Source: a virus (lineage: Duplodnaviria; Caudoviricetes). From it: 34,735 bases of DNA. The notes beneath the pieces were generated by a model. It did no database searches. It saw only the letters and a list, made by a program, of their open reading frames with translations, and had not been told where the DNA came from. This document shows, one piece after another, positions 1 to 34,735 of this stretch (within the stretch, counting starts at the first letter, position 1; every line of letters starts with the position of its first letter). Position numbers and translations under genes: made by a program. The stretch lies in the IMG/VR virus record IMGVR_UViG_3300011334_000294, positions 1-34,735 of that record. One strand, given 5' to 3'.

Positions 1-237
1 TGCGACGCGCTGGCGGTCAACGTGCCTGCTGGCGTAAAGATACCGCAGGCGGCGCTGCTACACGCGCTTAAAGAGGCTGGCTGGGTTGACATGGGGCGCA
101 TCGCTTGCGTTGACCATCCAACTAAGAAACACATCTTTGCCGCGCCTGACGTGAAGAAACGTAACAAGTCAGACTTGCGCCGCTTGGCGGAAGACTTGCC
201 TAAGTCCAGCATCATGCCGAACATCGGCAAGAATTGA
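1..237 (+). CDS. C-terminal fragment, probably of the primase-helicase that begins at 32981 (5'-truncated)
   Basis: Frame 1 is open from base 1 (CDALAVNVPAGVKIPQAALLHALKEAGWVDMG...IGKN*). Same strand as the 3'-truncated primase-helicase at the window end. Confidence 0.7.
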   Translation, partial: CDALAVNVPAGVKIPQAALLHALKEAGWVDMGRIACVDHPTKKHIFAAPDVKKRNKSDLRRLAEDLPKSSIMPNIGKN

Positions 238-263
238 CAACCATTTGGTTGCAATGATATAGG
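234..263 (+). promoter_or_regulatory. sigma70-type promoter for the putative sRNA
   Basis: Perfect TTGACA at 234-239, then 18 nt, then TATAGG at 258-263. No ORF follows on this strand. Confidence 0.55.
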
Positions 264-330
264 TTCAGGGTTGGCGTTGCTCCGCTGGCCTGATTAAACC
301 CCCGGCGTCCTCACTCCGCCGGGGGTTTTT
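264..330 (+). ncRNA. putative two-hairpin trans-acting antisense sRNA
   Basis: Hairpin 1 at 265-293 (loop TTGCTC; G-U pairs form only on the + strand). Hairpin 2 at 296-328 (12-bp stem, loop TCCTCACTC) followed by a T run. Both loops are complementary to several translation initiation regions. Confidence 0.7.
296..330. terminator. bidirectional intrinsic terminator between convergent operons (also the sRNA 3' hairpin)
   Basis: AAACCCCCGGCG-tcctcactc-CGCCGGGGGTTT followed by TT. Confidence 0.85.
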
Positions 331-829
331 ATTTGTCAGAACCGAATCTCATCGTCGGCCCAGTCGTAAATATCCCACCCGAAGTTATCGAACAGGAATT
401 GGTGCAGGGGCATTGCCCCTTCTCCCGTATCTCCAACCCACGGGCTTCCAGTGCGGCGCGCAAACGGCCCACAAGGTCTTTGCGGAGGAGGTCTGCGTAT
501 TCAGCCTTAACCGAATCATACGCGCCGACATCTATATCGGCCAACAGATCAACCAGCGGGTCAGGCTTGGGCTTGGGGATGATGAAGCGGTCAAAGCCTT
601 CCCATCCTTCTTGGCGGTAGAGATCGCCCGCGAAGAAAGCGGCTTCATCGCTCACCTCTTGCTTAAAGTCAGCGAGTTCCTGCTTGGTGGCTTCGTGCTG
701 TTCGATGGCGCGGCATAGTGCTTCGGTGTATGGGGAAACCTCGCGGCGCACTGCGCGTTTGTCGCTTAGGTTGCGTTCGGCCAGCACTTCGCGCACCAGC
801 GCCAAGGCTTTTGCTTCAATGTCTGTCAT
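329..829 (-). CDS. hypothetical early protein (MTDIEAKALALV...)
   Basis: RBS AAGGAG; ATGA overlap with the upstream stop. The last ~27 aa may be a read-through extension over the 25-aa ORF. Confidence 0.7.
   Translation of the reverse strand: MTDIEAKALALVREVLAERNLSDKRAVRREVSPYTEALCRAIEQHEATKQELADFKQEVSDEAAFFAGDLYRQEGWEGFDRFIIPKPKPDPLVDLLADIDVGAYDSVKAEYADLLRKDLVGRLRAALEARGLEIREKGQCPCTNSCSITSGGIFTTGPTMRFGSDK
336..413 (-). CDS. 25-aa acidic/aromatic peptide MPLHQFLFDNFGWDIYDWADDEIRF
   Basis: Translated by hand. RBS GAGAAGGGG lies directly upstream and matches the junction style of other genes in this operon. Confidence 0.55.
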   Translation of the reverse strand: MPLHQFLFDNFGWDIYDWADDEIRF

Positions 830-1023
830 TTGCTTTGCTCCTTCTCGCGCACTTGGCGCGTTATCAGTGTGTGGTCGTTCATTGCTTGCCACCGCTTCGG
901 TGTGGCTGTCTGGGCCAGCACTTCAGCCTCTCGCTGCGTCCGTGCCGAAACGCGAACAAGGCCGCGATGCTGCGCGGTGCGGGTGCGTATGACTTCGACT
1001 TCGTAGATGGTGTAGGCAAACAT
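826..1023 (-). CDS. hypothetical protein, 65 aa
   Basis: Tiles the operon; stop overlaps the next start. Confidence 0.65.
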   Translation of the reverse strand: MFAYTIYEVEVIRTRTAQHRGLVRVSARTQREAEVLAQTATPKRWQAMNDHTLITRQVREKEQSK

Positions 1024-1028
1024 CTGTT

Positions 1029-1214
1029 TTACTCTTTCAGCGCCTTTTCAGCGTCTTCGATCAATTCAATGGGCGGCCACCGCAGATAGGACACATGGTC
1101 TTTGCCTATCACACCCAGAAACTCCAGATATTCCATCAAGCGGTAGGCTAAGGTCGCTTCCGCCCGTTCGGCGTATCGTTCGGGCAGTGCGAGTTCATCA
1201 TCATCATCGGTCAT
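1029..1214 (-). CDS. hypothetical protein, 61 aa (MTDDDDELALPERY...)
   Basis: RBS AAGGA; ATGA overlap. Confidence 0.7.
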   Translation of the reverse strand: MTDDDDELALPERYAERAEATLAYRLMEYLEFLGVIGKDHVSYLRWPPIELIEDAEKALKE

Positions 1215-1603
1215 GCTGCTAGTTTCCTTTCGCATGGGTTGCATATTTCGTCTGTCGTGCGCCTGAACAGGCGGCAGCGCGGGCATTTGTCGCCGAGGGC
1301 AGGGAACCACATCGCAGCAACGCGTGGCAGCTCCGGATCGGGACGCTCGGCCTCATGCGCTGCTGGCGGAAACTTGTCGCCCATGACGATGCACACGCCT
1401 TCAATGCCGCTGGTCTTGCACATCGCAGCCATATCGGAATTGCGGGCGAACAACCCTGCCGTGGTGGGGTCGTCGGTATACAGCATGATACTGCTATCCT
1501 CTTGCTCCGTCACACGCCCAAGGCGGCGCTGTTCTTCGCCAGCCAGCAATGACGCGCGTCTGGCTAGGCGCATGACTGCGCCCCACTCGCCTATATCAGT
1601 CAT
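1211..1603 (-). CDS. stand-alone protein resembling the IleRS C-terminal domain, with an FPG/IleRS-type zinc finger
   Basis: W..V.R..R...A.E..R, D.A..C.TS.IE, P.VA...A.G.KCPRC-x10-CNPC follow the type 1 IleRS C-terminus as I recall it. RBS GAGGGG. Confidence 0.7.
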   Translation of the reverse strand: MTDIGEWGAVMRLARRASLLAGEEQRRLGRVTEQEDSSIMLYTDDPTTAGLFARNSDMAAMCKTSGIEGVCIVMGDKFPPAAHEAERPDPELPRVAAMWFPALGDKCPRCRLFRRTTDEICNPCERKLAA

Positions 1604-1866
1604 TTGCTCTGCCCCTCTGTGTCGTGCAGCACTTCCACACGCCATTTCAAATCGGCATAGCCGCGCTTCCCGCCGTTGCCGTCTGCGAAGGGTTTAGCTG
1701 CTTCAATCCGTCTGCCTTCGCTTTCGGCTTCATGCTGCGTATTAAATCCGTCAAACAGCGTAAACTTGCGCGCGTCATGTCCGCCGCGATATTCGCAGAC
1801 AAGGGCATACGGCGTCCCTAACTTAACAAGCGTTTCGCGTGTCACTTGACGTTCTGTGGCTTTCAT
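1600..1866 (-). CDS. hypothetical protein, 88 aa (MKATERQ...)
   Basis: RBS GAGG; TAATG coupling. Confidence 0.7.
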   Translation of the reverse strand: MKATERQVTRETLVKLGTPYALVCEYRGGHDARKFTLFDGFNTQHEAESEGRRIEAAKPFADGNGGKRGYADLKWRVEVLHDTEGQSK

Positions 1867-2051
1867 TATCTTAACCTCGTTATGAACGTGACGCCTTCCA
1901 CAGTGCGGCATTTAAACATCTTTCCGTTGCGTATGCCGTATTGGCTCACGTTGCGGCTGGTGCGCTTTACATCGCCTTTCTTGGTGGCTGGCATGGTGGC
2001 GACTTCGCCGACCTCTAGCGTTCCCATTGGGTAAATCATTGGTCTTGGCAT
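1866..2051 (-). CDS. small basic phage protein, possibly nucleic-acid binding
   Basis: YP...LEVGE...G..F..R...G...TR pattern common in small phage proteins. RBS AAGGAG. Confidence 0.7.
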   Translation of the reverse strand: MPRPMIYPMGTLEVGEVATMPATKKGDVKRTSRNVSQYGIRNGKMFKCRTVEGVTFITRLR

Positions 2052-2185
2052 TTGGCTTGCTCCTTTTCATGTGTTGCGCGGCGTTCCGCGAATGTCTTGC
2101 CGTCTGCGCCCCGTAGCGGCCATGCGCTGTCGGATGAGACGCGGTGCTTGCGCCCCATAGGGGCGGCTTGTTGTGGTTTAATCAT
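2036..2185 (-). CDS. hypothetical protein, 49 aa (MIKPQQAAPMGRKHRV...)
   Basis: Translated by hand; RBS AAGGA; fills the operon gap. Confidence 0.6.
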   Translation of the reverse strand: MIKPQQAAPMGRKHRVSSDSAWPLRGADGKTFAERRATHEKEQAKCQDQ

Positions 2186-2196
2186 GGGTCTGTCCT

Positions 2197-2541
2197 TTAG
2201 ATTTCTATTTGCGTTGCTGGCTTGGCGCGTTTGTCCATCATGCGATTGAGCCAGTATTGCTTTTCTTCGCCTGTGGCGCGTGCTGCATGGTATTTGAACA
2301 ACGCTAGGGCTAGGTCGTCGTAACCTGTCCGCTTGTGCGTCACTATTAGCGGTGACGGCATCATGGCGGCTAGGTCGGTGCGTCTTGGGCGCTCTCGGCC
2401 CTTGCGTGATAGCGTCCAGTCAATGTCCTTGACTGTGAGGCGCATATCGAATTCGCGGTTTACATGGTGCATCACAGCCGTTTTATCGGTTATGTAGGTG
2501 CATAAGTGCAGGATGCGCTTGCGGACGGCATATTCTATCAT
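2197..2541 (-). CDS. hypothetical protein, 114 aa
   Basis: ATGA coupling within the operon. Confidence 0.7.
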   Translation of the reverse strand: MIEYAVRKRILHLCTYITDKTAVMHHVNREFDMRLTVKDIDWTLSRKGRERPRRTDLAAMMPSPLIVTHKRTGYDDLALALFKYHAARATGEEKQYWLNRMMDKRAKPATQIEI

Positions 2542-2738
2542 GGCCGGGCTTTCTTTACATATTTGCCTGACTTAGGGTCGCGCAAGACTGCGTGACGTTT
2601 CCAGAATAGCAGTTCCTTAGTGTCGCGTGTCCATGCGGATTGCCATTTGTCGCCGCGCTTGACGGCTTCCCACAACAGAAAGGCGGTAAACAGTTGCGCG
2701 GCTATCATTAGCGCGATGATGATTTCGTATTGGTTCAT
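2538..2738 (-). CDS. hypothetical membrane-anchored protein, 66 aa
   Basis: N-terminal hydrophobic helix; C-terminal RDPKSGKY; RBS GAGGA. Confidence 0.7.
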   Translation of the reverse strand: MNQYEIIIALMIAAQLFTAFLLWEAVKRGDKWQSAWTRDTKELLFWKRHAVLRDPKSGKYVKKARP

Positions 2739-2741
2739 TGG

Positions 2742-2801
2742 TTAATCCTCTAATAATAAGGTTAATAGGAATAGGGCGGCTCCAGCGATAACCGCTATCA
2801 T
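2742..2801 (-). CDS. 19-aa hydrophobic micropeptide MIAVIAGAALFLLTLLLED
   Basis: ATG overlaps the upstream TGA and the ORF exactly fills the intergenic gap. Confidence 0.55.
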   Translation of the reverse strand: MIAVIAGAALFLLTLLLED

Positions 2802-3010
2802 TCTGCTATATCGTCCCGTAGGGCGTTATTCTCGGCCACTAGGCGGTCGTATAGCGTCTGCAAGTGCTCTAGCTCTTCTTCGACGCTCACCAACTCGCGT
2901 AGGCGTTCTGCCAGCACAAGGATTAAATCGTCGCCGTTGTCGCGTTCGCGCCCCATGTTGATTAATTCGCTGTCCGATAACATGCGTAGGTAGTTTCGAT
3001 CAAAAGTCAT
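2798..3010 (-). CDS. hypothetical coiled-coil protein, 70 aa
   Basis: RBS GGAG; heptad-like Leu/Glu pattern. Confidence 0.7.
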   Translation of the reverse strand: MTFDRNYLRMLSDSELINMGRERDNGDDLILVLAERLRELVSVEEELEHLQTLYDRLVAENNALRDDIAE

Positions 3011-3027
3011 GTTAATCTCCGTTGTGG

Positions 3028-3192
3028 TTATGTGAAGCGCGCGATTTTGTCGCGCTGTTCAATTAGAAATTCCAGCACTGTGTCAAATTCAGCAAAGTCG
3101 GTTAGCGCGATATCATGCACCTGTCCGCTGTCGATTAGGTCGCACAGGTCAAAATAGATTTCCTGCAATGTTGTTTTCTCTTTGTCTGTCAT
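3028..3192 (-). CDS. acidic hypothetical protein, 54 aa (MTDKEKTTLQEIYFDL...)
   Basis: RBS AAGGGG; D/E-rich. Confidence 0.65.
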   Translation of the reverse strand: MTDKEKTTLQEIYFDLCDLIDSGQVHDIALTDFAEFDTVLEFLIEQRDKIARFT

Positions 3193-3193
3193 T

Positions 3194-3391
3194 TCATGCC
3201 CCTTGTGCTTTTGAAATCGCGCCTTTGATGATTGCGCGAATATAGTTGTAGGGATCAGTGCCATCGGCATTAGGCGCTAGGTAGGCGTCAACGTCATGCA
3301 ATGCTTGCAATAGGTCAGGCGCGGCATCGCGCAGCATTTTATCGCGCTTGCGGCGCTCCTGCGCGGCGGCTTCATAGTCAAATGGTGGCAT
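3194..3391 (-). CDS. hypothetical protein with an AAPDLL...AI.KA.G motif
   Basis: Common phage early-protein motif; RBS GGGAG. Confidence 0.75.
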   Translation of the reverse strand: MPPFDYEAAAQERRKRDKMLRDAAPDLLQALHDVDAYLAPNADGTDPYNYIRAIIKGAISKAQGA

Positions 3392-3489
3392 TATGCTCCC
3401 TTCACTGTTTTAGCGATTGCGTAGATCGATAGGGCGCCAACGCCCCAAAAGAACATCTCGGCTAGGGCGTGAATGATAGTTGCTGTCAT
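3391..3489 (-). CDS. 32-aa single-TM peptide MTATIIHALAEMFFWGVGALSIYAIAKTVKGA
   Basis: Translated by hand; RBS GGAGAGG; coupled at both ends. Confidence 0.65.
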   Translation of the reverse strand: MTATIIHALAEMFFWGVGALSIYAIAKTVKGA

Positions 3490-3719
3490 GCGTCCTCTCC
3501 CTCTTCCCATTCAGTCCAAAATATTTGGATATCGCCGATTTCGTCGTCGTCGTCTTTATTGCCGATATAAAATTCTGCAAAGTCTTCGGGCGTGACGTTC
3601 TCGTGTAGGCAGTGGTCACTGCAATAATGCTCGTTTGCGCCCTCAATGACGTAGCCCTCGTTCATGCCAGCGCCGCACTCGTCGCACATGTGAGCATATT
3701 TGATCCCGTCGATAATCAT
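3486..3719 (-). CDS. acidic Zn-binding protein, 77 aa
   Basis: CDEC...YCSDHC; very D/E-rich. Confidence 0.75.
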   Translation of the reverse strand: MIIDGIKYAHMCDECGAGMNEGYVIEGANEHYCSDHCLHENVTPEDFAEFYIGNKDDDDEIGDIQIFWTEWEEGEDA

Positions 3720-3985
3720 GCGTCCTCTCCATCCATCATGTCGGCGTGATGTTCTGCCAGCGCGTCCCAGTCGACGCTGTTGAGGTCAAGCATATCCCAG
3801 ATGAAGCCGGCTGTTGTGCTATCGCGTCCAATTAGGTCGTGAACATACTCTTCCACCATGTCGCGGCAATATTCCGCCGTGACGTTAACGCCGTTCTCTG
3901 TATCGTCGGCCCAAGTATCGCCAAACCATAGGTTGACTGTCCAAGTGGCGGCATTGCGCCATCCGTTGCAAGTATTGTCTGTCAT
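3716..3985 (-). CDS. acidic conserved phage early protein, 89 aa
   Basis: NGW.N..TW...LW and ..VDW..LA motifs; RBS AGGAG. Confidence 0.8.
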   Translation of the reverse strand: MTDNTCNGWRNAATWTVNLWFGDTWADDTENGVNVTAEYCRDMVEEYVHDLIGRDSTTAGFIWDMLDLNSVDWDALAEHHADMMDGEDA

Positions 3986-4050
3986 AGTTTCTCACTCCTA
4001 TTTGGCACTAGCGCCATCCTCGGCGCGGATTGCTCCGCGCTCCGGTGGTG
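3986..4050 (-). promoter_or_regulatory. structured leader carrying both sRNA target motifs
   Basis: GCGCGGA-GCAA-TCCGCGC hairpin, TGGCG-CTAG-TGCCA hairpin, and ATAG-GAGTGAGAAA-CTAT hairpin overlapping the ATG. Confidence 0.6.
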
Positions 4051-4329
4051 TTAGGCGTAGCGTTTCGCCTTATGTTGTGCGGCTAACTCACGCTTGAATT
4101 GCTTAGTGTAGACGCCGTTAAAATGGCGCAATGCTTGGAATAGCCTATCGACCTTAAACTTGGCGGCTTGCCAGCGCGGGTCGGCTTTGACGCTATCGGG
4201 CGTTAGGTTCATGCAGCGCGGCGCATCGCCAGCTAACTTATCTGTTAGCGCGTTAAGCGCATCGGTTGCATCACTCAATTCGGCATTAAGCGCATCGCGC
4301 TGTTGCGTGGCTGTTATAAAGTCAATCAT
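4051..4329 (-). CDS. hypothetical protein, 92 aa
   Basis: LTPDSVK...F..LR.FN motif; RBS AGGAG. Confidence 0.75.
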   Translation of the reverse strand: MIDFITATQQRDALNAELSDATDALNALTDKLAGDAPRCMNLTPDSVKADPRWQAAKFKVDRLFQALRHFNGVYTKQFKRELAAQHKAKRYA

Positions 4330-4541
4330 GCTACGGCGCTCCTAAATGCGTCTATAACGTCTGCGCCATTGCCAAGCGTAAAGACTTGAACGCGGCAATC
4401 GGTGCACCCGTGAATGTCTGTCAGTTGCGCGATAACGCGTTGCGCTTGCGCCATGCTGGCAATGCCAGCCGTTTCGGACACTAGCAAAGTTTCGTCGTCG
4501 CTATGCCGCGGCTTGCCCCAAATGATATATTCTTTGTTCAT
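4326..4541 (-). CDS. hypothetical protein, 71 aa
   Basis: RBS AGGGG; ATGA coupling to the next gene. Confidence 0.7.
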   Translation of the reverse strand: MNKEYIIWGKPRHSDDETLLVSETAGIASMAQAQRVIAQLTDIHGCTDCRVQVFTLGNGADVIDAFRSAVA

Positions 4542-4551
4542 GGTATCGCCC

Positions 4552-4725
4552 CTATAGGTAAACTGGACCAGTGATGTGCGCGTTAGTTAGTCGGCGCACT
4601 AGGTATATCTGCGATAGTTTGCGTAGCGCCATGAACGATTGCACGGCGGCAAAAACGTCCCGTCCATGTTCAACCGAATAGCACGGGCCTAACTTACCCA
4701 TGTAGTGTATTATATATGCGTTCAT
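4552..4725 (-). CDS. first gene of the leftward operon, 57 aa (MNAYIIHYMGKLG...)
   Basis: Translated by hand; RBS GAGGAG. Confidence 0.6.
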   Translation of the reverse strand: MNAYIIHYMGKLGPCYSVEHGRDVFAAVQSFMALRKLSQIYLVRRLTNAHITGPVYL

Positions 4726-4752
4726 CGTATTGCTCCTCGCTGTCTTGATACC

Positions 4753-4783
4753 CTCTTATCTACCCTCTTTCGCATAGTGTCAA
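4753..4783 (-). promoter_or_regulatory. leftward early promoter
   Basis: TTGACA on the minus strand (4783-4778) followed by GGTAGATAAGAG about 15-19 nt downstream. Confidence 0.6.
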
Positions 4784-4802
4784 CAGCAAAATATGTTGCA
4801 CT

Positions 4803-5110
4803 AAAAATAGTCATTTGGCCTAAAATGATAGCCTAACTTTTGCCTAACTAATGACTATTTTTGATCCCGCGATTTTGGCGCGAAAATTGTTAGGCAAAAA
4901 GTTAGGCGAAATAGTCATTTGTTAGGCTATGTTTTCACCCTAAATTGCCTAGGAAAAAGTCAAGGGTTTCTGCGTGTCTGCGAGGATTCTAGGCTATTTA
5001 GGCTATGGAATGTATAGTCAGTTTGAGAAAAGTATATAATTAACCTATATGGTTAAAATATAACTTTCTAGCGAACGACTCCCAAATCGATTGCCTAGAT
5101 TGCCTAGATG
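4803..5110. repeat. array of G(C/A)CTA / TAG(G/T)C repeats with nested inverted repeats flanking an AT-rich core; putative replication origin
   Basis: At least 15 copies, many 9-13 bp apart. IRs at 4803-4815/4850-4862 and 4831-4848/4889-4907. AT-rich stretch 5028-5070. Tandem GATTGCCTA at 5089-5106. Confidence 0.75.
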
Positions 5111-5135
5111 TTTAACAATTGTAAACTTTTCCGGT

Positions 5136-5177
5136 CATGACCTACGCAGTCATGGCGCCATGATTTACGCAGTCATG
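5136..5177. repeat. two 19-bp direct repeats CATGA(CC/TT)TACGCAGTCATG
   Basis: At 5136-5154 and 5159-5177; each has CATGA...TCATG dyad ends. Confidence 0.8.
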
Positions 5178-5430
5178 ACATGCAATCGCATAGCCTAGAC
5201 CGCCCATGCAAAATGTTGCACCGCAACACAGCCAAACAACCAATATGTTTTTCTTAATGCGAGCGAGTCGCAATAGGGAAAAGGCCAACCGAAAATCCAG
5301 CCTATAGAACAAAAGCGGAACGCTGCTGGCATGGGGGTGGGGGGTGCAGGGCCGAGCGCCGCGTGACTGTCACGGGCACGGTACGCAAACAATTTTTATT
5401 TTTTTTAAAATCTCACTGCATCAAAGCCTG

Positions 5431-5459
5431 TTGCGTATCTGCGCTCAGTAGATTATTGT
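5431..5459 (+). promoter_or_regulatory. rightward promoter, probably producing a leaderless terS mRNA
   Basis: TTGCGT-N17-TATTGT-N7-ATG; no SD sequence. Confidence 0.55.
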
Positions 5460-5466
5460 ACGCCCA

Positions 5467-5967
5467 ATGACTTTCTACTCACTGCCATTTACACCTGAGC
5501 GGACGCAAGCCACCGAGGCGCGGCTGGAGGCAATCTATAAAGCTGCCAAGTACGGGCTTAAGGGCGACAGTCTGGCGATGGCGGCTGGATTGACCCCGCG
5601 GCAGTTCCGCGTGCTGGCCGACGCAGACCCGCTGGTCGAGATGGCCGAAGCCAAAGGGCGCAGCGAAGGTGAATATATGGCGGCTAAGACGCTGCACGAC
5701 GCAGCGGCTGATGGCGACGCTAAGGTCGCGCTGGAAATACTTAAGCACCAGCACGGCTGGGTAGCCAAGCAACAGATCGACGTGAACATCGACCAACAGA
5801 TAAGCATTACAGGCGCGCTGGAAAAAGCACAGTCGCGCGTCATCGAGGGGTTGTACACTGACGTGACGCCCCGCCTAGAGGATAACACACATGCAGCAGC
5901 CGATATATTCAGCGCAAGACGAGATGGAATGGATGGCGAGGCTGTGGTCGCCCGCACTGAAGGATGA
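5467..5967 (+). CDS. terS: terminase small subunit
   Basis: N-terminal HTH-like region, helical core, position directly before terL. Confidence 0.75.
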   Translation: MTFYSLPFTPERTQATEARLEAIYKAAKYGLKGDSLAMAAGLTPRQFRVLADADPLVEMAEAKGRSEGEYMAAKTLHDAAADGDAKVALEILKHQHGWVAKQQIDVNIDQQISITGALEKAQSRVIEGLYTDVTPRLEDNTHAAADIFSARRDGMDGEAVVARTEG

Positions 5968-7426
5968 CCCCCTAGCGTTTGTGCTATATACATTTCCGTG
6001 GGGCCAAGCAGGCACACCGCTGGAACATTTCCCCGGCCCGCGTAAATGGCAGCGGCAGATACTTTCCGATCTGCGCGACCACATCAAAGAGAACAGCGGC
6101 AAGGTTGACTTCGACACATTCCGTGAGTCAGTGGCGTCAGGACGCGGTATCGGTAAGTCTGCACTAGTGTCATGGCTGGTGATATGGATGCTTTCTAGCC
6201 GCATCGGCTCGACCACCATCGTGTCGGCTAACTCTGAGGCGCAGCTACGCAGCGTCACATGGGCAGAAATTACCAAGTGGCTGGCGATGTCGTTGAACAG
6301 CCACTGGTTCGAGATAGCTGCCACACGCATCATGCCAGCCAAGTGGCTGACCGAACTGGTCGAGCGCGACCTCAAGAAAGGCACGCGCTACTGGTCAGTC
6401 GAAGGCCGGCTGTGGTCAGAAGAGAACCCTGACGCATACGCAGGGGTTCACAACTTCGACGGTGTGATGCTGATCTTCGACGAAGCCAGCGGTATACCTG
6501 ACAGCATCTGGTCGGTCAGCGACGGTTTTTTCACGGAGAATACGCCGCACCGCTTCCATCTGGCCTTCTCCAACCCGCGGCGCAACACTGGCTATTTCTA
6601 CGAGACGTTCCATAGCAAACGGGCGTTCTGGCGCACGCGCACAATCGACGCACGCGATGTCGAGGGTACAGACAAAAACCTGTATCAGCGCATCATCGAC
6701 GAGTACGGGCCAGACAGCTACCAAGCCAGCGTCGAAGTCTACGGTAACTTTCCCTCAGAAGGCGATGATCAGTTCATCGGCAGCAATCTGGTCGATGACG
6801 CCATGAAGCGTCCACCTATCAAGGATGACAGCGCACCCATCGTCATAGGTGTGGACCCGGCACGTTTCGGGGCGGACGCTACCGTCATCGCCATACGGCA
6901 GGGCCGTGACATCTTGGAACTGCGGCGACACCGCGGCGCGGACACTATGGAAGTGGCCGGCTACGTCATCGACGCCATAGAGCAGTTCAAGCCTGCACTG
7001 GTCTGCATAGACGAAGGCGGGCTAGGCGCAGGCGTCGTGGACCGACTGAAGGAACAGCGGTACAAGATACGCGGCGTGAACTTCGGCAATAAGGCTAAGA
7101 ACCAGATCATGTGGGGTAACAAGCGCGCAGAGATGTGGGGTTCCATGCGAGATTGGCTCAAGACGGCGCACATCCCATCGGATCGCTTCCTGAAGACCGA
7201 CCTCATCAGCCCGCGCACCAAGCCTGACAGCAAGGGGACGCTGTTCCTTGAAAGCAAGAAAGATATGAAGTCCCGTGGACTGGCGTCACCTGACGCAGCG
7301 GACGCCATAGCGGTGACATTTGCCTTTCCTGTGGCATCTAAAGACCCACGACAAGGACGCGTTGACAGACGCGCCTCAAGCGGGTATTCTCCCGCTGGAT
7401 ATTCTACATCTTGGATGGGCAGCTAG
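5891..7426 (+). CDS. terL: terminase large subunit
   Basis: Walker A SGRGIGKS, Walker B LIFDEA, SNP coupling motif, nuclease IGVDPA and SPDAADA. Confidence 0.95.
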   Translation: MQQPIYSAQDEMEWMARLWSPALKDDPLAFVLYTFPWGQAGTPLEHFPGPRKWQRQILSDLRDHIKENSGKVDFDTFRESVASGRGIGKSALVSWLVIWMLSSRIGSTTIVSANSEAQLRSVTWAEITKWLAMSLNSHWFEIAATRIMPAKWLTELVERDLKKGTRYWSVEGRLWSEENPDAYAGVHNFDGVMLIFDEASGIPDSIWSVSDGFFTENTPHRFHLAFSNPRRNTGYFYETFHSKRAFWRTRTIDARDVEGTDKNLYQRIIDEYGPDSYQASVEVYGNFPSEGDDQFIGSNLVDDAMKRPPIKDDSAPIVIGVDPARFGADATVIAIRQGRDILELRRHRGADTMEVAGYVIDAIEQFKPALVCIDEGGLGAGVVDRLKEQRYKIRGVNFGNKAKNQIMWGNKRAEMWGSMRDWLKTAHIPSDRFLKTDLISPRTKPDSKGTLFLESKKDMKSRGLASPDAADAIAVTFAFPVASKDPRQGRVDRRASSGYSPAGYSTSWMGS

Positions 7427-7692
7427 TGGCAGACAAGAAAAAATCAGTATCGTTGTCGGTTGGCAGGGGCGAGAAGTTGCCTGTGTCAAAGGGCGCGGGG
7501 CTGACTGCGGCTGGTAGGGCAAAATATAACGCTGCAACAGGCAGCAAATTAAAGGCGCCAGCACCCAACCCGAAGACAAAAGCTGACGCAGGACGCAAAG
7601 CGTCGTTCTGCGCCCGCATGGGGGCTGTTGCAGCCAAGGCAAAGAACGGCGAACGCGCCAAAGCTAGTTTAAAAAGGTGGAAATGCCCATGA
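7426..7692 (+). CDS. small basic conserved phage protein (RKASFCARM motif)
   Basis: GTG overlaps the terL TAG; Lys/Ala-rich. Confidence 0.75.
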   Translation: MADKKKSVSLSVGRGEKLPVSKGAGLTAAGRAKYNAATGSKLKAPAPNPKTKADAGRKASFCARMGAVAAKAKNGERAKASLKRWKCP

Positions 7693-7838
7693 AAAAGGGT
7701 CTATATGCCAACATTCACGCCAAGAAAGAGCGGATTGCCGCTGGATCAGGCGAAAAAATGCGTAAACCGGGCGCTAAAGGCGCACCAACAGCCAAGGCGT
7801 TCAAAGAGAGCGCCAAAACCGCCAAGAAGGGTAAGTAA
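7689..7838 (+). CDS. 49-aa basic protein MKKGLYANIHAKKERIAAGSGEKMRK...
   Basis: Translated by hand; ATGA overlap; RBS AGGTGG. Confidence 0.75.
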   Translation: MKKGLYANIHAKKERIAAGSGEKMRKPGAKGAPTAKAFKESAKTAKKGK

Positions 7839-7839
7839 T

Positions 7840-8124
7840 ATGCCATCAGGTAAAAAAGATATTTACGGCAACAAAAGCAAGGCGCTTTACAAAGCCGGCT
7901 CAATAACTGCTGATCGTAAGGCTGAAGCCGCTGCAATCGCTAACCGCGACCCCGCTCGCGCCCGCGCAGCCATGCAAGCCGTAGCGCGCGAAGGCACGAC
8001 AAACCCCGGCGGCGGTCGCCCAGCGGCTAAAATGCCAGCTAAACCGGCAGCACCAAAGGCAAAGCCTGTACAAGTCATTCGCACGACTCAACTGTACAAG
8101 CCAACACCTACAAAGAAGAAATAA
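7840..8124 (+). CDS. 94-aa Lys/Ala/Pro-rich basic protein
   Basis: Starts 1 nt after the previous stop; RBS AAGGG. Confidence 0.7.
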   Translation: MPSGKKDIYGNKSKALYKAGSITADRKAEAAAIANRDPARARAAMQAVAREGTTNPGGGRPAAKMPAKPAAPKAKPVQVIRTTQLYKPTPTKKK

Positions 8125-8125
8125 C

Positions 8126-8266
8126 GTGCCTCTGGTCAAGTCGCCCAGCAAAGCCGCGTTCCGCAAGAACATCAAGGCTGAGGTAAACGCCGGAAAACCT
8201 GTCAAACAGGCGGTCGCCATCGCGTACAGCGTGAAGCGTGAAGCCGCTAAAAAAGGTAAAAAGTAA
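8126..8266 (+). CDS. 46-aa basic protein MPLVKSPSKAAFRKNIKAEVNAGKPVKQAVAIAYS...
   Basis: Translated by hand; NI..E...GKP.KQAVAIA motif common in phage head modules. Confidence 0.75.
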   Translation: MPLVKSPSKAAFRKNIKAEVNAGKPVKQAVAIAYSVKREAAKKGKK

Positions 8267-8271
8267 CCACA

Positions 8272-10506
8272 ATGGCTGATCCGACAGGTATTAACAAAGT
8301 AGGCGATGTAGCTGACATCGGTAGCGATCCAGCAAACACCCGCGGCAACCCTGATACTATGGCAACTATGCGCCATCGGCTGCAAATGTCGATGGCTGCG
8401 TATTCGGACAGCCGTGAGGACGAACTAGACGACCTTCGGTTTATGGCCGGTAGCCCTGACAACCAGTGGCAATGGCCTGCTGACGTATTGGCGACCCGCG
8501 GTGCGGTGCAAGGCCAGACAATTAACGCACGCCCCTGCTTGACAATTAACAAATTGCCGCAACACGTCCGTCAGGTAACGAACGAACAGCGTCAGAACCG
8601 CCCTGCGGGTAAAGTAATCCCTGTCGATGACAACGCTGATGTTGAAGTGGCAGCTATCTTCGACGGCGTCGTGCGGCATATCGAGTATATGTCCGACGCT
8701 GACGTAGCCTACGACACCGCCTGCGACAACCAAGTCACTTACGGCGAAGGCTATATCCGTCTGATTACGGAATACTGCAACGAAGAAACCTTCGACCAAG
8801 ACGTGCGGATTATGCGCGTCCGCAACTCGTTCAGCGTTTACATGGACCCCACCATCCAAGACCCATGCGGCGCAGATGCTGAATGGTGCTTTGTCACGCA
8901 GGACATGACAAAAGACGAGTACGAGCGCGAATTTCCTGACGCGTCACCTATCTCGTCGATTTTGTCCACCGCTGTGGGTGATGAAAGCATGTCGGCATGG
9001 CTCGACGAAGACACTATCCGCATCGCGGAGTATTTCTATTACAGCCGCAAGCGCGAAACGCTAAATCTGTACCCAGATAACGTCACGGCGTTCAAAAATA
9101 CGCCGATGGATAAGCAATTACGCGCCATGTACGGCAAACCTGTCCGCAGCCGCGAAGTTGATCGCAAAAAAGTCATGTGGATGAAGACAAACGGCTATGA
9201 CGTGCTTGACGAGCGCGAGTGGCCGGGCAGTTGGATACCTGTGGTACGCGTTGTAGGCAACGAATTTGAAGTTCAGGGCCAGATTTACGTGTCTGGTCTG
9301 GTGCGTAACGCCAAAGACGCCCAGCGCATGTACAACTACTGGACCAGCCAAGAGGCAGAAATGCTGGCTCTGGCACCAAAAGCACCGTTTATTGCTTACG
9401 GCGGTCAATTCGAGGGTTACGAGAACCAGTGGAAGACTGCCAACACGACCAACTGGCCGTATTTGGAAGTCAATCCAGACGTCACAGACGGCGCTGGGAA
9501 CGTATTGCCGCTGCCACAGCGTGCAGCACCCCCGCTACCCCAAACAGGGCTGATACAGGCTAAAATGGGCGCTGGTGAGGACATTAAGTCCACCACCGGT
9601 CAATATGACGCGTCGCTGGGCCAACAAGGCAACGAACGGTCTGCAAAAGCCATCACCGCACGCGAAAAGCAGGGTGATGTTGGCACGTACCACTATGTTG
9701 ACAACCTTGCCCGCGCGATCCGGCACATCACCCGCCAGCTTGTCGATATTATCCCTAAGATTTACGACACGCAGCGCATCGCGCGCATCATCGGCGTCGA
9801 TGGTGAAGTCAGCATGGTCAAAATGGACCCAACGCAGCAAGAGCCTGTCAAGGAAATCCGCGACCAAAATGGCGGTTTGATTGAAAAAATCTACAACCCG
9901 TCAATCGGCACATACGACGTTATGGTCACCACAGGCCCCGGCTACATGACCAAGCGCCAAGAGGCGCTCGACGCCATGTCCACAATCCTGCAATCCAACC
10001 CGCAGCTTTGGACTGTGGCTGGCGACTTGTTCATTAAGAACATGGATTGGCCCGGAGCGCAGGAAATGGCGAAGCGGTTCAAGAAAATTCTTGACCCGAA
10101 AGTCTTGGAAGAAGGCGACCAATCGCCTGAAATCATGGCGGCTAAACAGCAGATTGAAGCCCTGTCGCAAGAACTCAACCGCGTCTCTGACATCATGGAA
10201 AACATCCAAGACAGCGCAGAACAGCAGAAGATTGCCATCGACAAGTACAAGGCCGAAGTGCAGGCGTATGACGCCGAAACTAAGCGTATTTCGGCGGTCC
10301 AGAACAGCATGTCGCCTGAACAAATTCAGGACATCGTTATGGGTACGATTGCCGCTGCGATGGACACTGGCGATTTGATTGGCGGCGCGCCTGAAATGCG
10401 TGAAATACCGCAGATGGAAGAACAGATGCCAGAAGCACCTGAAATGGGCGAACAGCCAGAGATGCCGATGGAAATGCCCGAACAAGCCCCTGAAGGAATG
10501 ATGTAA
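8272..10506 (+). CDS. portal protein, P22-like
   Basis: 744 aa; QW...RP.LTIN motif, C-terminal coiled-coil barrel, position after terminase. Confidence 0.93.
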   Translation: MADPTGINKVGDVADIGSDPANTRGNPDTMATMRHRLQMSMAAYSDSREDELDDLRFMAGSPDNQWQWPADVLATRGAVQGQTINARPCLTINKLPQHVRQVTNEQRQNRPAGKVIPVDDNADVEVAAIFDGVVRHIEYMSDADVAYDTACDNQVTYGEGYIRLITEYCNEETFDQDVRIMRVRNSFSVYMDPTIQDPCGADAEWCFVTQDMTKDEYEREFPDASPISSILSTAVGDESMSAWLDEDTIRIAEYFYYSRKRETLNLYPDNVTAFKNTPMDKQLRAMYGKPVRSREVDRKKVMWMKTNGYDVLDEREWPGSWIPVVRVVGNEFEVQGQIYVSGLVRNAKDAQRMYNYWTSQEAEMLALAPKAPFIAYGGQFEGYENQWKTANTTNWPYLEVNPDVTDGAGNVLPLPQRAAPPLPQTGLIQAKMGAGEDIKSTTGQYDASLGQQGNERSAKAITAREKQGDVGTYHYVDNLARAIRHITRQLVDIIPKIYDTQRIARIIGVDGEVSMVKMDPTQQEPVKEIRDQNGGLIEKIYNPSIGTYDVMVTTGPGYMTKRQEALDAMSTILQSNPQLWTVAGDLFIKNMDWPGAQEMAKRFKKILDPKVLEEGDQSPEIMAAKQQIEALSQELNRVSDIMENIQDSAEQQKIAIDKYKAEVQAYDAETKRISAVQNSMSPEQIQDIVMGTIAAAMDTGDLIGGAPEMREIPQMEEQMPEAPEMGEQPEMPMEMPEQAPEGMM

Positions 10507-10868
10507 TGAGTTGCGCTAATTTTATAGGTACACTGTTTCTTGCGCGCGATGTGGCTCACTCGACGCATCTGAACACGCGCAGCTTCGCCAAACATTCCGC
10601 TTTGAACGAGTTTTACGACGAAGTGATCGAGTTGGCGGATAAATTTGCTGAGGCGTATCAGGGAAAATACGGCCTTATCGGCCCTATTTCGCTCATGTCG
10701 GCTAAGAAGACTAACAACATTGTCGAGTTTCTTGAAGGTCAGGTAGACGAACTTGAGGAAATGCGGTATAAAGTCGTCGATAAGGAGTGTACCCCACTCC
10801 AAAACATTATCGACGAGATTTTTGGGTTGTATTATTCAACCTTATACAAACTAAAATTTTTGGCATAA
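10506..10868 (+). CDS. ferritin/Dps-like four-helix protein
   Basis: H..H......H.AL..FY......D.FAE.YQG and final helix LQNIIDEI...YKL. Confidence 0.7.
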   Translation: MSCANFIGTLFLARDVAHSTHLNTRSFAKHSALNEFYDEVIELADKFAEAYQGKYGLIGPISLMSAKKTNNIVEFLEGQVDELEEMRYKVVDKECTPLQNIIDEIFGLYYSTLYKLKFLA

Positions 10869-10878
10869 GGGCTAAATC

Positions 10879-11157
10879 ATGGCTGCATTATATTCACAGA
10901 TTGGCGCAACCGCACAGGTAAAGGTCGGCGCGGGTAAACTGAAGAGCATTTTTGTTTCTTCTGGCACCAGCCCCACGGTCACTGTTTACGATAGCGCGAC
11001 AGCTTCCACCAGCGATCCGGTTATCCTCGCGCAATTTACTGCTGCGACGCCGGGCCTGTACGCTCTGACGGGCGATGAAGGTGGCGTGTATTTTAGCAAG
11101 GGTCTGTACGTCGTTCTCGGCGGCACAACCCCGAAAGCATCTGTCTTTTACGAGTAA
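10879..11157 (+). CDS. hypothetical beta-rich virion protein
   Basis: 92 aa; RBS AAGGG; located in the head module. Confidence 0.7.
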   Translation: MAALYSQIGATAQVKVGAGKLKSIFVSSGTSPTVTVYDSATASTSDPVILAQFTAATPGLYALTGDEGGVYFSKGLYVVLGGTTPKASVFYE

Positions 11158-11172
11158 TTAAGGCTCGAAAAA

Positions 11173-11210
11173 CCGTACTGATGCGGCTCATCAGGAACTC
11201 TTTAAGGGTT
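11173..11210 (+). promoter_or_regulatory. putative H-type pseudoknot plus SD-sequestering hairpin before the scaffold gene
   Basis: CCGT/GCGG and CTGAT/ATCAG interleaved stems; AACTCT-TTA-AGGGTT hairpin. Confidence 0.45.
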
Positions 11211-11214
11211 AACC

Positions 11215-12003
11215 ATGGACGATAATGTCTTTAACGAAGCGGATGCCTCCGCGCCAGAACTCGAAGCCACGGCAGCAATCGAGCCTGTAGAAAACACGAC
11301 GCCGGAAGAGCAGTCTGCTGAACAGGAAGCCCCCAAGACCTTCACACAAGAAGACTTGGACGCCATTGTAGGCAAACGACTCGCAAGAGAGCAGCGTAAA
11401 TGGGAACGCGAACAGGCTCAAAAAGCAGAGGAAATGCAGGCTCGGCAGCAGCCGATCCACGACATTACCCCTGAACAGTTTGAGACTTACGAGGATTACG
11501 CAGAGGTTTTGGCCGAACGTAAAGCCGAAGAGCTGCTGGCACGCCGTGAAAAGGACAGCCAGCAACGTGCAATGCTAGAGTCTTATCACGAACGTGAAGA
11601 GGCGGCGCGGGACAAATATGACGACTTTGAACAAGTCGCCTATAACCCCAACCTTCCAATCACCGACGCGATGGCACTAGCAATACAAGCGTCCGATGTT
11701 GGCCCCGACGTGATTTATCACTTAGGGCTTAACCAAAAAGACGCCCAGCGTATTTCGCGTATGGACCCCATTTTGCAAGCTAGGGAAATTGGCATGATCG
11801 AGGCGCGGCTTACAGCCGAACCTACGTTCAAAAAAACATCCAACGCCCCGGCACCGATTGCTCCTGTTACCGCCCGCACCGCTGGTGCGCCGACATTTGA
11901 TACGACAGACCCACGGTCAGTAAAGTCCATGAGTACGTCAGATTGGATTGAGGCAGAACGGCAACGACAGGTCAAAAAGTTCGAGGCACAACGCAACCGA
12001 TAA
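11215..12003 (+). CDS. capsid scaffolding protein
   Basis: Acidic, helical, FTQEDLDAIV..RL motif; directly upstream of the coat gene. Confidence 0.88.
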   Translation: MDDNVFNEADASAPELEATAAIEPVENTTPEEQSAEQEAPKTFTQEDLDAIVGKRLAREQRKWEREQAQKAEEMQARQQPIHDITPEQFETYEDYAEVLAERKAEELLARREKDSQQRAMLESYHEREEAARDKYDDFEQVAYNPNLPITDAMALAIQASDVGPDVIYHLGLNQKDAQRISRMDPILQAREIGMIEARLTAEPTFKKTSNAPAPIAPVTARTAGAPTFDTTDPRSVKSMSTSDWIEAERQRQVKKFEAQRNR

Positions 12004-12018
12004 ATTAGGATTATTTCC

Positions 12019-13227
12019 ATGAGTAACTCGATTTTAACCATCGACATGATCACGCGCAAGGCGCTTGAAATTCTCGAAAACAACTTGGTTCTTACACGTA
12101 ACGTAAACCGTCAGTACGACGACAGCTTTGCTGTTGAAGGTGCTAAAATTGGTTCAACCCTGCGTATCCGTCTTCCAGACCGCGCACTTGTAACTGATGG
12201 CGCAGCCCTTCAGGTACAGGACGACAACGAACAGTTCACAACTCTGACCGTTGCCAACCAGAAGCACATCGGCGTCAACTTCACATCTGCTGAATTGACC
12301 ATGCAGCTTGACGATTTCGCAGAGCGCGTTCTCAAGCCACGTATCTCGCAGCTTGCTTCGAGCATCGACGCAGACGTTGCCAACGCTTATGCAACCATCG
12401 GTAACTCGGTCGGCACGCCCGGCACTACGCCTTCTTCGTCGTTGGTTCTGTTGCAAGCGCAGCAGAAGCTGAACGAAAACGCAGCCGTAATGTCGCCACG
12501 TTATGCCACCGTCAACCCAGCCGCAAACGCTGGCTTGGTCGAAGGCATGAAGGGTCTCTTCAACCCAACTGACACTGTCAGCAAGCAGTTCAAGAACGGC
12601 ATGATGGGTACTGGCGTACTTGGTTTCGACGAAATCAATATGTCGCAGTCCATCAAGCAGTTCACCACTGGTTCGCGTACTGCAACTGGCGGCACGACTT
12701 CGGCTGCTGTAACATCAGAAGGTGCAACTGCTATCGCCATCACTGGCGCAGGCGCTGCGGCTACTGTTAAAGCTGGTGACGTGTTCACTGTAGCTGACTG
12801 CTATGCTGTCAACCCACAGACCCGTGAAAGCACAGGTTCGCTGTTCCAGTTTGTCGCACTTGCCGACGTAACGCTGAACGGTTCGGGCGCTGGTTCGATC
12901 ACGGTTGCTCCGATGTACTCGGCTGGCCATGCGCTTGCTACCGTCAACATCTTGCCACAAAACAGCAAGGCAATCGTGTTTGTTGGTGCGGCTTCTACGC
13001 AATACGCGCAGAACCTTGTATACCACAAGGATGCCATCACCTTTGCAACCGCCGACCTTCTGCTCCCACAAGGTGTAGATATGGCTTCGCGTCAGGTACA
13101 CAACGGCATCTCGCTCCGCGTTGTTCGTCAATACGACATCAACAACGACCGTATGCCTTGCCGTATCGACGTTCTGTATGGCTACAGCACGATCCGTCCG
13201 CAAATGGCCGTTCGGATGTGGGGTTAA
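12019..13227 (+). CDS. major capsid protein, P22 gp5-like
   Basis: 402 aa; KIG.TL.IR.P and R.DVLYG...RP motifs. Confidence 0.93.
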   Translation: MSNSILTIDMITRKALEILENNLVLTRNVNRQYDDSFAVEGAKIGSTLRIRLPDRALVTDGAALQVQDDNEQFTTLTVANQKHIGVNFTSAELTMQLDDFAERVLKPRISQLASSIDADVANAYATIGNSVGTPGTTPSSSLVLLQAQQKLNENAAVMSPRYATVNPAANAGLVEGMKGLFNPTDTVSKQFKNGMMGTGVLGFDEINMSQSIKQFTTGSRTATGGTTSAAVTSEGATAIAITGAGAAATVKAGDVFTVADCYAVNPQTRESTGSLFQFVALADVTLNGSGAGSITVAPMYSAGHALATVNILPQNSKAIVFVGAASTQYAQNLVYHKDAITFATADLLLPQGVDMASRQVHNGISLRVVRQYDINNDRMPCRIDVLYGYSTIRPQMAVRMWG

Positions 13228-13236
13228 TTTAATCAC

Positions 13237-13267
13237 GGCCTCCGGTTCGCCGGGGGCCAACTTTCTT
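13237..13267 (+). terminator. UUCG hairpin, weak terminator or stabiliser
   Basis: GGCCTCCGG-TTCG-CCGGGGGCC followed by AACTTTCTT. Confidence 0.6.
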
Positions 13268-13281
13268 AAAGGATTTTTATC

Positions 13282-13677
13282 ATGGCATTACCAAATGGAG
13301 CCGGCGGTTATCAAGTTGGCGACGGCAACCTCGGCGAAGTTACGCTGGGCGTATCTTCTATCCCTACTGCGTACACCGCAGCAGCTACACTGACTACTGC
13401 TGACCTGTCTGGCGGTCTTGTCGTCTACACGTCAAGCAGCACGGCTGACCTCGCGCTTCCTGCTGTTTCGGTTGTTGACGCCGACATCAGCAGCGCAAAA
13501 GTTAACTCGTCGTTTGAGTTTGCTTTGGTTGCCACCAGCACAGGCGTACCTACTTTGACAGTAGGCACAGGCTGGACGTTGGTTGGTTCCGGCGCAGGCG
13601 TTGCATCCAAGAGCGTATTGTTCCGCGCCGTTAAAACCAGCGCGACAACGTACAATCTGTACCGCATCGCTGGCTAA
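13282..13677 (+). CDS. putative capsid decoration protein
   Basis: Small Ala/Thr/Gly/Val-rich protein after the coat gene. Confidence 0.65.
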   Translation: MALPNGAGGYQVGDGNLGEVTLGVSSIPTAYTAAATLTTADLSGGLVVYTSSSTADLALPAVSVVDADISSAKVNSSFEFALVATSTGVPTLTVGTGWTLVGSGAGVASKSVLFRAVKTSATTYNLYRIAG

Positions 13678-13684
13678 TAGGTTT

Positions 13685-13712
13685 GCCCCGGCTTCGGTCG
13701 GGGCTTCCTTTT
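13685..13712 (+). terminator. intrinsic terminator
   Basis: GCCCCGGC-TTCG-GTCGGGGC followed by TTCCTTTT. Confidence 0.7.
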
Positions 13713-13725
13713 CAGGAGAAAATCA

Positions 13726-14139
13726 ATGGCTAATACAAAATCTATCGGCGTTGCTTTCCTCGACCAAGACATTATTGGCGCACAATATCTCTTGAGCGAT
13801 GAGCAAATCGGCTACACTGCCGCAGCACAAGGCACGGTTACGCAAGCTACCAGCAAGTCAACCGCCGTCACGCTGAACAAGCCGGCTGGCGTAATCACCA
13901 TGAACAACGCGTCGTTGGCTACTGCCACTAACGCTACGTTCACGCTGAACAACAGCTTCATTTCTGCAAATGACACTGTTATTTTGACTATCTCTGGTGG
14001 TCAAGCAACCCCCGGATCATACAACGTGTTTGCAAACGGTTTGGCTGCTGGCTCTGTCAGCATCAGCCTACGCAACATTTCTGGCGGTACGCTGTCAGAA
14101 GCAGTAGCGATTAACTTTGCTATTCTGCATTGCGTCTAA
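13726..14139 (+). CDS. putative capsid fibre/decoration protein
   Basis: GTVTQATSKSTAVTLN..G.ITM beta-rich protein; RBS AGGAG. Confidence 0.7.
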   Translation: MANTKSIGVAFLDQDIIGAQYLLSDEQIGYTAAAQGTVTQATSKSTAVTLNKPAGVITMNNASLATATNATFTLNNSFISANDTVILTISGGQATPGSYNVFANGLAAGSVSISLRNISGGTLSEAVAINFAILHCV

Positions 14140-14145
14140 CTAATT

Positions 14146-14171
14146 TGGGCGGCTTTCGGGCCGTCCATTTT
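14146..14171 (+). terminator. intrinsic terminator
   Basis: TGGGCGGCT-TTCG-GGCCGTCCA followed by TTTT. Confidence 0.7.
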
Positions 14172-14182
14172 ACGGAGTTTTT

Positions 14183-14359
14183 ATGGCTGTTATATATCTT
14201 GTTCACGACGTCCACGGCGCAAAAGTAGCTATTTCGGAAGAAGAAGCGATTTATGATGAAGATTTCGGCTGGGAACGCTATAATCCTGATGAGCCGGTAA
14301 AGGCACCAATCAACGAAATGCCGGTAGCCAAAAGCCGCCGCGCCACACAGGAAGTCTAA
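14183..14359 (+). CDS. 58-aa protein MAVIYLVHDVHGAKVAISEEEA...GW
   Basis: Translated by hand; RBS GGAG. Confidence 0.7.
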   Translation: MAVIYLVHDVHGAKVAISEEEAIYDEDFGWERYNPDEPVKAPINEMPVAKSRRATQEV

Positions 14360-14362
14360 CCA

Positions 14363-15073
14363 ATGGATACGGCTGGGGACATAATCAACGGATCGCTTAG
14401 GCTTCTGGGCGTTCTGGCAGAAGGCGAAGTTCCATCGGCTGAGACGTCGCAAGACGCGCTACGCGCCATGAACCAGATGATTGATAGCTGGAACACAGAG
14501 CGCCTGTCCGTCTTTTCGACGCAAGACCAAGTATTCACATGGCCTGCGGGCGAACTTTCGCGCACGATGGGGCCAAGCGGCGATTTTGTCGGCAACCGAC
14601 CTGTGTTGCTTGATGACAGCACGTATTTCCTCGATCCCGGCACTGGCGTTAGCTACGGCATCAAATTTATTAACCAGCAGCAGTATAACGGCATTGCAGT
14701 CAAGACCGTGACGTCCACATACCCGCAGGTTATATTCGTCAACAACACATTTCCTGATATTGAAATGTACGTCTACCCGCGCCCAACGCGCGCGCTGGAA
14801 TGGCACTTTATTTCAGTCGAAGAACTCACGCAGCCTGCAACGCTGGCAACCACACTGCATTTTCCACCCGGCTATCTGCGGGCGTTCCGTTACAACTTGG
14901 CGTGCGAGATGGCGCCTGAGTTTGGCGTAGAGCCGTCACCGCAAGTGTCGCGTCTGGCTATGGCGTCAAAGCGCAACCTGAAGCGCATCAACAACCCTGA
15001 CGACATCATGTCCATGCCATACAGCATCGTGGCGACACGTCAGCGTTACAACATTTTCGCGGGCAACTACTGA
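14363..15073 (+). CDS. head-to-tail adaptor, P22 gp4-like
   Basis: TA.DII..SLR.LGV......DAL..MN.M..SW and YNLA.E.APEFG motifs. Confidence 0.85.
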   Translation: MDTAGDIINGSLRLLGVLAEGEVPSAETSQDALRAMNQMIDSWNTERLSVFSTQDQVFTWPAGELSRTMGPSGDFVGNRPVLLDDSTYFLDPGTGVSYGIKFINQQQYNGIAVKTVTSTYPQVIFVNNTFPDIEMYVYPRPTRALEWHFISVEELTQPATLATTLHFPPGYLRAFRYNLACEMAPEFGVEPSPQVSRLAMASKRNLKRINNPDDIMSMPYSIVATRQRYNIFAGNY

Positions 15074-16503
15074 TGAAGACGCCGATCCTTGGGTCGGCGT
15101 ATGTCGCAAGAAGCGTCAACGCCGCAGACAACCGAATGGTCAACCTCTTTCCGGAAATCGTACCGGAAGGCGGCAAAGAGCCTGCCTTTCTTCAGCGCGC
15201 GCCGGGGTTATCCGTTTTAGCCACGCTGGGTACTGGACCTATTCGCGGTATGTGGCAGTTTGGTAGCTACGGCTATGCCGTGTCTGGCAATACGCTGTAC
15301 CAAATCGACAGCAACTGGAGCGCCACCGCTAAAGGCACGGTAAGCGGTACCGGCCCTGTCAGCATGGCCGACAACGGCACGCAGCTATTTATTGCTGCCA
15401 ACCCGCAAGGCTACATTTACAACGCTAGCACTGACGCGTTCCAACAAATTATTGACCCTGATTTCCCCGGCGCAGGTACAGTCGGCTACATTGACGGCTA
15501 TTTCGTATTCAACGAGCCGGGCACGCAGAAGATTTGGGTGACGTCGCTGCTTGACGGGACATCTATTGACCCGCTGGAGTTTGCCAGCGCCGAAGGCAAC
15601 CCAGACAATGTGATTGCGGTGTTTGTAGACCACCGCGAAGTATGGGTGTTTGGTACCAACTCGACCGAAGTTTGGTACGATGCAGGTTTGTTGGACTTCC
15701 CGCTGACGCGCATCCAAGGTGCGTTTAACGAACTGGGCTGCGCGGCGCCGTACTCTGTCGCCAAAATGGACAACCAACTCTACTGGCTCGGCAAAGACGC
15801 CCGCGGTCAAGGCATCGTATTTCGCGCGTCGGGTTATATTGGCCAGCGCGTGTCAACGCACGCTATTGAATGGCAGATGCAAGAGTACCCCGACATCTCA
15901 GACGCTGTTGGCTATACGTATCAGCAGGACGGCCACAGTTTCTACGTGCTGAACTTTCCGTCGGCTAACACCACTTGGGTGTACGACGTAGCGACCGGCG
16001 CATGGCATGAGCGCGCCTCGTTTGCGAACGGCCAGTTTAATCGTCACCGCGGCAATAGCCAGATGTACTTCAACAGCCAGAACGTCATCGGCGACTATCA
16101 GAACGGCAAGATATATAAGTTTGACCTTGAAGTGTACGCCGACGACGGCGCCCCGCAGAAATGGCTGCGGTCGTGGCGCGCGCTGCCGACCGGGGCTAAT
16201 AACTTAACCCGCACAATCCAGCATGGGATGCAGCTTGACTGCGAGACAGGCGTTGGGTTGAACAGCGGCCAAGGCAGCGACCCGCAAGTCATGCTGCGCT
16301 GGTCGGACGATGGTGGCCACACATGGTCAAACGAACACTGGAAGTCGATGGGTAAAATCGGGCGGTCTGGCTTTCGTACAATTTGGCGTCGGCTTGGCGC
16401 AACGATGAAAATACGCGACCGCGTCTACGAGGCGTCGGGCACTGATCCTGTGCGTATTTACATTATGGGGGCCGAACTGATATTGTCAGGGACGCGGGCC
16501 TAA
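15073..16503 (+). CDS. tail hub / DNA stabilisation protein, P22 gp10-like
   Basis: 476 aa beta-propeller; SAEG.PD, S.DGG.TWS and W.RLG motifs. Confidence 0.92.
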   Translation: MKTPILGSAYVARSVNAADNRMVNLFPEIVPEGGKEPAFLQRAPGLSVLATLGTGPIRGMWQFGSYGYAVSGNTLYQIDSNWSATAKGTVSGTGPVSMADNGTQLFIAANPQGYIYNASTDAFQQIIDPDFPGAGTVGYIDGYFVFNEPGTQKIWVTSLLDGTSIDPLEFASAEGNPDNVIAVFVDHREVWVFGTNSTEVWYDAGLLDFPLTRIQGAFNELGCAAPYSVAKMDNQLYWLGKDARGQGIVFRASGYIGQRVSTHAIEWQMQEYPDISDAVGYTYQQDGHSFYVLNFPSANTTWVYDVATGAWHERASFANGQFNRHRGNSQMYFNSQNVIGDYQNGKIYKFDLEVYADDGAPQKWLRSWRALPTGANNLTRTIQHGMQLDCETGVGLNSGQGSDPQVMLRWSDDGGHTWSNEHWKSMGKIGRSGFRTIWRRLGATMKIRDRVYEASGTDPVRIYIMGAELILSGTRA

Positions 16504-18692
16504 TGGCGTACAGCCCGATTAACCCTACGCAGATAACACCTCCTCGCGTCAATTTGATTGACGAGCGGTCAGGGGCTATCAGCCGCGAATGGTATAGGTT
16601 CTTTTTGTCGCTGGTAACAGCCACGCAAGCCAACCAAGAAAATACTGATTTAGCGCCCGATACCACATCGCTGATGGCGACTTATGACGCCATGCTGGCG
16701 TCGTTAGCGCAAGCGTCAGACACTGCTTTTGACGGCATGGTGCCGACTTTAGAGAGCAGCTTAAATAGTCTGCAAAATGCTTTTGGTGTAACGCCGCCCG
16801 ATCTTGGGGGCACTGTAACTTCAGTCGCTGCGTCTGGCGGCGCAACAGGGCTAACCTTTACTGGGTCGCCTATTACAACAAGCGGTACACTTACGCTTGG
16901 TGGCACACTTGGCGTTGGCTACGGTGGTACCGGCCAGACGTCTTATACGGACGGCCAGCTTTTAATTGGCAACAGCACAGGCAATACGCTGACTAAAGCA
17001 ACGCTGATTGCTGGCGCAAACATTACTATCACAAACGGCCCCGGATCAATTACGATTGCAGCTACGGGCGGCGGCGGGACTGGTACCGTAACGAGCGTTT
17101 CGGTTGTATCGACAAATGGCTTTGCAGGCACTGTAGCCAACCCTACAACAACGCCAGCCATAACAATTTCTACGACAGTCACCGGTTTGGTAAAGGGCAA
17201 CGGCACGGCGCTTTCGGCAGCTTCTGCGGGTACCGACTATGTAGCGCCGGGCGCTTACACGACCAGCGGCCTTACGATGGCAACCTCGCGCCTGCTCGGT
17301 CGCACAACGGCTGGCACGGGCGCCGCCGAAGAGATTAGCGTTGCGGGTGGCTTGACGCTGACCGGCGGTGTTTTGACCGGCACGTCCGGAACTGTCACCA
17401 GCGTCGGCGGCACAGGTTCAGTCAACGGCATCACGCTTACGGGGACTGTTACGTCTAGCGGAAACCTGACGCTTGGCGGAACGCTGTCAAACGTAAGTCT
17501 TACCGCGCAAGTCATAGGCACACTGCCGGTCGCAAATGGCGGGACGGGAACCGCAACAGCCTTCACGTCCGGATCGGTCGTGTTTGCTGGCGCTTCCGGC
17601 GTGTATACCCAAGACAACGCCAATTTCTTTTGGGATGATGCCAACAATCGTCTTGGCGTTGGAACCGCGTCACCCAGCGCCGTACTGCAAATCAATAAAG
17701 CAACCGGCGTAGTGGATTTGCGTCTGTCTGTCGGCGGGACGCTCTATGGAAACCTTTACGCATCGTCATCCGACGCAACTTTAACGTCTGTAACCGCAAT
17801 CCCCCTTGTTCTTGGAACTGATAGCACAACAAGGTTTCAGGTTGGCCCAGTTGGTCAATGGGGGATCGGCGGCGCAACTTACGGCACTGCTGGGCAAGTG
17901 CTTACTTCTGGCGGCGCGCTGGCTGCACCGACTTGGGCAACGCCGACTACAGGAACGGTTACAAGCGTCAGCGGCACAGGGACTGTCAACGGGATTACGC
18001 TGACCGGAACCGTGACAAGCACAGGATCATTGACGCTTGGCGGTACGCTATCTGGCGTCAGCCTTACGACGCAAGTGTCAGGCACGCTGCCTATCGCTAA
18101 CGGCGGGACCGGCTCGACATCAACGACCTATTGCAGCCTGACAACTAACGTCACTGGCACGCTTCCTGTCGGCAACGGCGGCACTGGCGCGACCACGTTC
18201 ACGGCTAATGCGTTGCTTAAAGGCAACACTACAAGCGCAATATCTGCGTCGAACGTATCTGATAACGGCTCAACGGTTAGCATCGGATCAGGCATTGGCT
18301 TTTCGATTGCACGCACGACAGTCACATCTCCAGCCGCTGCGGACGGAAATGTGTTCTCAGGAACCTATACGCCAACGTCATTCAACACGACAAACATCGC
18401 GGCCAGTACTCCACAGTCGGCGCAGTATCTGCGCGTCGGTAACACCGTGACAGTTTCTGGTCAGATTGACATTGACCCGACAGCAACAGGCTTTGCAATT
18501 CTTGGCCTGTCGTTGCCGATAGCCAGCGCGATTACATCAGCAGTTCAATTGTCCGGCGTATTCAATTCGCCCGACGCCACTGGCGGGGGCGTCTACGGCG
18601 ACGCGGCAAACGATAGGGCGACATTCCAGTTCACGGCGTCGTCTGCTTCTAACTTAACCTACTACTATACTTTTACGTACAGAGTGCTATGA
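16503..18692 (+). CDS. tail fibre with GTVTSV and LP.ANGGTG repeats
   Basis: 729 aa, Gly/Thr-rich with repeated modules. Confidence 0.8.
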   Translation: MAYSPINPTQITPPRVNLIDERSGAISREWYRFFLSLVTATQANQENTDLAPDTTSLMATYDAMLASLAQASDTAFDGMVPTLESSLNSLQNAFGVTPPDLGGTVTSVAASGGATGLTFTGSPITTSGTLTLGGTLGVGYGGTGQTSYTDGQLLIGNSTGNTLTKATLIAGANITITNGPGSITIAATGGGGTGTVTSVSVVSTNGFAGTVANPTTTPAITISTTVTGLVKGNGTALSAASAGTDYVAPGAYTTSGLTMATSRLLGRTTAGTGAAEEISVAGGLTLTGGVLTGTSGTVTSVGGTGSVNGITLTGTVTSSGNLTLGGTLSNVSLTAQVIGTLPVANGGTGTATAFTSGSVVFAGASGVYTQDNANFFWDDANNRLGVGTASPSAVLQINKATGVVDLRLSVGGTLYGNLYASSSDATLTSVTAIPLVLGTDSTTRFQVGPVGQWGIGGATYGTAGQVLTSGGALAAPTWATPTTGTVTSVSGTGTVNGITLTGTVTSTGSLTLGGTLSGVSLTTQVSGTLPIANGGTGSTSTTYCSLTTNVTGTLPVGNGGTGATTFTANALLKGNTTSAISASNVSDNGSTVSIGSGIGFSIARTTVTSPAAADGNVFSGTYTPTSFNTTNIAASTPQSAQYLRVGNTVTVSGQIDIDPTATGFAILGLSLPIASAITSAVQLSGVFNSPDATGGGVYGDAANDRATFQFTASSASNLTYYYTFTYRVL

Positions 18693-18728
18693 TGCGCGCG
18701 CATTTAGCGCGAAAAAGGAGATAGAATT

Positions 18729-20342
18729 ATGACTGTACATCTTTCCGCGCTTGCAGGTGCCGGGTGGCAGTTTTTAGATAACAACGGCGTCATTCTTTCC
18801 GGTGGCTTGCTGTACATCTATGCGGCAGGCACTACCACGCCTGCGACGACGTACACCAGCATCAGTGGGGCAACGCCTCACGCCAACCCAATCGTGCTGG
18901 ACAGCGCCGGACGCGTCGCGTCTGAAATCTGGATTACAGAAGGGACGTCCTGTAAGTTTACGTTGAAAACGTCAGCGGGCGTCGAAATCTGGACGAAAGA
19001 CAACATCGAAGGCATTAACGACGTGTCGGCGGCTATTGCTGCGGCTACGGCTGCCTTGGATGCGTTTGAGGCATCGCTTGCTGCCCCAACAGGTTCTTCG
19101 CTGGTTGGCTTTACGCAGCCCGGCGTCACGGCTGTTGCCCGCACGGTTCAGTCGCGCTTGCGCGACACTGTTTCCGTCAAGGACTTCGGCGCGGTCGGCG
19201 ACGGCGTAACAGACGACACCACCGAAATTCAGGCGGCGATTGATTACGCAGTGGCTAATGGCCGCGATCTGTTCATTCCAGACGGCACGTATATCGTTGA
19301 CCAGCTAGTCTATAACTCCACTGCATATGCGACAATGCCGTCCATTTACGGCAGCGGGCGCAACCAGACCATCCTCAAGAAAAAAGCCGGCTCGACTGTT
19401 GGCCCGCTTTTGACCATCGGCTCGTTTGCTGCGACCAACTTCATGGCGAACGTCACCATCGAAGGTATCACGTTTGACGGCCTGAACAGCAGCACAAGCA
19501 CTTTCGGCGTTCTGTGCTACAATTTCGTGCGTTCGCGGATTGTCAACTGCATTGTCAAGAACTGCGATTTCGGTGTGTATTTCCAAGGCGGCATTGCCTC
19601 TTGGCTTGTGGACTGCGTCGTCGTCAGCAACCGTCAAGGCTTTACCGCCGACAGCTTCGCATCCGCCGCCGGCGCAAACTGGCCCAACTACCACATCCTT
19701 CAACGCTGTATCGTTTCCGACAATACTCTATGGGGTGTGTATTTCGACAACGGGCGGATGCTTCGCCTACTCGACTGCGACATTGAAAACAACGGGACCG
19801 CCGCCGACACCGCCACCGGCGGTATCCGTGTTGGCCCTGACATTGACAGTGAAGACGCGGGCGCAAACCCGTTCGGCATCATTATCACGAACACATGGTT
19901 GGAAAGCAACAAGGGCACCGCGTCTATTGTCATGCTCTCTGGCCGCAACATGATTTACAACTGCAACATTGTAGCTAACGTGGACGCAGTTTACGACATC
20001 TACGCTGACGGCTGTAACTACAACCTGTACGAAAGCGTCATCACGACATCCAACTCTCCGTCGATTTTTGAGACGTCAACAGTGTTGGTCGGCAATACAA
20101 TTACGGCTGTGGCAGGGATTACGCTTGCCGAAATGACAATCCAACGCTGGAAGACGCAGTTGGATTTCGGCGGCTACTCAGGCGAACTGGCGCAGATGCC
20201 TGCTGGCTTGCCAGAAGGAACCCGCGGCTTTATCACCGACAGCACGGTAACAGCGTCCGGCAACTTTGGGGCGGTGATTACCGGCGGCGGCGTCAACTAT
20301 GTCCCCGCGTATTACGACGGCACAAACTGGAGGATTGGCTGA
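18729..20342 (+). CDS. tailspike/depolymerase, pectate-lyase-like beta-helix
   Basis: VSVKDFGAVGDGVTDDT..IQAAI...L.IP.GTY motif followed by beta-helix repeats. Confidence 0.9.
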   Translation: MTVHLSALAGAGWQFLDNNGVILSGGLLYIYAAGTTTPATTYTSISGATPHANPIVLDSAGRVASEIWITEGTSCKFTLKTSAGVEIWTKDNIEGINDVSAAIAAATAALDAFEASLAAPTGSSLVGFTQPGVTAVARTVQSRLRDTVSVKDFGAVGDGVTDDTTEIQAAIDYAVANGRDLFIPDGTYIVDQLVYNSTAYATMPSIYGSGRNQTILKKKAGSTVGPLLTIGSFAATNFMANVTIEGITFDGLNSSTSTFGVLCYNFVRSRIVNCIVKNCDFGVYFQGGIASWLVDCVVVSNRQGFTADSFASAAGANWPNYHILQRCIVSDNTLWGVYFDNGRMLRLLDCDIENNGTAADTATGGIRVGPDIDSEDAGANPFGIIITNTWLESNKGTASIVMLSGRNMIYNCNIVANVDAVYDIYADGCNYNLYESVITTSNSPSIFETSTVLVGNTITAVAGITLAEMTIQRWKTQLDFGGYSGELAQMPAGLPEGTRGFITDSTVTASGNFGAVITGGGVNYVPAYYDGTNWRIG

Positions 20343-20467
20343 TGCAAAACTTTGAACTTCTTTTGGCGTGTTACAAATCAGGCCAAGTTAGCGAACGTCA
20401 ATGGCAAGAGCATCTCAAGGATGCTGACTTTGCTGCTTGGCTGGCATCTGTCGAAGGGGCGCGGTAA
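20342..20467 (+). CDS. 41-aa protein MQNFELLLACYKSGQVSERQW...
   Basis: Translated by hand; TGATG and TAATG coupling at both ends. Confidence 0.65.
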   Translation: MQNFELLLACYKSGQVSERQWQEHLKDADFAAWLASVEGAR

Positions 20468-20802
20468 TGACCGTAACTATCAGTAACATCATTCCTGCCA
20501 AGACGGCGGAGAATACGCAAACAACTCAATACACGTCGAACGGCGTGCAGACGATCATCGACAAGTTCACGGCTACAAATTACAGCGGCACTGCTGCAAC
20601 GATTAGCGTCAACCTTGTCACGCCTGCGGGTGCCGCGGGCAACGATAACTTGATTGTCAAGACCAAAACGCTTCAGGCCAGCGAAACATATACGTTTCCT
20701 GAACTGGTCGGCCATGTGCTGCCTAACAACGGCTTCATCAGCACGGTTGCTGGCACGGCGTCGGCAATCAACATCCGCGCATCAGGCCGTCTAGTTAGCT
20801 AA
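20467..20802 (+). CDS. hypothetical beta-sandwich virion protein
   Basis: MTVTISNIIPAK...; translationally coupled. Confidence 0.75.
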   Translation: MTVTISNIIPAKTAENTQTTQYTSNGVQTIIDKFTATNYSGTAATISVNLVTPAGAAGNDNLIVKTKTLQASETYTFPELVGHVLPNNGFISTVAGTASAINIRASGRLVS

Positions 20803-21221
20803 TGCTGGAGCGTAGTTACGACAGCACGTTTATTAACAAGGTCGTAAACGATCCCGCGGTAAGGCCGTTCATAGGTAGCGGCGTCGACGGCGATATAGAT
20901 ACACGAATACTCGTGGATATGCCGGACAACTGGTTTCTGATGGGTGAACACGGCGGGTTTCTATTGGAGAAAACCGCCCCCGGTGTCCGTGAAGTACATA
21001 CATTTATTCTGCCTGAAGGCAGGGGTAAATGGGCGAACGATGCGCGCGCAGCTATGCTGAATTACGCGCGCGATCACGGCACGGAAAAGCTGTGGACTAA
21101 AATCGAGCCAGATAGTAAACACGTCATACGTTACGCCCGTCAAGGGGGTATGCAAAAGACAGATGAAATGATAGAGACGTTCGGTACACTTTACCGAATT
21201 TACCGGATGGAGTTAAGATAA
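20802..21221 (+). CDS. GNAT-fold protein of P22-like tail modules
   Basis: EVHT.ILPE.RG motif; position before the ejection genes. Confidence 0.75.
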   Translation: MLERSYDSTFINKVVNDPAVRPFIGSGVDGDIDTRILVDMPDNWFLMGEHGGFLLEKTAPGVREVHTFILPEGRGKWANDARAAMLNYARDHGTEKLWTKIEPDSKHVIRYARQGGMQKTDEMIETFGTLYRIYRMELR

Positions 21222-22045
21222 TGCCAATCGCACCTGCTGTCGGAGCCGCGCTAATTGGGGGAGCCGCCTCACTTGCAGGGGGTGTAATGGCCAGTAATGC
21301 GTCTAAGAAGGCGGCAAACGTACAAGCGCAAGCGGCGCGCGACGCGCAGGCGGCGCAGGATCGGCGGTATGAAGACCAAAAGGCTTTGCAAGAGCCGTTT
21401 CGTCAGGGCGGCCTAACCGCCCAACAGGAAATCATGCAGCTTTTAGGCATCGGCGGTGACAAGAACGCGCCCGGTTACGGCAGCCTTGGTAAATCCTTTG
21501 GCACTGAACAATTCCAGCAAGACCCCGGCTACGCTTTCCGTCAATCGGAAGGTATGAAGGCGCTTGAGCGGTCGGCAGCAGCGCGCGGCAACCTCATGTC
21601 GGGCAGCACCATGAAGGGCATCCAGCGTTTCGGTCAGGACTTGGCAAGCCAAGAATACCAGAACGCGTTTAACCGCTACCAGACAGAGCGCGCAGCCAAA
21701 CTGAACCCGCTGCAATCGTTGATGGGTTCCGGTCAATCGGCGGCGAATGTAATGACCGGCGCGGCTGGACAGATGGGCCAGAACGAAGCTGCGAACCTGT
21801 ACAACGCCGGGCAAGCCCGCGCGTCTGGCTACATCGGTTCGGCTAACGCGCTTAACAACGCACTAGGTCAGATAGGTTCTTTTGCCCAGCAAGCGCCGCT
21901 TAACAACGCTATGATGAAATATTACGACCGCGCTCCTGCAAGCGATAGCGGCAGTGTGGCACGCCCCGTCGGCGGTTCGCCTGCTAACCCTATTTTTGGG
22001 TACGACCCGATGGTGTCGCGCGGCCCATACCTGACAAACACGTAA
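21221..22045 (+). CDS. DNA ejection protein, P22 gp7-like
   Basis: Gly/Ala/Gln-rich; DPGY.F...G...ERSAAARG..SG.T motif. Confidence 0.85.
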   Translation: MPIAPAVGAALIGGAASLAGGVMASNASKKAANVQAQAARDAQAAQDRRYEDQKALQEPFRQGGLTAQQEIMQLLGIGGDKNAPGYGSLGKSFGTEQFQQDPGYAFRQSEGMKALERSAAARGNLMSGSTMKGIQRFGQDLASQEYQNAFNRYQTERAAKLNPLQSLMGSGQSAANVMTGAAGQMGQNEAANLYNAGQARASGYIGSANALNNALGQIGSFAQQAPLNNAMMKYYDRAPASDSGSVARPVGGSPANPIFGYDPMVSRGPYLTNT

Positions 22046-22056
22046 AGGTGTAACCC

Positions 22057-23556
22057 ATGCCAAACCAAATGATAGCCCTTCAATCGCGTAACCCACAAGT
22101 AGCCGATCCTTCGCGGATTACGGCGCAGTACGCGAACATGATGAACATGGCGCGACAGCAAGAAGCCGCGCAGCTTCAGGGTGATCGCGCGCGTCAGGAG
22201 ATGGAGTTTGCCCGCGCCGAAGAAGGTCGCAAGGCAGAACTGCAACCATTTGCGGTGACGGAGGCTCAATCGAAAGCAAATTCTGAACGTCTAAAGTACG
22301 TCATGGATTATTTCGACACTTCGGCGGTAGCCATTTATAACTCACGCAATCCGCGGCAAGCTATGGCGCTTGGCGACCGCATGAAGCAGTTGTTTCCAGA
22401 GCCAGAACTTCAACAGGCTATTGACGAAACATTAGCATCTATGCCGCAAGACCCCGGTCAATTTGAAGCTTGGCGCGAGGACAGTTTGTTTCGTACTTTA
22501 GACGCTAAAGAGCAATTAAAGCGCGAAAATAAGACGCAGACTACAGGTACGGAAACACGCGAAATTTCCTTCTCACCTTACGGTCGCGGCGGAGCCACAG
22601 AAATCCCCGGTTCACGTATTCAAGTTGCTGAAGGCATGACTTACGTCCGCGGCGCTGACGGCGCTATCTATCCTATGCCTACTAAAAGCGGCGGTAGTTT
22701 TGGTACGCCAGCGCCCGCTGCGGCGCCCGGTAAGGGTCAGTATGGCGCGGCGATTGAAGACGCGGTAATGAAACTCGCCCCCGGCACAACTGTGTCTGGG
22801 CGCGGACGCACGCAGGCGCGTAACGCGGAAGTCGGTGGCGTATCAAACAGCTACCACTTGTCCGACAACGCGCGCGACCTTCAACCCGCAAAAGGACAGT
22901 CGCTAGATCAACTTGCAGCAAGCCTCGCCCCGCTCAAACAGCAAGGCTTTGATGTTGTAATTGAGCGCCGCAAAAATCATGTCCATGTTGAACCGGGTCC
23001 GGGGATGTCGCGCGGCGGCGGATCAAACGCAGCGCCCGGCGGTCTTACACCTTTAATCCCCGGCAAAGCGCCAGCACCGGCAAAAGGTGATATCTCACCG
23101 GAGAAAAGAAAAGCGCGCGATCTTGCGGTTCAAGATTTGTACGACGCAGTCGTAGACGCACAGAAAAAAGGGCACCTTGTTTCAGATGCCAACAGTTATG
23201 TAGCCAATCGGGCGGCAGAACTTCGGCGTGACCGCCCATATGTGCCGGGCGGCACAGCACAAAAGACAAGCCTAGATAACATTGAGGCGAACGCGGCTCA
23301 ACTTTTGCGTCAGATTATTCAAGAAGGTACATCAGGTACGCTGAACGCAGTGGCAGAACAAAAACTGTTTTTGAAGGGTGTCGGCGGCGCTGACTCCACT
23401 TACGAAACACGCCTAAGAACTATCCGCAATTTTGCTAAACAGAACGGCATCAAACTAAACGAAGCCGGCACTGCCAAACCAAAAGCGGCGGCCACAAAGA
23501 CGCCAGTACCGCGTAAAGCAAGCGGTGGATTTACGGTTGTAAGGGTTGAAGACTAA
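22057..23556 (+). CDS. ejection protein (gp20 position) with an internal M15-type peptidase domain
   Basis: R....N..VGG..NS.H....A.D and HVH motifs at about 22770-23000. Confidence 0.75.
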   Translation: MPNQMIALQSRNPQVADPSRITAQYANMMNMARQQEAAQLQGDRARQEMEFARAEEGRKAELQPFAVTEAQSKANSERLKYVMDYFDTSAVAIYNSRNPRQAMALGDRMKQLFPEPELQQAIDETLASMPQDPGQFEAWREDSLFRTLDAKEQLKRENKTQTTGTETREISFSPYGRGGATEIPGSRIQVAEGMTYVRGADGAIYPMPTKSGGSFGTPAPAAAPGKGQYGAAIEDAVMKLAPGTTVSGRGRTQARNAEVGGVSNSYHLSDNARDLQPAKGQSLDQLAASLAPLKQQGFDVVIERRKNHVHVEPGPGMSRGGGSNAAPGGLTPLIPGKAPAPAKGDISPEKRKARDLAVQDLYDAVVDAQKKGHLVSDANSYVANRAAELRRDRPYVPGGTAQKTSLDNIEANAAQLLRQIIQEGTSGTLNAVAEQKLFLKGVGGADSTYETRLRTIRNFAKQNGIKLNEAGTAKPKAAATKTPVPRKASGGFTVVRVED

Positions 23557-26066
23557 TGCCTACATACACAGTCCGCGCACCAAACGGTAAGACTTACAAG
23601 ATTACCGGCCCTGCGGGCGCTACCAACGCGCAGATTGAAAAGGCGGTTGTTGAAGCGTACCCTGATGCGCGCAGTACTGCGGCACCTAAAGCACCTACAA
23701 AAGCGCAGCAGGCGTTAGCCAACGCCAAGAAAGATGCAGCGGGGCGCCTTGCGGATGCAAAACGTACCGGTAACAAATCGGCAGAGCAGACGTATCAGCG
23801 CGAAGTGACGCGGTTGAACAAGTTGACACCAGATCAATTTTATAAAGCGCCGGGGCAAGGTGAGAGTTTTGTCAGCGGTCTGGTCGAGGGCGTCACGACG
23901 CCAATCCGGTTAGGGTTAGACCTTATCGGTGCGGGCGGCGACAAAGGCCAACGTGAACGCGGGACGTTCCGTTTACGTGAGTCGCAGCGGCGGTTCCCCA
24001 TAACAACTGCGGCGGGTAAAGTTACAGGTGATGTTATTTCGACCGCGCTGCTTCCCGGAGCGGCGGCGAAAGTTGTCGGCAAAGTAGCTGGCGGCACAAA
24101 GACCGGTCGGGCTATAGCGACCGCGCTGGGTTCTAGCGGATTTAAGACAGGTCTGCTACCAACGCGCGCCGCCGTGAAAGAAGGTTTGGCTAACGCACCA
24201 AAAGTTATTGACCGTGTTGTAGATTTAGCTCTCCGCGGCACTGCGGGTGCGGCTGTCGGCGCGGGTACAGCGGTTGCTTCCGACCAAGACGTAGGCACAA
24301 GCAGCATCATAGGCGCGCTTATGCCAACGGTAGGTTCGGCAACTTTCCGCACCGCGATGGATAAAGTATTGCTGCCTGCGTGGGAGCGTCTGTCTAATCA
24401 GCTTGGTGTTCAGCAAGCCGCTGCGGTGTTCCGCGACTCCTTTAACATGACCATACAAGACGCGCTGGCGCTTGCCCGCAGCGCCAAGGGCGATACGCCG
24501 TTTGCCAAAGTCGTGGCGCAGACGGGTGTTGAAGAGCCAACTGTTCAAGCGTTGTTCAAGAATGTTTCCGAAGGCGCGGGCAAAGACATTTATACCCCGA
24601 TTGCTCGCGCGGAAACAAAGGCGCAGCAAGACGTGCTTAACGCTATGGCGCGCGGCGCAACGGGACGTGAAGCACGCAATGCTATGATGCAAAGCCGAAG
24701 CTCGCTCGGTGAGCAGTACGCTGCCGATCAAGCCGCTGCATTTGAACGCGCCAACCTTGGTGGACAAGTCATTCCTAGATTGGAAACCAAAACCGCACAA
24801 GCAACGCAACAGGCTGCCGAACAATCTGATTTGGCGCGCCGTATGGCTTTCGGCGCCAACCGCGCGGACGAATTGTTGGCTAAAGGCAACCGTTTTGATG
24901 ACTACGGGCAAGAACTTGTTGATGGAATTGCAGGCGAAAGAATTACTGATGTCGGTAAAACTAACGTAATCCGCGGTCGTGCAGGCGCAATGACGGAACG
25001 TGCCGAAACAGCCGCGCAACAAGCCATTCGCTTGCGCGAGGAAGCTGCCGCGGCGCAACAACAAATTGCGGACTTGAACGCGCAGGGTATCCGCGCGCTT
25101 GAAACAGGTCCAGTGGCGGCGCAGATTCGCGCGCTGAAACAGGCCGAAGGCCTGAACAAAACGCAGCGCGCGGCGCTTGATTCTGTGGCGCAAGATATTG
25201 AAAGCTACGGCCCAATCATCCGCGCAGGTGATCTGGACGCTATTCGGTCAGACGCCAACGTTACAATCGCCAACCTTCTTGGCGCCAGCACCGATGTCGG
25301 CGGCGTAAAGAAAGCGACGGCAGACTTGTTGAGCCGCATTAAAGGCCCAATTGACGACGCCATTGAAAACGCCGGCGGCGCTGGGTTTAAAGAAGCTAAG
25401 ACCGCTTTTGCGACCGGCGCAAGCGACATAGAGCGTCAGCGATTTGCCGACCAGCTTGCGGGTATGTTTGAGAGTGGCCCAGCGGGCCAAGCGCAGTTTG
25501 CCGCTACGGTCGGTGGCCAACGCGGTACTACCGGCACGGTTGAAGCGGCGTTCCCCCGCGCCGGCAGTAGAAACTTTGATATCCAAGAAATGATGGGTGT
25601 GCCGGGCGGCGCTGCTGGCCCATCGCGTATGCCGGCATTGGAAAATATTGCAGGTGAAGTCCAACTTAGTCAGAAAATGGCGACGCAAGCAGAGCAAGGT
25701 GAAGACCTTGCTAAAAATCTGCTCAAGACGCCGCCGCAAGAAAAAGATATTTTCCATAATTATTCGCCAGTCGGAATGTTAACTAACGCTGGGCGCGCGT
25801 CATTAACATTTGCCAAAATCCTGTCGGACACAGGTCTATCTACAAAAGTCCAGCGGGCGCTGGCCGAAGGTTTCCGTAGCGGAGAGGCCGCCGAAAAGTT
25901 GTTGCTGACTATACCGCTTGCTGACCGCGCGCAGGTAGCCCGCCGCATGGTGGACAACGGTCTTCTTAGTGCAAAGGCAATGACTGGAATTGCGACCTTT
26001 AACGCTATGAACACGCCACCCGGTGAACTTTCGGGCCTCGAAAATCGCAACACTATGAGACGCTAA
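23556..26066 (+). CDS. large ejection protein (gp16 position)
   Basis: 836 aa, Ala/Gly-rich and helical; third of the ejection trio. Confidence 0.75.
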   Translation: MPTYTVRAPNGKTYKITGPAGATNAQIEKAVVEAYPDARSTAAPKAPTKAQQALANAKKDAAGRLADAKRTGNKSAEQTYQREVTRLNKLTPDQFYKAPGQGESFVSGLVEGVTTPIRLGLDLIGAGGDKGQRERGTFRLRESQRRFPITTAAGKVTGDVISTALLPGAAAKVVGKVAGGTKTGRAIATALGSSGFKTGLLPTRAAVKEGLANAPKVIDRVVDLALRGTAGAAVGAGTAVASDQDVGTSSIIGALMPTVGSATFRTAMDKVLLPAWERLSNQLGVQQAAAVFRDSFNMTIQDALALARSAKGDTPFAKVVAQTGVEEPTVQALFKNVSEGAGKDIYTPIARAETKAQQDVLNAMARGATGREARNAMMQSRSSLGEQYAADQAAAFERANLGGQVIPRLETKTAQATQQAAEQSDLARRMAFGANRADELLAKGNRFDDYGQELVDGIAGERITDVGKTNVIRGRAGAMTERAETAAQQAIRLREEAAAAQQQIADLNAQGIRALETGPVAAQIRALKQAEGLNKTQRAALDSVAQDIESYGPIIRAGDLDAIRSDANVTIANLLGASTDVGGVKKATADLLSRIKGPIDDAIENAGGAGFKEAKTAFATGASDIERQRFADQLAGMFESGPAGQAQFAATVGGQRGTTGTVEAAFPRAGSRNFDIQEMMGVPGGAAGPSRMPALENIAGEVQLSQKMATQAEQGEDLAKNLLKTPPQEKDIFHNYSPVGMLTNAGRASLTFAKILSDTGLSTKVQRALAEGFRSGEAAEKLLLTIPLADRAQVARRMVDNGLLSAKAMTGIATFNAMNTPPGELSGLENRNTMRR

Positions 26067-26069
26067 CCT

Positions 26070-26252
26070 ATGACTTCTATTGACCAGACCCAAGCACAAC
26101 TCAACACGCACGAACAGGTCTGCGCGTTTCGGTACGACAGTATCTGCGCGCGGCTGAAGCGTCTGGAAAGCATCGGCATCGGCGCCTGCGGAACCATCAT
26201 CGTATTGCTGATAGGCATATTGCTAAACTTAGTCCAAAAGGGCGCTGCATGA
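26070..26252 (+). CDS. single-TM holin-like protein (XhlA-like topology)
   Basis: Short coiled coil then a C-terminal TM helix; precedes the endolysin. Confidence 0.6.
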   Translation: MTSIDQTQAQLNTHEQVCAFRYDSICARLKRLESIGIGACGTIIVLLIGILLNLVQKGAA

Positions 26253-26641
26253 GCATCATCCTTGGTGCGCGGTCGCTGTCGCGCCTTGAGGGCGTCCACC
26301 CAGACCTAGTCCGTGTGGTCAAGAAAGCGGCGGCGATGTCGGACCTTGACTTCACGGTGCTGGAAGGTTTGCGAACCACCGCGCGCCAGACGCAGTTGGT
26401 CAAGCAGGGTGCGTCGAAGACGATGAACTCACGCCACATCACCGGACACGCCGTCGATTTAGCACCGCTGATTGACGGCAAAGTATCTTGGGATTGGCCG
26501 CTCTACCATCGGTTAGCCAAGATTGTGAAGGCCGCAGCCGCGGCTGAAAAAGTGCCGCTCCAGTGGGGCGGCGATTGGCGGACGTTCAAGGATGGCCCGC
26601 ATTGGGAACTACCTTGGAAGTCCTACCCGAAAGGAAAGTAA
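26249..26641 (+). CDS. endolysin, M15 family L-Ala-D-Glu-type peptidase
   Basis: EG.R...RQ, SRH.TGHAVD, WGGDW and DGPHWE motifs. Confidence 0.93.
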   Translation: MSIILGARSLSRLEGVHPDLVRVVKKAAAMSDLDFTVLEGLRTTARQTQLVKQGASKTMNSRHITGHAVDLAPLIDGKVSWDWPLYHRLAKIVKAAAAAEKVPLQWGGDWRTFKDGPHWELPWKSYPKGK

Positions 26642-26642
26642 T

Positions 26643-26801
26643 ATGTTAAAAGGTTATCGCACATACGTTCTGGCTGCGCTCGGCGTTATCACCGCTGCTG
26701 CTGGCTATCTGGTCGGCGACACAGACTTGCTGACGGCAGCTAACGCTGCTTTCACCGCAGGCGCTCTTGCGTTCTTGCGCGCAAGCGTTCCCCAGCCATA
26801 A
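26643..26801 (+). CDS. putative two-TM holin, 52 aa (MLKGYRTY...)
   Basis: Two hydrophobic segments; RBS AAGGA. Confidence 0.65.
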   Translation: MLKGYRTYVLAALGVITAAAGYLVGDTDLLTAANAAFTAGALAFLRASVPQP

Positions 26802-26804
26802 GCG

Positions 26805-26936
26805 TTAGGTTCGCCTAGCCATCATACGCCCGATCAGTATAACCATCGAGCCTAAGTCTTCCGGTGATTGCCCTGCCTTTAGCATGGCAATCACCTTTTC
26901 TAATGCTTCAGCGGTTGCCGCTGCATGGTCTGTCAT
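26805..26936 (-). CDS. 43-aa protein MTDHAAATAEALEKVIAMLK...
   Basis: Translated by hand; ATGA coupling. Confidence 0.6.
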   Translation of the reverse strand: MTDHAAATAEALEKVIAMLKAGQSPEDLGSMVILIGRMMARRT

Positions 26937-27124
26937 TTCTTCAACCCTTTCAAAAGTTCGACGCGCTCCCGCGCCGTCCGCATCGCGGAGTATCTTTGGT
27001 GCAGCCGCCGTGCGATGGCTGGGCGCTTGTGCGTCCGCAACTCGGCGTCCAGCGCCTGCTTTAGCTGCTCTTCCGTAAGGTCGGACAGCACGGCAATCAT
27101 CGACCGCCAGTTTAGCTTACTCAT
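26933..27124 (-). CDS. conserved small helical phage protein, 63 aa
   Basis: L.E.......E.....R....RLHQRY motif; RBS AGGA. Confidence 0.75.
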   Translation of the reverse strand: MSKLNWRSMIAVLSDLTEEQLKQALDAELRTHKRPAIARRLHQRYSAMRTARERVELLKGLKK

Positions 27125-27324
27125 TTATCAAGTCCTACAATTTGCCTAGCCGTTGCCGGCTGTTCAAGAAACGCGATAGAGATTTCATCGCCTTCTTTAA
27201 CCCCACCGCCTTTAATCATCATGCCGGCTGGCCGCTTATCAAAATCTTTATCATAATAGGCGGACAGCCATGCGCCTTCGCCGTTAACATAACGGCAGAC
27301 GTAAGGAAAAAACTTAGTTCGCAT
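27121..27324 (-). CDS. hypothetical protein, 67 aa
   Basis: Coupled between the helicase and the next gene; RBS GAGG. Confidence 0.6.
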   Translation of the reverse strand: MRTKFFPYVCRYVNGEGAWLSAYYDKDFDKRPAGMMIKGGGVKEGDEISIAFLEQPATARQIVGLDK

Positions 27325-28630
27325 CTTTCAATTCCTCTAAAGCTATGTCGGACACCGCACGCTTGTCGTGCAGCGCCGCCCATATACGTTCGTCAATACT
27401 CTTTTCGGTCAACATCACGTAGACCCAGACATCCTTTGTCTGACCGCTGCGGTGCAGGCGTCCGACCGTCTGCTCGTACAGTTCCAGCGACCAAGGCAGC
27501 GACAGGAACACCATATGGCATCCGCCGTGCTGTAGGTTCAGGCCGTGGCCTGCCGACTTAGGGTGCGCCAGCAACAGTTCGACCTGCCCTGCGTTCCAGC
27601 GTTCGATGACGTTGTCATCGTCCATTGTCTGCGCGTGCGGAAAGCGGCGCTTCAGTTCCGCCAACTCTTCCTGATAGGTGTAGGCGATGATGGTGTTGGC
27701 CCGCTGGTTCTCGGCCAGCAGTTCTTCCAGCCGGTCGAACTTGTGGCTGCTGAACCAGATGGACGGCGTGCCAGCGTCGCGGTTGTAGACAAAGCCTGAC
27801 GCCATCTGTTGCAGCTTGGTTGTCACCGACGCGGCGTTCTGCGCTACGATTTGGTCGTCGCCGAAACGTGTTACATACTCGCGCTTCATTTGGTCGTATG
27901 GCTTGCGGTCGTCCAGCGCGACGCGCACCTCAGTGACGTGACAGGGTGGCAGCTTGTCCTTGTACTCGCCCGGCTCCAGCACGAACGTCGCAGGGCGGAT
28001 GCGCTGCATGACTTGCTCCAGCGCGCCGGCGGCCGGAACCCATTGGCCGAAGTCGCGGTTGGTGCAGATGAAATACTGTTGCAGGAACGCGCCCTTGGCA
28101 CGGCCCAGCAACGTCTGGTCAATGATTTTGCACTGGCCGAAGACATCCTCAAGGCCGTTCGACGTGAACGAACCTGTCAGACCCCAGCGCACCTTGACGT
28201 TAGCCAGCAGCTTGTCGAGCGCCTTGAAGCGTTTGCCGCTGGGGTTTTTCAGTCGCGTCAGTTCGTCGAACACAATTCCGTCGAAGCCGGATAAATCCTC
28301 TAGCTTATCTAAGTTATCATAGTTAATGACGACGACACTGGCGTCGCTCCGCAACGCATCCACCCTTTGCGCTGGCGTGCCGACAGCCAGCGCAGGAGCG
28401 ACGCCAGACCACTTCGGTGCTTCGACAGGCCACACATCCGTACAGACGCGCTTCGGCGCTACGACCAGCCAGCGTTTGACGTGGCCGTCGCGCAGCATCT
28501 CATCCATCGCCGTCAAGGTAATGGCGGTCTTGCCCGCGCCAACAGGCGCAAGGATCATGGCGCGGTCACGCTCATACAAGAACGTCGCAGCCTCTTGCTG
28601 GTACGGCCTTAGTTGAAGCGTTTGAGCCAC
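27314..28630 (-). CDS. SNF2-family helicase
   Basis: LRPYQ, GAGKT, FDEL, LTGS, GHGLNLQ and Q..GRL.R.GQ motifs. Confidence 0.93.
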   Translation of the reverse strand: MAQTLQLRPYQQEAATFLYERDRAMILAPVGAGKTAITLTAMDEMLRDGHVKRWLVVAPKRVCTDVWPVEAPKWSGVAPALAVGTPAQRVDALRSDASVVVINYDNLDKLEDLSGFDGIVFDELTRLKNPSGKRFKALDKLLANVKVRWGLTGSFTSNGLEDVFGQCKIIDQTLLGRAKGAFLQQYFICTNRDFGQWVPAAGALEQVMQRIRPATFVLEPGEYKDKLPPCHVTEVRVALDDRKPYDQMKREYVTRFGDDQIVAQNAASVTTKLQQMASGFVYNRDAGTPSIWFSSHKFDRLEELLAENQRANTIIAYTYQEELAELKRRFPHAQTMDDDNVIERWNAGQVELLLAHPKSAGHGLNLQHGGCHMVFLSLPWSLELYEQTVGRLHRSGQTKDVWVYVMLTEKSIDERIWAALHDKRAVSDIALEELKDAN

Positions 28631-28884
28631 TCGTCCACCTCTTCAACTGACCATAAGCACGCGTAGTGCTGCTTCGTGTGCGTCATCTCATCTGCAAAGA
28701 TACGCTGCAACGCAGACAGACGCCCGCCAGCTTTCTTTAGTTCGATGAACCAAGCCTCACCGTTTGGCATACAGGCGATGCGGTCGGCGACGCCGACTTG
28801 CGTAATGCTGCGGAACTTATAGGCATAGCCGCCCGCCGCCCGCACGCGTTTGCAGAAATACCGCTCTATTTCTTTCTCAGTCAT
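28609..28884 (-). CDS. VRR-NUC domain nuclease
   Basis: E..IE, G..DR, FIELK and RLS.LQ motifs. Confidence 0.9.
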   Translation of the reverse strand: MTEKEIERYFCKRVRAAGGYAYKFRSITQVGVADRIACMPNGEAWFIELKKAGGRLSALQRIFADEMTHTKQHYACLWSVEEVDEWLKRFN

Positions 28885-28980
28885 AAAAGGGGGCTACTAC
28901 AAAATTTTTTGCATTTCAAGGGTTGCATCAAATTTTGTTGTATGTATTATGGCCGTTCAAACAGTAGAGTGAGGTACGAT
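28885..28980. promoter_or_regulatory. divergent promoter region of the replication module
   Basis: Minus strand: TTGAAA-N17-TAGCCC-N6-ATG. Plus strand: TTGCAT-N16-TATTAT at 28923-28950. Confidence 0.5.
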
Positions 28981-30102
28981 ATGCAACACAGTAAGATAGT
29001 CGGCGGCTCGACCGCCAAACGCGTCATCGCCTGCCCCGGCAGCGTTGCGCTGGTGGACAGCGTTCCGCCAAAGCCTAGCAGCAGCTACGCCGACGAAGGC
29101 ACGCTCCTGCATGACACTATAGCAACCATATTAGAGCGTGACCTTGACCCGTACAGCATGGTCGGCACGGCATACGAGAAGACCGTGCTGACTGAAGCAC
29201 TGGTCGATGACAAGCTGATACCGGCGCTGCGCGCGCTGGACGAGATAGACCCCAAGGGGGAGATGGAATATGCGGTTGAAAGCAGGGTTGGTTTTGGTGA
29301 TTTTCTGCCTGACGTTTTTGGTTCTACCGATCTTCTTGGCCGCATTGGTGATCGAGCGGTCGTTCTGGATTGGAAGTTCGGCGATGGCGTGGCTGTCGAA
29401 GTCGAAGAAAACAGCCAGCTACTCTTCTACGCTGCGGCGGCTAAACGCACGGCGGATACGTCTTGGGCTTTTGAAGGCGCAAAAGAAGTCGAACTGATTA
29501 TTGTCCAGCCGCCTTACGTCAAGCGTTGGGTGACTGACCTTGCGCGCGTTGACGCGTTCGAAAAAGAACTTGCCGCTGCCGTTAAGATTGCGATGCGTCC
29601 AGACGCGCCGTTGGCGTCAGGCGACCATTGCAAGTGGTGCGCGGCCAAGCCTATCTGCCCTGTGATGACGGGCGCTGTAGACCGCGCGCTAAAAGCCAAG
29701 ATTGACGCGCTGCCGATTGACCAGATTGCACACTATCTGGAACAGGCGCCGTTGATCGAAGCCTTCCTTAAAGACGTGCAGCAGTTGGCGCATGGGCTTC
29801 TGGAAGAAGGCCGTAAAGTCCCCGGCTGGAAGCTAGTCAACAAACGCGCCACAAGGCAGTGGACAAATGAGGATAAGGCTGTAGCCTTCCTGACGGGTGT
29901 TGGTGTAGAAGCATGGGGCGACCCCAAGCCGCTGTCGCCAGCCCAAGCGGAAAAGGCTTTGAAGAAAGCCAAAATAGAATTGCCAGCGGACTTAATCGTC
30001 GCTGTCTCAACAGGCTCTACCCTTGCGCCGGAGAGTGATCCTCGGCCAGCGGTTTTGCAAATCGGGCAGACGCTTACCAAAGCTATGTCTAAAATCCAGT
30101 AA
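28981..30102 (+). CDS. Cas4-like PD-(D/E)xK exonuclease (DUF2800-type)
   Basis: CPGS, EGT..H, G..D, DWKFG, QL..Y and C.WC.....C motifs; RBS GAGG. Confidence 0.88.
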   Translation: MQHSKIVGGSTAKRVIACPGSVALVDSVPPKPSSSYADEGTLLHDTIATILERDLDPYSMVGTAYEKTVLTEALVDDKLIPALRALDEIDPKGEMEYAVESRVGFGDFLPDVFGSTDLLGRIGDRAVVLDWKFGDGVAVEVEENSQLLFYAAAAKRTADTSWAFEGAKEVELIIVQPPYVKRWVTDLARVDAFEKELAAAVKIAMRPDAPLASGDHCKWCAAKPICPVMTGAVDRALKAKIDALPIDQIAHYLEQAPLIEAFLKDVQQLAHGLLEEGRKVPGWKLVNKRATRQWTNEDKAVAFLTGVGVEAWGDPKPLSPAQAEKALKKAKIELPADLIVAVSTGSTLAPESDPRPAVLQIGQTLTKAMSKIQ

Positions 30103-30120
30103 CAGAAAAGGTACAATACA

Positions 30121-30783
30121 ATGTCGAATATCACAACTTTTGGTGGCGCTAACTTGCCGTCCGTTCAGTCTCTCTCTGGCGCGTTGCGCTCCATCCAGTC
30201 CGAAGTCGCGCCGGGTGGCACAGTTATTCTGAAGATGGACAAGACAGGCCATTGGGTTTTCGGTGCTGACCAGACCGAAGTAGAAGATGGCAGCCTATGG
30301 GCCGCCAATCCGTTCTCGTTCGTCCACGGCTACATTGCGTGGGGCAACGGCGAAGTGCTGGCTGAAAAGCTGGTTCCGGTGTCAGAGCCGCTACCAGCGT
30401 TAGAGCCAGCGCCATCAGGCGCAGCGCGCGGATGGGAAATGCAGGTCGGCATGATGCTGGTTTGCACGAACGGCGAAGACAAGGATATGCAGGCACGCTT
30501 CACGGCTACATCAGTCGGCGGCAAGCGTGCAGTGCAGGCGTTGGCGGTTGCCATCGCCGACCAAGTCGAGAAAGACCAAACTAAGCCAGTGCCGTTGATC
30601 GAACTGAAGTCTGAGCATTACCAGCACAAGACCTATGGACGTATCTATACGCCTATCTTCAACATTACCGATTGGGTATCAATGGATACATCTTCGGTTG
30701 AAGAGACAGAGGATGCAGAGTTGGAAGTCGCTGCTGAACCTGAAGCCGCTGAAGGTGCGCGTCGTCGTCGTCGCGTAGTTTAA
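30121..30783 (+). CDS. putative single-stranded DNA-binding protein
   Basis: Between the nuclease and polymerase; Y.HK.YG.I..P motif; acidic tail. Confidence 0.7.
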   Translation: MSNITTFGGANLPSVQSLSGALRSIQSEVAPGGTVILKMDKTGHWVFGADQTEVEDGSLWAANPFSFVHGYIAWGNGEVLAEKLVPVSEPLPALEPAPSGAARGWEMQVGMMLVCTNGEDKDMQARFTATSVGGKRAVQALAVAIADQVEKDQTKPVPLIELKSEHYQHKTYGRIYTPIFNITDWVSMDTSSVEETEDAELEVAAEPEAAEGARRRRRVV

Positions 30784-30845
30784 GGGGTGCGAAAGCCGGA
30801 GCGTGCCACCGCGCTCCGGCGAGTAGCGGAAGAGTGAGAACTTCT
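30784..30845 (+). promoter_or_regulatory. structured leader with an sRNA loop-2 target
   Basis: GCCGGAGCGTG-CCAC-CGCGCTCCGGC stem; GAAG-AGTGAGAA-CTTC hairpin just before the ATG. Confidence 0.55.
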
Positions 30846-31034
30846 ATGATAATAAATAATTACAGACACGTTTCGGCGAAAATGCCGCGTATGGCGGTGT
30901 GTTCGATATGCGACCGCGCCGCGGGCGAAGCAGCAGCACCTAAGTTTACCCGCATTTGCCTTCAGCTATTACACCGCCAGCCATTCATGTGCGACGAATG
31001 TTGGGAGGGTCGCCATGTCCGCTCTTTGGGTTGA
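30846..31034 (+). CDS. small Zn-finger protein, 62 aa
   Basis: CSIC...CDEC; its 3' end carries the polymerase RBS GGGAGG. Confidence 0.6.
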   Translation: MIINNYRHVSAKMPRMAVCSICDRAAGEAAAPKFTRICLQLLHRQPFMCDECWEGRHVRSLG

Positions 31035-32970
31035 CTTTGAAACGCGCAGCCGTTGCGACCTTCGCAGCCGTGGCGTGTACAATTACGCGCAGGACGCCAG
31101 CACCGACGTGCTGTGTATGTCCTACGCATTTGATGACGAAGACGTGCGGACGTGGCTTCCTAGTGAGCCTTTCCCGCAAGCCGTCCGTGACCACAAGGGG
31201 CTGGTATACGCGCACAACGCAGCGTTCGAGCGCCTGATATTCTGGTATGTGCTTCAGGTCGATTTCAAGCTGGAGCAGTTCTACTGCACCGCAGCGCAGG
31301 CCCGCGCCAACTGTGCGCCGGGCAGCCTTGAGGATGTGGGCCGCTTCGCTGGCGCGACCATGAAGAAAGACCACCGCGGCGGACAACTGATCCGCTTGCT
31401 GTCCATTCCGCAAGCTGACGGCACGTTCCGCGAGGATGCCGCGCTGATGCAGGAGATGGTTGACTATTGCGAACAGGATGTCCGTGCCATGCGCGCCATC
31501 GCGCAGGCGCAGCGTCCGCTGTCCGACGAAGAGTTGGCTGACTATCACACCAACGAGCGCATCAACGACCGCGGCGTCCTGCTTGACAGGCCGCTGGCGC
31601 AGGCGGCTGTGCGCTACGCTGAAACCGAACTGGCTGAGATACAGTCCATCGTCGCAGAGGTGACGCAGGGCGAGATAACGTCCGTCCGCAGCCCCAAGAT
31701 GAAGAAGTGGGTGCTGGACCGCGTAGGGCCGCCGGCTGTAGCCGTGGCAACCGTGATGAAGGACGGCGTCGAGAAGCTGTCCATTGACAAGAACGTGCGC
31801 GCTAACCTACTCGTGCTGGCTGAGGAGAACCCTGATGAAGTACCGGCGGAAGTTGCGGAAGTCATCCAGTGCGCGGACGATCTGTGGGCATCGTCCGTGG
31901 CAAAATTCCAGCGTGCCGCGGCGCTTGCTGATGAGGAGGATTGCCGCGTTAGAGGAGCATTTGTATTTGCAGGAGGCAGTGCTACTGGCCGCGCTTCATC
32001 ATTTGGGCTTCAGGTCCACAACTTCCCGCGAAAGTGTGCCGACGACCCTGCATTAGTGCGGCAGGCTATGGTGCGCGGACATCAAATCGTCCCCGCGCAT
32101 GGTCGCCGTGTGACGGACGTGTTGAAAGGTATGCTGCGCCCTGCGCTGATGGCTGATACAGGCAAGCGGCTTATCGTCGCTGACTGGGCAGCTATCGAAG
32201 CGCGGGTGACGCCGTGGGCGTCCAACAGTATCTTCGGCGCGAACAAGCTGGACATCTTCGCCAAGGGTGAGGATGTCTACAAGCACAACGCTATGGCGAC
32301 ATTCCATGTTGGCTATGACGAAGTCGATAAAGACCAACGCCAGATCGGCAAGGTGCAAGAGTTGGCGTGCGGCTTTGCAGGCGGCGTAGGGGCGTTTGCC
32401 AGCATGGGCCGCATCTACGGCCTGATGATGTCGGAGAGCGACGCGAAGCGCATGGTGGACGCATGGCGCAGGGCTAACAAGTGGGCCGTGCCTTACTGGT
32501 CGGGCCTTGAGGAAACCTATATGCGCGCTATGCGTAACAAGGGCCGCGAGTTTACCATCGGGCGCGTCACATATTTATTTGACGGACTGCATCTTTGGTA
32601 TGCTCTTCCGTCTGGCCGTGTGCTATGTTATCCTTTCGCCCGCTTCGACGAGGAAGGCAACCTGACCTATGCTAAGGCTTCATGGAAGCCGGCCGCAGAC
32701 GCTAAGGAGTGGCCAAGGGCGCGGCTGTGGCGCGGTCTGGCGTGTGAGAACATCACGCAGGCTGTCGCTAACGACTTGCTGCGCGCCGCCTTGCGCCGGT
32801 TGGACGACGTAGTGCTGCACATCCACGACGAAATCGTCTTGGAAGTGCCAGAAGATGAAGCCGAAGCCGCCGCCGCGCGGCTGGTGCAGATTATGTGTGA
32901 GCCGCCACCTTGGGCAGCAGGGCTTCCCCTGAACGCTGAAGTGGCAATAATGGAACGATATGGCAAATAA
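31015..32970 (+). CDS. family A DNA polymerase with 3'-5' exonuclease
   Basis: Exo DFET, HNAAFE, YCEQD; motif A DWAAIEAR; motif B RQIGKVQELACGF; motif C HDE. Confidence 0.95.
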   Translation: MSALWVDFETRSRCDLRSRGVYNYAQDASTDVLCMSYAFDDEDVRTWLPSEPFPQAVRDHKGLVYAHNAAFERLIFWYVLQVDFKLEQFYCTAAQARANCAPGSLEDVGRFAGATMKKDHRGGQLIRLLSIPQADGTFREDAALMQEMVDYCEQDVRAMRAIAQAQRPLSDEELADYHTNERINDRGVLLDRPLAQAAVRYAETELAEIQSIVAEVTQGEITSVRSPKMKKWVLDRVGPPAVAVATVMKDGVEKLSIDKNVRANLLVLAEENPDEVPAEVAEVIQCADDLWASSVAKFQRAAALADEEDCRVRGAFVFAGGSATGRASSFGLQVHNFPRKCADDPALVRQAMVRGHQIVPAHGRRVTDVLKGMLRPALMADTGKRLIVADWAAIEARVTPWASNSIFGANKLDIFAKGEDVYKHNAMATFHVGYDEVDKDQRQIGKVQELACGFAGGVGAFASMGRIYGLMMSESDAKRMVDAWRRANKWAVPYWSGLEETYMRAMRNKGREFTIGRVTYLFDGLHLWYALPSGRVLCYPFARFDEEGNLTYAKASWKPAADAKEWPRARLWRGLACENITQAVANDLLRAALRRLDDVVLHIHDEIVLEVPEDEAEAAAARLVQIMCEPPPWAAGLPLNAEVAIMERYGK

Positions 32971-32980
32971 GGAGCAAGCG

Positions 32981-34735
32981 ATGAGTGAGGATCGCACGAA
33001 ATTCATAGAGTATATAACGGGATTGGCGGCAGATAATGTCGGCGAGACAGCCCTTGTTGTGCGGCAGAAGCCGCAGCACGACAGCGACGGCAACATGATA
33101 TTCCACGCAGACGGCGCGCCGAAGGCGACGTTCCCTGCGTTCCTGCCAGAAAAGACCCGCATGAAAGAAGGCGAGGCATGGTACGTCAACACAGGCTCGT
33201 TCATCGTTGACCGCTTTGTAGACGGCAAGCCGTCGGCCAAGTCGAGCAACGTCGAGTATGTGCTGTTCATGATGCTGGACGACGTCGGCACTAAGTCAAA
33301 AGAACCGCCGCTTGCGCCGACATGGGTATTGGAAACCAGCGAAGGTTCGTTCCAGTGGGGCTACGCGTTCAGCGAACAACCAAAGAAGGGCGACTTCTGC
33401 GCTGCCATCAAGGCCATCGCGGACGCTGGCTACACTGATCCCGGCGCGACTAACGCTGTCCGCAACTGCCGTATTCCCGGCAGCGTCAACCTGAAGCAGG
33501 GGCGCAACAACTTTCCTGCGCGGCTGGTATCGTTCAACCCTGAGCGTGAATACACGCTGGACGAGATATGCAAGGCGCTGGACGTTACGCCAGAGGAGGG
33601 CGACACAGCCGAATATAAAGCGGTGCAGTTGCGCGACACTGGACTAGACAACGTCCTGACATGGCTTGCCGAAAAGAACCTAGTCTTGTCGCACGTCAAC
33701 GCTGACGGCTGGTGCGCCATCGTCTGCCCTAACCATGAGCAACACAGCGACGGCATGATTGAGGCGCGCTACAAGCCGCTCGACCGTTCGTTCTGCTGCT
33801 ACCATGGGCATTGCCAAGACTTAGACAGTCGCACCTTTCTTGATTGGGTAGCCAATGAAGGCGGCCCGAAGGTAACGCCGGGCTTGCGTGATGAACTAAT
33901 CGCTGAACGTCTGGCGTCGATGTATGAGAAAATCTCACCAACCGAAGCGTTCCCCGATGAGGCCGCAGCGCGTGTGCGTGAGGTCGAAAAGAAAGAGGCG
34001 GGACGGCTGGAACAAAGCGAGTGGTTCGAGCGTTTCGCGTATATCCAGTCCGATGACTGCTATTTCGACATGGTGACGCGTCAAGAGATAGCACGTAACG
34101 TCTTCAACGCCCTGTTCCGTCACGTTGACTGCCGCTCCATCCACAAAAAGACGCAGCGCGTGCAGTCGTCCATCTATTTTGACGAGCGCCGTCAGGATCG
34201 CGGTGCGCCTGCGCTGGCTGCCGTGACGTTCGCCGCTGGCGATGATACCTTGGTGACGCGCGACGGGTTGGTTTACGGCAACCGCTGGGTGGATGGCCGC
34301 CCTGACGTGTCGGACAGCGACACAATCGCCGATTATGACGTAGAGCCGTGGCTTCAGCACTGCCGCGACTTGATAGCGGATGATAAGGAGTTAGACCATA
34401 TCCTCGACGCTATGGCGTTCAAGATACAGCATCCGAACGTCAAGATTAACCATGCCATCCTGATTGGCGGCGATGAAGGCGTTGGTAAGGACAGTATGTT
34501 CCAGCCGTTCCTTTGGGCGCTGGGCGGTCAGCACTGGCGCAATCGGTCAGTCATTGAGGCTGGCGGGTTGGACAGCCAGTGGGGCTATGCGCTTGAGGCT
34601 GAAGTTGTCATCCTGAACGAGTTGAAGGAACAAGAGGCGCGCGAACGCCGCGCTATGGCTAACAAGTTGAAGCCGCTGATTGCTGCGCCACCTGAAACGC
34701 TGACAGGCAACCGCAAGGGGATGCACCCATACGAG
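32981..34735 (+). CDS. primase-helicase (RepB-like primase, Zn domain, SF3-like NTPase); 3'-truncated
   Basis: Missing from the ORF track because it has no stop in the window. MLDD, ETSEGSFQWGY, RIPGS.N, CPNHEQH..CYHGHC, Walker A GDEGVGKD, Walker B VILNE. Confidence 0.9.
   Translation, partial: MSEDRTKFIEYITGLAADNVGETALVVRQKPQHDSDGNMIFHADGAPKATFPAFLPEKTRMKEGEAWYVNTGSFIVDRFVDGKPSAKSSNVEYVLFMMLDDVGTKSKEPPLAPTWVLETSEGSFQWGYAFSEQPKKGDFCAAIKAIADAGYTDPGATNAVRNCRIPGSVNLKQGRNNFPARLVSFNPEREYTLDEICKALDVTPEEGDTAEYKAVQLRDTGLDNVLTWLAEKNLVLSHVNADGWCAIVCPNHEQHSDGMIEARYKPLDRSFCCYHGHCQDLDSRTFLDWVANEGGPKVTPGLRDELIAERLASMYEKISPTEAFPDEAAARVREVEKKEAGRLEQSEWFERFAYIQSDDCYFDMVTRQEIARNVFNALFRHVDCRSIHKKTQRVQSSIYFDERRQDRGAPALAAVTFAAGDDTLVTRDGLVYGNRWVDGRPDVSDSDTIADYDVEPWLQHCRDLIADDKELDHILDAMAFKIQHPNVKINHAILIGGDEGVGKDSMFQPFLWALGGQHWRNRSVIEAGGLDSQWGYALEAEVVILNELKEQEARERRAMANKLKPLIAAPPETLTGNRKGMHPYE

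Follow-up and report, generated by a model that had tools for sequence, protein, structure and literature searches.

Comparison of the window (the whole 34,735-nt stretch of DNA analyzed here, which is nearly the whole 35-kb genome of a phage; single contig, G000) with related phages points to a real, conserved, and uncatalogued phage small RNA (sRNA) gene. The predicted RNA exposes two loops that are complementary to short sequences, here called tags, at the ribosome-binding sites (RBSs) of early and replication genes. The comparative sequence evidence that the phage's own early and replication starts are targeted as a class is strong. We consider it probable that the RNA acts in trans as an antisense RNA, occluding the tagged RBSs of early and replication mRNAs and thereby exerting delayed negative feedback.

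The sRNA element sits between the primase stop and the converging block of small genes (Table 1). The labels early, replication, and late derive from gene position and annotation, not from expression. Integrase, antirepressor, and HTH repressor genes were not found among the window proteins scanned (55 in one scan and 27 in another). Named relatives of the phage are MW202483 (polymerase, 61%) and DSL-LC05 (coat, 76%). In GTDB genomes, no integrated relatives or prophages were detected; the 10 matches came from contigs no longer than 29 kb, which belong to metagenome bins of unrelated taxa. The 740 nt between the divergent early and terminase operons (4726-5466) are non-coding and AT-rich, contain repeated TTGCCTAG/TAGGCTA and GCAGTCATG motifs, and are possibly an origin or packaging region. 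A CAAAAT..TTGCA motif is located beside both divergent promoter regions (4787-4800 and 28900-28913).

Table 1. Positions of the gene blocks, the predicted sRNA, and the loop-complementary tags in the window
Feature	Position	Strand	Remarks
Virion genes	5467-26801	+	P22-like portal, coat, head closure, ejection
Helicase and VRR-nuclease		-	
Replication operon	28981 to end	+	Exonuclease, putative SSB, small Zn-finger-like gene, DNA polymerase, primase
Primase C-terminus	1-237	+	Continues from window end
Block of small genes (labelled early)	329-4725	-	
-35 element TTGACA	234-239	+	Overlaps primase stop TGA (235-237)
Extended -10 element	TG 255-256, TATAGG 258-263	+	18-nt spacer; final position not T
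Predicted small RNA, ~63 nt	268-331	+	Start predicted from the -10 element
Hairpin 1	269-290	+	Loop GTTGCTCC; seed TGCTCC 278-283; TTGCTCC at 277-283
Hairpin 2, intrinsic terminator	298-330 (stem-loop 298-326)	+	Loop TCCTCACTC 308-316; U-run 326-330
Primase start, both tags	32971-32991	+	ATG 32981; GGAGCAA 32971-32977 upstream; GAGTGAGGA over codons 1-4; GAGTGAG 32983-32989
Loop-2 tag, DUF2800/PD-(D/E)XK exonuclease start	28967-28974	+	ATG 28981; GAGTGAG 28967-28973
Loop-2 tag, small Zn-finger-like gene preceding DNA polymerase	30832-30838	+	ATG 30846
Loop-1 tag GGAGCAA, first early gene	4730-4736	-	ATG 4725
Loop-2 tag, DUF7249 early gene	3991-3998	-	ATG 3985; GAGTGAG 3991-3997
6-nt loop-1 tag GGAGCA, early gene	3394-3399	-	ATG 3391; absent from the sequence-only reading
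Loop-1 tag GGAGCAA, 61-aa early gene	2057-2063	-	ATG 2051
6-nt loop-1 tag GAGCAA, early gene	1604-1609	-	ATG 1603; absent from the sequence-only reading
Loop-1 tag GGAGCAA, last early gene, converging on element	835-841	-	ATG 829
9-nt loop-1 match	4030-4038 (GGAGCAA 4030-4036)	-	In GGA-GCAA-TCC tetraloop hairpin ~45 nt upstream of the 3985 start; doubtful as sRNA target

Judged by sequence signatures, the element has the features of trans-acting anti-Shine-Dalgarno (anti-SD) sRNAs: its own promoter, an intrinsic terminator, no coding function, and structure. The sequence-only reading had already located the promoter, both loops, and the GGAGCAA and GAGTGAG sites correctly; refinements concern the overlap of the -35 element with the primase stop, the -10 element, the primase start, and the start of the small Zn-finger-like gene. 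It had also placed the RNA on the + strand because of G-U pairs in hairpin 1. In the window, the fold z-score is -3.5 for the + strand and -5.1 for the minus strand. Since the minus strand also folds strongly, the choice of strand rests on the relatives and not on the window alone. There, hairpin 1 is more stable on the + strand in 52 of 70 variants, with 136 G-U pairs on this strand versus 25 on the other. Furthermore, the hairpin 2 stem is followed by a mean of 6.9 T in 8 nt, compared to 2.5 A before the stem. The -10 variants TATACT and TACAAT occur in relatives. Because the last base of the -10 element is rarely T (10 of 57 tabulated sRNA promoters), an alphaproteobacterial host is hinted at for the sRNA phages, in line with the relevant part of PMC7703639. 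An operator-like palindrome in the promoter spacer was dismissed, as it is not conserved. A search for transcripts of the sRNA yielded two short contigs in one run, which are probably DNA.

In the window, the tags favor early/replication starts more than chance would. Using starts called by a simple script with an SD score, applied identically to both gene classes, a 7-mer tag was found at 7 of 25 early/replication starts but at none of 23 late starts (p=0.0065). When matches of at least 6 nt were counted, which include a further 6-nt site at start 3719, the numbers were 10/25 and 1/23 (p=0.0035). The earlier observation that neither motif occurs at structural gene starts thus stands for the 7-mers. 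As a control for after-the-fact picking, we determined the commonest 7-mers at the 25 early/replication starts, and GGAGCAA and GAGTGAG were among the top four (4 starts each, 0 late). As a second such control, 450 hairpin loops were scanned genome-wide on both strands, and only the two loops of the element match 4 early starts. Five more 7-mer copies lie away from starts (1502, 10555, 11858, 12905, and 28013). The tags overlap the SD at a spacing of 6 to 9 nt, and the loop-2 site of the primase doubles as codons M-S-E. The seeds are just 6 to 9 nt long and overlap ordinary SD sequences; GGAGUGA is near an ordinary SD variant.

Since the loops mirror the RBS tags of early and replication genes, not those of virion genes, the RNA likely turns down the translation of the former class. 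The term "master switch" used previously is an overstatement, as 10 of 25 early/replication starts carry a tag. The match in the leader at 4030-4038, proposed as an additional target, is present, but its hairpin and its distance from the start make this role doubtful. The leaders at 30784-30845 (+) and 3986-4075 (-) are structured; in each, a GC-rich hairpin begins with CCGGAGCG and ends with GAGTGAGAA(A)CT before the ATG. These hairpins may gate the access of loop 2. The 61-aa early protein was considered as a hidden regulator and rejected: it has no Pfam family, and its Atlas matches were <0.9.

Next to the tags, the conservation of the element supports the RNA. Primase searches of IMG/VR and GTDB resulted in 183 de-duplicated loci with the primase end included. 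The element was detected 3' of the primase in 133 of the 134 loci with a primase at least 65% identical to P0001, and in none of the 49 loci below this identity. The lone miss (L098) was a failure of the regular expression, as the element is visible in this locus. A quickly built primase tree from 47 selected rows groups the carriers in a single clade (99% SH-aLRT), at whose base the loops are TTGCTCC and CTCACT. For covariation analysis, 50 two-hairpin copies with TGCTC-type loops were picked from 114 distinct copies and aligned. In this alignment, 95.5% of the stem cells are paired, and double-sided changes were found in 15 of 17 stem pairs (6/7 in hairpin 1 and 9/10 in hairpin 2). The stem covariation exceeded all slid controls, and none of 500 shuffles scored as high. 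While the stems vary, loop 1 keeps CTC and loop 2 keeps CTCAC without exception.

The promoter is conserved as well. A TTG-N21-TA pattern is present upstream of 110 of the 114 distinct copies, compared to 17 of 1,127 control windows, and the TG of the extended -10 element, which was not imposed by the search, is present in 104 of these 110. In the ~70% clades, the promoter is kept though it lies inside the primase coding end; AAAATGTTGCAT, which may be compared with the CAAAAT..TTGCA motif of the window, is located at the -35 position of several of these promoters. In the carrier loci, the element always closes a + strand replication operon. A relocated copy was observed in the 58% clade (L259:9489-9549, minus strand), upstream of the primase and on the opposite strand, with the loops TTGCTCC and CCACTAC; in this locus, GGAGCAA is present at the primase-adjacent gene and at one early gene.

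Variants with three hairpins were also detected (L037, L051, L056, L057, L060-L066, and L072-L076). Their middle hairpin resembles a decayed duplicate of hairpin 1, and no targets were found for the middle/third hairpin in 11 loci. Of 41 exact 17-mer matches, L094, L097, L105 or L099, and L110, among those listed, were discarded as chance matches in unrelated phages. The sRNA model did not match the cultured or named relatives HTVC023P, CRP-901, MinM2, and DSL-LC04, and it matched DSL-LC05 by its terminator only. A blastn comparison of both RNA versions with GenBank phages gave partial matches only, with E values of 0.1 or worse. DSL-LC05 contains a TTGCAC-17-TAGAAT promoter at the primase stop, followed by a hairpin, an unpaired CTTCTCCTT, and a terminator (L503:1926-2041), which is possibly an analogous sRNA; AAGGAGAA is present at two of its + strand starts, but GGAGAA is also found at late starts. 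In the ~60% clade, a multi-hairpin tract with the last loop CGCTCACGC lies on the minus strand (L209:12330-12490; also L208, L210-L219, L221, and L224). It is possibly an inverted relative of the element. CGTGAG was seen at a start before the polymerase in L209, L215, and L217.

The tags were then counted in the relatives with a simple gene caller, using protein families as units. In the near clade, tags are present in 34 of 92 early/replication families but in none of 31 late families (p=7e-6), and in 62 of 105 families GGAG is followed by TG (32) or CA (30). None of 56 families in clades at ≤63% is tagged, though GGAG is equally common. These data bear on the reading that the element is a mere bidirectional terminator between convergent operons and that the match between loops and RBSs reflects ordinary SD usage. 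Consistent with it, convergent genes flank hairpin 2, which is a terminator, each loop includes half of an anti-SD, and GGAG itself is enriched at early starts. However, terminator loops need no conservation, yet CTCAC is invariant while the stems change. Moreover, the SD-matched comparisons are strongly skewed, and clades lacking the element have GGAG as often (35%) but GGAGCAA at only 7 of 534 starts. We therefore regard a simple terminator as extremely unlikely.

For the proposed antisense RNA, changes in the loops should be mirrored by the tags. GGAGCA is present at 156 of 1,100 starts where loop 1 is TGCTCC, versus 1/36, 0/31, and 5/152 in three lineages with changed loop 1. Genomes with at least two GGAGCA starts were 50 of 62 with TGCTCC, 2 of 14 with TGCTCT, 1 of 11 with a changed loop, and 1 of 23 without the element. 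Similarly, GGAGTG is found at 86 of 1,204 starts with loop CTCACTCC and at 0 of 290 with CTCACTAC or CTCACTGC. At late starts, GGAG is present at 20/347 in TGCTCC loci versus 18/119 in loci with no element and 19/77 in C-rich ones. The primase start follows loop 2: it is ATGAGTGAG with CTCAC, ATGATTGAG with CTCAAT, and ATGAACGAC where loop 2 is lost. Two cases are compensatory. In L174 and L175, the loop CTCAAT is accompanied by the primase start ATGATTGAG, and in L203, L232, and L250, the loop TTTCCCCT is accompanied by AGGGGAA, which is present at the primase and also at a single early gene; in the latter three, loop 2 and its primase site were lost together. These compensatory changes are two single lineages, and the other contrasts are at the clade level, share ancestry, and are not independent trials.

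The expected covariation of loops and targets was thus seen in the two compensatory lineages and in the fading of tags with changed loops, but it has exceptions. No covariation is seen at position 7 of loop 1 (in ATGCTCC genomes, GGAGCAA was counted 52 and GGAGCAT 12 times, of 530), L174 keeps GGAGCAA at the primase despite its changed loop 1, and L205 keeps AGTGAG although its loop 2 is CTCACC. A G-U wobble test had too few counts. In the clades with a C-rich loop 1, no matching tag was seen, and loop 2 and AGTGAG at replication genes (32/152) are retained. The clades in which loop 1 turned C-rich are those with rearranged genomes (L184-L200, L205, L229, L230, L174, and L175); in these, the early block lies on the + strand, upstream of the exonuclease, and the element is followed by the VRR-nuclease.

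The retention of loop 2 in the C-rich clades is also what would be expected if the hairpins acted mainly in cis, the replication mRNA's 3' end folding onto its own RBSs (primase, exonuclease, and polymerase unit). The constant position of the element at the end of the replication operon and the presence of both tags at the primase start fit such folding. Against it stand the dedicated promoter of nearly all copies, the relocated copy on the opposite strand in L259, and the fact that most tags in the window's clade belong to the opposite-strand early operon, which is reachable only in trans. Action mainly in cis is accordingly very unlikely in our judgment.

The association of loops and tags recurred in a second phage family. 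Searching IMG/VR with a loop-only pattern gave 66 matches: the window's primase accompanied 39, 1 was a short fragment of the window's group, 20 belonged to a second group, and 6 are probably chance. The second group (L301, L305, L309, L311, L315, L316, L318, L324, L326, L332, L336, L338, L340, L344, L346, L349, L354, L360, L361, and L365; G001-G005) differs from the window in capsid, portal, and primase (records of 39 to 64 kb), and its capsid is 65% identical to that of HTVC023P-type pelagiphages. Its RNA has the same loops, new stems, and its own TTTACG-17-TATA promoter and is located at the same place after the primase. In 5 of the 20 genomes, covered in full or nearly so, GGAGCA was detected in 38 of 74 GGAG starts of the early strand versus 2 of 66 of the virion strand (classes were assigned by strand, and some called genes are spurious); the p values per genome are 0.00013, 0.0028, 0.012, 0.048, and 0.11. 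In 35 of 35 cases the base preceding GGAGCA is A, matching the U after UGCUCC in the loop of this family; as expected from the loop, the tag is extended to AGGAGCAAA. Together with the near-clade counts, this speaks against ordinary SD usage as the explanation. Three GenBank records, OQ594354, OL906435, and PP438419, have equal length (65,014), an identical capsid score, and three different cyanobacterial hosts; their host labels may be unreliable.

An HTH gene (phrog_35) is located next to the RNA in the second family. The former idea that the RNA acts in place of a missing protein repressor is not supported. The suggestion of RNA immunity is likewise unsupported, because lysogeny genes and integrated relatives were not detected for the window's phage and because the second family keeps the HTH gene.

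In L182, which belongs to the window's group, there are early genes of types also found in G004 (VRR-nuclease-like MAKTPEK, and MSEYVE), both with AGGAGCAAA. A gene pool shared by the two groups is therefore likely. These genes, the loops common to both families, and the conservation of loop 2 in the second family, which has few targets of its own (AGTGAG 6/172 versus 2/214), would suit an RNA that mainly hits other genomes, be it early genes of a related phage infecting the same cell (superinfection exclusion) or mRNAs of the host, or that activates instead of repressing. Yet tags on own genes would not be kept if only others were hit, the tags track the phage's own loop, and overlap with the SD at the observed spacing is the usual geometry of repression. 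Such a role seems improbable to us.

The tags could also be bound by a phage or host RNA-binding protein, a translational repressor or enhancer, with minus-strand read-through of the hairpins serving as a decoy. The strong minus-strand fold in the window, with GGA in the loops, and the hairpin 1 of the second family, which is Watson-Crick paired on both strands, would allow this, and for the SAS tags of cluster K mycobacteriophages the relevant part of PMC3203893 leaves the choice between an RNA and a protein partner open. However, promoter, U-tail, and G-U pairs all favor the + strand, and two unrelated tags would need two proteins changing their specificity in step with the loops. In addition, the two families differ in their minus-strand operon, which is early in one and late in the other. 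We hold a protein decoy to be highly unlikely.

In summary, an antisense RNA directed to early and replication RBSs, as proposed in the sequence-only reading, is well supported: the element is conserved, its stems covary, tags are enriched in SD-matched comparisons, loops and targets change jointly, and the pattern is replicated in the second family. According to the model we favor, the RNA would be transcribed by the host sigma70 RNA polymerase from a promoter of its own; a second source might be the replication mRNA, at whose 3' end it lies. Each loop would combine half of an anti-SD (CUCC or CCUC) with a private extension (UUG or ACU) conferring specificity. By base pairing with the tagged RBSs, the loops would block 30S loading at the mRNAs of the primase, the exonuclease, the polymerase unit, and small early proteins, and virion genes would be spared. 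As template copies rise, the RNA would accumulate, which would produce a timer-like delayed negative feedback. Hfq may assist, a guess based on the U-tail.

In lytic phages, proteins (sigma factors, repressors, and antiterminators) are usually held responsible for temporal control. The phage RNAs covered in the part of the review literature considered here target either a single phage gene or genes of the host. In the present case, an entire class of genes appears to be addressed by a single tiny RNA via an RBS barcode, across two phage families. The compensatory pairs offered by nature could be exploited, and the RNA and its tags suggest an orthogonal sRNA/RBS part for synthetic control.

No known RNA family was recognized: the Rfam 15 covariance models, including C4, AbcR/ar15, and ar14, gave no match in the window at the gathering threshold. 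The best sub-threshold score was that of NsiR1 (28 of 39 bits), which is owed to the terminator, and ar14 scored 18.2 of 58.8. With suhB/MmgR (RF00519; gathering score, 41 bits), the window copy did not match at E values up to 10; the second-family copy reached 24.9 bits (E 0.0019) and the L232 copy 13.3. The GUUUGCUCCUU of the second family aligns to GUUUcCUCCCU of the model. The conserved UUUCCUCCCU motif of RF00519 is absent, the window loop being GUUGCUCCG and that of the second family UUUGCUCCUU (8/10 identical). The phage RNA resembles suhB/MmgR (alpha-r8) in its similar size and in an anti-SD motif followed by a terminator, but two positions of its seed are different, a hairpin encloses this seed, and a second seed lies in the terminator loop. 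A tentative and rather unlikely scenario is that phages captured a host alpha-r8/MmgR-type anti-SD RNA and recoded its seed as a private channel (the GGAGCAA and AGTGAG tags), and that two families with unrelated capsid and primase genes share it and trade early genes. The RNA would then serve as an RNA-only timer of the early-to-late transition and also block superinfection across families, the RNA from one phage silencing the early genes of the other.

In the c4 and P4 CI RNAs, the seeds are displayed in loops. The c4 RNA of P1/P7 controls ant expression (PMC8201110), c4 and P4 CI are RNase P substrates (PMC5499578), and the sar RNA of P22 blocks the initiation of ant translation (PMC12197685). 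Like them, the RNA described here is a short phage RNA predicted to control phage genes by base pairing. The c4, CI, and sar RNAs serve one operon each in temperate phages with protein repressors. In contrast, the present RNA has many unrelated predicted target genes on two operons, no lysogeny genes were seen among the window proteins, integrated relatives were lacking in GTDB, and there was no Rfam match. Furthermore, c4 and CI are processed by RNase P from operon leaders, whereas this RNA is located at an operon end and has its own terminator.

A close functional parallel is bacterial. The trans-acting sRNAs AbcR1 and AbcR2 (alpha-r15) of Sinorhizobium meliloti have two anti-SD seeds, which independently repress sets of mRNAs at the RBS (PMC8844928). 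In both systems two distinct anti-SD seeds are present, and those of the phage RNA are predicted to be unpaired and are complementary to RBSs of several unlinked mRNAs. AbcR1/2, as far as described in this source, regulate host transporters with the generic seeds CUCCUCCC and UUCCCCUC; unlike them, the present RNA is phage encoded, both of its seeds are in hairpin loops (one of them the terminator), and the tags are on the phage's own genes. The trans-acting sRNA SviR of the Vibrio PLE satellite lowers the translation of phage targets and thus acts across two genomes (10.1101/2022.04.08.487710); it belongs to a conflict between satellite and helper, and a class-wide RBS tag is not reported in the part considered. 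A description of the RNA was not found in the literature covered, and it may be among the unannotated candidates of Fremin et al. 2023 (PMC10690425), whose alignments were built from viral and phage data; four tables of this source were searched without a match.

With respect to the tags, a parallel is SAS of cluster K mycobacteriophages, an SD-overlapping tag found only at the starts of non-structural genes (PMC3203893). It is 13 bp long and has a different sequence, and no partner RNA is named in the relevant part of that source. In the window, the tags are 6 to 9 nt long and of two kinds, and a complementary RNA gene is present in the same genome. The proposed sRNA thus offers a testable answer to the question of the purpose of early-gene RBS tags such as SAS.

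Follow-up and report, generated by a model that had tools for sequence, protein, structure and literature searches.

A phage gene for a free-standing homologue of the ARD2 and zinc-finger domains that end type-1 isoleucyl-tRNA synthetase

The stretch of DNA analysed here (the window, 34,735 nucleotides; IMG/VR record IMGVR_UViG_3300011334_000294) is a 34.7-kb phage record that is 93% complete and whose genes include a terminase, a P22-like coat protein and a PolA-type polymerase. Between the end of the primase gene and the terminase genes lies a leftward cluster of small mosaic ORFs (329..4725, minus strand), presumed to be an early region. One of these ORFs, at 1211..1603 on the minus strand, encodes a 130-aa protein, P0001, which profile, structure and dN/dS evidence identifies as a free-standing homologue of the ARD2 and ZBD domains of type-1 isoleucyl-tRNA synthetase (IleRS1). 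The protein and the motifs quoted in an earlier sequence-only reading are real, being the translation of this ORF. A Shine-Dalgarno-like GAGGGG is found at 1612..1617 (minus strand), with the start of the gene 8 nt further on, and ATGA overlaps join the gene to both neighbours, its start overlapping the upstream stop. That the gene is early is presumed from its position alone. There were no tRNA genes in the window, the promoter and terminator counts equalled those of shuffled controls, and the Rfam scan gave no match of note. ATA accounted for 23 of the 68 Ile codons in the 16 small leftward genes (window 329-4725), compared with 56 of 388 in the long ORFs. The window terminase (5891-7426) had matches in ~3400 IMG/VR stretches and only two GenBank phages at more than 60% identity, and by its terminase matches the phage belongs to a large, barely cultured group.

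When searched as a single sequence, P0001 gave no IleRS match in Pfam, PDB, PHROGs or NCBIfam and no defence match in PADLOC. Forty-four relatives, 98-165 aa long and sharing 47-91% identity, were found among 79 candidates. With a profile of 43 family sequences, the top five PDB rows were all IleRS1 chains (E 3e-4), and the match was collinear, with profile positions 4-133 running against IleRS1 residues 794-916 end to end in the P. megaterium and S. aureus enzymes. A wider family alignment raised the IleRS1 match to E 1e-7, and when a 27-row family alignment was compared with 30 IleRS1 C-termini in hhalign, the probability was 99.8% over 125 columns, indicating that the similarity is collinear and not confined to the CxxC pairs. 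The ESM Atlas result agreed with the IleRS1 identity. Among 1.84 billion representatives searched, the 20 that scored below 1e-10 were all family members; 176 scored below 1e-3, and most of the others inspected were IleRS ends. A distant group of four (P0058, P0060, P0082 and P0186) joined the family at 98.9%. The 53 longer matches were IleRS or IleRS fragments by Pfam, the best long matches all being IleRS, and none of the 53 was fused to another domain, which is weak evidence (7993 candidates scored). No homologue was found in 50,697 GenBank phage records, and BFVD held no phage stand-alone copy, its best rows being giant-virus IleRS (E 0.08-0.09). Relatives were encoded by four of eight candidate stretches of genome contigs. 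Two database copies, P0039 and P0044, looked frameshifted or truncated (111 and 98 aa). At L011:4740-5378, a locus whose contig is also that of L038, the IleRS-tail gene and the 88-aa gene upstream of it form a single reading frame of 212 aa. We take this fusion to be a small deletion or assembly artefact of a single contig; it is the likely explanation for the 88-aa neighbour being inside the 224-member P0002 cluster, which therefore overstates the family size.

The AlphaFold model of P0001 had a pLDDT of 92.9 and contained helices at residues 4-27, 46-54 and 58-61 and strands at residues 37-43, 66-72 and 95-101. In Foldseek, ranks 1-7 for this model were all IleRS1, with a TM of 0.67 to 1qu2, and VIA-align against 8c9e 792-916 gave Z 9.8 and rmsd 3.4 with 118 residues aligned. 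The predicted fold is thus that of the IleRS1 tail and not a different one, and the fold, together with the hhalign result, bears out the proposed homology to the type-1 C-terminus. Residues 4-101 (1301..1594, minus strand) form an ARD2 (C-terminal junction)-like alpha/beta domain in the model, and structure comparison also matched this part to the C-terminal domains of IleRS2 and ValRS. Profile and residue counts place a treble-clef zinc finger (ZBD), with C107-C110 and C121-C124, at 1217..1294 (minus strand). PF06827 (zf-FPG_IleRS) was matched by 23 of 43 members at E≤0.5, with P0001 itself below the Pfam model, and PF08264 was not among the listed Pfam matches of the 43 members. The type-2 IleRS C-terminus has the layout ARD2-INS-ARD3, whereas P0001 has a zinc finger instead of ARD3, and IleRS2 matches span only residues 1-104. 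The helical anticodon-binding domain ARD1 is absent, the match beginning at IleRS residue ~794. P0001 is confirmed as a stand-alone protein descended from the two domains that close type-1 IleRS, ARD2 plus the zinc finger ZBD; this naming follows PMC13752280 in its accessible part.

The IleRS1 tails used for comparison were those of S. aureus (1FFY/1QU2), P. megaterium (8C9E) and H. pylori (8WNF). P0001 resembles them in ~125 collinear residues, the predicted fold, the four cysteines, Arg888 and the ExxR helix. Unlike IleRS1, it is free-standing, the catalytic core, the editing domain, ARD1 and Leu7 all being absent, and it further differs from the tail in that Trp890 is mostly Arg in the family, the IG-SLEA loop is changed, the YTDDP and FP..E.R..PR motifs are new, and identity to the solved chains is 16-20%. 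It is not an IleRS but a new free-standing variant of the IleRS1 tail.

To compare residues, we counted 50 family rows and 156 IleRS rows, the latter chosen because they resemble the family, a selection that inflates the shared conservation. The E23-x-x-R26 motif at the end of helix 1 (1526..1537, minus strand) is common to P0001 and IleRS1, with E23 in 44 and R/K26 in 45 of the 50 family rows, and E in 152 and R in 154 of the 156 IleRS rows. Also kept from IleRS1 are R15 (49/50 family rows), A21, S65, G104 and K106. The zinc cysteines C107 and C110 were present in all 50 family rows and C121 and C124 in 49, and R109, at the S. aureus Arg888 position, was invariant (50/50). The IleRS residues lost in the family are V18, L22, G32, S34, A37, I63 and Trp890, G32 and S34 lying in the IG-SLEA loop. 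R111 replaces Trp890, this position being Arg in P0001 and 41 of 50 family rows; Trp was seen in seven family rows, all deep branches, versus 152 of 156 IleRS rows. In the second CxxC, P0001 has Pro where IleRS has Arg.

The family has gained T43-D45-P46, E68, F78, E84, R87 and R94. The family-specific YTDDP motif covers residues 42-46 (1466..1480, minus strand; 46-50 of 50 family rows per column), and T43, D45 and P46 occur in 12, 20 and 6% of IleRS rows, respectively. A second family-specific element, the loop and hairpin F78-P79...E84-A85-x-R87...P93-R94 (1322..1372, minus strand), was found in 43-49 of 50 family rows, with F78, E84, R87 and R94 in only 0-13% of IleRS rows. Among 38 well-conserved columns, 24 were family-specific and 14 were shared with IleRS, which points to a new surface; judged by strand order in the model, they probably lie together at the far end of the sheet, opposite the zinc finger. 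The protein is acidic, with a net charge of -2 in P0001 and a median of -4 in the family, the same as in IleRS tails.

PMC11685878 describes how the ZBD of S. aureus IleRS reads base 34 only: the Arg888 main chain reads G34, and the base is stacked with Leu7 on one side and Trp890 on the other. Contacts to A35 and the D-stem are made by ARD1 (PMC13752280; bioRxiv 2026.02.03.703510). The earlier claim that this region contacts the tRNA-Ile anticodon was therefore overstated: reading of base 34 by the ZBD stands for S. aureus IleRS (PMC11685878), but A35 and the D-stem belong to ARD1 (PMC13752280), and in P0001 ARD1 and Leu7 are absent and Trp890 is Arg. Judged by its residues, P0001 holds only part of the IleRS tRNA-reading apparatus, and with these losses it may not bind tRNA-Ile specifically. 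The G34 pocket of ARD3 consists of Q961/R964/L969 (bioRxiv 2026.02.03.703510, accessible part), and the ARD2-like part of P0001 matched 8c8u 943-1032. E23/R26/I31 in P0001 are spaced like this pocket of ARD3, a homologue of ARD2; by this analogy helix 1 (R15, E23, R26) may still face RNA, as may the zinc finger.

Whether the gene could be a remnant of a host synthetase gene was judged from domain content, selection and phylogeny. PF00133, the catalytic HUP domain with HIGH/KMSKS, was found in 14 of 14 control genomes and in none of four phage records (93-100% complete), among them that of the window, in agreement with the earlier statement that the catalytic domain is missing. For 19 distinct close copies, dN/dS relative to the window copy was 0.03-0.21 (median 0.08), and for two distant, saturated copies it was 0.21-0.30, all pairs sharing the window sequence and hence not being independent. 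A dN/dS of ~0.08 among phage homologues, as had been proposed for checking, indicates a stand-alone gene that is under purifying selection and whose function is maintained. The ~50 divergent relatives group in a single clade that excludes IleRS: the 18 family rows of a 40-row tree were one side of a branch at 99/94 support, and in a 154-row quick tree the family was again one side of a branch, weakly (support 41). That the gene is one half of a split ileS, or a recent, decaying or mis-assembled piece of the host's ileS, has next to no probability. It is intact with its own start signals, has a dN/dS of ~0.08, is carried by 28 close IMG/VR loci, belongs to one clade at 99/94 support and has no PF00133 beside it in 4/4 phage records; clade, dN/dS and PF00133 absence refute the fragment and split-gene readings alike for this gene.

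Carriage of the gene was examined in loci matched by terminase, namely the best 80 of ~3400 stretches, 36 of which show the whole region. It was present in 3 of these 36 related phages, and in 2 of 12 at ≥93% terminase identity, patchy carriage as expected of a conditional accessory gene. G001, a temperate-type phage of 63 kb with RecT and a repressor with an S24 domain, shares no other gene with the window; its copy lies two genes away from the repressor and immediately follows the gene next to it. The L064 copy sits beside a Lar-type gene, among methylases, and the L063 copy, on a 2-kb stretch, is near a DUF968 gene. The family occurs in at least two unrelated phage backbones, showing that it has moved between unrelated phages. 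No partner gene was fixed across the contexts seen, and no tRNA-Ile or tRNA-repair gene was seen beside the family gene in the contexts viewed, which cover a minority of the divergent members and none of the deep ones that keep Trp; viral scans with sub-alignments returned only close relatives, and the P0058 scan found none. G001 has an initiator-like CAT tRNA and a tRNA-Arg(TCT) and no tRNA-Ile. The CAT tRNA (L097:883-959) has a C1-A72 mismatch as in the initiator, but its anticodon stem lacks the three basal G-C pairs. At L064:6886-7086, in a phage-like, methylase-rich region, lies a gene with an R67-type dihydrofolate reductase domain (PF06442, E 4e-20).

The patchy accessory pattern would also suit a protein decoy, in which P0001 mimics the IleRS tail to bind a host protein that recognises IleRS or the IleRS-tRNA complex, such as the sensor or effector of a defence system or an enzyme that modifies tRNA. 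The new near-invariant charged motifs could form a protein interface for this, and the G34-stacking Trp is lost in most family members. However, a mimic should track the host sequence, yet the family is one long-diverged clade apart from sampled IleRS, and surface residues that IleRS keeps are changed in it. We know of no defence that recognises IleRS, and we regard a decoy as unlikely. Similarly improbable, in our judgement, is that the fold has been exapted and reused apart from tRNA, binding other RNA, DNA or protein via the new motifs. The preponderance of family-specific columns (24 versus 14 shared), the lack of a fixed neighbour gene and of a link to tRNA genes or codon use are in its favour, whereas the helix-1 Arg/Glu and the zinc-finger Arg are kept family-wide, down to ~21% identity.

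Codon use showed no link to gene carriage, either in the window ORFs or between carrier and non-carrier terminases. This bears on another suggestion of the sequence-only reading, that the protein sequesters tRNA-Ile and so throttles or redirects host translation. An early-type position is compatible with it, and a non-catalytic binder would compete with IleRS; but the phage itself uses Ile codons (4.9% of codons in 17 long ORFs; ATA 56/388), and the ATA shares of the terminases are alike (carriers 40/128, non-carriers 105/305). Sequestration is disfavoured by these results and is very unlikely.

The start of P0001 coincides exactly with the ARD2 boundary and W7 is retained (36/50 family rows), as might be the case for a synthetase modifier that docks on the host IleRS body and replaces the native tail. 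Such a modifier would change or block wobble reading, tuning tRNA charging under starvation. Dominant-negative IleRS fragments are known from the 1990s literature. A phage protein that modifies a synthetase is also known. A described example is T4 Vs, which acts on ValRS in this way and is required in minimal medium (PMC13716836, accessible part). Like P0001, it is encoded by a small phage gene; it is dispensable, acts at tRNA charging and is conditionally needed. Vs is described there as a modifier of a host enzyme, whereas P0001-IleRS binding is hypothetical, and the two are likened by description, not by sequence. Docking would require a covalently attached native domain to be displaced, the tail of the only sphingomonad IleRS in the analysis is far shorter, and several IleRS hydrophobic positions (V18, L22, I63) are lost, so that we consider this role quite unlikely. 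As a small protein, P0001 provides a parallel to T4 Vs that can be tested, the role of Vs itself not yet being known.

The phage answers to tRNA attack known so far are spare tRNAs and repair enzymes. We tentatively propose that P0001 is an early accessory factor that caps host tRNA anticodon loops against tRNA-cutting defences, while recognising that this may well prove wrong. The protein would bind zinc. The Trp-to-Arg change and the loss of ARD1 would relax or alter its tRNA choice, and therefore the target need not be tRNA-Ile alone; the new invariant motifs may lend stability to the free domain or serve to bind another partner. The benefit would be conditional, arising in hosts that attack, or run short of, tRNA, which fits strong selection combined with patchy presence. 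The fold and the residues kept from IleRS1 speak for a cap, as do, indirectly, the patchy carriage and the neighbourhoods of distant copies (the Lar-type gene and methylases in L064, the repressor region in G001). Against a cap stand the loss of most tRNA-Ile contacts, the acidic protein and the excess of family-specific over shared columns (24 versus 14), and the Arg/Glu residues shared by the family and IleRS may be structural instead. In the open-licence literature, we found no report of a defence cutting tRNA-Ile. Anticodon-attacking defences and phage counter-measures are established, as set out in the accessible part of PMC11555353. The phage tRNAs that counter retron-Eco7 and PrrC in that account resemble the purpose proposed for P0001, namely keeping tRNA usable; they replace the tRNA, whereas P0001 would be a protein cap, encoded in a window without a tRNA gene. 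If the cap is true, a protein made from a synthetase tail would be a third phage route against tRNA attack, and would indicate a defence whose tRNA target is missing from those listed so far. A bolder version, possible but doubtful, is that phages have repeatedly captured the wobble-reading tail of IleRS and made it tRNA-shielding. The P0001 family would then be an old, rewired case whose wobble pocket, changed from Trp to Arg, shields one particular tRNA against a still undescribed defence by which freshwater Alphaproteobacteria cut anticodons, or which swaps into host IleRS and changes which tRNA gets isoleucine.

The open-licence literature yielded no account of an IleRS tail encoded by itself in a phage. 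AlaX, YbaK and Trbp111 are free-standing synthetase-derived proteins. Those covered in the accessible part of a review (PMC9437257) are similar to P0001 in having a synthetase domain as their own gene, but they are cellular and mostly catalytic or editing domains, and SbzA is the sole IleRS paralogue named there. P0001 offers a natural stand-alone ARD2+ZBD, predicted to be stable, for studying the IleRS1 tail by itself. Non-canonical roles of the ZBD are left open in the accessible part of PMC13752280.

The IleRS likeness had also been taken as a hint of an alphaproteobacterial host, but it fixes no such donor: the 40-row tree did not join the family to Alphaproteobacteria, and this grouping was not rejected either (p-AU 0.37). 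The Sphingopyxis IleRS, the only sphingomonad IleRS examined, has a short tail and scored near the bottom against the family profile. Other genes lean modestly to an alphaproteobacterial host. The best matches of the endolysin were Caulobacter and Sphingopyxis phages (69% and 66%), with gammaproteobacterial phages tied close behind, one G001 protein matched only a Sphingomonas record, and the G001 CAT tRNA was 96% like Azospirillum and Thalassospira tRNAs. In the Sphingopyxis indica ileS end (L191), ARD2 was markedly shortened, and the Methylobacterium and Sinorhizobium IleRS tails were without three of the four zinc cysteines.

Follow-up and report, generated by a model that had tools for sequence, protein, structure and literature searches.

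A predicted two-hairpin RNA behind the primase gene of P22-like podophages that may act on the primase start by loop-loop pairing

The window, that is the whole stretch of 34,735 nt analysed here, is a near-complete record (linear, 93% complete) of a P22-like podophage. It contains terminase, portal, capsid and ejection genes as well as a replication block with a helicase, a DUF2800 exonuclease, an SSB-like protein, a family A polymerase and a primase-helicase. The latter comprises 781 aa in relatives and is split here: since the window was cut inside this gene, its ends do not join directly and about 118 primase codons are absent between positions 34735 and 1. Profile searches of the primase-helicase returned DUF5906 above the cut-off, with RepB_primase (E 1.3e-4) and a VapE-like domain below it. 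Gene order in relatives places a predicted small RNA (sRNA) directly behind the primase stop. The features around the primase are as follows.

32971 to 32977, plus strand: primase ribosome-binding site (RBS) GGAGCAA, matching sRNA loop 1 by complementarity; not kept in every relative
32978 to 32995, plus strand: primase start hairpin, 5-bp stem and 8-nt loop GAGUGAGG; putative core target of sRNA loop 2
32981 to 34735, plus strand: 5' part of the primase-helicase gene, start ATG at 32981
1 to 237, plus strand: 3' part of the split primase-helicase gene, last 78 codons and stop
234 to 263, plus strand: predicted sigma70-type promoter of the sRNA (TTGACA, 18 nt, TATAGG, upstream TG), overlapping the primase stop
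268 to 291, plus strand: sRNA hairpin 1 with the loop (U)UGCUC(C), the complement of ribosome-binding sites of the form GGAGCAA
296 to 333, plus strand: sRNA hairpin 2, intrinsic-terminator-like, 12-bp stem, loop UCCUCACUC (308-316), U tail

Seven genome contigs matched the phage, none of them with a prophage-like copy. We name no host, because all seven are metagenome-bin contigs whose assigned taxa are unrelated to one another. Searches of five complete relatives for an integrase, a resolvase, ParA or an HTH_3 repressor found none in 5/5, which is still compatible with a carrier state. Early and late blocks are separated by a non-coding gap in which 13 GCCTA repeats are spread over both strands (4818-5300). 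These repeats are also dense in L048, L394 and L400, and likewise in outgroups that lack the sRNA; other relatives carry different repeats in the same gap. We regard the array as a candidate replication origin.

The 18-nt primase start reads GCG-ATG-AGT-GAG-GAT-CGC. GCGAT (32978-32982) pairs with ATCGC (32991-32995) around the loop GAGTGAGG (32983-32990), the stem holding the AU of the AUG and the loop comprising its G, codons 2-3 and the first base of codon 4. A preliminary description of this DNA had proposed the same arrangement, with GGAGCAA followed by a 5-bp stem that buries part of the AUG, and it was confirmed at 32971-32995 with a pair probability of 0.95-1.0 (20-100 nt flanks). The stem probability exceeded 0.5 in 59/71 relatives, and equally good folding arose in 6 of 1000 flank shuffles; z-scores for the minimum free energy of the whole region were non-significant (0.01 and -0.56). 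Conservation was followed through 271 full-length primase loci, which reduced to 194 unique genes and 119 representatives with less than 95% aa identity to each other; 79 representatives with at least 66% identity to L002 entered the codon counts. The identical 18-mer was present in 71 of these 79, down to about 69% protein identity, and in 121/131 unique genes. Codons 2-4 were each represented by a single codon (76/76, 77/77 and 74/74 rows), so that these three of the first five codons, which the earlier description had singled out, were free of synonymous change in those rows. Codon 5 was CGC in 76/78 rows; for codons 6-16 the top codon reached shares of only 0.34-0.71, and a share of 0.97 was attained in only 8 of 440 comparable primase columns. 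The early codons of the exonuclease, SSB and polymerase genes are mostly variable, with isolated invariant codons. Most primase start variants retain the stem, including a GUG start with a G-U pair (L303) and an MSESR start with a U-G pair (L044); L281 and L367 encode MSEAR and have a bulged stem.

The element behind the primase stop (~268-333; folding z -3.9) ends in a U run and is likely an RNA of ~65 nt with two hairpins and its own predicted promoter. Among 33 hand-picked two-hairpin members, two-sided changes were seen at 13 of the 16 stem pairs and the loops were constant. The promoter pattern was kept in 37/37 near representatives, and a loose pattern built from these same data picked up a -10-like box within the final codons of the primase in all 42 distant representatives. 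A consensus promoter scan of the window did not list the sRNA promoter among its predictions. The RNA had previously been assigned to the primase 3' UTR on a circular map; its place directly behind the stop holds in relatives, but the conserved promoter argues that it is not merely a 3' UTR. The sRNA was single-copy in each of five records searched. No Rfam family reached its gathering score in the window and six relatives, and an NsiR1 match (E 0.11) was dismissed as mere terminator likeness. A promoter-pattern scan recovered the near clade and unrelated promoters and yielded no new loop alleles; the RNA model gave only weak, terminator-like matches in outgroup loci (at most 28.6 bits), mostly on the opposite strand.

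Several variations on this element were observed. The spacer of the sRNA promoter (234-263) contains palindromes, such as CAACCA-TT-TGGTTG and CTGATATCAG, and GCAACA-type palindromes also lie beside early and exonuclease promoters. Their variation as alleles among close relatives suggests an operator at the sRNA promoter. L037, L051, L056, L060 and L073 carry 89-nt sRNA alleles in which the first hairpin is extended or duplicated, with two GCUC-like motifs. In L206-L280 a conserved C-terminal KVV motif of the primase coincides with the predicted -10 box, and this peptide may thus be conserved for DNA reasons. Behind the primase stop of the outgroups L351, L355, L359, L385 and L389 the terminator loop is also conserved but of another sequence (GUGUUCCGAUC-like), possibly marking an analogous RNA with another address.

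The correspondence between loop 2 and the primase start was assessed in the 116 representatives that were long enough (L339, L281 and L348 were too short). The loop core was the exact complement of the primase site in 74 of the 76 clade members, two had neither and none was discordant; among the outgroup rows, one has a mis-called start and four hold a loop-like 6-mer at some point of a 150-nt stretch. In L352-354 the loop changed from CUCACUC to CUCAAUC, and both the primase and the polymerase-leader sites changed from GAGUGAG to GAUUGAG. The primase stem was rebuilt there as GAUGAU/AUCGUC with a G-C to A-U change, and a pattern scan for this loop allele found 0 viral stretches. A second coupled change, foretold as the same exchange from an unrelated MIEDR protein, combines loop CCUCAAUC with primase site GAUUGAGG in L633/L634, whose primase shares 67% aa identity with that of L352. 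Strongly supported branches force two changes on the tree, either as independent gains or as a gain followed by a reversal, and the coupled changes turn the N-terminal peptide MSEDR into MIEDR. Furthermore, L244 and L302, both nested inside the clade, have lost loop 2 jointly with the primase, polymerase and exonuclease sites. The target of L361 is shifted into the primase RBS and its loop reads CCUCACUUCCC, an 11-bp match; L282 shows a loop change that preserves a G-U pair with the target. The preliminary proposal of loop-loop recognition at the primase start is thus well supported by the synonymous freezing, the two coupled changes and the joint loss.

Unmatched changes were found as well. 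L303 has the polymerase site AGCGAGG, L297 and L320 carry a CCUCACC loop with a mismatch at its edge, the exonuclease site of L352 did not follow its loop change, and L633/L634 are without polymerase and exonuclease sites. We thus take the primase to be the core target and the polymerase, exonuclease and early-gene sites to be optional. A separate observation concerns L244/L302, where the loop of hairpin 1 reads UUUCCCC and the primase RBS GGGGAAA, with similar matches in L286, L296 and L303; primase control has possibly been handed over to loop 1 in L244/L302.

The motif GAGTGAG occurs six times in the window (2.96 expected; 5 of 100 shuffles reach six): in the sRNA loop, at four sense-strand gene starts, and once antisense to a late gene (minus 10555-10561). 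The preliminary description had counted four sites, which holds for the sense strand; the sRNA loop and the antisense copy are additional. The count by itself is near chance, and it is the placement at gene starts that matters. A coincidence between Shine-Dalgarno-like purine motifs and C-rich terminator loops, combined with a constrained peptide MSEDR, would be in keeping with this count, with GAGG and GGAG being Shine-Dalgarno (SD) cores and with the conservation of MSEDR at the protein level. Such a coincidence leaves the freezing of four codons against synonymous change unexplained, as it does the joint loss in L244/L302 and the two coupled changes, both of which turn the peptide into MIEDR; we consider it largely refuted and extremely improbable. 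The sites outside the primase are listed below.

30829 to 30844, plus strand: polymerase-leader hairpin with the SD sequence (GAGUGAG) in its loop; stem 30829-30832/30841-30844
28967 to 28974, plus strand: exonuclease (DUF2800) RBS GAGUGAGG, unstructured, optional loop-2 site
3991 to 3998, minus strand: early-gene (DUF7249) RBS GGAGUGAG, loop-2 site, largely unstructured
4730 to 4736, minus strand; also 2057-2063 and 835-841: early-gene RBS GGAGCAA, loop-1 site by sequence match

All four sense-strand sites had been described as hairpin loops, and the different stems around them as a sign of selected structure. Both statements apply to part of the set. The polymerase-leader hairpin precedes an inserted 62-codon ORF (ATG 30846) in the window and lies directly before the DNA polymerase in most relatives, and its site was found in 50/52 loci (49 by pattern, plus L237). 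Its stem has a probability of ~0.4 in the window (50-100 nt flanks, 37 C), or 0.01 with 20 nt flanks. Across 21 haplotypes the stem arms paired better with their own partners than with swapped ones (-5.1 versus -2.6 kcal/mol; permutation p 0.0002, relatedness ignored). In an alignment of 20 rows, four near-clade rows of which stand one register off, 80% of cells pair, compared with 38-41% in registers slid by one or two. In distant members the hairpin is strong: 19/29 have at least 3 expected pairs, as against 5/21 in the near clade, where it is weak. The GTA/TAC stem at the exonuclease has a probability of at most 0.01 in the window; its site is present in 30 of 47 loci and absent in 17, with a mean of -0.03 kcal/mol, and in 19 haplotypes own arms were no better than swapped ones (p 0.83, relatedness ignored). 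For the ATAG/CTAT stem of the early gene the probability in the window is at most 0.15, and 54 haplotypes averaged -0.92 kcal/mol against -0.45 when shuffled, nine of them at -2 or better. Covarying arms thus speak for structure at the polymerase leader, and the exonuclease and early-gene stems are left without such support. Kissing geometry would accordingly be confined to the primase and the polymerase leader; at the exonuclease and early-gene sites contact would be loop to single strand. When opening costs are included, the primase ranks first of 49 starts for loop-2 pairing (-12.4 kcal/mol versus a median of -2.4, as nearest-neighbour duplex values in which kissing is not represented).

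Further observations were made at these starts. The early-gene starts at minus 3719 and 3489 share the RBS GGAGAGGAC, which can pair with loop 2 and its flanks across a two-base bulge and places them third and fifth of 49. Inserted genes seem to capture regulated starts: the polymerase-leader hairpin is followed by the 62-codon ORF (30846-31034), and in L552 and L281 (2137) the primase start sequence opens foreign ORFs. Another hairpin (30788-30826; flanks GCGAAAGC and GCGAGUAGC) follows the SSB stop and precedes the polymerase leader; we take it to resemble a loop-E/bulged-G motif. It persists in L244/L302, L633/L634 and several outgroups without the sRNA and is possibly a protein-binding translational operator. 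CsrA/RsmA-type proteins bind GGA loops; their involvement at the sRNA target sites was rejected because the polymerase loops are without GGA.

The covariation demands that the sequences match; it does not by itself tell RNA from DNA as the molecule involved, nor repression from activation. The motif could be read by a protein, with the primase binding GAGTGAG-loop hairpins in single-stranded DNA, and perhaps in its own mRNA as an autogenous repressor, through a weak RepB'-like domain, and with the sites changing along with the protein. The sub-threshold RepB_primase match would fit, as would the two hairpin sites on opposite strands, ssiA and ssiB of RSF1010, on which RepB' initiates according to the accessible part of PMC8567376. 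The geometry is compatible, with the primase start on one strand and the terminator on the other. L633/L634 keep only the two sites flanking the primase, and the target side has a single AGCGAGG variant (L303). On the other hand, all sense sites lie where translation of various genes begins, on one strand or the other, and that of L361 moved into the RBS. The terminator stem shows G-U on the RNA strand in eight cells against one C-A, which speaks against folding of the opposite strand but which terminator function alone would also explain. There is, moreover, a separate origin candidate in the GCCTA array, and L244/L302 live without either hairpin. Protein recognition of the motif is in our judgement distinctly unlikely.

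Turning to loop 1, both target sites are indeed present at the primase in the window, as the preliminary description had stated. GGAGCA stands at the primase RBS in only 43 of 64 representatives with a GCUCC/GCUCU loop 1 and in 13/42 distant ones, which makes an obligatory two-loop grip on the primase doubtful. The primase sites follow the same 5'-3' order as the sRNA loops and are 5 nt apart, so that simultaneous binding of both loops would be awkward. With opening costs included, the primase ranks second of 49 starts for loop-1 pairing. Among 295 GGAG-type leftward early starts from 45 loci with GCUCC/GCUCU, the two commonest forms, GGAGCA (94) and GGAGTG (60), match the two loops; in outgroups GGAGCA accounts for 5/139 such starts. 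Ten loci with another loop 1 still show GGAGCA at 8 of 24 GGAG-type early RBSs. Loop-1 pairing is less secure, as this frequency equals that found with the matching loop (94/295). No RBS to match the loop-1 allele ACCCCAAACC could be found. Either loop site was present at 13/69 early versus 1/141 late starts of five complete relatives (Fisher, relatedness ignored); G006 was dropped from this count since zoning failed, and start calling is crude. For GGAGCA among GGAG starts alone, with G006 included, p was 0.07.

We consider it probable that the sRNA acts in trans as an OxyS-like kissing RNA and represses initiation of the primase and, optionally, of the polymerase, exonuclease and early genes. 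The host polymerase would produce the ~65-nt transcript from its own predicted promoter, and the terminator loop CCUCACUC would kiss the primase-start loop GAGUGAGG over 7-9 bp. The kiss would cover +3 to +11 of the primase frame and thereby block ribosome loading. In several distant members strand exchange could extend the contact to 12-13 bp; 13 contiguous pairs are possible in 10 distant representatives, in which the duplex could dislodge the 3' stem arm at the primase start. Loop 2 could also reach the polymerase-leader hairpin as well as SD sites without structure at the exonuclease gene and at some of the early genes, and loop 1 likely the GGAGCAA RBSs of early genes and, optionally, of the primase. 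As genome copies and RNA build up during infection, replication and early proteins would be turned down and late genes, which are without sites, spared. Repression is the likely direction of control, because the RNA would cover positions +3 to +11 of the primase frame and the SD sequence itself in the polymerase leader; the accessible part of PMC9486967 describes a five-codon window at the gene start as the place where sRNAs repress.

Alternatively, the pairing may be real but act in cis or as an activator: the terminator loop would fold back to the primase start 2.36 kb upstream, or docking would open the hairpin and so promote initiation or stabilise the message. Hairpin 2 doubles as the terminator of the replication operon, the primase is the only target retained in every lineage having the loop, and displacement of the stem arm by the 13-bp duplex would also suit activation. 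We nevertheless hold this to be rather unlikely, given the separate promoter of the near clade and the -10-like box, by the loose pattern, of the distant members, the sites on oppositely transcribed early genes, and the position of an RNA bound at +3 to +15 within the five-codon repression window (PMC9486967, accessible part).

The preliminary description had likened the circuit to plasmid copy-number feedback. Gene-dosage feedback is possible, but the 7-9 nt trans match and the five relatives without integrase, resolvase, ParA or HTH_3 do not favour the plasmid-like form. In its full version, the phage would persist as an episome and the RNA, through the same contact, would serve as a constitutive, unstable dosage sensor that limits the initiator. 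The promoter looks constitutive, the sRNA is single-copy in the five records and the primase is the core target. Weighed against the missing carriage genes, the seven metagenome-bin matches without a prophage-like copy and the additional targeting of early genes, this remains unlikely. A trans-acting repressor of primase initiation is the reading we prefer. That it serves a lytic phage family as an RNA-only replisome feedback, loop 1 shutting early genes and loop 2 kissing the primase and polymerase hairpins, is a more tentative proposal, possible but somewhat doubtful. If it is correct, the alleles CUCACUC and CUCAAUC would form orthogonal specificity groups and could act on co-infecting relatives. 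The natural genetics are clean (frozen codons, two coupled changes, joint loss), and a one-base allele-swap test is therefore feasible without culturing the phage. Terminator loops behind the replication operons of uncultured phages may be overlooked regulators.

Plasmid antisense RNAs such as CopA/CopT and RNAI/RNAII are cis-encoded, fully complementary to one target, and limit replication by loop kissing. Here too, loop kissing would limit a replication function and dosage feedback is conceivable; unlike those RNAs, the sRNA lies on the same strand as the primase, behind the gene, is encoded 2.36 kb away from its target site, matches over 7-9 nt (up to 13) and has several putative targets. 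Literature searches returned no account of this RNA or of a phage sRNA kissing its own primase start. The searchable part of the PMC10690425 supplement gave no match, and the RNA may still be among the candidate structured RNAs of that paper. In the accessible part of PMC12197685, phage sRNAs are for the most part regulators of lysogeny, cis-antisense RNAs or regulators of host genes; the sRNA described here points instead at the primase and polymerase of its own phage. Lambda PreS/LPR1 and VP882 VpdS are phage sRNAs that influence phage replication by base pairing (bioRxiv 2024.10.31.621285; PMC12197685). PreS, unlike the sRNA, acts on host dnaN and enhances translation (bioRxiv 2024.10.31.621285), and VpdS works via Hfq on host and phage mRNAs (PMC12197685); these accounts, in their accessible parts, describe no kissing of the phage's own primase start. 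The cuckoo RNAs of alphaproteobacteria share adjacent hairpins (there 2-4) with conserved C-rich loops and variable stems, but carry CCUCCUCCC in every loop, unlike UUGCUC(C) and UCCUCACUC, which match phage-specific sites (PMC4615179, accessible part).

The closest parallels are OxyS-fhlA and C4. In the window the OxyS covariance model gave no match even at E values as high as 5, and in six relatives none at gathering score, and the C4 model of Rfam matched neither the window nor these relatives, the sRNA consensus having two hairpins and not a three-stem fold. In the accessible part of PMC10578473, OxyS of E. coli is a trans-encoded RNA with stem-loops at both ends that forms short loop-loop pairings at the RBS and early coding sequence of fhlA. 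The sRNA resembles it in a terminal stem-loop whose seed can pair with a loop around the start of the target (primase, 74/76; polymerase leader), and would, like OxyS, repress initiation. OxyS is a 110-nt host stress RNA assisted by Hfq, in which the 5' loop pairs with the downstream site and the 3' loop with the RBS (PMC10578473). The predicted 65-nt RNA is instead phage-encoded and would be directed at replication and early genes of the phage itself, with two sites that are adjacent and in the opposite order. C4 of P1/P7 is also phage-encoded; it targets an mRNA of the same phage in trans by means of two short loops, one of which pairs at an RBS, and small loop changes switch its specificity (PMC5320573, accessible part). 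Unlike the sRNA, which has two hairpins, its own predicted promoter and terminator, and the primase and polymerase as putative targets, C4 has three stem-loops, is processed by RNase P and serves immunity and lysogeny (PMC5320573). By analogy, the sRNA would work like OxyS-fhlA and P1/P7 C4, being a member of neither, nor of the cuckoo or cis-encoded plasmid antisense RNAs.
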